From positions 157,914,001 through 157,978,000 of the forward strand of contig JBITNC010000001.1 of the NCBI GenBank assembly GCA_050084985.1: a stretch of DNA of 64,000 bases, written 5' to 3'. Both the position numbers and the translations under genes were made by a program. The notes beneath the pieces are model-generated. The model was not told the origin of the DNA and did not search any database. It worked only from the letters and a program-made list of their open reading frames with translations. Below, one piece after another: positions 1 through 64,000 of this stretch. Numbering within the stretch: position 1 is the first letter of the stretch; each line of letters begins with the position of its first letter. This DNA comes from Nageia nagi. Its lineage: Eukaryota; Plantae; Pinophyta.

Positions 1-77
1 TTAATTGTGGTAAAATAATTATAAGAAAACTAAAGGTTGGTGGAGGGTGAATCAACTATCAATGATGGGTTTAGAAA

Positions 78-738
78 GGGAAAATATCCAAATTACCTTT
101 GTAATTTTGGGTAATATCAAAAATACTCATTTTTCATAAGTATCGAAAGTACCTTTATTTTTTCAAAAATATTAAAAACCAAAACGTTGATGGCATGTAC
201 ATAGCAAATTCTAGAGAGCTACCAACGTTAGCATGAGTATTGACCATAGTGAAGATCGACAATTTGAGATGCAAATTCTAAAGGCATTCAAATGAGAAAT
301 CTCTAGTTGGGATAATTCAATATTAACATGCAAAATCTTATTATATTTGCATTATTCGCACCACAATAATAAAGAGAGGCTTAGAAAGTTGAAGAGTAGT
401 CACTAATCATTCATCATACTATATCATAAGCTTACAACAAATATGCTACATCATCAAAACAATAGACTTCTCAAGGCCTTCAAGGATCTATCCATTTAAG
501 AACTCAACAATGTTTGAAGTGAAATGCCCAAATTATCAATGTTGAAAATGGGTTGTTGCTTAGACTTTGGGCTCTAACTATCAGATCCATGCTATAACCT
601 CTTGAGATATTATTGTAATATGTTTGATTTGTATCTCCATTGCATCTTCAAATTTCTTAGGGTATTTTTGATATTTCAAAAAATTAGGAGTATCTTTGAT
701 ATTATGCAAAATTATAGGGGTATTTTGGGTATTTTTCC
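78..738. mobile_element. Non-autonomous Mutator-like element (MULE), possibly Pack-MULE
   Basis: Imperfect TIRs of about 80 bp: left gggaaaatatccaaattacctttgtaattttgggtaatatcaaaaatactc; right end reverse complement ggaaaaatacccaaaatacccctataattttgcataatatcaaagatactc. Same TIR family as 54504-55161. The 9-bp flanks match only partly (gtttagaaa / ttttaataa). Confidence 0.75.
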
Positions 739-1369
739 TTTTAATAATTAATTGAATGGTTCATTACATCTTCTAGAGTTGTCCCTGGGAGATGTTCCTC
801 AATTTTTACTTGGAAAGTTGGTAATTGCTATCTACATGGAGAAGACACCCATTTTTTATTTTAGAAAGATCGTATGCTAAGCCAAAAAAAGCAACATGAT
901 GATTGCTTTGGGTGCCCATTTATGAGTGGGTATCCGAACCCCTATTTGCCTTGGTTTTTGCAATGAAGATCTTAATCAAAATGGAGGAAATCAAGGCAAA
1001 GAACCTACATAAAATATAGGAGCATACCCAAAAGTGCAACATATAGATATTAAGAGCATATACCATTTATTATATTATAATACCAAATCATATCATAAAG
1101 ATGATGCTTAATGTCCCAAGCAATAAATGTATACATTCATAAAGTGGTCATAAAATAGTGATCATAACAATCATAATGTCATGGATAGAGAAAGTAATAA
1201 GCATATGATCATAATAATAACAATTATATAATGATCACAAAGATAGCAATTTTGAACATAACAAGGCATAATGCATCATAAAATAAAAATAATATAAAAA
1301 AATATTGATCATAATGTGTGCATGAAGGAGATAAAAGAATAAGATATCATAACCTTTGATTTCTTATTG

Positions 1370-3250
1370 GCATGCCACCAAGATAAACTAAAATTGATCT
1401 TATGCCCCCATGACATCATTGGGTTATTTCTTAACCATTGCACTTGAAAATACTAATTTGAAATGTCTAACCACAACTAAATCTTTTTTTTTATCTCTCT
1501 TGATATTTTTCCCAAGTATTAATGTTGTAGAATCAATTTAAAATTTTTACGATTTCTTGAAATAAAGATCATATTGGTTGTCCTTGTGATAAAATTTGTC
1601 TATAACCTCTTCCCAATTTTTTTTTCTATTCTAAAAATGATCCTAAAATGCTAAAAATTTGACAAACCAACAAAGACTTGATAAGGATTTACACAAACTA
1701 ACATATTGAAAATAACATTAACATAACCTTAACAACTGACTATAAAAGGGTTGAACATGATTAATTGATAATAAGAGACTAAACATAAAAAAGGAATGAT
1801 CATAAAGTTGCAAGATGCAGCCTAATCTACATGAGAACACATAACTAACCTATATAAAATGTAGTCTTATCCTATATGAGAAGGTAAGGGAACATTACCT
1901 GGGTTATCTTCTTGTGAAATGCAAGATTGATCATCACTATCTTTGGATAAAAATATTTCCTTGGTTATGATCCTAATAAGGTTCTTATGGATAAGAAGGG
2001 ATCTTTTATCTTACTTTATTTGTACATGTTTGGGGGATAACCTTGATGATATGACTTGGCTTCTCTTTTAATATGATTTTCTAGTGATGTTGCTCATTGA
2101 TATTTTAGCGATGTCATTAGACATAATTTGGATAATATCATTAGAGGAATGAAGGTTTTGGGATTTTTTTGAATCTTTAAGGTTTTTTGATGTCTTTATC
2201 TACAAATCAATATTCCATCATTCCCACTTCTTCAACTTCATCTTCTTGTTGAAAATATTGACCTTATTGATTAATATGTGGGTGATGTTTATGTTTATGT
2301 TGATTCTCATATTTAGACTTTTCTTCTAGACTAAATGTATCATCTTTAAATTACACTTATTTATCTTGGTTAAAAAAGTTAAATATTTCTCCAAAAGAAT
2401 TTATGGTGAGGTTAGGATCAATAAAGCAATTTTTGAATTTAACATTATGAACAACCTTTCTATGATCATCAAATTTTATACATAAATTATATAAAGTAAT
2501 TTTATGAGGAAAAGTATCATAAGCTTGAGAAAGATTAGACTTATATCTTTCCTTACTTTGTTGTGCATATGCATAATCTTTGTTGATGACCATGCAAACC
2601 ATGTTGACCATGTAATCACCCTTTTCATCTTCATCAAATTATAGATCAGACTCATCATCAAATTCCCTAGTATCATAATTGACATATCCAATTTCTAATA
2701 GCTTTTACAATTTCTTCTTTATCTTAATACATCTATTAGTTGAATGATCCTTTACCTGATGATATAAGCAATAGTTAATTTATTTATACCAATAGGGTTT
2801 CTTTTCATCAACATTATATTATTTATCCATTTTTGCTTTTATCAACCTTTTAGCTATACAATCTTTTAACATTTGAGTTGATGGTACCTAGAGCTTATAA
2901 TATTATTCCTTCATGCTTTTCTCATCACTTGAATAATATTTTTCAATTTCTTTTACTTTAGGATATTATTTCTTAGGATATGAATTATATGACTTTGAAT
3001 TTTCTTTGAAGTGTTACCATACTTGAGTTGACCAGTTTGAACCATAGATCTCTCATATTCAATCAACTTATATGTTAAATATATAAAATTCGCATTCTTA
3101 AAAAGAAAAGCAAAACATTTCAATTTAGGAATAATATTTTCAAGAAATATTTTAAAAACATACTTTTCAATTAATGTACTATCAAGTGCTCTCCAAACCT
3201 TTTGATACATTTTGATAAATTTATCTAAGGTCTTGTATTTGATTCTTGAT
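1370..3250 (-). mobile_element. Degenerate Ty3/Gypsy gag remnant (Tat/Ogre-like)
   Basis: Broken minus-strand ORFs at 2357-3210. A gag zinc-finger-like motif YCLYHQVKDHSTNRC reads on the minus strand at about 2715-2775. Limits approximate. Confidence 0.5.
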
Positions 3251-4540
3251 TACAACCCATGAGATCAAGTATCCCAAGTGCTTGTTGAATGTTGCATTTG
3301 AAATTATATTTGAATATACCTTTCAATTAAGCATAACAAGTAACTGATGCTAACTCTAAGCTATGACACCATGCATTTTCTAGATTCATTAGTCAAACTT
3401 AGGGGGAATAAACTCTACCTATCACTATTGAACAAATGAACTCAAGATTATAAAATAAAATTAAGTTACTATGTCTTCTTATGCCAAGACATTCTCATCA
3501 TTAAATATAGATTTCATCCTGCAATTATTGTTAGATCAAATATCAAATAAACATAATATTTCTTCCTGACTAAAAATTTAGCCACATGTAATTCATCTAT
3601 CATCACTAATAAAAATATTAAAAGGTAATATGTGAAATTTCTTACTAGGTGTTTCTTATATAGCCTTAAAATAATGAACTTATCCTTAGCATACCCCCAT
3701 TATTGAAGATGATAGAACCAAGTGCCTACTTTCCCTAAGTACCAAAGAGAAAATCCACTCATTCACAATGCCTAATTGTATACTATAATTAATAAGGAAT
3801 ATGGATTTGGCTACATAAATTGATTACATGTTATAACCAAATACCATAAGGAATTGTAGCTAAATTCCACTTCCTAATTGCATGTTATAACCAAGGATCA
3901 AATAGATATTTCTTATATATCCTCAAATAAAAAACTCTCCTCAAATATACTTAACACATACCCTCATAAATGAGGATGCTAGAACTAGCTACTTATAATC
4001 ACGTACTTACTAAAACCTACCATTTACTTGTACTATGTTGATAGTAGCCTAAATATAGCCTCCATAACATTTAGATGAATCGCTTTGCAAATTTGAATCT
4101 TCATTATTACCGAGCGTAGTATGTTGACACATCGATGTACAATTTTCCACCCTTAGATCCTTCAAATTTGTGTTCATTTTCAAGGCCTCATGTCAAGGTT
4201 ATTAGACCAAATTGAAATATAGAGAATAAGGAATCTACTAATTATATAAGGCACAAATCTAGAGTTAATAGATGGTGTTGAAAGATACTGAGCATAAAAT
4301 GTAGTATAATCTATCTAGGTCCAAATATGATCAATACTATGTCCTTCTTCCCTTAAACAGATGAGAAGTTCCATTGTCGACCAAGATACCTTCTTGGCTA
4401 GTGCTCCTTTAACCTATCATTGTAAGGATAAAAATGAGTGAAATTGCACTTTATTCCAAAAAAAATAGTAAAATAAATAATTAAATTACTTTAATACTTA
4501 GATATCTAAAATATAATTTTTAAGTCCATAAGGGGACAAC

Positions 4541-4690
4541 ACATTGGTTAATGCATTGATCAATCTTTGGGAGGTCCTAGGTTCAAATCTCACTAGTTGT
4601 TCCACTATGTCATAACAGAGCTATGGTTTGGTTATAATCATTATGTTATCCACAAGTTGGTAAGTGTATATTGGATACTTTAAAATATAT
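4541..4690 (+). mobile_element. tRNA-derived SINE head (degenerate)
   Basis: A-box-like ttggttaatgc followed about 35 nt later by B-box ggttcaaatc (4590). Confidence 0.5.
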
Positions 4691-4743
4691 TTATCCTAAT
4701 AGCAGCCATGAGGGGGTGCTTAAAATAATTTGGCACATGATTT

Positions 4744-4747
<4 letters not shown>

Positions 4748-4797
<50 letters not shown>
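4748..4797. repeat. (AT)n microsatellite, about 25 units
   Basis: Seen directly. Confidence 0.97.
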
Positions 4798-4800
<3 letters not shown>

Positions 4801-4844
4801 TTACTTATATATATAAATTTTAAAACTTCATGATAATATATCCT

Positions 4845-5570
4845 AATTAACCCATCCATTTGGAACCTAACACCACATCTGCTTTATCTGATTCTATAAT
4901 ATATATTGTTCTCATCCATATATAATTATTTGTAGTAAGTCTTGTATTAGAAACTTTTCTCGTAAATGTTGCATTCCATCCATTAGAAAATAACATAATA
5001 ATTTCTTTTTACTTTATGCATGTAAAGGTTTAATTTGTTTGCTAAATCTATACTCATAAAATTATAAATGTTATATAAATCAATTAATACAAGCAAACTT
5101 TATTTTTAATAAAATTTCATACCTTGATTCTTTAGGGATATTCCATCCCTATAAGTACAAATATTAATAGTGACATCTTCTTATCCTTTATTATCTTTAT
5201 TTATTGTTTGAGGTTTTCTTCTTATAAAATTTCTATTTGGGGATATTCTTCCTCATCTTATTCCATATTCATAATGGAATTATCTATTTCTTCATAGTAT
5301 GTCTTGTATTCAATGTTTGCTTGAACTTTTGATAGATACCATTAACCATTTCTTCTCTTTTGTAGTTCTACCTTATGTTTTAATATCTTTTTTTATTTAA
5401 ATCTTGATCCATTAATGTTATCTTTGGCTATTTTGATTAATTTTTTATCTCTCTAATTGTTCAATTATTATATAAGCATAATTCCCTATTAATATTCTTC
5501 CTCGATCTATTTCTAAATATCATACATGAGACTATTGAGTTATAACCCTTATAAAGTTGAGGGTACCTAT
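4845..5570 (-). mobile_element. Old Gypsy gag/protease remnant, the target of the Copia insertion; probably continues at 14195-15450
   Basis: Minus-strand translation gives LIDLYNIYNFMSIDLANKLNL and ADVVLGSKWM, which are degenerate Gypsy aspartic protease motifs. A degenerate PBS-like gtatgatacta lies at about 15439-15450. Confidence 0.5.
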
Positions 5571-6060
5571 TGTTAGAATTTGTAATGAAATATTGTAAAT
5601 ATCTAAACTCCTTGTAAATTCAATTAATCACTTAAAGGATATTTAGATACCTTAAGGGATTAATTGAATTCTTTATTATGTAAACTTTGACCTTACCAAG
5701 TGGTTAGTTGGTAGGTTAAAGTTAGGTAATGTATTTATTGTAACCCTAACCTTACCTTTGGATTAAAGGGAGGTTAGGGAGGTGCTCTCATGCTATAAAT
5801 AGAGGGCCTCTCCTCTTGTAATATAACTTAGATTTTGAGTAAGATTACTCTACTAGTTTGTGTAGGAGAGAAAGGAATTGTAGTAAGAGGGTGCATAGTT
5901 TGAGAATTGAGATCTAGTTGTGGATGTACTCCCAAGGAGGGAGGAACCACATTATATTGGTGTTATCTTGTGTGAATGGTGTTATTAGCTTGTAGATGTT
6001 GAATGATTAAGTTTCCTATAGTCTTGGACCTTGAGGATTAGTGTAGATCTAATTCCATCA
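5571..6060 (+). repeat. 5' LTR of Copia element
   Basis: tgttagaatt...ttccatca; TATA-like ctataaatag at about 5793. Confidence 0.97.
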
Positions 6061-6062
6061 AT

Positions 6063-6074
6063 TGGTATCAAAGC
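6063..6074 (+). promoter_or_regulatory. Primer binding site (tRNA-iMet)
   Basis: tggtatcaaagc, 2 nt after the 5' LTR; one mismatch from canonical TGGTATCAGAGC. Confidence 0.92.
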
Positions 6075-6446
6075 TTGGTGTGGAAGCTCCTTCAACATTC
6101 TTTGAAACTTCTTCAATTTGGAGGTCTCCATTTCTCATCTTCTTATATTGTTGAGGTAAAACATAATAGAAGGTATACATTTTTTACCTTCTTGGTTAAT
6201 TATTGAATAATTGTATTTTACTACTAACATATTGTGTGCTATATGTTGACTATTGTTGAGCTGAATATGATTAACAATTTTTGATACTAACCTCTTTTGT
6301 GAATAGATTTTTTTTGCAAATTGCTTATTTGCTCATTATTTAAGAGGATAGTATACAAAAATTAAGTTGAGGAATTTTTTTTCCTATCTTATGAAGAAGA
6401 TAATTTTTTTAACCTTTTTTTTGTTAATAAAAATGGGTAATTTCTT

Positions 6447-6922
6447 AGGATTGGTTGTTGCTAAGAGGATCAATTTAAAGTTGGAAGAATGAATACTATT
6501 TCTACCATGAATATAGTATCGCATGTCATCCCACCAAAGTAAGCTTTTTTCCTTTTTTGGTCGTTAGATTATTTGTTTGAACATGACTTCTAGATGGCAA
6601 AGAAAGAGAGGCTGAAGGACCACTATTTCTTACACTTAAATTAGCTTTCCTAAGAGCTACAGTAAATGCATAACTTATGTCAGCAATAGCTGGCTCAAAA
6701 CCTACTCCATAGGCGATTTCTGCTTTCTCAAAGTGTATTGGCAATTCAGAGTACATTTTAAGCGGGGGAGTTGTTCCAGTCATAGAACATAGCATTTCAA
6801 CCGTGTGCTACCTACCAATATACACTTCTTGGAAAATTTGAGGTGGGAACATGGTTTCCTGTTGAGCAAATATTATAGTGCCCCCGCAGTTACCCATAGT
6901 TGCTAAAAGCATTGGAAAGGAT
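6447..6922 (-). pseudogene. SAB: Captured fragment of SABRE/KINKY POLLEN (FMP27/BLTP2 family) gene inside the Copia leader
   Basis: Minus strand reads SFPMLLATMGNCGGTIIFAQQETMFPPQIFQEVYIGR*HTVEMLCSMTGTTPPLKMYSELPIHFEKAEIAYGVGFEPAIADISYAFTVALRKANLSVRN, then after a frameshift PKKEKSLLWWDDMRYYIHG...LLATTNP. This matches recalled SABRE motifs GTTPPLK..S.L.IHF, GVG.EPA.ADISYAFTVALR.ANLS and LPWWDDMR.Y.HG. One stop and one frameshift. Confidence 0.88.
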
Positions 6923-6930
6923 TAATCATA

Positions 6931-7242
6931 CTATAAATAGACAACGGAATTCGATCTTGCATTCAACTGATCATATCTAATTTGCTGCGAAGAGAAATCT
7001 ATAGCTATAGAAATGGCTACAACTATGCAATGGTCGCACATGCCTTCGTTGCACCTTCTCCCTCCCTTTGCACGCAGTGGTTCAACCTATCCTCCTCCTT
7101 CTCCTCCTCGTCAGGTCTGAACATGGTGAGCGCCTCACCACTCCACCTAAGTCTTAAGGACTCAACCAAACTACTCTTCTCCTACTCCTCCCTCTTCTCC
7201 TCCCTCTGCATCTTCTCCTTGACATTGCCCTCCTTATCTTAG
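6931..7242 (+). pseudogene. TATA box plus short Pro/Ser-rich ORF, putative second captured gene fragment
   Basis: ctataaatag at 6931-6940. ATG at 7013 reads MATTMQWSHMPSLHLLPPFARSGSTYPPPSPPRQV*. More Pro-rich coding (PNYSSPTPPSSPPSASSP) follows. Richer in GC and CpG than the flanks. Confidence 0.4.
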
Positions 7243-8934
7243 AATAAAGTTGGAGGTTTCTTTTTTTTCTTGTTTTCTTTGTGCATTTAATTTTTTTGTT
7301 GACTACTTGCATATTCTTAAATGCACATGCAAAGCAACGTTTACTCCTTCTTGGTAAGGGAAGGGTAGCCATCACTATTTTACCTAAAAGCATTTACTTT
7401 TTTTTGACTTGGAGTATTTTTTTGTTTACTTGGAGTGTTTGAGGTAAAAGTAGCATTAACTATGCATAGGTCTCCTTTCTTCTTCATTAATACTTGCAAG
7501 CTCCCAAGAAGCAAACGTATACTTTTTGGTAGGCATTTAATATTTTTTGCTTACTTACAAGTCATTTGTTCCTATTAAAAGCACTTTTAAGTACTTATAC
7601 TCCAACTTTAAGCATTGTCATGATGACTATAATACTTTAAAGTAAGTAGATACATCATTACTCTTCAATGCTATCCAAATGTGGCAAATAAAGTTAATTC
7701 TTTAGGAGTATATTTTTTTTTAATACTTTTAAGTTTGTCAATTTACTTAGGTAAAATGATAAATATTAGTGTAACATTAACACTTTAAGGGATTTTTTTT
7801 ACCTAAGTATTTTGATTTCATGTTTCCTAAAAGGGAAACCTATGCTATTTTTTTAAGTAAACAAGGGAAATTTTTTACTTAAAATATAAATGCATACTTA
7901 AAAGATAATTTTTTTTAGCATACAAGTTTTAGGGATAAAACTTTAAGTAAAAAAAGGGGGAATTTGTATAGTTTTTTATTTAAAACTTTATCTAGATCTT
8001 GCATGCTAAATTTGTAATACATGCCTCTTAATCTTGTGTAGGAATAAAGCATGCTTAGTACTTAAAATTTTTAAGTTAAATAATGCATTTTTAATAAGAT
8101 AAATGATGCATGTTTATTACTTAATTTTTTAAGTTATGGATTAATGCTAAGTAGGACTTAGCCCTTTTAAATTCATTAAAGTGTTGAATGAATTTATGAA
8201 CTTGAGCAAGTATGCAAAATGTAAAAATGTCCTTTAGGGGTTAGTACAAAACCCATTGGACTCTTATATTTCAAGTTCTTATGGATGATGTATTTTTAAT
8301 ACTTTACTTTATATTTTTGCATAATTACTTTATACTTGCAAAATGCAAAATATTGAAAGTAACCCCTAAAATGAACACATCCGCACGTACTTTTCCACAA
8401 CATGACTTGTTTGAGGAGCCACGAGGTGAGGACAGGGCAAACTGGAGCCTTTTTAGTCCGAAGAACTAATTGGTGGTAAATCCATCTTAATTGCCCCTAA
8501 GACCTCTATTGGATTGGACATAACTCTATTAGGTGGACAGGCATGTGCGTAGTGATACCACATGTCCGCACATCCATTCAGGGATTATCCTGATAACCTA
8601 GGAGGAAAACTTGAAAACCTTAAACAAGATAATTAAAATGGTCGATCCAAGATACGTCAGATCCTTGGAAAATAGTTGGTACTTCTCCTTGAGAGAGTAT
8701 ATTACTGACCAAGGTGAACTGGTTGAGGACTGGTAGTACTTGGGCTCCACTTTGCGAGCATCCAGGTGAAGGCCTAATTCTATATAAGAAAACAACCTCA
8801 ACTTTATCCTTCTACGGATCTTGGTTTATAAGTTTGCACATGTGGGACATGTTTACTTATCAATGTTTGATTTGTATAGATGGTAAATTATAGAAATTTA
8901 TTCATTCTTCTTGCTTATTTACTTTTGTGTAGCA

Positions 8935-9879
8935 ATGGTTGAAACCTTCATACCCAAGCATATACTCGATGGTTCCAACTTTGGCATATGGGAACCTCGT
9001 ATGAAAGCTAAGTTACAAGCAAGGAAGCTGTGGCAGATAGTTAATGAAGACTTGGTCACTCCTACAGATGAGAAGGCTCTTGAAATCTACAACTCAAAGA
9101 ATGAGTTAGCAACTTCAATGATTTATTGTGTAGTTTCAGATGACGTACTTCTCATGATCTCTTCTTCAACATCAGCAAAGGAAGATTGGGATAGGCTGAA
9201 GAAAATTTACCTTGGGTCAAAATTTTCAAGGAGGTTCACTATTTTACAAAAGTTATTGCAATGTCATCAAGGTGAAGATGAAAGTGCTTCTATTTACTTG
9301 AACAAAGTCATTGACCTCAGGACACAACTAGTTGGCTGTGGGTGCAACTGGATCAATGATGAGTTCATGGTCTTCATCATTCTTCAAAGCCTTTCTACAA
9401 AGTTTAGTAACTTTGTCACGGTTATGGAAACTAGGCTCGATGATGAAGAAGATGTCATCTCTCTTGATAACCTTTCTAGACTCCTTCTGAAGCATGAGGA
9501 AACTTTGAATAAGAAAATGTTGAACTTTTCTCCAAAGGACAAAAGCATTGCTCTAGGAGCAACCAAAACTCCTTTCAAGAAGAAGTTCAAACATTATAAA
9601 TTCAAAGATAACAAATCCTCATCTACCTTCAGGAAGCATGAGAAAAAGGGCAACAATAATGGCAACTTCAAGCAAAGGAATGACAAAGCTGGATCAAGCA
9701 ATCCAAAACCTAAGGAAAAGTTTGATGGAAATTGTAAATTTTGTGGCATCTTTGGGCATAAAGAGTATGATTATCGTAAAAACAAATTTGCTAAAAAAGG
9801 CAAGGGAAATGCAAATGTAAAAATTTTAATCATAAAAAGAAGAACAAGCATGCTGCTACTGTTGCCTACTACTCAATGA
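8935..9879 (+). pseudogene. gag: Copia gag (DUF4219/UBN2-type, degenerate zinc knuckle)
   Basis: LDGSNFGIWEPRMKAKL; CKFCGIFGHKEYDY with last Cys lost; frameshift before the protease. Confidence 0.9.
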
Positions 9880-12847
9880 CTCAAACTATTTCAAATGATT
9901 GGATTGTTGATTCAAGATGCACTAATCACATGTGTTATGAAAAGGATAAGTTTGAAAACTTTCATAAGTATAAGAAGGATGCAGTTGTGATAGGTGATAA
10001 TTCAATCCTTGATGTTCAAGGAATAGGGAGTGTGAAGATTCATGGAAAGGTTCTTGATAATGTCTTTTATGTGCCTAATCTAAGGATGAATCTTATCTCT
10101 GTAATTCAGATTACAAGGAAAGGATACTCATTTGAGTTTACCTCACACTCCTGGTGTGTTAAGAAAGGACTTGCCACCTTGATGAAAGGATCAGTAAAGG
10201 ATGACCTTTATATTGTGGATCAAGTTCCTTCAAAGATGTGTCTTGCTGCAAATGTTTGTTCAAAGGGTAATCTTTGGCATCAACGATTAGGGCACCTTAA
10301 CCACAAGAGTATTCAAGATATGAAAAATCAAGAACTTGTGAAAGGGTTACCTATATTTCACCCATAATTGGTCTCTGTGAAAGGTGCATTCTAGGAAAGA
10401 TGAATAGGCAAAAGTTTGAAAAAGATAAGGCAACTCGGGCTACTCATCCTCTTCAACTTGTGCATTCAGATTTGATGGGTCTGTTTCAGACTAAGTCTCT
10501 AGGGGGAGCTTCTTATGTTCTAACCTTCATTGATGAATTCAGCAGGATGACATTTGGTTATCTACTTGAGCACAAGGATCAAACTTTTGATAGGTTTAAA
10601 GACTTCAAGGCTCTTGTTGAAAATCAAACTGAATTTAAGATTAAGATGCTGAGATCTGATAATGGGGGTGAGTATAATAGCAATGAGTTTAACGATTATT
10701 GTGTTAAACATGGGATCAAGCGGTAATTCACAATCCCTTACACCCTCAACAAAATGGAGTTGCTGAAAGGAAGAATCGAACCATTATGGAAATGGCAAGG
10801 TGCATGTTGGGTAACCTTCCTAGTTTCTTATGGGGTGAAGCTATTCACACTATTATTCACACCCTAAATAGGTGTCCTACTAAAGTAGTTGAAGGTAAAA
10901 CTCCGTATGAAGCATGGATAGGAAAGAAACCTAACATCTCACACTTTAGGGTCTTCAATTATGATGCATTTGCCTTCATTACCTCAGAGAAAAGAAAGAA
11001 GTTGGATAAAAGATAAAAAAAAATGCATCTTTGTGGGGTATGATAATCAGCATAGAGGTTACAGGCTCTACTCCTCATCCCATAAAATAGTCTTTATTTT
11101 TAGGGATGTCAAGTTCAATGAACTTCCTGAGGATATGACTTCTCATGCTGAGGTGTTTGATTCAGATGATTCTTCGCCTGCACCTAACTGGTTGGATGAT
11201 AATGTAGGGAAGTCACCATAAGAGCAAAATTCTCCAGCTTAGAGAATTACAAGGAGTATGACCTTGAATAAATCTTTATTTGCCAAAATTGATAATAAGA
11301 ATGAGCCATCAATCTTCAAAGAAGCTTCCAAGCAAGAGTGTTGGATGGAAGCTATGAAAGTTGAGTATGAGGCGCTCATGAAAAATGAAACTTGGGATTT
11401 GGTTCCTTATCCCAATGAGAAAAATGTGATTGGAAATAAATGGATATACAAGGTCAAGTACAATTCTGATGGAGAAATTGAAAAATACAAAGCAAGGTTA
11501 GTGGCCAAAGGATTTACTCAGAAATATGGTATTGATTATGAGGAAGCCTTTGCTCCTATGGCCATGCCTACTGTCAGGATAATCCTTGCTCTTTCTGTAG
11601 CTCAAGGATGGAAAGTTTTTCAACTTGATGTCAAGAGTGCATTTCTCAATGGTGACTTGGATGTAGAAATCTACATGAATCAACTAGAAGGATTTATTCC
11701 AAAAGGTAAAGAGTCTTTTGTGTGCAAGCTAAAGAAGTCTTTGTATGGAATTAAGCAAGCACCTAGAGCATGGTACAAGAAAATTTTAGGATTCTTTGCA
11801 GATATTGGTTTTTCCAAGTGCTTCTCTGACTCAGATCTCTATGTACTCAATCAAGGAAAAGATGTGGTATTATATCTCCTTTATGTGGATGATCTTCTCA
11901 TAACTAGCAATCATATTGAAATCATCCAAGAGTGCATATCCAAACTGAAGGCAACATTTGAAATGACTGATCTAGGTCTATTGCATTACTATCTTGGGAT
12001 GCAAGTATACCAACACAAAGATTGTACTTATCTTAATCAATCTAAGTATATATTAGACATCTTGCAAAAGTTTGGAATAGAGGAGTGTAGATATGCTACA
12101 ATACCTATTTCTCCTGGAATCGTTGTATCTCTGAGCTCAGATTCTTAGTTGGATGATGCTATAGCTTATAGGCAATTGATCGGTAGTCTTCTGTATCTGA
12201 CTATCTCTTGACCTGATATTACCTTTGCAATGAATCTAATGGCATGATTCATGCAAAAACCATATGTTGAGCACCTCAATGCTATTAAGCAAATCTTGAG
12301 GTATGTGGCAGGGACAAAGGATCTTGCTCTTAAGTATTCCAAAGTGCCCTCGATTGTTCTCTCTAAGTTCTCAGATTCTAATTATGGGGGAGATAGAGAT
12401 GACAAAAAATCAACCTCTGCATATGTGTTTAGCATTGGTTTAGGTGCTATCTCTTGGGCTTCCAAGAAGCAACCTACTGTGACTCTTTCTACCATTGAAG
12501 CTGAATATCGAGCCATGTCTGTTGCCACCCAGGAAGCTATTTGGCTGAGGCATCTTCTAAACAAAATTAGGTATGGGCAAAATGGCCCATCTCTTATTTC
12601 TTCAGATAATCAATTGGCTATCTCTTTGGCTAAGAATCCTGTGTTCCATCAGAGAACTAAACATGTGGAAATCCAAGCCCATTTTATCAGGGAGAAGGTT
12701 CTAGATGACATCATACACTTGGAGTATTGTCCATCTACTATAAACTTTGCTGATTTATTCACCAAGCCCCTTCCTAAAGCTCAGTTCAGCAAGCTTAGGG
12801 ATTCTCTCAGGTTGGTGAAGTTTCCCTCAAGGGGGAGTGAAGTTTGA
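9876..12847 (+). pseudogene. pol: Copia pol (PR, INT, RT, RNase H) with several stops and frameshifts
   Basis: WIVDSRCTNHM, LWHQRLGHLN, LRSDNGGEY, YKARLVAKGF, QLDVKSAFLNG, LYVDDLL, EAEYRAM and ADLFTKPL, spread over ORF fragments. Confidence 0.95.
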
Positions 12848-12926
12848 ACTTTTGTTAGTGATGACAACTTCACCTCTAAGAGGCTCTTTTTTTGTTGTTA
12901 TATAGTGTTGATTATGATATACTTCC

Positions 12927-13137
12927 GTGGTAAGTTTGCTCTATGTGAGGAACTTCTTGTACATTTTATACTTCCATGGTAAGTTTGCTCTGTGTGAGAA
13001 ACTTGTTGTACAATTTTTTGAGCATATAATTGTGGTAAGCTCACTCTGTGTGAGGAACTTCTTGTACATTTTATACCTCCATGGCAAGTTTGCTCTGCGT
13101 GAGAAACTTGTTGTACAATTTTTTGATCATGTAATTG
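12927..13137 (+). repeat. Tandem duplication, 105-bp period, made of two related subunits of about 50 bp (ABAB)
   Basis: The motif ggtaagtttgctct(a/g)tgtgag(g/a)aactt.ttgtaca occurs four times; copies start at 12927 and 13032. Confidence 0.9.
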
Positions 13138-13695
13138 ATCAATCAGTTTCATTATTCAAGTATTCATATGAAAAGATTTGGTATGTGTTTTTAGGCATTA
13201 TACAGTCATCTATATGTTATGCTCTATTAATAATCAACACATGTCTATATACAACAGGTGACTATGAGTGATGGCTTGGCATCTCCATGATGACTTATAG
13301 TGTACCATTGATCAGTTATTTATAAGATGGCATTATTTGATTCTCCTATTTAATAAAATGAATATATAATGCATCTAACTGATTTTGTTCATGAGTTGCT
13401 TGTAGCATGCAGGATCTTCTTCAGAAATGCAGGTTACTCACCTTGTGTAAGCAAGCTCATTGAGACTCACATGTCAGCTTAAAGTTGATCGACTACTATG
13501 TACAGTGAAACCCGTTATGGTTAATGATTGTATTGTAAACCATTTTGTCAAATGGTAATGTAGTGAGTCTCAAACTAGTTCTCAAAAAGATTCTCAAATA
13601 TGTAAATGTTCTCATCTCCGCTTGTATCTCTATGGAGGAGAACTCTCTCTTACTCTCTCTCTTCTCTCTTCTACGCTCTATCCCAATATTGCATT

Positions 13696-13704
13696 AAGGG
13701 GGAG
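13696..13704 (+). promoter_or_regulatory. Polypurine tract
   Basis: aagggggag directly before the 3' LTR. Confidence 0.9.
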
Positions 13705-14194
13705 TGTTAGAATTTGTAATGAAATATTGTGAATATCTAAACTCCTTGTAAATTCAATTAATCACTTAAAGGATATTTAGATACCTTAAGGGATTAATTG
13801 AATTCTTTATTATGTAAACTTTGACCTTACCAAGTGGTTAGTTGGTAGGTTAAAGTTAGGTAATGTATTTATTGTAACCCTAACCTTACCCTTGGGTTAA
13901 AGGGAGGTTAGGGAGGTGCTCTCATGCTATAAATAGAGGGCCTCTTCTCTTGTAATATAACTTAGATTTTGAGTAAGATTACTCTACTAGTTTGTGTAGG
14001 AGAGAAAGGAATTGTAGTAAGAGGGTGCATAGTTTGAGAATTGAGATCTAGTTGTGGATGTACTCCCAAGGAGGGAGGAACCACATTATATTGGTGTTAT
14101 CTTGTGTGAATGGTGTTGTTAGCTTGTATATGTTGAATGATTAAGTTTTCTATAGTCTTGGACCTTGAGGATTAGTGTAGATATAATTCCATCA
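13705..14194 (+). repeat. 3' LTR of Copia element
   Basis: Direct repeat of 5571-6060. Confidence 0.97.
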
Positions 14195-17100
14195 CCTATG
14201 AATGCATTGGAGCATCTTCTAATGAATCATTCTACTTAATTTATAGGAACATCATTATATAAGATGTTGAATCTTCTTCATCTTATTTTTTCAAAAATAT
14301 CCTCATGAATTTCATCTAATTGCATTCCCTATATTTACATTTCAACTAATAAATGATACAATTTAATGTATTAATATCTAATAGAGTGACTATCAAATAA
14401 ACTTTACCTTATTATCATATATTATGCAATCTTATTAAACACTCCATTGAATTTATGACTCCTTAAGGTTGTCTTTGGTAAAAGGTATTTGAGAAATCCT
14501 TAGTACTTGTATATATATTATTTGGTCAAGCAAGGAAATCATAATCTTCAAATGTATCTATATCAATATCAAATGTGACTCAAAAGAATAGTCATCCGAT
14601 GGTGTCTCTCTTTAATTTTATAATAATATTTTGATATAGTTCATCTTATCTTCCTATATCATAAGTCCTATTTTTCTAAGATGTTTCATGTTATCTTTGA
14701 AGAATTTTCGTTTCTCATGATTTTTATTGATTATTATTATGGTCATATGTGTTCCTACAATACTCATCCTTATTCTTATGGTACTCCTTCTTTTGTTGCC
14801 ATGTGAAATATAATGCCTAGTCTACCCTTATCTCTATATTGCTTACTTTATCACCCAACGTTGCTTTTACTATGTACAAAATCAATTTTATTATATATTC
14901 ATTACCTTCTTCATTTGAATCTTGACCATCTTCCATAAAATCTCAACATGAGTTACGTCAAAGTTTACATTGTTTGATCTTCTCATATTGAGGTGATCAA
15001 GAGTGTGTAAATTTTCATCATGTGGATTGATTCTCCATATTTTGATTTATTAGTACATATTATTTTTATTCACTTTTTTGAGGTTTTTTAGTTATTTATA
15101 ATAATTTTTTTGGGTAGTATTATGTTATTGACATTGATTTCTTACTTATTACCTTTAGATACAAATCATACACCCTTCTTACTGGACATCTATAATTTTG
15201 GCCATTTTATCCTTTTTTTCCTATTCCACACTCTTCAGATTAGAAGGGTGTCATTTTTTTATTTGGGATTCTTTATCTTACCTTAGACTTACCTAAGGGT
15301 TATCAAAGATCTATGTTGTTTTGAATTTTTTTAAATATAAATTTTTAATTTTTTCTATCCTTTTTCATATCCTTCTTTTAGCACTTTATTTTCTTATCTT
15401 TTTTTTTTTCACATTCCCCCTTGAAATATTTGTGTAAGTGTATGATACTAATCTATTAAATTATAAGAGAGACTAAGAAAACAAATTGGGCCAAAGTTAC
15501 CCAATACTAAAGATGAATATTTATAGAAATTTCATTGCTTGTAGGCCCTTATTTTGACTATATTCTTTAAAATTAATTGTCCTTATGTAGCTAAGTATTT
15601 TACTGTTTTGCAACTTATAATATAATAACTCACACATAAAAGAATCTAATAATTTATAATTATACTAATTTTCAATTTGCAATGAAAAATCAATAGAAGA
15701 ATTGCAATGTACTCTAGATAGGAGTAGTAACTTTAGAATAAAATACTTGATAAAAAAATTATTAATGCAAGCTTCAAGAGGAAAATTTCTGCAATAACTA
15801 CTTCAAAAGGGAAAAGTCTTCAAACATTCATCAATATAAGATAAATAAAAAAATAATTTCTTCAATTATGATTAATAGATTATATTTTCATCTATTTATA
15901 AATTTTATATTAATAATACAAATCCCTGAGCTCTAGGATCCATCTTATTATTATCAATTCTATTCCAAAGTTCAAGCCAATCAAATATAAGATAACTATG
16001 TGGATACATAAGGATTATTACAAAAAATTTAATACAATTTTAGTTTCAAAAATTTGTAGAATGAAAATGATCTTACCATAATATAAAAGTAATTAGAAAT
16101 CTACCATCCCTTATAGTGGCATAGGAAGATCTCCTTGGTATAAGAAGTCTCCAAATATTTATTTTCTTTGATGTTTTAAATATGAAGATAAATAAATACT
16201 TATTTCTTTTGACACATATTCTTGGAAAAACAAAAATGATAAAATATTAATGTCAACAATATAATTACAAAATGAAAATATTTAAATATAATTATACTAA
16301 ATGTATGAATATGATAAAATTTTAATAACAAAATTATCCAAATAAACCTTAATATAATAAATTGTATATAATGTTATATCAATTAAATATATTAAACCAA
16401 ATCTCACATTCATTTTCAATTCATTATACATTTATTACTATTATTAAATTCTTCCAAACTGAGTTAATTTTTTTATACAGTAAGAAAACATGCTAAATCT
16501 CTAACTTTATGAGCAAAGATAAACCCACATATTAAGTTTCTATTAATTAAAATGTATTTTATATATATACATATATAACTTGATTAATATTATCTTTGGT
16601 TTTTTATTTTAAATTATTTTTAATATTTTAAAATATAAATATTATATTTTAATTACATGATAATTATTGAGGTAAGTAATTTTGTTTTCTTAAATATCTT
16701 CGAACAAAAGAATCTTTAGAAAGGTATCAGCATTAAGAAAACATAAATACCAAAATCATTAATCGTTTACAAGACATCAACAAAAATATAAGACTTGTAA
16801 AGTATGATACATCTATTTATTTGTTTGATATCAAATACATTAACAAAAAACAGGTTTATTTGTTTGACATCGACTCTTTTATAGAATATCATTACTTTAT
16901 CTTAAAAATAATGCAAGTAAGGATAGCATATGACTTTTATGATTCATAGACGATTTGACTTGCTTTATGATGAGCGGTGAAAAAGAGTGGGGTCTTCCTT
17001 CCTCACCAACAAAACATGACTTTTTTTACATGAAATGTGAAAACAAAGACTGAATTTGTCGTATCATGTGAAAAATGCAGGGAAAAAAGATAAAGGTGGT

Positions 17101-17937
17101 TGTCAAACAAGATGCTTATTGCTTTGTTTCCTTTCTACTTCCTTGGCAGAGATGCTTTGTTTGGGCTTCCGGTTATGTTCAATGCATCTTCTTTATATCA
17201 ATATTTTATATATTATTCCTCTATCTAGGTGTATTATGTGAACATTGACAAGTCCACATACATGAAAAGGAAAGTTGATGAGTGTTAAAAGTAGTATGGA
17301 AGGGGTGTGAAAAAGGTTTATTATGTTTTTGTATGGGAAATATTGTAGTGATTTGTGTGTGCTAATAATAATTATTTTATTTTTTATTGTATTGTGTAAT
17401 TTTATGTTTTGAAAATATGTAAAATAATAATTTGAATTTTATAGTTTTTAGATGAAAGATTTATTTCTTTAAATATAATTTTTTAATAGTAGATAAATCT
17501 TATTAATATAAGAAAGTTTTGGTAGAGAGTTAATATCATACAATAGATTGATATATTAAAGATATTACAATTAAAGAGAAGTTTAGAAGTGTTATATGAG
17601 AAATTAAAGAATAAATATGAAGTTAAAGTGTTAACTCATAAATTATGAAGAGTTTATCTTCCTTAAATATGATTTAGAAGGATTTTGTTGTAAACATACA
17701 CCTTGGGTCAACTTGAAGGAGTTCTTTATCAATAGACTAAAGAGATATATATTTTATTTTAAAATTTAAATTAAGTATAAAAAGAAAGTTGTAGCAATTA
17801 CAAATTTTTAAAGTAGAGGGGCATGAGGATAAGCATCGGGTCTAACAAATAAAATGATATGATCATATTCATAATCATAGTTATGATTGAAAAATGACAA
17901 TCAAAGGATCATGTAAGGCAAATATATATAACTCAAA

Positions 17938-18140
17938 GGGGTTGATATGTCAATGAAGAACATGGAATTCGATCTTATCAATCTTGGGTTTAATTCACAC
18001 TAACCTCAATTTACCTGAAGTACTAAACTATTAGACAGTGCAATTCTCCTATAGTGGATTAGTAGTAGCTACCTAAATGTAGGGTTGTAAGACTTTGTTA
18101 GTTGTTGGGGTGGATTAATACCACTACATTATAAAAAAAT
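17938..18140 (+). mobile_element. Degenerate tRNA-derived SINE
   Basis: tRNA-like head with B-box-like gggtttaattc, total length about 200 bp, A-rich tail ataaaaaaat. Confidence 0.45.
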
Positions 18141-18279
18141 AAGTTTAAGGTAAATATATATGAATTCATAAATAATATTGAACATGAGATAAAACAAAAT
18201 AGGATATAAAAAATAATAATGATACTAATTTATGTGTCTACTTTACACCCTTCTAAAAATTGTTGCACATACATCTTCA

Positions 18280-19790
18280 ATAAATGGTGATAATGATGGG
18301 AGGCGAATGATTCAATTACAGATGGTCAAGGGGAGGTGCTTGCTGGACATTATGTTGGATGGATTTGGGGGTCTCAATGGCCAGCTTGGTGCTATTAGTC
18401 ATCTTTGGTGGATGGTTGTTGTGTGTCCCTTTGGAAAAGGATCATGTGTAGGGGTTTCGTACCCAAAAATATATTTTGGGATTTTAGACTTTGGAAATCC
18501 CTAGACGAGGAGGTGTACAGGTGCGCATTCCTTGTGGTAGCAGTAAGAAAGCTCTTTGAAGGTCTCTCAGATGCCTCATGGAGGCTCTATGGTAGAGATG
18601 ATGGCCCTTTAATGGCATTATCAATGGCACTATGGTGGATTATTTTGGGTGAGTCTCAGATGGTTGCTGGGTTTTTTTCTAGCAAGGTCTTTGGAATTTT
18701 TTTGCAAAAGGGTTGTCTAGGTGAGAGCATCCCAATTGTGGGGTTTTATCTCATTTTGAAACTTTCAAAATAATTAAAGACTTGGATTACTAAGAGTGAT
18801 GGGGTGTGCCTCCTCTGGTGAGATCTAGGAAGGTTGTTTAACATTGGGTAGTTGTGTGACTCGATCTTTGGTCGATGTATCATTATTTTTTTCCACTAGA
18901 GGATTATTACGATTGAGGAAGGGAATGTACAAGATGTTTCTTCCATTATTGATGATCGATGTTGAACCCACTAGTGGAACTTAATTTGAATGATGTATGG
19001 GCATGGTTTAACAAGCTATTGATCTGATTGAGCAATGTATGGGCATTATTTAGGGTTTTTTTACTACAATTGAGCAAGGTATGGGTGTTTCTTGGTGATC
19101 TTTCCTTGTGACTAGGCTTCGTATGTGAGATGCTCAGAGTATTCTCATGGAGACTGAGCAATGTATGGGCATTGGTTGAATCTCATCGTGTTTATGTAAT
19201 GTATAGGAATTATGTGGAATAGAGGCAAAGGTCTTAAGGATGAGTGCATAATAATAGCTCGATGCCATGATACGTTGTGAAGATCTTGACGACCAAGAGA
19301 AACTAAGGCTTGTCAACTTCAGGTAGTGCAAGATTTGGTGTGTGAAACTCTAAGCAAGGGAAACTAATGTAGAGTTTGGGGTTGGAAACCCTAAGCTAGG
19401 GAAACCATCTACCAACAAAATTTGGGATGATGGGTTGAGTTTTTCCCCCATCCTTTTGGTCCTTTGATATCTTCATTATTTGGTTATTTTAGTGGTTTTA
19501 CCCTTTGTTTTGTGGTCTCCCCTAGTATAGTTGTGTAATCCTTTTGTTGGATTATGTTCCAATCTTGAGCTTTTATTTTAGATCATATTTACTTCTTTTG
19601 GTTTTGTTCTAGTTTTAAATTTTTTGGCAACAAGTATCTTGTACCAAATTTATTTCTAGGCTTTTAGAATTGGCCACCTATCAACTTAAGTCTCTTAAAG
19701 GAGCTCATTTATAATATTTTCTTAGGTTTTAGCTATGTAAAAGGTTGAGATTCCTTTCAAAAATCCATTCTCCAATCTAATAAAAAACAA
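18280..19790 (+). mobile_element. 5'-truncated LINE 3' region
   Basis: G/T-rich body ending tgtaaaaggttgagattcctttcaaaaatccattctccaatctaataaaaaac, similar to the 3' tail of the LINE at 27876-27935 (minus). Contains a short repeated motif gagcaatgtatgggc. Confidence 0.5.
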
Positions 19791-20193
19791 TATATAAAAT
19801 ACATGTTAAATAAATTTATCCAAATGTTAAATATGTGATACCCTCTATAATAAGAAGAGAAAATAAATTCTCTTACAAATCTAAAAAATCTTATTTCTCT
19901 TATAAATTTATTTTAAGAAAGGAAGGGAATAAATCAATTTTTACAAAACACTATGAACTCTATTTTTTTTTTAACTCATTAATCAACCATTATCCTTAGT
20001 ACTATTCTTTTTTGTATGTGTCAAATAGTTTTTAGTATATTTTTTAAATATTCAATATTTTTATTTTTATATGTATTACATCAAATTGAAAGTCATTATG
20101 TTTCATAATATTTAAATAAAAAAGATAAATAAAAAAGTGAAAACCATGGTACTGAGAAGGGGAATTATGGTGGGTCAATACATTTTCTTGTTA

Positions 20194-20698
20194 AGGTTAC
20201 ATAATTATCTAGCTAAGAGACTAATAGCCCCTTGACATGTTTGATAATTCTGACATGTTTTGATAGGTCAAAAATGTTTTCCTGATGCGCCCATTTTTTT
20301 GAACATGTTAAACATATTCATGAAGTTAATATGCAAAAAGAATTTTGCCAATCTATCAAGTATAAGTTAGATAAAAAAATTGAAAGGCATGTTGCTAAAT
20401 GGAATGATGGTATAGAAGGACATTAAACTTTGAATCGAGTGACTTGGGTTTGAATCTTTGAAACATCATTTTAGAAAACTTTGTGAATCTCTATTTTTGG
20501 GACTTGTTTTTTTTTCGATTTTTTTTTTTACATATTTGTAAAGCAAATTTGTTTATGCATATTCGCAAAGTTAATATATAAAATAGTTTTGCAAATCTTC
20601 TCACCAGGAAAAAAATGGCCAACGATATAATGCACGAGTGTGTCAGGAGTTGTTTGGTCATTAGGGGAGGTGATTAGTCCCTTAGATAGACAAATCCT
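20194..20698. mobile_element. MITE-like element A with central tRNA-Gln-like cassette
   Basis: Imperfect TIRs: ttatctagctaagagactaatagcccc versus reverse complement ttgtctatctaagggactaatcacctcc. Flanks are tta and tga. Internal direct repeats at about 20312 and 20558. Confidence 0.6.
20400..20468 (+). pseudogene. tRNA-Gln(TTG)-derived sequence
   Basis: gatggtatag..aggacattaaactttgaatcgagtgacttgggtttgaatc resembles plant tRNA-Gln; no intact acceptor stem. Confidence 0.6.
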
Positions 20699-21099
20699 TG
20701 AGGTTGCCCCATTTTTTCAAACATTAAATCAAGTTTATATATATATAAATTTTAAGACACCGAGATGCAAACATCAAGAGTTTTAAGTTTAAAAATGTCT
20801 AGTGTAATTTTTTATATTGATGTATTGTTAAAGTTATTTATTTTATTATTTTATAGATGAATATGATTTATTTTATCATTATCTATGGTGAATCTTACAT
20901 TTATTTTCAAAAAATATTTTTCATGAATGTATATTTTAGTTCTTAGATTTTATTTTGATGAGAAATCATTCTTTGCAGGGAATATCCTTAGGTTAATTTA
21001 TCATGATAAAAAAGGATATATTTCCAAAAATTTACCTAGGGTTCGCATTTGGCCTCATCCACACCAACCATCATATAATAGGATTTATTATTATGTTCA

Positions 21100-21182
21100 C
21101 TTGTTAGAGGGGATGGGACTTAAACTTGAGTCCCTCACATTTTAGTGAATAATTTTAGCTATCCTTTATCCACTAGCTCCTT
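21100..21182 (-). mobile_element. Possible tRNA-derived SINE head
   Basis: Minus strand ggagctagtggata...gagggactcaagtttaagtccc, with a B-box-like motif. Confidence 0.3.
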
Positions 21183-21467
21183 TAACATGTTCACATTATT
21201 TTTTTTTAGATTTATCTTTTATTTAAGTTAAAAAAAATAAACATAATTTTTTTTGGTAAAATATAAAATTGATCAAAATATTCTTATAAGATAATGGGTT
21301 GATGAAAGATGTCGATTTGTTTATGAATAAAGATAGTATAGTCTATCAACTTTAGAATATAGATCAAAATGTTAATCAAAATGAATAATCAAATTAGTTA
21401 AATTAGAATAGCTTAGATTCATAATTAGCAGTGTAGATACTTAAATTTGATTTTTCATGTTTAATTA

Positions 21468-21792
21468 AGGCAAAGATTATCTAGGGTTTAAAGTAGCACT
21501 ATTTTGGTCATAAAGCTCATCAATGTTTTGATGGAAATAGTCATACAAAATATTTATGGGGCTTTCCATCAAAATGAAACACATAATAAAATTAAAATAT
21601 GGAATGCATTGTTGATGAATGAATCGATGGTATAATGGTTAAGACATTGGAATTTGAATCCAATGACTTGAGTCCAAATCTTGGTGGACATGTTTAACAA
21701 AAATAATTGACACTTAGAATTTTTTGAGATAAAATATTGATGGGTTTTCCCACCAAAATAGTGCTACTTTGGGCCCTAGATAGCCTTGGCCT
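21468..21792. mobile_element. PIF/Harbinger (Tourist-like) MITE B with central tRNA-Gln-like cassette
   Basis: Ungapped TIRs of about 61 bp, about 80% identical (aggcaaagattatctagggtttaaagtagcactattttggt...). TTA on both sides (21465-21467 and 21793-21795). Confidence 0.85.
21620..21692 (+). pseudogene. tRNA-Gln(TTG)-derived sequence
   Basis: gatggtataatggttaagacattggaatttgaatccaatgacttgagtccaaatcttggtgga aligns without gaps to recalled plant tRNA-Gln; stems are degraded. Confidence 0.75.
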
Positions 21793-23129
21793 TTACTTAA
21801 ATACTAAATTTAGATATCTAAAATTTTATTATTTAAAGGTAATAGTAATAAAGTATTTTTTTATACAATATGGTAACTTAATCCAATTTTAAATCTTGCT
21901 TGAAGTATAAGTAGAATGCTTAATGCCATTTCAAAACATCAACCTTCTTGATGAGAAAAACATTTGAATAGTTATATCTCTTAATGGATAAGCCTTACAA
22001 GCTCTCCACAAGCATAAATAAAAATATAATTTCTTGAAGAAGATATTTTTACAATCTTATACTAAGTTGAAAGTTATGTTGTTAAATGGAGAGTTTCAAG
22101 TTAAATCAGATAAAGAGCCGAAGTCCTAAGATCATCAAATAACCTTTAGAACTTTCGACATCCATAAAATGTTTAAATGATAGGACCACAATCAATCATA
22201 TCATTAGCTTCCAAGGCTACCATCAATCCTATTTTTGGGGATTTTTTATTCGTAAAAAGTTACAATAACTTTCAACTTTAGTTTATAGGTTCAGTATGAT
22301 ATTAGTTTGTTCATTTTATGCACTAAATGCATATTTTGAGCAATTTATTTCTTTATTTATTACAATCTTTATCCATTAACCTACACTGGGAGCTTAATCA
22401 TCATCAAGTTTAGTCCTAACCCCATGAAATATCAACAATAAATGTGAAAATCCCTTAAAAAATCGTAATTTGTAGGAGTAACTTGGTAGAGGTTTAAAAT
22501 ATTCCCTGAGGGGTTAGATTCATCCAAATTAGGTAAACAAGAATTTTTTTTTTTATGTTTCATGTTGATGTATGTCAGATCTAGGACTAGTGTTCCTCTT
22601 ATTTAAATTTATCACAAATTTGTTTGTGTGCCCTAGTTTTGAAACTTAACCATTATATCGTTTGATATCACTATATCAATTTTTATTCATAAGAAAAATA
22701 ATATTTATTAATTATAATATTATAATATTTTTCATTTTATTTATATATTTTGTAAACCAATTATTTGCATTAGATCTAGATCTCATCTAGGTTAAACTTT
22801 AATAAAAACTTTATATAAAATAAAACACAAAAATAAAATATATATTATAAAATCTAAAGATGGCCAAAAATATTCTTGCATAAGAATAACTTGGATGAAG
22901 ATCTCAACTTGTTCCTTAGTTAAAATAATTTAGTATAAGAAGAGAAAAAGGTAGTCAAACTCAAAATGGGCAATCAAGTTAGAAAAACTTAAATTCAAAA
23001 ATAGGGGAACTAAGAAAAAAAATTGGAAAGTATGGAATCATTAAAGACAAAGAAATATGAGGCTAAATATGATTTTTATGGTTCAATACAAAGTTCTCTT
23101 TCATTTGAAATTCTAAAAGCTTCAATACC

Positions 23130-23620
23130 AATAAACTAAAAAAATCTAAAATTTGGTTTATTCAACAGGGAGGGTGATCCAAAACAAAATCTATTGACCT
23201 TTCAAAAAGAACATAGCATCAAAGTTGGATATGATAGTAAATTGATAGCTAGGTTATTCCTTAGGAGTTTCAAGGATAAAACATCAAAATGGTTTTTACA
23301 ACATTATCAATATAATACCAAGAAATCTAACCTAGAAAATTTATGTGTAATTCAAAAAGAGCCTAATGAAAAATTGGATAAGTTCATCCTTTGATATATA
23401 GAAGTATGGAAAGGAATCATTACTAAGTTAGTAGAAGAATATCAATAAGATTTTCATAAATGATTTGCTTAAACCTCTTATAACATGTGCAAGTGAATTT
23501 ATAAGTTCTTCATTTGGTACATTAACTAAGTATTTGGTTGCAAGGGAAAAATACTTCATTGAGGGTAGGGTAGAAAAATATGAAGATACAACTTCAAGTA
23601 ATAATAACAAGGAATTATAT
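23130..23620 (+). mobile_element. Gypsy gag remnant (Retrotrans_gag-like)
   Basis: FNREGDPKQNL...LIARLFLRSFKDKTSKWF...QKEPNEKLDKFI. Confidence 0.6.
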
Positions 23621-24307
23621 CCAATTAACAAAGAGGAAATTAATGCAAATGTAGAGGAAAATAAAAAAGAACAAACTTTAACATGATCATAAACTTTTTT
23701 TTTTTTTTAATTGGGTAAAATTTGGATTTTTTTTGAATAGGAAGAATCCACAACAAAAATGAAAGATAACATCTTTTAAACATATTTACAATACATCCTT
23801 ATAGTATATTCATCTAGTATATTTTGGTTCTTGAAATCTACCTTTCTTATTATAGAATTTATAGCTTAATGAAAAATACAATATTATAAAATCTGCTTTA
23901 ATTTGATTAATTATATTTATAAACTATATAGCATTTTAATTCTTTCCCTTCCTCTGGTTATTTCATTCTTTTGGTTCCTAGTATTCTTCGTTGGTATGAA
24001 TTCTTCATTGTTATCTCTTTTTGTTACAAATTTTTGTAACACCTTTGACTAAATTGCAATATGGTTCCTATCATATTTCAAATTTTCTTTTATTTCTTTC
24101 TTTGTTACTCCCTTATTTGAGAAGTTGGAGTCATCCTTTTCCTCTACCTTTGAAAGTGATTTGATCCTCTTACTGTAAGTTTGTATTATGCTATGATACT
24201 TTCTCTTTTTTATCCTATTATTATTCTTTATTTACCTCCCTTTTGTTCTCTTCACTAAATTTTAAATTTGATTAATCATCCTTATGTAGTAGTTCTTGGA
24301 GTTTCTT

Positions 24308-24953
24308 TGTGATGAACCTAAATTGGGCTCACTAGGATTTTGCACAAATCATAACTTCTCAAAGATAAAAATAATAGGTAGAAATCAACAAATGTGCCCT
24401 AGGAGAGGGGCATCTTACACCAATTCCAAATCTCACTCAACAATACCCAAAATGTGCCAACGAACCATGCAAGTTCAAGATCTCAATGAATCTCACCAAG
24501 GAAACTCCAAGAACAAGTGCTAAAGCCAGAATACAAGCTAGAAATCCAACATATCAGTCTCAATGAAAATTAAGTATCAAATAACCTCCACATATAGCAA
24601 TATTAAAAAAATCTATGTAAATAATACAACAATGTACTCTATATCTAACATCCAATCAAGATGAGAAAAATGAAATGAATATGGAAGAATAAAGGCCAAT
24701 GTAATTGTATTCAAAATATAAATGTAGTAAACATCAATTACAATGGTGATACATGAAGATTTATGCTCCAAGTCTTAGATCCGTAGTATGGCAAGGCTTG
24801 CACTAGGGATCTCATAGATCCACTAGTAGTGTTCTACTAATCTAAGGGTAATTCCAATGCCCCTCAAATAGCTTGCTAACAACTTGGGTTACGCCAACCC
24901 CCAAGTGTGTGCTTATGTAAGTCCTATATTTCATCTTGCTTTAGGTACATCAC
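24308..24953. mobile_element. Probable solo LTR
   Basis: Inverted termini tgtgatgaacctaaa and tttaggtacatcac; composition differs from the flanks; no clean TSD. Confidence 0.5.
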
Positions 24954-25039
24954 TTCAAAGAATGGAATCCAAGAAGAGCAACATCCAAAATGAAAGTAAG
25001 AAAGCATAGTAATAATCAGATACATTTTTCTTCCAAGAT

Positions 25040-26300
25040 TCCTCCTTATATAGAGGTAGCTTCAGCTTCTTATCATGCATTGGGATTAATGTAATTTCAT
25101 CCAATGGTATCCAAGGGTGATCTATGTGCTCTTCAAAATACCATATCTCCTTCATTTATTGATGAAACCTAATTGTGTAACCTATCAAAATGATTAGCAT
25201 GAGGTACTCTTTCCATTATAGGTGATGAAACATCAATTTTCAATTCATAGAATATGAAATATCCTTAAAAATAAAACATGAGTGGAATCATACAAATTGG
25301 GGACATTACATACTTTACTATTAAGTTCATATTCATTTCCCTTCTCTATCTCTATTTTTTCAATTACCATTTTTTTTCTTCCTTCAATTATTTTTCATTC
25401 TTTATGATTTATTCCTCTTGTTTTTCATCCACCATACTAGTCTTTGTTTCTCTCTTTGATTCTATTATATTTTCTTCTTCTTCATCTTTATATATGCTTC
25501 CACTTTCCTCATTCATTTTATTTTCTTTGTGTGTTATTTGATAGTCTAGTTTACATGTAACTTCTTCAATGTATTCCTGGAATTTTGTTATTACTTCGTT
25601 ATCTATTATATCATTAAATAGTTTAAATCTATTTTGATTCTAATTTTTTATTATCTTAGAATTTTGTCCCTACTCCAATTTTTTATTTAGTACTTATATT
25701 TGCTTCTATATTTGTTCCACCATAGGTTTCTTACCTTCCAAGTAATAATTTTTTGGATAGTTCTTAGATAAGTAACTAGATTGGTTATATACATAATATT
25801 CATGTCTCATATTCTCATAAAAGATTTCTTGAATCCATTCTCTATCCTTACTTTGATAGTTATTTCATTTGGTAGTTTTTATTATATATCCATATAATTC
25901 ATATAAAATCTTGTAGTGATAATCATTGTTTTCTTCTTTATTGTTAGATCTATGACTATAAGATTTCCCAAGGTGCTTGCCACTCCATCTATTACCTTTA
26001 ATTTTAGTAAAATAACCCAAATGGGAGCCATATTTATATTACTTTTTTTCTAATATAAAACCCCTTAAAATGCATTTTTTTCCAAACAACTATAGACCAT
26101 TTTCCAAGGCTCCATTCATATATTATTTTAATAGAAAGTTGAAAAGAATAGAGTCACCTACAATTGCTATAATATCTGCATTTCTTCTAACAAACTATTT
26201 CATTCTAACCAAATTTATAATGAGGACTATTTTGGGTTTTAATCCAAAAAATTTACCAACTAAAATATAATTCCTTTCATTATCAATATATCTTTGATAG
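25040..26300 (-). mobile_element. Highly degenerate Gypsy gag/protease remnant
   Basis: Minus strand ITLGYHWMK is protease-like; the upstream sequence is A-rich and coding-like. Confidence 0.3.
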
Positions 26301-27875
26301 TTATTTTGGGATAATTATTTTGAACCTCATTTGGGATTAATACATCATAAGTTTTTTCCTTTAAGATGCCTACTATGTTTTTTTTGGGGAGGGTTAGAGG
26401 GGGGAGAAGGGGGTCCAAACTAAATCTAGTCTAGATCCCATACAAATATATATCATGAGGTTCTCACCTCTAAGAAAGAAGAATCTATGAAAGTGATAAA
26501 AAATAAAAGATAACTTATTTGTTATATTGACACTCATTTCTTTTATCCTGTAGTACTCCCTACTTCTTTTCCAACTTTGATTTTAGGTAGGCCATGTGCA
26601 TAAATATATGCTTACACATGTGTAGACATTTTATCACCAATGCTTGAGTGTCTCTTGCATTCTCCCTCTAGTTTTGTTTGAAGATAGTCATTCTACAAAT
26701 CCCTCGCTGTTAAGATTTAAAATTTGAACCCCTTATCAATGCTTGATTTGCACCACCCAATGAAATATGATAACTAGATAATAAAATTAGAAAGAACAAA
26801 AATCATATTTCTCATATCTATATTCATCTTTATAATGTTTCTTAAGAATAATTTGATCAAATTCGTTCTAAAAATTGGACAAGATGATAGTTTTCATATC
26901 CCACTAATTCTACCCAAAACTAAAACCATTTACTCATTTACTTAATAATTATAGATAATTATCAAGGTAAAGGCTTTCCATGTTCGGGTACTAAGTCAAT
27001 ATAGATGACACCCAAGTGGGTCAAAATGATTAGTTCTCACATTTTATTTTAAAGTATACTCTCTAATATTTAGTAGAGAGACATTAATGTGATTGTGCCA
27101 TTTCCTAAACACCTCCCATGTTTAAGTCATCTCAACCATAATGATTATTGAGTTGCTTCTTAGGGACCATAACACCTAAAAAAGGGTACACACATACATT
27201 GATTCTATATGCATCTTCCCATGTAGGTAAATTAAATATTCAATGCCTTAGTGGATTAATCCCATATCAACTCGTTATGATAAAATATTTAATATCAATA
27301 TCACTCACCTACTATTGATTAGATCTTCCTATATAATGGGAGATTTCTCAAACTGTTGTAGAAATAACATGGGGTTTTGATAAGGTTCTTAAAGCACTAT
27401 TAAACATAGATTTTGGTCCTTATTCATACTAAATTGTACCTTCAAATTAAAAATACAAAACTTATGAGTTCTTGATTTTCAAATAATATAATATAAACTT
27501 ATTTTTTTTTAAATCTTTATTTATTTCTACAACTAAAGAGAAAATATATTGAACATTCAAATAAATGGAAAGAGAAGCACCTATGAATGCAATACTCAAA
27601 AGTCTTTTTTTGCTCCTTCCAAGCTCCAACAACACCATAACCTAGAGAAGAATTGTTTAAATGGAATGAAACATAGAAATAAAAGAGGAGTTACAAATTA
27701 GTCCATGAAGGTTGCACAAATTTACAATTGTATTTTCTTATTTGTAAAGTTAACACCTTTTTATTTTTAAAATTTCTTATTTTAAAAATATCAATAAATT
27801 TGTAAATCAAATAATTTTATATGCCATTATTAAAATACTTAATCCATATTTATTTATTTATTCTATGGAATCAAG

Positions 27876-30800
27876 TTTATTTATTTTTTATTATATTAAA
27901 AGATGAATTTTTGAAGGAATCTTAACCCTTACATTTATATATCAAGAAATAGGAGTGAAAATCAAAACAAAATGTGACACAAACTAGCCCTTGGACATAG
28001 ACTAGAATAAAATAACCCAACATTAACCCTTGTAAAGATTAAGGTATGCAAGCCTAGAAACAAAACCACCTAAAAACTACTTTTTATTTCAGCTACCAAG
28101 TCCCCAATAATCTTTCCCAATGCATTAACCAACCAAGTTGTTACAGTCACGATGACCTCTACCTTTTCTAGGTGTGAATCCTCCATAGATGCCTTGTAGT
28201 GAGATGAGTATTCATTCCCTTATTCAACTTAATTCATATTCTCTACCTCTCCTATGTGAATTCCCTTAGGAATGAAGTTTTTTTCAAAAGTGTCCTCTTC
28301 CCCTTCACCCTCTGTAGACTTTGTATCCTCACTAGCTACCTCCTCATGCTCCTCTAACAAATATCTAATATACATAGTGACTTTGGCCCTCATTTTTGGA
28401 TTTTGGTGCTAAACAAACTTGGGATTCCACTCCACATATTTCAACTTGATATTCTTCATGGAAATTTGCACAATTTTCTTAGGGCTATCTTTTTTCTTCT
28501 TGGTTTCCATCATGACTTCCATGGTCTTCTTTAATGGGTTTTGAAAATTAAACTTGACTTTGATGCCCATCTGCTATATTTTAAACTTAAAGATTATATT
28601 CATAATCCCTTATTAGAGAGGCTTATCTCCCCTCCTCTTTGATGCATCCTTGATCACCTTATCCATTTCTATAAATAGAAACATTTAAATATTCAACTTG
28701 AGCCCCCAAATATGGTTTTAAAAATCAAAATGGAAAATGTGTACCAAACTATCAAAGGTGTCCATGGTAAAATATTACATTATGACCAGGGTGACATTCC
28801 CAAAGGTTTTGGTAGAGTGGATCTAGTGGTCCCCTTATTATCCCTTAGAAGGTCAAATTCCCATTTATAGAACTTCAAGAGCTCTGACTTAAGACTATGG
28901 TTATTGTACCTCATAGTTTTCCCCTCCATTGGAATGCTCATTACTTTGGCCAACAACTTTTGATTAAATTTGAAGGATATTATGAAAACATTGACTTCTC
29001 CCCCTTTTCAACTCCCCATAAATTTCCTTGAGAGCTCCATGTCATGGCCATATCCTATAAGTAATATGAGAATCTATACTCGCATGTTGAAAAGGTACCA
29101 TCAAAAGTAGCATTCCCAAAGGCTAAGAACCATGTGCCCCTCTCCCCTCAAAATATCACATCCAACCATTCACAAAGGAGTGAATATCCCATCATCACCA
29201 TTTCATGAGAATGATCTATCACATAAAAGGAGATCCTTAAGATCCAAATATCGATCATGATTATTTATTGTATCATCAAACCACCACCCTTCAACTTAGG
29301 ATCTATAATCCTCTTTCTCATGTCTATATATCACCCCTTCACCTCATCCAATGATTCCAAGAATAAGGTGGTCCCTATCACCACATAATCCACCACCATA
29401 TCACTACTTTGCCTTTTAAACATACAAGATTCCTAGTAATGCCAAATAAGTTACCATTGCTACCTAGAGAATTTCATGGGGTTTTCCATACAAATTTAAC
29501 AAAACTCCCTTTCTAATTCTTATAATTGGCCTACTTATTATTTCCATGATATTTTCTTTCTTAGAATGAATAAGGTTAAAAATATCTCTACTCCAAACTT
29601 TTAGATTTACCTTAATAAAATGGAGCATTTTTTATACTCCCTAAGAATGATTTGGTCCACCAAACTTGAATATTATCTTCCAAAATTCATGAGTAAGCCA
29701 CATTATCTCAAAACATAATGGGACATTGAAAATTCTTCCTCCCTCTAAAACCTCCCAAAAAAGTAGATTATGATGAGAACTAGTCTTTGGATTGGTAGTA
29801 AGAGTTGAGTCTCCAAATTTAGATAAATAATCTTGATAAATCAACAATCTATCAAGTTGAATATGAATATTTTGATCTCCAAATATTTTATTACTATAGG
29901 TAAATATTCCCATACTTAAATCCATATCCATAAGGTTTTTAGAATTTAGAAAGGCCTCAAAACCTTTCATACTCTCAAAGAATCCTTGTACTCCTCTAAT
30001 TTTTTTTTATGGATAGAGAGGGGTATTAAAGTCACTAGATAAAACCCAAGGGATCCCTTTAAATTATTTCTTAAACTATTTAAGAAAATTTCATAAATTG
30101 TTTCTACCCCCATAAGTTGTTGGAGCATAGATATTAGTAAGGATCCATTGTTTTTTATTAACCACATAAGTGAAGAAAATTGCACATAAATTTGAATTAG
30201 ACACAATGAATCTACCTTCTAATTTATTCCTATACCATAGAAATAACATACATCTATATTTCCTAATGGTTGGAAAGGTTGCACTATTCTCTTTCCCCAT
30301 ATGATGTTTTAGACTTGATCCACATTACCTTTAGTTACCTTAGTTTCTTTGAGCATTATAACATCATATCTGATATCATTCTTTAGACGTAACATTCTTC
30401 TATGCCTTTTTGGGATGTTAATACCCCTAACAATACAAGAAATAATTTTCATCATTTAAGCTTGATATGATTTTTCCCTCCACCTCCTACTAGAATTGTC
30501 TGGGTTCCTCTAGCAATATCAGCTTTTATTTCTCTAGCTCTAACCACTCCTCCAAAAGGTCTTCATGGGTTCTCCTTACTTGCATCACTTTGCCCCTTTT
30601 TCTTTTGGTTACAATTTTTTCTAGTTTTTATCATCACTTTGTATTACAAGGAATATGAATCTTCCTCCTCAACATAAAATTTACCTACTAGAGCTAGATA
30701 AGGAATCACACCTATCATTTGGTTAGCCAATTCTAAAATCTCCATGCCTTCCTGGTAAGTTAGGGTATCCACGATTTTAGGATCCTCATGAGTTTGAGAA

Positions 30801-32280
30801 ATAATTATATATTCTTTATTGGATTTATTTCTTACTAATTCTTTTGATTTATCTTTAATATCCAAACTTAATTCCTCATTATTAATCTCACCACCTTTCT
30901 CCTTCTTTTCAGTGACCTCCTCCATATGTATTAGTTCACTAGGTATCTCTTGGATTGTCTCCTTTGCTACATATTCTTCAATATATAGTATTGCAAAGGC
31001 ATTATGCATAGAGATAATTTCAATATTCATTGCATTCCTTTACCCATCTTATGGAGCTTTTCCTTTGGATACCTCTTCTACAATCTTCTCTAAGGGTTCA
31101 ATGCTAAACTCCCAGGAGCCATTTCTTTCTTCTTCCACACCTACTTCTTTTATTTATCTTGTTTCTTGATAAGGAATTAGGAATATATATGTTTGTTTTA
31201 CTTTCATAACTCACATTTTATTGGAGGGTTTTCATATTGTAAAGGTTTAACCCATTCACCTATTCAAACACTAGCATGATAGAATATGGTAACTATATTG
31301 CAATATACATATTAACATATAATCAAAAAAATACCATCCAAGTCTTAGTTCAAGTTAATCTATCAATAGTGATTATATCACCTAGCCAGTTCTTGATACC
31401 AACCATGACTTGATCATGCTATATTTTAAAGGGAATTCCTAGTAATCTTACCAAAATTGTAATAGAGGTGATATTTTAAGTTTTTGGATTAAAATCAGTA
31501 TCCCATCAATGTAATAACATTGATATCTATTTAAAAATTCTTGGTTCTTCATACATTATTTTCTACAGATCCTCCTTTGAACTAAACTTGATCATAAATA
31601 AGCCATTTAGGATACATACTAAGTCAAATCTTCATATAGTTTTCCATATTCAAAACACCCATTCCTGGACTATATCAATGTCTAGGTGAGGCCCCAAGAA
31701 TTTACGCACAAGATTGAGTGCTCCTTTATCAATTATAATTTTGATAATCTATGATGGGATCATCATCTTACCCTCTTTGTATTGAAGATGATTGGTTATT
31801 TCTTGAGGTTAAAGGATATAACCTCATGCAACTTGTGCATATGATTATCTCTTAATCTCTTTTAAATTTTTTGGGCCATTAATATATAGTGTTTTTTATG
31901 GAGGATCATTCCATATTCTCTCATCCAAAGGCCCATCCTTGTCCTTAACTTGGCCTTGTTCAGTCTTCAATGATCCTCCTTTCATCCCTAATCCATCTAA
32001 AATTTTGTCCCTATCAAGACCACTGCACAAACCTTGATCACTAACTCCCCTTACTCTCTTGATCTCTTGCTCTCCATTATCTCATTTTCATGACTTAAGT
32101 TTATTTAATTTCCTTCATTGGATTAGTTTCATGTAATGCTAATATTTCATCATTTTCTTCTTTCATAGGATAGCACACAATCTCAACCAAAGCCTTCATC
32201 ACCCAAGAAGAAAAAAATATCATAATAAATAAATAAAATGGAAGAATCACAAGCCTATGGGATCCTTTACCTCCATGGTA
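27876..32280 (-). mobile_element. Degenerate L1-type LINE: ORF1, endonuclease-only ORF2, extra downstream ORF, A-rich tail
   Basis: ORF1 DUF4283-like region at about 31250-31800. ORF2 ATG at 30452 (MKIISCIVRGIN...MLKET), then ILTNIYAP, FTYSNK, QLDRLL and FEIMWLTH. No RT motifs seen. Tail ...aatataataaaaaat. Confidence 0.8.
28085..29152 (-). pseudogene. Accessory ORF resembling a putative plant transposon protein (Transposase_32-like)
   Basis: GHDMELSRKFMGS*KGGEVNVFIISFKFNQKLLAKVMSIPMEG...STLPKP, frameshift, NVTLVIM*YFTMD...HFDF*NH...LNI*MFLF, then an acidic C-terminus. The family name is by recall only. Confidence 0.5.
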
Positions 32281-33079
32281 ATATCTTAATCCATCATACA
32301 ATAAAACAATATAAAATACCTAAATAAAATATTTTTCCATTATGGGTTATTAATCCATACTAACATCATATTTGTTTCTTACCTTAAATTGATCAAATCT
32401 TTTAATAGGATATCTATTCCTATATAATGCACACTCCCATGTAATATCAAATTCTCAAAATACCACATAGTAATTTAAAAAATGAAATAGACATGTATAT
32501 CATTAATTATTCATCAAAGCATGTTCATCATATAACATACTTTTAATTAACAATAATTAAATGCAAAAAATATGCTTGGGTAAGGGTCATCACAATAGAA
32601 ATATGGAAAGATAAGCATGGTATAGGGAAATGTCTTATTATGGGGTTAATCAAGAAAAATAAGATACAACAAATCAATATAGAAGGTTAGGAAGAGAACT
32701 TAAACAATTGATAAATGATGGTAAATAATTATGTCCAACTTCTATTAAAAAGAGGAAAACCAATTAGTAAATACTAGCTTTTCTATGATCATATTAAACC
32801 AAGATGTATGTGTTCATTCCAAGAGGGAAAACATAAAATAATAATGAATTTAATAATATCAAAAGAGTATATCTTCCCAAATATCCATGATCATATGACA
32901 TGGTTGGAAAATTAAAGAATACATATGCAAAAATCTATTTGTATGTGTTGATTCAAACATCTCAACCTCATAGGAATATTTTATATTATGCATTTAAGAA
33001 AGAGCATTTAAACCAATATGAGTACATGTATATTTTAAATAGTTGTAGATTTATAAAAACAAAATGAGTTTATCAATTT

Positions 33080-33520
33080 TGAAGTAAGTGAAATTCTAAG
33101 AAAATATATTACTGATAAAGGTTTAACATTATATATCAAGGCAAATGTATTTAGTTTATAAGTGAAGAGAGCTCTAGTGGATACTAATTTGTGATTGATT
33201 AATATTTATTCAATAAGCTTTTTGTAATACTTCAAGAAAGAGAATTTCTCACCAATTCAAGTATAAAATATGAAAATAAAGGGATTTGATACTAAAGTGA
33301 TACAATGTGTAGTAATTATCAACTTGCCAATTGATTTGGAACCAAAGATAATATTTCTTGTCGTTACATTATGCAAGGTTCCCTTCCTTACAACTTATTT
33401 CTACAAAGGCCAAGGATCCATGTTATAGGAATAATTATCTCAACTTTTCACAAATATATCAAGTTTAAACATGAAGAAAAATTTTATATATATTAAATCT
33501 ATGAAGATCCTTTCAAGTAT
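33080..33520 (+). mobile_element. Tat/Ogre-type Gypsy protease remnant
   Basis: Degenerate motifs ..TDKG.. and PYNLFLQRPRIHVIG (compare PYNLLLGRPWIH). Confidence 0.4.
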
Positions 33521-34963
33521 TGTTATATAGTTGGAATTGAGAATCGTAGAGAACACTTTTTTCCATATAACGAAATCCATTTGTTTAAGCTTAAAGATAA
33601 AGGAAAATCAATTATCTAGATCCATTAATAAATGTATTGAAAAACTCAAAATTACATAAAATAAGACCAACATCAATCCTATAATTAATTTCATGACCAT
33701 CATCATTCTTGTTCTTAACATATTTGTAGCCCATATTAGGATCAAGAGTTTCAAGACTATCTCAAGGTGGTCTTGGGGTAGTCATAATTAATATAAAGTT
33801 AGTTTTTACAGTTATAAAGTAATAAAAGGGTAAAGGAAAGTAATCACAAATGGGAAAGAAGAGAAAGATGCCATGATAATTACTTCAAATTTTGTACATA
33901 GTTATTTGGACATGTTTTGTAGTTATACAAGTACATGTTTAGGAAAAAATGAATAAGGTCCTTTAGATTTTCTAGAAGAGTTTATTTTATAAGTTGGATG
34001 ATGATATTTGAAGGGATCTCAAACCCTATACAAAACATTTCCCCATATATGCTTGATGCTCATAATTGAGACTAAGAAACAAATTCCCTTCAAGGACCTT
34101 ATTCTCCTTTATTCTTTCTCCTTTTATCATGGGCATTATCTTTGTTCTCTTATGGAGTCTCATTCTCTCCCTTAGATTTTATTTTCATAGTATTAGGCCT
34201 CTTAAAATAGTTCCTTTACTTGGAGTGCATCTAATGTTCCTTGTCTATCCTTCCTTTTGTAGAATAAATTTAAAAATGAACAATAACATACCTTAGTGTA
34301 ATGCTAATTACATCTTACCTTTATGAAGTAGCTTAATTGCCCACTCCCATACATGATGAAATTAGGTGCTTTTCTTTCCTAATTTTCTATCTATCATTTA
34401 ATAACTAGTTTAACTCTACAAGTAACTCCATGTTCATCATAAAATCATACCCAAACACCTTAATGCTCCCTACATTCCAACTTGAAATCATTTGCATTAT
34501 AAATTCTAGGTTGAAGCCATAAAATGCTCAAGAAGTTCCCATACCCTATTTTTTGTAACCAACCTTCATGTCATTTGCTACCAAGAGCTTAAAATTCTTC
34601 AATTTGAAATCCTTGTGATATAAAGACAAGCATGTAGAGATTGGGGTGGGGTTTATGAAACCCTACTTGTTAAAATTTTTCTTCTCTATTACCTTCTTAT
34701 TTAGGTTCACCATAATCTCCTCTATAGACTATATGTTAATCAAATATAGATAAGATAACCCATGTACTCATCTATAACATGTAAAATTTTCACTATAACA
34801 AGAATGGGATTTAGGAATGGCTAATTTATGATAGTTTTACTAGGGTGGTTTTATATTTCCTCCATAACCATTAAGGAGATAGTTTAAAACCATACCTAAA
34901 AATAAACCAAAAATATTTCCACTCCTTATCCAAAAACATTTATTTTCCCTCACACACTCTCTC

Positions 34964-35275
34964 AAACTATAATGATCTTAGGATATGCACAATAATAGAT
35001 TTTCTAAAAAGACTTTAAATACATTAAAGTAGATGTAATTTATCAAGTATAAATCCCAACTCTGCAACCTTTACTAACATTCTTCTAGCATGTACCACCA
35101 TGGGATTTCTAAAATAAGGTATGGAATCTATCAAAAATAGTTGAAAATGGTTTTCATCAAATGTTATGGTTTTGAGTGTGCTGATAGACATGTATGCAAA
35201 ATGTAGAAGAACACATAAAGTAAAAAATTATTTGAAATTATATATGATGTAGTCATTGTTTCATGGATTTCCTTG
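34964..35275 (+). pseudogene. PLS-class PPR gene fragment
   Basis: With frameshifts: MILGYAQ...INPNSATFTNILLACTTMGFL..GME...VENGF..NVMVLSVLIDMYAKC...VSW. Confidence 0.85.
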
Positions 35276-35529
35276 AACATGGAGATCATGCATTCAACAT
35301 GTATTTAACTTATATAGCCAATAATGCCCTTTTAGACTCATTATTTTATAGTAAACAATCCTATGAAATTGTAGCAATTGAACCATTTATACAAAGAGAA
35401 AAAGTTTCCATTTTCTATTTGATGCAAAACCCTAATAATTAATTGGTATGAAAACCCTAATTTGTTTTTAAAAGCATATCCTAGAACCAACTAGTTTATA
35501 TAAATTTGTAGTGTTTTTTATTATTAAAT

Positions 35530-36235
35530 ATATCAAGGAGATATGATAGTAGGAAAATAATCTTTTTGCTTGAAGGGTGGCTATATTAGGTTGATTATGC
35601 AATGGATTCCATTAGGAGTGCAAGCATGACTATGGAGATCCTGGCAAAGGATGACATATTGCTTACTAGAGAAAGGAGAATGACTTACGAGCTTCTTCAA
35701 TTTTCCAAGTCCATGGAAAAGATGTACAAAATCTATGATCATGTGGTATGTGTAGTGGCAAGCATCATGAAATATGTTAACATATTGATTAATATAATAA
35801 GGGGTAATGTTCAAAGGTACATTTTTATCTACCAAGAGCCCATACCTATAAAGTACTTAGTTCAGTCCCTATACAATACTAAACAAGGTTGAATGTAATT
35901 TATCGAGCTAGTACCATTTAATGTATCTTATCCATTTACATGTTAGGATAATAACTATGAATTATAACTCTATAGAATGAACCTACTAGTAATTACAAAG
36001 GATGGAAGGTTGTAAGAATCATTTCTAACATTCCCACTTATGAAGCTATGCTTAGGAAATAATACAAAGAGGGTATATCCTTTGAAGAGGCTATTAAGAT
36101 TGCATTGAGGTTCATAAATAAGAATATATAAACCTCTATTATCTTCCTTGAAAAAGTTAAATTGGATGAGCTTTTTTTAGCATATGGAAATTATAAAGAT
36201 GTAAAGTATCATGTATACTCATCTAAATAATACAT
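35530..36235 (+). pseudogene. PAC1: 20S proteasome alpha-3 (alpha type-4) subunit pseudogene, near full length, no introns seen
   Basis: ISRRYDSRKIIFLLEGWLY*VDYAM...SMEKMYKIYDHVVCVVASIM...QRYIFIYQEPIPIKYLVQSLYNTKQG...SNYKGWK...EEAIKIAL...VKYHVYS is collinear with plant PAC1 ([25 protein letters not shown]...). Start codon mutated to ATA; many stops. Two AAACCCTAA telo-boxes upstream (about 35428 and 35452). Confidence 0.92.
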
Positions 36236-36237
36236 CA

Positions 36238-36274
36238 TGTTGAAAAAATACCTTATCAATATGTAGTATTATGG
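36238..36274 (+). pseudogene. 5' part of a PPR fragment split by the Gypsy insertion
   Basis: EKIPYQYVVLW joins across the TSD to SAMIIGFA at 51993. Confidence 0.7.
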
Positions 36275-37069
36275 TGTTGATACCTAAAATTGGTTCCTTT
36301 AAGATGATCCCACTTAGGTGCAACTTACATACATATCTTTGTCACATTTAATCATAACTTAGTCATATTTTACCTTATTATCGCAAGTTCTTAGGGTGTG
36401 TTCTTATATTTTATGTTAGGTACACCAAGATGACCTCAACCAATATTCAAGGGGTCAAATGGTGAATCAAACTTGATATAAATATAAGTATCTCTAACCT
36501 AGGTAAATCATGTCAAGATTACATCTTGATAGTCAGTACCCTACTCTTAGGTATTTCTAAATTCTACCTATTGAGATTGGAATCTTGTTACCACTTGAGA
36601 AAATATGTGTTACCTATTCCCATGATCATATGATCAATTTGATTTTTCATCATCTTTGTTATCATCGATCCTTGTTAGCAAACCTCATTCCTTAGGAATG
36701 TTCATGCCCATGCTGAGCACTTAGAGATTTGCACTCGTGTTAGTGTTTCTTCTATAGTTGGCCTTGGGGTTCACACAATAAGGTCACCACTCTTTAACAA
36801 GTTTTTTCATCATATCCTCGACCTTGGAATAGGTAAGGAGATACATGTATTTATCTTTCACTTGATTTCTTTCTCTTTAGTATGTGTAGCTTCATTTTAC
36901 ATCTTATCATCAATGTAATTTTGTTATTTTGTAATTACACTATTATATTCCCCTGATTCATATATGTTTATTTGAGTTAATTAGCTTTGGTAAATCATAT
37001 AGTAAATATTTATGTGCTTTATGTTCATTTAGAGTAAAACACTAGGTGATAGTAAAACACATATCAAGA
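36275..37069 (+). repeat. 5' LTR of Tat/Ogre-like element
   Basis: Diverged direct repeat of 50693-51987. Confidence 0.88.
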
Positions 37070-38979
37070 TATTGGCCCTCATCTTTCATAGTATGTTCTC
37101 TCTCTTAATTAGAGTTAGAATATAAAGTGCTCTCAAACATATAATTCTACCATAATATTGAACCTATTAAGGGTTTTGTTTACACACTATATTCCTAAGG
37201 AATTTTTTGTTACTAAAAATGAAAATGCATATCTTAATACTAACCTTATAGCTAAGAAAACTCCAAAGAGAAGAAAACTTGGTATACCTAAAGTGGTTCA
37301 AAGGTAAAGTGAAAGAATTCGTACCAAAAAACCATATACATAAAGAAGCTACTCATAGTACTTCAGATCAAGAGATCTTTGTAGATAGATCTAAAATTTC
37401 AACTAAGATTGTAAATTAGAGGATTAATTCAAATAATACAAGATATCAAACTCCTCTAAATCAACAACCTCCTATCACAATCGAAGAGGAGATCATTTCC
37501 TGATTGAGTGATGATGAGATTTTCAAGAAGGTTATGAGTTATAATGAGAATAAGTAGAGGTTTTTCAAGCTTCTTAGTGGGTTATAATTGAGGAAAAGGC
37601 TTATGCAATTGATATATTTGAATATGAAGAAGTGGAAAAATACTGCAAGCTATGGTATTATAACAAGTATTAGGAGAACATTCCTCCTGATGACATACTC
37701 TCATACCTTAAAAATAATAATTCAATATTATTTACAAATATGTATGCTCCCATGCCAAATATTCACCTATTTATCCTTTCAAAAGATGGCAAGGATGCCC
37801 ACATTAGTACAGGCACTAACCTTAGTGTAGGCATTGAGCCTTAGGTAGAATTAATAGCTTGAGTTCCTCTAGTGGTTCTCATGATAGAGATAGATCAAGA
37901 AAATTAACAAGAGATTGTTGATCTAATCAACAACATCAATGAAAATCTTACTCAACCTACTACATTGTAGGATTTGCTTCATTAGAAAGATTAGTTTGAT
38001 AATACACTTCTAGTTGATGATTAAAATGGTCCAACCACACAAGTTGACCAAAATAGACAAGATGAATAGGTTCCAAATTTTTATTATGATATAAATATTT
38101 TTGTTGAGGATGAATGTGAACAAGAAGATCCTACAAAGTATGAAGAAATCAATAAACTTCTAGCAGAGGTTGATACACCATGTCTAGATTGGTCATAGGA
38201 AGATAATAGGATTAGAATAAAATTTCTTCATTCAATCAATGATTAGGCTATAGCAAAAAAGAGTATCCTAAAAAATATAAAATATTACACATGGTTACTT
38301 CAAAAAATTCAAAATGATTATACAACCAAAACAAGATTATTCTAGACCAAGAATAAGCAACTAGTCCATTACATCACATAGATGAGAATAAATATCAGAA
38401 AGAAGAAGTAAATAGACTTCTTTCCCAAGCTATGCAACCAATTCTTGGATGAAATCAAGAAGAAAATTACATCAAGTGTACAAAATCCTAAATTTAAATA
38501 GGGAAAACATGATATCAATATCTCATACTGATAGAGAATGGTTTATCACATCCACATTACACAACATAATACATGATAGGGATGATAAATAAGAGCTTTT
38601 GAAGTCTTCATGCCTAGACAATAGCTAGAAACCTTTGAAGAAGGTAAACATTTCAAACAACCAATGGAACATGCAAGAGAATACATTTTAGTTATCATAC
38701 CTCCACCCTTGGAGAATGCAATGCTAATAATAATTCAAGATAGAATTGAAGGGCTATAGCAACAAGTCAATATAATAGCTAAGTGTCAAGGATTAGCTAC
38801 CCAATGAAATGAAGACAACAATCCCTTATGTATGAGAATTAAAAATATAATATTACTCTCTAGAAAAGAGTTAAAATTCATAATATTTAAAGATACTATT
38901 ATTTCTTATCTTCATGTATGTATTTGTTTTTATGAGTATCTTTAGCCACTTTGGATGAGGAATTGCATGCCAAGTTGTT

Positions 38980-41900
38980 TGTTAGGATCCCATATCCTAA
39001 CATTTAATTAGATTATAATAGTTTATTAATTAGAATATTGGCTTTTATTAAATGTAAGGGGACCAAAATATTTGTAAGGTGAATCACCATTTTGTATTGA
39101 GTGATCAATTAGGGTTAGGGTAGGTGGACTATAAAAATATATGGAAATAGTATAATTGGTATCTTAGAAAATATATTGTTTGAGTTGCCCCTTGAAGTGA
39201 AATGCAATTCAATTTGATTCTTTAGTAAAGTGATTATATTATTATCTTACTCTATTCAGATTCGTGTTATTTGTGTTATGAGATTGAGATCTATTTTGTT
39301 ACTATTTTCACTATTATTTGGTGAGAATCCCATTTAGGAACTTGTAAGTTCCTAACATCTGGTATCAGAGCTTTGATTTTGGAACTTGTGGGTTGGTTGA
39401 GGATCAATATTTATGTGTTTATAAATTAAAATACTAGCAAAATTTTACCAAAATAGCAAGGTTATACCAAGTTGGAACCCTATATTTTACCCATTTTACA
39501 ACTAAAACTCTGCCAAATTTTTTCTAGAATTTGGGCCGAATTTTTCCACCCTAGTTGTGACCTTCATTTGTACCATACCATTGCATCACACCCTCTTAAC
39601 CATCCTTTTATTCACTATTATGTGACCTTCAAACTACAATCTACCATCATTTTGAAATAACCTTTTTTCTGCTTAGGAAACCCTATTTTTCCTTTTCAAA
39701 AATAGTAGTTACTAAAAGGGGCAAAAGCTTCATAAATTGTTATCTTGCAAATAATGAAGAATTAAGTGATTATGATAAGATTAATTTTTTTACCTATAGT
39801 AACATTTTTTTAGAAAAAAATAACATCATTTTGGGACCTATCCTATTGTGATTATTTTTTTATGCTGATCTTTTTGATATATAACACCCATACACTTTTA
39901 ATTTCCAAAAATAACAATTTCTAAAAGTAATAATTCTTGAAATAGTAATATGGATGACAATCAAAGATCCTTGGATATGGATAAAATACCATAATGAATA
40001 GACCATATAACAGACCTCATAGATGATTCTCACCTCCCCGTCACTATTGATGAAATCAAAAAATCAATTAAAGCAATAACTACTACTTATGATCATATAG
40101 ATCAAAAGGTGCAAGTTCTGGAGCAAACCACAACTCATAACACATCCTCAGTTGCAAGTGGATCAAGTTAATCTCAACCATATATTGGCCAAGGCTTCTA
40201 AAACTTTTAAATATTACAACAAGCCTTCATTCTTCCACATAAAACCAAATTGGACTTTCCAAAATTTGATGGTGATGACCCCACTAGCTGGATATATTGA
40301 GCCGAGAAATATTTTTCCTTAAATCAAATTCCCAATGCTCAAAAGGTGAACCTTGATTCTTTTCATCTAAAGCATGAAGCCATCCAATGGTACTAATCAT
40401 TTGAAAAGGAAAATGGTACCCCATCTTAGGGAATTTCACCTATAACCTCCTAGTTAGATTTGGTCCCAATAATTTTGAGGATTTCACTAGTGCCCTCACC
40501 AAATTGCACCAAATGAATAGAGTGAGAGAATACCAAATGGAATTTGAAAATATTGCTAATTATACTAAAGGATTAGATTAGGGATTATTTTGTAGTTGTT
40601 TCATTAGTGATCTAAAGAAAGAAATTCAAGTGAAAGTCAAAATGTTCAATCCCAGCAACATGATAGCAATGATAGGGCTTACCAAATTGGTGAAGGATAA
40701 GTTTAGTACAAAATGCAAAAGCACCAAGTAAATCGCTTGGAAACCACAAAATTTCCAAATTAGTCACAAAACACCACAATCATTACTAGTTAAAATATTT
40801 ACTCTTTTTGATATGGAAGAATGTAAAAAAAAAGGGCTTTGTTATAATTGCAATGAAAACTTTGCACTAGGCCATCATTATGCAAATCAAAAATTATATG
40901 TCATGGATGCGGATACTCATATGGAACCACCATAAGAGGCTTTTAAGGATGTTGTGGCATATATTAAAGAGTAATAAGACCAACCAATTGAATTTATTCT
41001 TGAAATTTCTCACAATACCCTCTATGGGTTTACATCTCCACAAACCATGAAAGTTTAGGGATATTTTAAGGGATAATTATTGATAATATTTCTTGACTCC
41101 AAAAGCACCCACAATTTTATGGATCTTGATGTGGTCAAAAGGAACCACTCTTATATATATCCATAAAATAATTTTGAGGTGATGATAGAAAATGGTGACA
41201 AAATTGCTTGCAAAGGATAATGTCACAATATCAAGCTTAGCATGGGTGACTACAAGATACAAAGCGACATGTATGTTTTACCATTAGGAAGGTGTGATGT
41301 GGTCCTTGGTATACAATGGTTGATGATATTAGACCTTATTATTTTGTATTTTTTTGATCTATGGATGCAATTCAAATTTTATGAGAATAAATATACTCTC
41401 AAAGGAATTAAGGTCGGGCAACCACAAATTATTAGTTCACATCGCATGGAGAAACTATTGAAGAATGGAAGTAAGGGAATGGTGGGAAACCTATTCTCTA
41501 TTTAGACAGCCCTAAAAGACTCACCCAAAGTATAGGAATTACAATAGGTACTCATCCATCATACTAGAGTCTTTGAAGAACCCCACAGGTTTCCACCTCA
41601 TCACCCCCATGACCATGCAATCCAATTAATCCCTAGGAGTCAACCATCCAACATTCAACCTTACCGCTATCCTTGTCTCTAGAAGGATGAAATATAAAAG
41701 CTAGTGGAAGGTATGTTATAAGTTGGTATCATTCACCCAAGTGTGAGTCCTTCCTTTTCTCTAGTTCTATTGGTTTACAAAAAACATGGTCATAGAAGAT
41801 GTGCATCGAATTTTGAGCTTTGAATAAAATCACCATCAAGGATAAGTTTCCCATTCTAGTCATTGATGAACAGTTAGATGAACTCCATGGTGCAAATATT

Positions 41901-44720
41901 TCTCCAAGTTAGATCTTTGAGTTGGGTACCATCAAATTCAACTTTGCAAGGAAGACATCCTCAAAACTAATTTTCACACACATGAAGGTCATTATGAATT
42001 CCTAGTAATGCCCTTTGACCTTACTAATGCTTTGTTCACATTCTAGAGTTTGATGAACTAGGTATTCCACCCCTATCTTCAAAAATTTATTTTAATTATC
42101 TTTGATGATATTTTGATCTACAACAAAACTTGGGAGGATCACTTATCCTAGTTAGATCAATCTTTGCAATTCCTCCATGATAATTAGTTGTATGCCAAGC
42201 ACTCTAAATGTTCCTTTGGCATGCAAGAGATCAAGTACCTTGGACATATTATTTTAGAATAAGGCATCAAGGTGGACCCACTAAAGATTGAGGATATGAA
42301 AACTTGGCCTCTCTCTAAATCCTTGAAAAGATTATGGGGCTTCCTCAAATTGATAGGGTACTACCATAAGTTTGTGAAAGATTATGGAAATATTGCATTC
42401 CCACTCATAGGATTGCTCAAGAAGAATGCCTTCAATTGATAAATAGCTATAGAAAAATCCTTTCAACAATTTAAGGCTACCATGTGCTTTACTCTAGTAT
42501 TTGCTATGCTAGATTTCTCTAATAGCTTCATCATTAAGAATGATTCCTTGGGGGTTGGAACTGGAGCTGTGTTGATGCAAGAAGGATTACCCTTAGCTTT
42601 TACAAGTAAAGCCCTCTTAGGTAGAAACTTGTCTAAATCCACCTATGAAAAGGAAATGCTTGCAATCATTCATGTCATTCAACTTTGGAGACCCTACCTC
42701 ATTGGTCACCATTTTATCATCAAAATTGACCACCATAGTTTGAAATACTTCTTGAAACAATGCATCTCCACCCCAAAATAATAAAATTGGATCCGTAAAC
42801 TCTTGGGTTATGACTACAAGATTGTGTATATAAAGGGTAGTGAGAATGTAGTTGTTGATGCTCTTTTGCAAAAAATTGAGGACCTAGTGGCACTTCAAGC
42901 CCTTTCATTTCTAGTTCCCCATTGACTTGAATCGGTTGAACAAGAATGGCTCTAGGATATTTTCACCTAGTTTATGATTCAATAGTTGCAGATAAATCTA
43001 ATGAGAAAACCCCCATTTTCTTGTCATGAGATAATTTTATAACTCAAAGGTCATATATCATTACCAACAAACTCTTCATGTTGTGAGTTGATACTTCAAG
43101 AGTTGCATGCTGCACCAAGAACTGGCCATTCTATATTTTTGAAAACATATATGTGAGTGTTCTACTCTTTTTATTTATTGACTAAGAAATAGGACATCAA
43201 AATATTTGTATTTGAATGTGATGTTCATCACTAATAGAAAGGGGATACTATGGGAACCCCAAGATTACTTTAGCCATTACTCATATCGAAGCGAACCTAA
43301 ATAGATATTTCAATGGATTTTATTAAAGGTATTACAAAATATTATCAAAAAGCTATTATCATAGTAGTAGTGGATCAACTCTCCCAGTATGCACACTTCT
43401 TCTCATTAGCACATCCATACAAGGCCATTAATGTTGCCCAACTCTTTCTTGATAACATTTTCAAACTCCATGGCATGCCTTCTACCATTGTTAGTGATCG
43501 TGATTTGGCATTCAACAACATGAGCTCTATTTATCATCCCCAAATAGATGGTTAAACAAAGATTGTTAATAAATGCTTGGAAATATATCTTTGTTGTTTT
43601 GATTTAGCCCAACTAGTTCATTAGGTAAAATGGCTTCCTTTAGTGGAATGGTGGGATAACACTTAACTCTGCACTTTTATGAGGATGATCCCCTATGAAG
43701 CTCTATATGGCCAACCCCCACCCACATTCATCTCTTCCATTTTGGGTAGCACCAATTTCCAAGTAGTAGATACCACCTTAACTAATTACAAAGACATCAT
43801 TCGCATCCTTCAAGAAAATCTTCAAGTGGCTCAACATTGGATGAAATGACAAGCTGCTCAATAATAGGTCGAAAGGTAGTTCCAAGAAGGAGACATGGTT
43901 TTCTTGTAGATCTAACCATACTAGTAGATATCTCTTAAACTAAAAGGTTCTCAAAATTTGGATCCATGATTTTATGGACCTTATAAAATACTCTAACATA
44001 TTGGCCCTACAAATTACAAGTTGGCACTCCTGACATCATCCAAGATTCATCCTATTTTTCATGTCTCCTACCTTAAGCAATTCCTAGGTTCTCATGTTAT
44101 AGTTTAGATAGAATTATCATAATTCACTGAGGTAGGATCCATCATGGTTGAACCTAAGGCCATTATAGACTGAAGCACATGCTAGCTTTGCAATCATACT
44201 ATTACTAAAGTTCTTATCCAATGGCGTGGATTACCTCTTGAAAATGTGACTTGGGAGACGCTCCATCAAATTTAGCAATAATTTCATAATTTTAAGCTTT
44301 TAGGACAAAACTCTCTTAAGAGGGGTGACATGTTAGGATTTCATATCCTAACATTTACTTAGATTATAATATTTTATTAATTAGACTATCAAATTTAATT
44401 AAATGTAAGGGGATCGACATATTTGTAACACAGATTGCCATTTTGTATTGAGCGACCAATTAGGGTTAGGGTAGGTGGACTATAAATATGTGTGGAAATA
44501 GAATACTTGGTATCTTGAAAAATATATTGTTTGACTTGTAAGGAGGTAGCCTCCTCAAAGTGAACTATGATTCATTTTGATTATTCAGTATAGTAATTTT
44601 GTTATTACCTTGCTCTATTTGTATTCATGTTGCTTATGTTGTGAGATTGAGATCTATTTTATTACTATTTTCATTGTTATTTGGTGAGAATCTCATTTAG
44701 GAACTTTTAGGTTCCTAAAA
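38980..44720 (+). mobile_element. Chromoviral Ty3/Gypsy element (Reina-like), degenerate, nested in the host element's gag
   Basis: LTRs at 38980-39357 and 44331-44720. PBS tggtatcagagc at 39360. PPT aagaggggtgaca. TSD ttgtt / ttatt. Remnants of gag, PR (DVVLGIQWL), RT (FDDILIY), RH (YEKEMLA), INT and chromodomain (VLIQWRGLPLENVTWE). Confidence 0.93.
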
Positions 44721-46669
44721 TTATTCCATTTTTCTCTAAAAGAAGAAGCCTTAGAATGGTTTAGCAAATTGCCACATGCTAGCATTACTAGTTTTGCACC
44801 ATTAAAGATTGTATTTTGTGATCATTTTCAACTTTGTATTACAAAGACATTTACATTCAATGATTTTGTGAAAATAAAGCAAAGAGAAGGTTAGTCTATT
44901 GAAAATTTTATCTAATTTTAGAATGAAAAGGCTAATCAGTTTCATGTATATGATGATATGAAGATCATGGCTTTCTTAGAGGTACTTCAACCAAAGTATG
45001 TAACAAAATGTTTTGATTATAGCAAGCTACCTCTTGATGCATTTATACAGGCACTATTGGAAAAGGAATAATTCAATATTAGATATGGACATTGGAAACT
45101 TGAATAAAAAAAAAAGGGATAAATCACCTTCTCAACCTTAACATCAAAACAAAAGGGAATAGTTCCATGAAGTGCAAATAGTAGCCAAAGTGGAACAAGT
45201 ACAAAATCCCATAGTAGCATCAACTAAAGTTCAAAAAATTAACAAAGAAGAGAAATCAATTTATACAAAATGTTAGAAGTTTCCTAGATGAGAATTCACA
45301 CCCATCTATGATGACATTAATGAGGTCACAAGATATTTAATCAAACATAAGTTATTGGTTCCACCACTAAAGCCTACAAATCAACCATCCTTTACAATAA
45401 GAATATCAAAAGAGTGCAAATCAAATGAGTTTTGCAAGTATCAACAACAATGATGGCATGAAACAAAAGTATTATGTGACATTACTCAATAAGATTTAGG
45501 ACCTAATTAATCAAAAGAACGTATCTTTCTTGGAACCAAAAGCAAATGATAAGCCAAAGCAATTGAGAGGTCCTCAACATGAGAAGAATAAGACAATGGG
45601 CATCTTCAACAATCTATTACTGAATTTATCAAAGCCAAGTCAAACACAAGCATAAACTTTATGAGTACTCTTCCTCCACCATGAAAAAAGGTACATATTA
45701 TTGTTATTGCTCTTGTCATTCATATACTTTTGACATTTATGTGGTAGTATAGTTGTCTTTATTTTGGTTTTGTGGTCAAATTCCCCTTAGATCCCCATAT
45801 CCATGTTAGGATGCCATCCACTTAGTTTTTATCTTCACCACATTAGGGGCATATGTTAAATACTAGTAATCACTCCCCTATATCCCTTTGAATCTCTGTG
45901 CAAGCACTAACATCAATGCAGATGCTAGTTTTCTTATCAAATCTTAGGAAGCCATTAGTACATTATTGTCATTTGTATTCTTTTTTTTTGTTTAGGTCCA
46001 TCTCCATAATTCTCAACCTTTCATCATGTGTTTGTGTCCAAACTTTCCTAGAGGATCAAATTGGTACCAAAGAGGTTACACCTAGATCCATTCCCTATCT
46101 ATTATATCAGTGCTTGCATTGGGTTCCTTGCTATATTTCTTACATGGTTAAAACTTTCTTATCTCTTACCATCATTCCCAATAGCCTGAACATGATTTCA
46201 ATTGGAAGTTTGTCATTGGATTCATTTTGATCACTTGGGTTCATTTTTTCCTTCACATTCCCCTAATCATAAGCATGTTTAAATATCATTTTCCTATGTC
46301 CAAACCATAAATTTTTATACCTTCATGCTACCCTGACCTAATAATTTATAACTAGATTTGTTAATTCCTTAAAAATGCTAGAGCCCACATTGGGTTCCAA
46401 TTACTTTCTTTTCATATATCTAATACCCTCAAAGTAAGGCATAAGCCATCATATTCATTATTTGAACATTACATAATTTAAATAACCATTAATCATACAT
46501 ATCCTATACACCTAGCCAATTCAAAACAAATATAAAGTCTTAATAAAATCATAGCCAAAATTCATTACACATTTCATAGATAATATATTTTGATTATATT
46601 AATAAAAAACTAAGGTAATGCATTATCTTTACAAAAGATACATCTAACCATCAAACTAACTAACCACAC

Positions 46670-49074
46670 CTAAGTCAATTCTCTATGCTAACATTGCTAG
46701 TGGTACCATGGTGACTCCTAGCACTCCTAAAGCTCTTAGATTCAAAGGTCATCCTACTTAGACTTGGCCTCTTTAGTTTAGTTTCTCCTCCAAGGCTACA
46801 AGCTGAGCTTGTAAGCATCCCTTATCACCTTATAGTACCTCTATCTTCTTGTTCTTCTCAACTACATGATCTATCATTCCTTGGAATTTGTCATCCTAGG
46901 AATCCTAGTGCATCTTGCATAGGGTATTCACACTATGCTTAAGAGCCTCCAATCACACCTTCAACTCCTATATCTCTTGGTCCTTCATAGCAATCTCCTC
47001 CTTCAAGCTCGCTAGTGTTTTCTCCACTTGTTGACTTACTGCTTTTTCAAATTCAAGGTCCATATTAGTTTGACCTGCAAACAAAAATAAAACATATATG
47101 TTAGTCATATTATTATTACATGTATACTAACTTGTAGGTACATAAAGAAATATACATACTAAGATCATTCTTGAGCTATTATTGTGTCTTTGTGATGGGA
47201 ATCCTAATAGGAATGTCCCATCCTCCTTGCTCTCCATTTTTCAATGGCTCTTCTACCTGCACATACTCTTCCTCTTCAACATTCCCATGATGTTCCTCTT
47301 CTTCTTCTACCTCACCCTTTGTAGCCTCTACCAACCATTACAATCTATATATTCTAGGTGAATCAAGCCTCATCCCAATCCACCATGTCAAGTAGGCTTG
47401 ATCAAATTGTGGCTCATCAGGCTCCTCATCACCCTCACTATTTAAGTCACTCCCCAATCCATGGTCTTAAGGAGGTTGTCATTCCTCCACCCACTTGGAA
47501 GGTATCTCATATAAATTAGGGTCATGTGCCCTATATCTCACCATCCTAACCATGAACTTATATTATGGTGAAATTCCTTATCTCCTGCCAAATTGCCTCA
47601 TGACCCTCTTAGGTTTATAAGGCTCCATAAAGATCTTACAAGTATGCAAGTAGCTAGGTATCTACTTTTAATCTAGCTCACCCCTTGGCTCATTAGGCCA
47701 ATAAGGTATAGCCACATAGGGTCTGTATATCACATCTCCTACAAAAATAAAATCATGAGTTAGTATTCTCCCTTAACCAATAAACTAACAAACTAAACCA
47801 TGTATGGTAAACTACTTACCACCCATAAACTTGTCCATGACTTTCCTGTACACATCCATGATCTTATGGACCTATGTGATCTTCCCATTCTTTTCCCATC
47901 GATACCACATTGGATAATTGAGATCGATACCATGTACATGAAGCTCTCTAGGCCTAACCATGGTAATATGTTCATATACCCAACACTAAAAACCAAATGA
48001 ATATGCCACTCTCTTCCAACTCTTTTGTACCATGAAAACGTTATGCAAATCATGGTAGATCTAGGCTATGATGTATGGTTCCCATGAAAATGTTATTCCA
48101 AGTGGAAGCACCTCATGATTCTTATCTAGATATATAATGTTTTCAATGCATACTACCATGACCAACTCAACCTACCTGAACCTCTTCATCTTGCTCCTAA
48201 AATCATGATGAAGGAAGGTGCCCTTCTTGCCCTCATGATACTCCAAAAAACTTGTAAGCCAATTGCTTGACCATTTGTATTTCTCATTGGTCATCCCTTC
48301 CTCAAAGAATATGGGATGCCCCTTCATAGGCACTCATAGAATTTTGTGAATATCCTCTAGTACTATAGTGATCTCCCTAGTAGGAAGATGAAAAGTATTG
48401 GTCCTCTCAACCCATTTCTCCATCAAGGACATGAGTAGATCCTTTTCCACTTGAACATATAGAGCATGGAGGAGCCATACCATATTATCATATTTTAAGA
48501 ATCCTATCTCCTCCTCCATGAGTTTATCCTTCATCACCAAGCACTTCTTCTAGCTTTGAGATATAGGCTCGAGCTCCATGAGGAATTCAAAAAATTGCAA
48601 GCACAAATCAACAAGGTACACATTAGTTCTTGATTAAATTTTAATTATATCATAATACAATAATTTTATTTAATTATTTCTAGCACACATAACTAAACAC
48701 TACAATTGGATAACCATTTTTCTATTATGAAATTCACTCTATCACACTAGCACCCACTCTAACATAAGTTTTCACATTAGGCTTTTTGCAACTATTTTTT
48801 TTTTTCAAAAATCAAGAGCAAACTCCATTTACCCTTATGATTTAGTAAAATCATGGTCTTATGCCTAAATAACCCCTCTAAACTCAAAATCACTTAGGTA
48901 TTAGGTCATAAAAACCCTACTTTAGAACCCATTATTTTTCCTATTTCACTCATTCAAATACAAAATTCATGAAATTAAAACACAAATAGGATCTTAGCCA
49001 CCTACCACATGAGTAGAAACCTTGTTGTGTTGTAAGAGAAAAGCCCTATGATTCTCTTGCTTCATAATCTTCAT
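46670..49074 (-). pseudogene. Plant mobile domain (PMD) gene, antisense within the Gypsy element, with spliceosomal introns
   Basis: LLMSLMEKWVERTNTFHLPTREITIVLEDIHKIL is the PMD signature. GT-AG introns with YTAAC branch points at 47739-47798 and 47075-47159; a probable intron at 48595-49005. The last exon is coiled-coil-like. Confidence 0.8.
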
Positions 49075-49954
49075 CCTAAAATGTTAAATTAGGTCAAAAC
49101 TCTAGTAAAAATAATGAAAATAGCCCAAAACACTTTAATTACCAAATAAAATCATTTACCTACCAATGTCGATCACCCACAATGGTCCAAATCACCTCAA
49201 CATGCTCACCCAACCCTTCCTATACTAGAGCTCAATGTCCAAATTATGAAAGTGACAAACAAGTCACTATCTTAGTCTATTTAAAACCAAATTAGGACAC
49301 ATTTAACAAGGTATATGTCAATTGGTTACTATATTCTACCTCTTACATCCCCAAAATATGAAATTATTTCTCTTTAAACTATTTGAATAAAGTACCAATA
49401 GATTTCACAACCAAAATCATAATGGACCTTCGCATCTATGCTCACATTAGTGCCTACGCTAGCTACTAACACCCATGCTATTATTCCTTAGCATTCACAT
49501 CATTAGCCTAAAAATAATAAATCCTCTAGCTAAATGTGGTATAAAAATAAATATAGGACTAACATATCTTGGAGAATAATATTTTTACAACTATGAATGG
49601 ACATCCAATCGAAGAATGATGTGTTCCCTCCACATTCGTTCTTGGGTCTAACTAGTTCATCACAGAATCAAGCACTCTTTAATGCTACATGTTGCATTTT
49701 TAATAACATAAGCATCTGAATCAAATCCACTAGCATGCATTCAAGCTAGCATGGATTCTAGTTCCAAAGGCATTAATCAGGCCAAGAAACAACATATTAG
49801 CATAGCAAATAATTCATAGGGAGTATTTCTATCCTTATATACACTTTGAATTTAATCATTTGAATGATTAGTAAATAATCAAACCAATCATCATTGATTC
49901 ACCTTGTTGGTTGGGTCTCAACTAACCAACATTCTTAAATCACATCTAATAATG

Positions 49955-50250
49955 AAGTATGTACCTCATGACGATGACTACATCTCATGTCAATATCTAA
50001 GAATAGGGCATGTCCCTCATGACAATGCATTACATACCATACAACATGGTTGGGAAATATTCAAACCAACCATATAGTTTAGTCACCTTTTTCAATTGGT
50101 TCTCAAATAACCATCACATTTTGTTCTTCTTCATTCATGCATTCCATTTAGTAATGAGACATGTACCTCATGATGATGTTAACATATATGGTTTTGATTA
50201 CATGTGTTCCATCTAGGAATGGGGTATGTATCCCATGATTATGTGGATAC
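49955..50250 (+). repeat. Degenerate short repeats in the Gypsy 3' region
   Basis: The motif atgt(a/c)cctcatga(c/t)(g/a)atg occurs four times, in two pairs. Confidence 0.6.
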
Positions 50251-50692
50251 GCCTTTATCATGATTTCCTATCTATGCATATAAGAATAAAATATTAAGTA
50301 TTTATGTATTTAGTGTTCTCAAGATGATGTATGTATATTATATTGATTTTATCCTTGCTCCATTATTGCTATATCATTTGATGAAATGCTATGATGTTCT
50401 CTTACTATCAATTGCTATATATTTTATGAGTTAAAACAATTACATATGTGCTTGGAAGTGTTTTCCTCTTATTTTTAGGTTTCATTCTTTGCTCTTGGTT
50501 GATTCTACTACATGTAAGTCATTACATCTCAAATCCAAGGCAAAGAGGGGGAAATATATATCATCAAATTCTTTATGATCTGGATAGCTAAACCTAAGAA
50601 GTGTAAATTTTTCTTCTCTTTACCTTTACTTCCTTTCCAAGCATAATACCATTTAAAGATTCAAATTCACTATAATTACAATGGGGGGCACC

Positions 50693-51987
50693 TATTAACA
50701 CCTAAAAGTGGTCCCTTTAACATGGTCCCACTTAGGTGCAACTTACATATATATCTTAGTCACATTTAATCATAATTTAGTCATATTTTAGCTTATTATC
50801 ACATATTTCTCAAGTTTTATTCTTATGTTTTATGTTAGGTACATCTGGATGAATTCAACCAATATTCAAGGGGTAAAATGGTGAATCATACTTAATATAA
50901 ATGTATGTATCTCTAACCTAGGGAAAGCATGTTAAGATTATATCTCAATAGTTGGTACCCTACTCTTAGGTGTTTCTAAACACCACCTATTGAGATTGGA
51001 ATCTTGTTACCACTAAAGCAAATATTTGTTACCTATTTTTGTAATCATATGCTTGGTTTGACTTATCATCATCTTTGCTATCATCAATCCTTGTTGGTGA
51101 ACCTCATTCCTCAAGAACATTTGCACCCATGTTGATGTTCATACCTACATCAAGCTCTTAGAGATCCATGCTTGCATAGGTGTTTATTTTGTAGTTAGCC
51201 TTGGGGTTTGTACAACATGGTCACCACTCTTCAATAAGTTCATCTATCATATCCTTGATCTTAGCATAAGTAAGGACACATAAGTATTTATCTTTCACTT
51301 GATTCCTTTCTCTTTACTGCATGTAGCTTCATTTTACATCTTGACATCAATGTAATTTCATTATTCTATTGCTATATTATTATATTCCCTTATTATGAAG
51401 GAACTAACACTAATAAGATAATTCCTAAACTAACAAGATCACATGAAAGCTCACAATTATATCCAACAAATACACAAAGCATTCTCACAACACAAGATGT
51501 AAAGTGGTTCCTCCAACTAGGAGTACATCCACTAACTAGATCTTTACTTCTCTCACAAATACAACTCTCTTACAATTCTCCTAATCTCAACTCCTACACT
51601 TCTATCCTATAGTATATTCTTACTCCAAAATTGGTGTGTCATTACAAAGAGGGAACCTTCTATTTATAGGCAAAAATCCCTCCTTAGATGACCTCAGCAT
51701 GACATGCACATCTTTGACCCAAGGGGCATGCTCATGACTTGGAGTGTAGGACAAGTTACATTATTATATTCACTAAAATACTTAAAGTATCAAATAATAC
51801 GTTTAAGTATTAGTGAATTTATATATAAAATTTAATACATCTATTTACAATAATGCATTATACATTACAACATATTCATGTATGTTTATTTGAGTTAATT
51901 AACTAAGATAAATCATACAATAAATATTTATGTGCTTTATGTTCATTTAGAGTAAAACCCTATGTGATACTAAAGCACATATCAACA
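50693..51987 (+). repeat. 3' LTR of Tat/Ogre-like element (interrupted)
   Basis: Matches the 5' LTR on both sides of the insertion; ends atatcaaca. Confidence 0.88.
51396..51872 (-). mobile_element. Solo LTR (Copia-like) inserted in the 3' LTR
   Basis: TG...CA termini; absent from the 5' LTR; TSD tatta / tattc. Shares gatctagtt..gtggatgtactcc...gaggaaccac with the LTR at 5571. Confidence 0.85.
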
Positions 51988-51992
51988 CATGG

Positions 51993-52284
51993 AGTGCAAT
52001 GATCATAGGATTTGCACTAAACATATACATTGAAAGAGACTATGCATTATTTGATAAAATATCTCATCAAAATGTAGTGTCATGGAAATGATCACAACGT
52101 ATGCACATGGATAGGTTTTTTAAAAGGCTCTAGGGAATTTCAATAAGATGCAACTATCAAGTATAAAGCCAAACTCTACAACCTTTGTGGAATATTCTCA
52201 ACATGTGTCACCATGGGAGCTATAGAAAAAGGTATGGAAATCTATCAAAGAGCAGTTGAAAATGGTTTTGCATTGAATGTTATG
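51993..52284 (+). pseudogene. PLS-class PPR gene fragment (3' part)
   Basis: With frameshifts: SAMIIGFA...ALFDKISHQNVVSW...MQLSSIKPNSTTF...CVTMGAIEKGMEIYQRAVENGFALNVM. Confidence 0.85.
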
Positions 52285-53939
52285 ATTTATTTTTCCTCAT
52301 TTATCACTTTGATCATCATTTACAAGAGAAACCTAATTTAGTTAATTAGAATGTTTATTTTGATTTTATGATTTTTTTTCATTGTACACATCTTGTTGCA
52401 ACAACTGGTAATTTCATTTATATTCTATTTTTAGGAATTTTGCTTGCTGAAGTTTCTTGGTTTGTAAGAATCTTATATAATATACACTAGGAAAGTTTTA
52501 TTTATTTATAATAGATGTTTATATGAATATTCTGAATTATGATTGAGTATTCAAGCCTCATGAATTGATCTTTATAAATTTTTCCGAAGATTTTAATTCT
52601 TATAGTTTTCATCCTAATAATTCAACCTACTTTATTCTTGGGAAACCCAGTGAGCAAGTCTATAACATTTGGGTCCTTCATTAATTTGAGGGAAAAAATG
52701 AATTGTAATTGTATATTTATAAAATTATAATATCCTAACAAGTTACTATATTGAATAATTCTTCTAAAGAGGATCTTTCATATATATTCTTCTCTCTTAG
52801 TAGTCAAATAATTTAAAATAGTACATGATGATCTTGTGAGTGAAGCATATCAATAATCTTCCCCTTAATTTCACAAGTTTGCCTTTGTAATCAATATTCA
52901 TCTATTTTTTCATTACTTATGAATTACTATGGTAAATGTCATCAACATGATGAGTAGTCAAATAATTTAAAATGCTCATTTTTCATAAAGCATTTTCAAG
53001 TTATATTACATGATACAAATATAGATTTATGGAAAGAAATAATTGAGCTAGATATACATAAAATTAGTTTTCTAAAAATGCTTTAGAGAAATTTGAGATG
53101 TAATTATCAAGAGTAAATCCAAAATCTATAACTTTTGCCAACATTATTCTAACATCTACAATGATTTTTAATGTCTAGATTATCCTAATTCACATATAAT
53201 ATATGATGGATTATTTTCCCTTTATTCTATAGAAAACTATTCTCAAGTTGTAACAAATAATGAGAAGAATCTGAATAAGATTTTAATATAGTGGGATGGG
53301 TTTTTGTTGCATGGGTAAACACTTTCTAATCATTGCATAAATACAATAGCGTTAAGTGTACTACCATATATCAGGATATGTTATGGAAGAGATCATTGAA
53401 TTAATAGTTAGTTTGGTAGTAATTTGGCACCTATCACTTTATTTTAGGGTGAACTTTGATTATGATCCATCCTTTTGTAGGTTTACGTTAGAAATTTCTT
53501 CATTAATATAGTGAATCCTATTACAAAAGTAAAATATTAATATTTTTATAACAAAATATAAACTTTCCTAAGTGTAAGCATTTGGAGTAGTTTAAATAAA
53601 TAAGAAGAATATAAGTGCCTATGATGAATAGGATTATTGAAATGATTTATATAATGCCTATTTCTTAGAGAGAGTAGTCCTTAGAAGGGAATTTTAGTTG
53701 TAGCTAGTTTACATCATTATGATTATATAAAAAATGAAAATTTATTTTCTCTATTAATATTCTTCTCATTCAATCTTTAACTTGGAGATTTATTTGCTAA
53801 AACTTCTCTGGCTTTAGACTGAATATTTTCACCTTGATCTTTTATTACTCAAGAACAACCAAAATTGAGAAAAAGCCCAATTTCTTCATGTTTACCACCT
53901 TTATCAACATATTTCTATGATTTTGACTAATATGTATCT

Positions 53940-56900
53940 TTCTAAGCTTTAATGATCCATCCTCCAATATTGACCATATGAAGTGCTACCTAATATAACA
54001 TGGATTTTTTCTTAAGAAAATGTTTATTTATTTTCAAGATGAATAGAACTCTAACTCTCAGTCAATAATCTAGTATCCTCCTTCTCCTTACCTAATTATT
54101 TTATTAATACTTGTAACCATGGAATTTTCTTGCTAGCCTTTATAGAAGCCACATACTCTACCTCCATGGTTAAAAGAGAAACAACCTTTTGTAGTTTTGG
54201 AATCCATCTAACTGTTGTTTTACCTACATTGAAAATATATTATGTTGTGCTTATCCCACTATCAATATCACCTACCATATGTAAATCAACATAACCTTGA
54301 AAGCTAGTGTTATAACCTCCAAAAAAATACATAAGTAGTTGTACCTCTCATATACTTGAGAATCCACTCCATTTCTTCCCAATATTCTTTTCTTGGATTG
54401 TTCATAAACCTTCTCACAACTCCCACTACATAGGTTGTATCTGGTCTTCTAAAAACCATAACATACAACAAACTACCAACTACATAAGAATAAGAAAATT
54501 TTAAGAAAATATCCATATTACCCTTGTAATTTAAGGTAATGTCAAAAATACCCTAGTTTATTATTTCACTCTCAATCTTTCTTACCTTAAAATGTTAAGG
54601 ATAGAATCAGATCTAATTAGAAATCATTAATGGAATACTTTTTGAAACTTCAGCATAATAACATGAGGAGCAGTGAGAATATGTGATTCAAGGCTTATCT
54701 CCCAAAGCTTTATGATTTCATAACACCATGATCAAATTGGAGTCAAGGTAAATAATACTCCTCATGAAGGCTACTAACTATAATGTAGTTTAGTAGTTCA
54801 ATGGTTGATTTTGAGCCTAACATATAGATGCTCTCAAGATAAGTAACATGTTAAAGATTTAAAAGAATTTTGGCCACTAATCCTTCCAAATAAGCTACAT
54901 CTAATGTCAATATGACATGTAATGTAAATCATAGATAATTCTCCTTGCATTGAAGCTATGGTAGATTCCTTGGGGAAGCCACACATTCTTTCCCATTACA
55001 AAATATCAAAACTTATTGGAAAATAGGTAGGCTTAATGATCTACCAATAATAAAAGATGGTGAAACAGAGGTTATGTCTAGGGGTATTTTGGATATTTCT
55101 AAAACAGTAAGGGTATTTTTGATATTATATCAAATTTCAAGGGTATTTTAGATATTCTCCCAAAATTTTACCATATACTCTTCTTGCACATGTATCTTGG
55201 GATACATATCCTTGGTTAGTTTGAAATATTTTTCCAAAGGTGTTCTTATCAATTTTACATCCAACATGATAAACCTCTACAACACCTTCTATATTTACTC
55301 AATTCTTCATAAAAAAAGAACTTGCCAAATTTCTTTTGAGTACAATATCATGTATATTAGATCTTACAACAATCATGTCATTTACATACAATAATAATAT
55401 TATATAATGATCATTATATTTCATCCTAAAATAAACACAATGGTTTGAATGACATCTCATAAACCCTTTTTCTATCATAAACTTATCAAATTTCAAGTAC
55501 AATTTCCTTGTAGCTTGCTTAAGTCCATACAGGCTCTTCTTCAACCTACATATAAGATTATCCTTACCCTTGAATTCATACCCTTCTGATTGATGCATAT
55601 AGATTTTCTCATCCAAATCACCATGGAGAAAAATTATCTTAACATCTAATTGTTCAATATGCAAGTCCTCTACTACCACTATACTTAATATAATCCTAAT
55701 GGAATTCATCTTAAAATCAAAGAAAGAATGTCCTCAAAACATATACCTTTCTTTTGTTCAAACCCTTTCACTACAAGTTTATCCTTGTAGCAATTTTGGC
55801 CTCCTACTTCCTCCTTCACCTTGTATACCCAATTTTTATACAAATTTTTCCTTCCTAAAGGTAACTTGCATTAAGAAGTCCATCTCCTCATCTATGCAAA
55901 TCTTCCACTTCTTCACTGTTTCCATCTATATAGCTTCTTCAAAACTTTATAGATCACCAACATCATTATGTACAAAGTATAATAAAGTGAAAGGGAATAA
56001 CAACCATGTGGTATACTTACCCTTATAGATATTCTAACATCACTTGGTGGATTTTTTGGTTCTTGATATGAAAGATTTCCATGAACCTTAGGTATATTCT
56101 TCTCTTTGATATCATCAAATACTACACACTTGGGATCATCCTTCTTTTCCTACAACTTGTCTTTATACATGGAATTTGCATTGAACACCATATCCTTACT
56201 CTTGATGATTTTATAGGTTTCATAATACCATAACCTAGCCTTAACCATCCACACATTATCCAATCAAAAGAACTTTTTGAATTTTGTATCAAGATTTTTC
56301 CTATTTTCCTTATCTATATGTATAAAAGCTTCACACCCAAAAACCTAAGAAAGGAATAATTCATAATTTTACATATCCAAGCCTCTTCCAAAATACCACC
56401 ATATAAAGCACTTACTGGTCCCTTATTTATAAAATAAACAATAATATCAACCCAAAATTGTAAAGGTAAACCTACATACAATCTCATGTGCCTTGCACTC
56501 TCCATAAAAGTCACGTTCATCATCTCAAAAATTACATTCTCTTTATGTGTTCTTGGAATCAATTTTACCCTTCATATTCTATTCAATGAACAATAATTAT
56601 TAAATTATTTATTGTAACACTATTCGATTATCCGATTTGAGATACTTTAACATGTTACTTATCTCATTCTCATCAAGACTTTCTACTTCTTAAAAGTATC
56701 AAATACATCATATTTTATTATAATACAATAAATCTTAGTATTCCTAGTTGCATCACCTATGAAAGTCACATAGTATGAAGAACCACCAAGAGAACTTACC
56801 TGAGTTGGGTCCCATATATTCATGTGCATATGCTATACTTTACCCTTTTTATTTTCTTTTCCAACCTTGAGATATCCAATTCTCTTTTGCTTTCCATAGA

Positions 56901-58901
56901 AATAATTTATACAAAATCCCAAATTAACTTATTTCAAGTTTGGAAACAATTTCCTTGAGTGGATAATTTGCATACCTTTCTCACTCATGTGCCCAAGCAT
57001 GTGATGCCACAAAGTTGCATCCTCATATGCAAAAGCTAAGTCCTTAAAGTCATCAAATGTATTATTAAGAAAATGGAATGTACCAACCATATTACCTCTT
57101 TCTACTACAATAAAATACTTAGCAACCTTTCATTCATGATTACCAAATGTAATTCAAGATTTCCTATTGAAATATGATTTCTCTTCAAATTAGATATATT
57201 TCTAACTTCCTTGAGAAGCCATTGATTCCCAAAAAATAATTTAATCAAACTTTTACCCATTCCTACAATCTTGCATGGTTGATCATTGCCTAATAAAGCC
57301 TATCCAAATTCACCTTGAATATAATCAATGAAGTATTTTACATGAGAAGTTGCATGATAAGAAGTACCAAAATTAATATCCCAATAATCAGTATTCTTAT
57401 ATAAAGATAAAATCAATACATCTTGTAAAACCTCACCTACAATATTTTCTTCTTTATTATTACCTAATTTATCATTTCCTTCTTTTCCATATCCTTTTTG
57501 AGACCAACAATTTTCTGTAGATGCCTTTTCTTCCCACAATACCAACATTTCAATTTACCTTTTCCTCCAAACTTAGATTTACCCTATGATTTCCCATGAT
57601 TTGGACTCTTACATCTCTTCCTCTATATTCCCATATTCTCAATAGTAAAAGTGTACTTAATGTTTTACATGTACTTTTCCATCATATGTCCTTGCTAAGG
57701 ATTATACCCACAACATCATCAAACTTTTACTTGCTAGAATCTAAAGTAGAATTGCTCATGACCATAACCAAGGTATTTCATATTTTTGAAAATGAGCACA
57801 AGATCAATGGAGATATGATTTCATCATCAAAATCTATATCCATTTAATTAAATTGATTAGTTTATATGTTAAATTCATTAAAGTGATTGGTAATAGAACC
57901 ACCTTCAACCATTTGCATATTAAATACATAGTTCATAAGGAATACCTTATTCAAAGCTTAGGTTTTTTCATACAACTTGGCCAATATCTCCATGAAGGAT
58001 TTAGTTATCTTTTATTTGGAAATATTTAAGGAAAACATGGATCCTAGGCATAACCTTATCATACAAAATGTCTTTCTATTGATAAGTTCACACTCATTTG
58101 ACATAGTCATCGAATTTTTTTTTCTTTCGACCCAATGGCCACTAAAGATCCTTTTAACAAAATAATCCTCCATCTACATATTCCAAAGTTGAAAGTTTTG
58201 GTTGTTGAATTTATCAACCTTGAAATTTCCTTCTTCTTTTAATCCTCCCACTCAATCGAGAAAACCTCCTTTTTGTTGAGTACCTAACAAAACAAATACT
58301 CTAATACCAGTTGTTAGGATATACTATATAAAAATATAGTTTGAGAAAATTAATCTATTCTAATCATAAAAGAATAATCAAGTAATAAAATCACATAAAT
58401 AAGAGAAGATAAAGATGTAATATGGTTCATTAAATGTGGGCTATATCCAAAAACACATATTTGGTCCTTGGTATTATCACTATAAGCCATGAAGGGAGCA
58501 AACCTACAACCAACATCATTATACATTCCTTTATAATTTTACAATAATTTCTCTCACAAAAATCTCTCTTACAAATTCACACTATTACACTATGTAAATT
58601 CTACTATTTTTGTCATACACTTATACATTCATCCTCTCATATTTTTCTACTCTCTAGTGGAGTAATTTATAATATTTAGGATACACCACTACATGCAACC
58701 TCTAGTTTTTAAGACTCGAATAACCAAAGACCAAGTTCAAAGTTTTAAAATAGAACACTTGAGTCTTTTGTTTGTGATTGATCAATGTCAAATTAATTGG
58801 GTTTTTGGGTTGATTATCACCAAACTAACTAGGGAGGATTAAGCAACCAATCAAGTTGATTGACTTTGTTGATCTAACTTGTGCATACTGATTACATAAC
58901 A
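53940..58901 (-). mobile_element. Degenerate, 3'-truncated Tnt1/Tork-like Copia element
   Basis: 5' LTR at about 58312-58901; PBS at 58298-58309. gag FKVDKFNNQNFQLW, PR YWDINFGTSYH, LWHHMLGHMSEKGM, INT, RT (EQLDVKIIFLHGDL, LLYVNDM) and RH. No 3' LTR found. Confidence 0.88.
54504..55161. mobile_element. Non-autonomous MULE inserted in the Copia RT region
   Basis: TIRs agaaaatatccatattaccc and gggtattttagatattctccc. Perfect 9-bp TSD aaaatttta (54495-54503 and 55162-55170). Removing it restores EEYMVKFSYSYVVGSL. Confidence 0.9.
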
Positions 58902-60921
58902 AAGAACTATTTTTTATACTTATCCAAATAATTAGCCTCCATATTCAATAATCAACATATTACATATTGATAGGAGATGGGTAGTGGAGCTTAGGATATG
59001 ATTATTCTCTTAAGTGAAAATTATGAAATATTAGATACAACACTCTCATCTTCACACCTTTTGGTATTATGAGGCCTTGTACAATTTGATATATCCTATC
59101 TTAGTTTATCTATCATGCTTTAAAAACATACTTAAATAATATAGGAATAGAATTTAGTTTAAAAACATATTTCAAAGTCTTTAAAATTGTTTAAAAAGTT
59201 CTAAAATTTATCATAATTTTGAGTTTTATTTTGAATAATCATTGCTAAATTACACTAGCATTTTGTTAATCCTTGTTAGAATAACTTTATATTTTATCAG
59301 TTACTATTAAAATACCTTTTTCCTTTCTTATCCTTTGTAAAAATTCCCTTAAGGTTTTGACTACATTTTAAATTATCAACCTAAAACATATCTTGAGCAT
59401 GTATATCATATGGTTTTAACTTGTTTATTATCTAAAAAAATGAACAAAAATTCCCCTATCAGAACCAAATGGAACTTGTTACATCTAATGAGGAACAAGT
59501 TAAAGAAAACTCTCCAATCTTTTCTTTTGAGAGATATTTAGAGTAAAACTAAGTTGCACTCTTTGAATACCTAAATAAGAAGCCCTAAAATCCAAGCTTT
59601 ATAGATCCAAATCTTGTTAAAATAACCTATCCCATCATACCTCAATCAACATATATATCTTATATCCCTTATGCTAAATGTCTCTCAATATTTTCAAATC
59701 ACATATCCAATACCTCAATCATGTTTATCATCATGCCATTACTCCTTTAAAATCTTCAAATCTAATCACCTTTATCCATATCCTATTTCATTTCTTCATC
59801 CAAATCATATTCAAATCCTCCATCATATTTATCCTCTCCTCAATCATATTCCATCCTCATCATATTTAAGCCCCCTATCATATATATCCTCACCATAACC
59901 ATATTCTTCTTAAAAGTTTCAAATTCAAATACATATATCATATCTAATCTCCTAATCATGTATATTTGCATCATATTATTAAATTCATCTAATTCAACCA
60001 TATCCATCTACACCTCCCAAACCATACATCATTATCAAATCACTCATTCCTACTAAAGTATATATCCATCCATCCATCACTACCAAGCGTCCATCTCTTC
60101 CATATCACCCATCCTTAGAAAACCACCAAAAAAACCCACCTATCCTTATAAAACCATCCACTCCCTCTACTTGTCCCCAATAGAGGAGCATAACCTATGC
60201 ACACAAACAATTAAAGAAGCTAATCACCCATTGTTCAAGACACTCCATGCTACCAAATAATATTTCTCCGATGAAGGATATTATTAACCACTTGAGAACT
60301 ATCCATTGGAAGAATCTCATTTAATCAATCCTTTCATCACCAAGGACCATGATTTAAATTCAATGATCAATTTTACCCATCATAAAAAAAATAAAAAAAT
60401 TGATATTTCTTTTTAATCATATTGCCTTTCAAATTTTTAAAAGTTAAATGTGACACTTAATTTTTTTGAGAAGTTAAATGTAACATTTTGGTTTTATTTT
60501 AAAAAATCAAATGTAACATTTTAACATTGAATATTAAACTTTTATTTTTTATATTAATTTTATGATTAATTATTTTCTTCATTGAAATAAATATTATGAA
60601 AAAATATTTAATTTTATTATTATTTATAATAATAGTAATATTTTATTATTGATTATGTTATTTTTTTAATTACGATGAGAGGCATCTTACAATGATAGAA
60701 GGGGGAAGGCAAGGATTCAAATATCTTGATTGTAAATATTTTTTAAAATAAAATAAAAAATATTTATCTAACTTCAAATTTTTTTACCACCATTTTAAAA
60801 TATAAACTACTATAAAAATTATTGATTATTATATTTTAACCCAATAATTGGTATTGTTATGAATGAGGATTTGAGAATAATGTGCGTAAGCAGAAGGAAG
60901 TGTAAAAAATATAGAGCTAAA

Positions 60922-61536
60922 GAACAATATCCATCCTTCTAAATAATCCCCCTACAAACTCTAACATTGTTAGACAATAGATAATCGATAATCATGGGGT
61001 CTAAAAATTTTCTATTATTGGGGATTAAGAAGAGTCGATAGGTGATTCACTTTAGTTTTTTTTTTTTTTTAAAGTAGAATTGCTTTGGTATTCTCTAGAA
61101 CCACCAGGTGATTCTCAATCAATTTTTTTTTGTAAAATAAGATTAACCTACCAACTATCAATTTCATTATCTATGCCATGGTATAGCAGTTAAAATAGTG
61201 GAGTTTAAACTTAATAGCCTAAGTTTAAATCCCACCCAAGCCTTTTGCCTCCTATAATCCCAACACTTAGTCATTTTTTCATATTTTTTACAAGGAGAAT
61301 TGCTTGATGATTCTAGAGAATACCATAATGATTTTAGAGAATACCATGGTAATTCTCCTTGTATTTTTTTTAAATAAGGAGAATCACTTGGTGATTCTCA
61401 GGAATTTTCAGGTAGTTATTCTTAATCTCCAACAACAAAAAATTGTTGGACCCCACCATTGTCAACTGTTTGTTGTCTAACAATATTAGATGTATTAGAA
61501 TTTGTAGAGGGTCATTTAGAAGGTTGGACAGTGCTC
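60922..61536. mobile_element. MITE C (Tourist-like GAGCA terminus) with central tRNA-Gln-like cassette
   Basis: Imperfect TIRs of about 110 bp (gaacaatatccatccttctaaat... versus reverse complement gagcactgtccaaccttctaaat...). Internal palindromic repeats gagaat...gattctc. TSD not clear. Confidence 0.8.
61175..61242 (+). pseudogene. tRNA-Gln-derived sequence (strongly degraded)
   Basis: ccatggtatagcagttaaaatagtggagtttaaacttaatagcctaagtttaaatccc aligns without gaps to tRNA-Gln, mostly through transitions. Confidence 0.55.
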
Positions 61537-62819
61537 ACCAAATAAAGCCAAAGTGGGGAGGGAAAATTAGGAATCAAGATTGAAGTGGTTGTTGAGACTG
61601 GTGAAGACATATCATATCTTTGTAGAATAATTATTTTCCTAAGGGTGTATTTCATATCAACATTCAAATTCCATAAATATATTTGTATGAACCTTCAAAA
61701 ATATGTTTCTTAACCAAGTTTGGCATTCTAATATTAACAACTTATAAGGAGAAATTTGATTTGATATTTTGAATAGTAAATAAAGTCTAGCCATGTCATC
61801 AAGTACCCTCAATTATTCTTTTGATTCTAATGCAGTGCACTCATTTTGTTTCATCTCCATTGACTACATCTGAGTGAAATAAAAATTTAAAAGTTTATCA
61901 ACATGTATCTTTACAAGAAGCAATGATAAAATTTCTAACACATAAAAATGAATTTCAATTTAATTAAAATATCCTTTTAGGTATTCAAAATAATTTATTT
62001 AATTTATTAAATAAATGCTCTTATCATTGTGTACTCTCATATACCTTTATATTTTATGATAATAGCTCGACTCGATATCATAATAAACCTAAGAATGAGA
62101 CTTAACAGTAGACCTATTACCTATAAAGGTGGAGGGGTTGTTCATGATCATAGATATGATATGACATGACATAATCTTGAATCCTTTATATATGGAAATA
62201 TACTTGTGTCATTCTTGATTGGTGTTTCTTAACATCACCTAGCATTTCTAAATTTTGTTATAGTATGAGCTCTTCATTCTTGCAATCTTTCATCCATTCG
62301 TGAGTGATATTATGTGCATCAAAGGTGAAGATGACATTGAACAAAAGGATAAGATATTTTGAAATGATAATTTGGCAATGACATTGGGTTCCTAGCATTG
62401 GTTCTTGATTAAGGTTGGATTTGTGGCTTCATTCTTCAAAGAAGCTCATCACTCATCCTCTTTTGATTGGATATCTCCTTTGATTGTCATAATAGATAAA
62501 ATAAAGGTTTGTAGCTTTCATAAATCTAGTTTGATAGTTCAAGGTTAATTAGGTTATTATCATCTTTCATGCCATATATTTTTTGTTATTTCATGGTTAA
62601 TTGGTTAAATTGAATATTTTGTAAATAACCCTACTTATTATTATTTCAGTTATAATAAGTAGTGAACCCATTTGTATCTTAAAAATTCTAGAATTTTTAT
62701 TTTAAGGCATCATATTTTTGTGGAGTGTTTCATCGTATGTGGTGTAATTTATTTTAATTTTAATTTTCTCTTTAGTTTGATATTTCTCTTAATTTTTGTT
62801 ACTCAATTTTTTTTTGATT

Positions 62820-63340
62820 TGAAGAGGATTTATTTTTGTTGAATTTCATTTTTTAATAAAACCCTTAATTTTGAAGCTTATTTTGATCAATTTGGTGATT
62901 TTTAGCATTGCAAAATTTTTTCCAAACCATAGATAAATGTAATTGGAAGTTTTTTGTGATTTTTCAAGGCTCGAAATTGCATATTTTGATCAATATTGAG
63001 ATATTTTTGCAGAAAAATGTCATATTAAAAAGTATTAAATTTTAAAAATATTTTGCAACTATATGGTGACTTATTTCATGATAAAAATTTACCTAAACAT
63101 TATATATTCATGATAGGCTATTTTTAGAAGGTGAGATTAGGTTTATTTACATGCATTTTTATGAAATGTTGGGTTGAAGATTTTTTTTATGGAATTTCAT
63201 TTTTAAAGAAACCCTTGGATTTTGATGGTCATTTCTTTCAAATTAGTGAGGTTTTATATTGAAAAATTCTACCCTATCCATAGATATATGAGATTGGGAA
63301 ATAAATTTGATTTTTCAAAGTGTAAAATTGCATATTTTCC
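62820..63340 (+). repeat. Diverged duplication with period of about 355 bp in a Gypsy 5' region
   Basis: gaatttcattttt..aaaccctt...ccatagata...aaattgcatattt recurs at about 62840 and 63192. Confidence 0.6.
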
Positions 63341-63539
63341 CTACTAGTTATGTTAAAAACCTTAGGGATTTTGGATAAAACTAATATTGTATCTCAAGTA
63401 TTTCATACAAGGAACTTGTTGAATTTCTTATCATGGTAGATAAATTTGATGACACTACTAAAGCTAATTTGAAGAATATGATTTAGGGTGATAATGGAGA
63501 TACATAAAGTAGAGGAGTTCCAACCGAGTTAAGGGATTA

Positions 63540-64000
63540 AAATCCCTTATGTGATGATATCAGAAATGAAAAGGTAGTAGACCTTAAAGTAGAACAAATT
63601 TTGATACATATTCAGGAGAAGGTGACCCTATGGCTCATGTCAAGGCTTTCAACATGAAGTTTTAATTAAGGTTTGGATTAAATGATAATTTAACGGCCAA
63701 ATATTTTCCAACTACCCTTTGAGGTGATGCTTTAAATTTGTACTTATCTTTTCCCCCTAAGTCAATTAATACTTATGGACATCTCATATATAAATTTTAT
63801 ATGCATTTCAAGCATCATACTCCTATAAAAGTTATTATTTATGATTTGATATATACTAAGAAAAAATCAAATGAGAGATTAGAAAAGTATGTCAATTGGT
63901 TTCAAAAGACTTGGAGTATGTTAAAATAAACTTTGTTTGAAGTCCATGTGATTGCTATATTTGTTGAAAATATTTTTCCTAAATTGAATTTTATAGCTAT
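63540..64000 (+). mobile_element. Gypsy gag remnant running off the window
   Basis: FDTYSGEGDPMAHVKAF...AKYFPTTL*GDALNLYLSFPPKSINTY...NERLEKYVNWF. Confidence 0.75.

Follow-up and report, generated by a model that had tools for sequence, protein, structure and literature searches.

A tRNA-Gln-like module at the centre of a Tourist-like MITE and of two further inverted-repeat elements in 64 kb of Nageia nagi DNA

Three inverted-repeat elements and their centres

We analysed a 64-kb stretch of plant DNA from Nageia nagi (hereafter the window), which is AT-rich (G+C 26-36 %), and characterised three inverted-repeat elements located in it, named E1, E2 and E3. The window also carries an ORF for a copia reverse transcriptase (PF07727; 11258-12148, + strand), whose nearest proteins (77-90 % identity) were retrieved solely from ENA and JGI metagenome contigs, indicating that plant DNA near this species is present in metagenome assemblies. 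ORFs located near E1 and E2 gave no Pfam match. The features of E1 are as follows.

21468-21792, + strand: E1, TTA-flanked MITE of 325 bp with termini AGGC...GCCT (from sequence, arm shuffles and hairpin fold)
21465-21467, no strand: left target-site duplication TTA (direct reading; equals 21793-21795)
21793-21795, no strand: right target-site duplication TTA (direct reading)
21468-21529, + strand: left inverted-repeat arm, pairing with 21731-21792
21731-21792, - strand: right inverted-repeat arm, pairing with 21468-21529
21546-21574, + strand: copy a of the direct repeat, duplicating the right arm's inner part (24/29 identical to 21730-21758)
21730-21758, + strand: direct repeat copy b, the right arm's inner half (partner 21546-21574)
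21575-21729, + strand: module X, i.e. leader of ~46 nt, tRNA-like part, trailer of 28 nt and T6, bounded by the 29-nt direct repeats
21621-21691, + strand: tRNA-Gln(UUG)-like relic (Rfam RF00005 match at 21627-21685)
21720-21725, + strand: T6 run, terminator-like, 29 nt past the tRNA-like part (sequence)

As the preliminary description of this locus had claimed, E1 was confirmed as a clean Tourist-like MITE with a TTA duplication and a tRNA-Gln-derived centre. Its arms are complementary at 50 of 62 positions (80.6 %), a score reached in 0 of 5,000 shuffles, and as single-stranded DNA the element folds into a long hairpin (z = -7.9). The core at 21627-21685 scored 27.9 bits against RF00005, i.e. 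just below the gathering score of 29, with an E-value of 0.0056 when 3 kb were searched and of 0.12 for the whole window. The match spans model positions 7-64, the acceptor stem being lost, and the anticodon loop is UUG (Gln). This core was the sole tRNA-like Rfam match in the whole window, where no Rfam match of any kind reached its gathering score; ARAGORN, run on the elements with relaxed thresholds included, returned no tRNA.

The similarity of the two 29-nt direct repeats that bound X in E1 was reached in 0 of 5,000 shuffles. Once X and one of these repeats are removed, what is left of E1 is a 141-nt hairpin (62-nt arm, 16-nt loop and 63-nt arm), and this arrangement suggests that X came second, inserted into a hairpin MITE of smaller size.

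For E2, the following features were recorded.

20194-20698, + strand: E2, element of 505 bp with termini AGG...CCT and flanks TTA / TGA (sequence, shuffles)
20361-20505, + strand: module X, homologous to 21575-21729 of E1
about 20401-20466, + strand: tRNA-like part (alignment to E1)
20494-20498, + strand: T5 run (sequence)
20308-20354, + strand: direct repeat D2a, left of X (partner 20553-20599)
20553-20599, + strand: direct repeat D2b, right of X (partner 20308-20354)

The inverted repeat of E2 is only ~21 nt long (86 %; about 20205-20225 / 20673-20693), 1 of 3,000 shuffles being as good, and its flanking duplication is imperfect, with TTA on the left and TGA on the right. A long, variable T-rich stretch lies 3' of X, and the core gave no match to the Rfam tRNA model. 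In a contig of a related plant (see below), the E2 direct repeat (20308-20354/20553-20599) is present as a palindrome (loose end 20569); this repeat may be the arm of another hairpin MITE family.

The third element lies towards the other end of the window.

60922-61536, + strand: E3, inverted-repeat element of 615 bp with arms 60922-61031 / 61419-61536 and nested inner repeats (arm matching)
61171-61242, + strand: tRNA-Gln-like relic, then the shared trailer (60 % identity to the E1 tRNA part)
61274-61279, + strand: T6 run (sequence)
61072-61116, partner 61316-61360, + strand: inner inverted repeat around the relic (repeat pairing)

The arms of E3 match over 119 nt (73 %), no target-site duplication was found, and the core had no match to the Rfam tRNA model at E <= 10. 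Upstream of X, 61068-61089 resembles the E1 left arm in the same orientation (22 nt, 82 %), a weak hint only since 57 of 5,000 shuffles did as well. The interior (61056-61404) is an array of sub-repeats of ~63-84 nt, each combining a T-run with GAGAAT..GATTCTC and present in both orientations; one stretch of it weakly resembles the miRNA hairpin family mir-8356 (29 bits, gathering score 70).

Considering the hallmarks of PIF/Harbinger elements, terminal inverted repeats were found in E1, E3 and E2 at the lengths and identities given above, and a TTA/TAA duplication in E1 only. None of the three both reaches the gathering threshold and shows the full cloverleaf of a tRNA gene. No further copy of the E1, E2 or E3 arms was found elsewhere in the window.

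The shared module and its decay

Comparison of the cores (profile and pairwise) aligned E1 and E2 over 89 nt (72 % identity, E = 1e-5). The alignment of their modules extends over ~150 nt, i.e. leader, tRNA part and trailer, with a score of 79 for a null maximum of 42; that of E1 and E3 scored 44 for a null maximum of 35. When a profile built from the three cores was searched over the window, E1, E2 and E3 were strong and the remaining matches weak (E >= 0.3). One of the weak ones, 17934-18013 (+ strand; nhmmer E = 0.32), may be a very decayed fourth copy of X: it is in register with the E2 module over 80 nt (26 of 3,000 shuffles as good), and no convincing inverted repeat was found in its surroundings.

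Mismatches between the tRNA parts are dominated by transitions, which amount to 21 of 25 for E1-E3 (4 transversions, 60 % identity; P = 3e-8), 18 of 27 for E2-E3 (P = 9e-5) and 11 of 18 for E1-E2 (P = 0.006), when random alignment at this composition is expected to give ~30 %. Differences among copies are mostly C-to-T and G-to-A, the pattern to be expected if the DNA carried methylation and lacked protection.

The sequences on both sides of the tRNA-like part are also shared. A run of five or six T begins 28-32 nt past it in 3/3 elements (T>=5 turns up in any given 30 nt with a background chance of 0.10), and the trailer motif ACACTTAG..ATTTTTT is found at equal offset in E1 and E3 (22 of 5,000 shuffles as similar). 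The leader common to E1 and E2, a stretch of ~40 nt just upstream of the tRNA part, runs on from the strong alignment, and is weak when taken alone (356 of 5,000 shuffles). Since leader, relic, trailer and oligo-T are shared across elements, we defined the common unit X, whose layout matches that of a small Pol III transcription unit. The preliminary description had reported neither SINE body nor A-tail: the A-tail is indeed absent, but a leader, a trailer and a T-run are shared. Its statement that the tRNA-like stretch is central was borne out, this part lying 13-26 nt from the centre of each of the three elements.

Altogether, the cores of E1, E2 and E3 are homologous, and look like one tRNA-derived module rather than three convergent captures. 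This revises the preliminary description, which had counted three cases of one design: that these are independent is not supported, as the cores go back to a single origin and E1 and E2 share terminal motifs in addition. Descent from one capture is what the preliminary description itself had named as counting against its interpretation. Its view that E2 and E3 repeat the architecture of E1 stands for the inverted repeats and for the homologous central core, but not for the target-site duplication, imperfect in E2 and not found in E3, nor for the match to the tRNA model, which neither core gives.

The TIRs of E1 and E2 had been described as different, wrongly so: both elements end in AGG...CCT and carry TATCTAG equally offset from both ends. 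In both elements an exact ATTATCTAG stands at 9-19 nt counted from the left end, and CCCT(T)AGATAG occupies 10-19 nt inward of the right end, each being collinear with the core match. Otherwise, shuffle tests of the arms of E1, E2 and E3 against one another were not significant, and an all-against-all short-word comparison was too noisy beyond these E1-E2 end motifs. We read E1 and E2 as belonging to the same lineage on the basis of these motifs, and left E3 outside that reading. Direct repeats flank X in all three elements, with a length of 29 nt in E1, about 46 nt in E2 and about 22 nt in E3, where they belong to the sub-repeat array; those of the different elements have no visible mutual homology.

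Beyond the three or four old copies in the window, the comparison set included 21 contigs from one small run of a related plant, in which repeat locations, though not copy number or expression, can be read. One contig covers 21615-21741 (~83 % identity) and then runs into sequence unlike the E1 right arm; another holds a ~58-nt palindrome made of the two outer arm halves of E1, without the core; further contigs map to the E2 core. The relative thus has X without the E1 arms and the arms without X, so that arms and module are separable. Most of the relative's contigs pile up on another repeat, located between E2 and E1 (21043-21192, - strand), in which A-box-like and B-box-like motifs were recognised by eye and which had no score against Rfam at E <= 10; it is probably the relic of a different tRNA-derived SINE.

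When an 18-mer common to the two arms of E1 was scanned against metagenomes, the 18 loci obtained were without exception chance matches, 18-32 nt long and located in unrelated DNA. A tRNA-Gln-like pattern was not found in the bacterial and archaeal genome contigs scanned. A reconstruction of the core from the three copies, favouring C/G at transition columns, was also submitted as a candidate tRNA gene, and ARAGORN called none.

Origin of the module

The history that we favour, and to which we give an even chance, is that a tRNA-Gln segment was captured once by a small PIF/Harbinger hairpin MITE, after which the composite was mobilised and then decayed. The anatomy, the homology of the modules, the decay pattern and the internal duplication of E1 were demonstrated; to these we add, by inference, that gap repair brought about the capture, that a PIF/Harbinger transposase mobilised the composite and that all three elements descend from it. 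X (about 140-155 bp) would derive from a nuclear tRNA-Gln(UUG) gene and comprise a 30-45-bp upstream leader, a tRNA part of ~71 bp, a trailer of ~28 bp and the oligo-T. It would have entered a small PIF/Harbinger (Tourist-like) hairpin MITE once, most likely as DNA, having served as filler when an excision gap was repaired, and left the 29-nt host-arm duplication in E1. Such a filler would explain why X is central and why host sequence is duplicated; furthermore, the position of the leader, upstream of where Pol III could start, favours DNA-level copying over retroposition. The composite would then have moved by cut-and-paste transposition, hence the TTA duplication. E1 and E2 would be its diverged descendants; E3, a larger inverted-repeat element, has the module at its centre as well, which may have come with a nested E1-like copy. 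All copies have since decayed, C-to-T and G-to-A changes predominating. E1 to E3 would on this explanation be old composite relics and no functioning system, and today none of them is a tRNA gene or offers TFIIIC a credible site.

Four observations count against a single descent: (i) the direct repeats beside X are unlike one another, which fits separate insertions better; (ii) the arms of the three elements are not significantly alike in shuffle tests; (iii) one X-bearing contig of the relative departs from the E1 right arm; and (iv) the similarity of the E1 and E2 leaders is weak on its own.

As the main rival explanation, X may be an independent SINE-like tRNA-Gln retroposon with a T-rich 3' end, which inserted separately into the centres of three hairpins or foldbacks and duplicated its target each time; we consider this rather unlikely. 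Host-sequence direct repeats do occur at X in all three elements, but at 29-46 nt the duplications of E1 and E2 are long for target-primed reverse transcription, and the location of all three insertions within 26 nt of the host centre is unexpected for random insertion. A retroposon would agree with the end of X in a T-run, whose distance to the tRNA part is fixed, and with the variable long T-rich stretch after X in E2; its 5' side is more difficult, as the unit common to E1 and E2 includes ~40-46 nt upstream of the tRNA part, outside any Pol III transcript. The separate occurrence of X and of the E1 arms in the relative, as well as the possible fourth copy at 17934-18013 devoid of a surrounding inverted repeat, speak for an independent X, whereas the terminal motifs common to E1 and E2 mean that X may simply have been inherited. 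A derivation of this kind has been put forward for Helenus and Ajax, from a SINE insertion (Kojima 2024, PMC10886601).

The preliminary description had instead proposed that the cassette may serve these MITEs as a Pol III/TFIIIC module under selection, which would hold them accessible, yield an RNA or insulate, and would carry B-boxes genome-wide. X is laid out as a whole plant tRNA unit (AT-rich upstream sequence, A and B boxes, oligo-T at a fixed distance), and Cassandra, Helenus and Ajax are precedents (PMC10946416, PMC10886601). Nevertheless, only one of the three cores comes near the tRNA threshold, the other two failing the model. The invariant C of box B is changed to T in E2 and E3 (2/3 copies), and the best A-box and B-box matches reach 6-7 of the 9 specified positions. 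In the E1-E2 pair the tRNA part (69 % identity) is barely better kept than the leader (62 %), and the transition-driven decay points to DNA that was probably methylated rather than protected. In addition, a cut-and-paste element can move without making an RNA copy. A maintained Pol III/TFIIIC module is not supported by the copies in the window, in which no sign of selection was seen, and we regard this proposal as very unlikely.

Finally, chance resemblance, i.e. an AT-rich tRNA lookalike beside chance inverted repeats, is scarcely credible: the cores of E2 and E3 give no match to the tRNA model, E1 stays below the gathering score and the E2 inverted repeat is short, but the strong transition bias in the pairwise homology, the E1-E2 and E1-E3 alignments that beat every shuffle and the arms of E1 and E3, far beyond chance, rule it out for E1 and for the core homology; only E2, as a delimited element, may still owe something to chance.

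Relation to known elements and significance

Our full-text literature search found no description of a tRNA-cored MITE, in agreement with the preliminary description, which knew of none. A 2025 review of plant MITEs nowhere mentions tRNA or Pol III (PMC12595863). Tourist-like PIF/Harbinger MITEs such as mPing share with E1 a small size, the lack of coding sequence, terminal inverted repeats, a 3-bp TTA duplication, a start in (A)GGC and a hairpin; they differ from it by their interior, which in E1 holds a segment derived from a tRNA gene. DNA transposons can capture host fragments, either by transduplication of the Pack-MULE type or as filler DNA at internal deletion junctions. As in E1, a piece of a host gene then sits roughly midway between the two ends of the transposon, and its junctions show short duplications; what sets E1 apart is a cargo made of a Pol III gene and the sequence flanking it, carried by a tiny hairpin MITE of the PIF type.

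With tRNA-derived SINEs, X has in common a tRNA stretch with A- and B-box remnants, a short unrelated trailer and a T-run. However, the tRNA part is not 5'-terminal in the E1/E2 unit, which begins ~40-46 nt further upstream, X has a T-rich 3' end in place of an A-tail or LINE-like tail, and inverted repeats together with a TTA duplication delimit the element as a whole. Direct repeats of 22-46 nt do stand beside X, which nevertheless sits within the inverted repeats.

Among described elements, the 5S-type Cassandra and the tRNA-like Helenus come closest. Together with Ajax they form TRIMp3, LTR-type elements proposed to result from the insertion of a SINE or of a gene copy into a small pre-existing element (PMC10886601; PMC10946416). 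Like E1 to E3, TRIMp3 are non-autonomous, are not SINEs and carry a Pol III module that stems from the gene of a small RNA. They are, in contrast, LTR retrotransposons with the module within the LTRs, a promoter that makes the RNA template and conserved motifs, whereas E1 to E3 have a DNA-transposon host that needs no RNA, and decayed motifs. Moreover, the tRNA-like part of E1 to E3 lies between direct repeats of 22-46 nt and not inside them, unlike in Helenus and Cassandra, where LTRs flanking a PBS and a PPT contain the small-RNA-like sequence.

A broader possibility is that a MITE lineage carries a complete tRNA-Gln Pol III unit and has spread through the genome, young copies binding TFIIIC/Pol III and the three copies described here being old remains; on present data this is decidedly unlikely. 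If true, such a lineage would be the cut-and-paste counterpart of SINEs and TRIMp3. Wherever a MITE family does multiply a Pol III unit, TFIIIC sites and tRNA-like pseudogenes would be dispersed in the form of DNA, which would bear on thinking about insulators in plant genomes. It would also bear on tRNA and SINE annotation, since current SINE finders discard such candidates: AnnoSINE drops SINE candidates with terminal inverted repeats as MITE false positives (PMC8825457). As seen in the window, what we describe is a decayed capture, whose practical value lies mainly in a caveat for annotation and in a lead for a genome-wide census.
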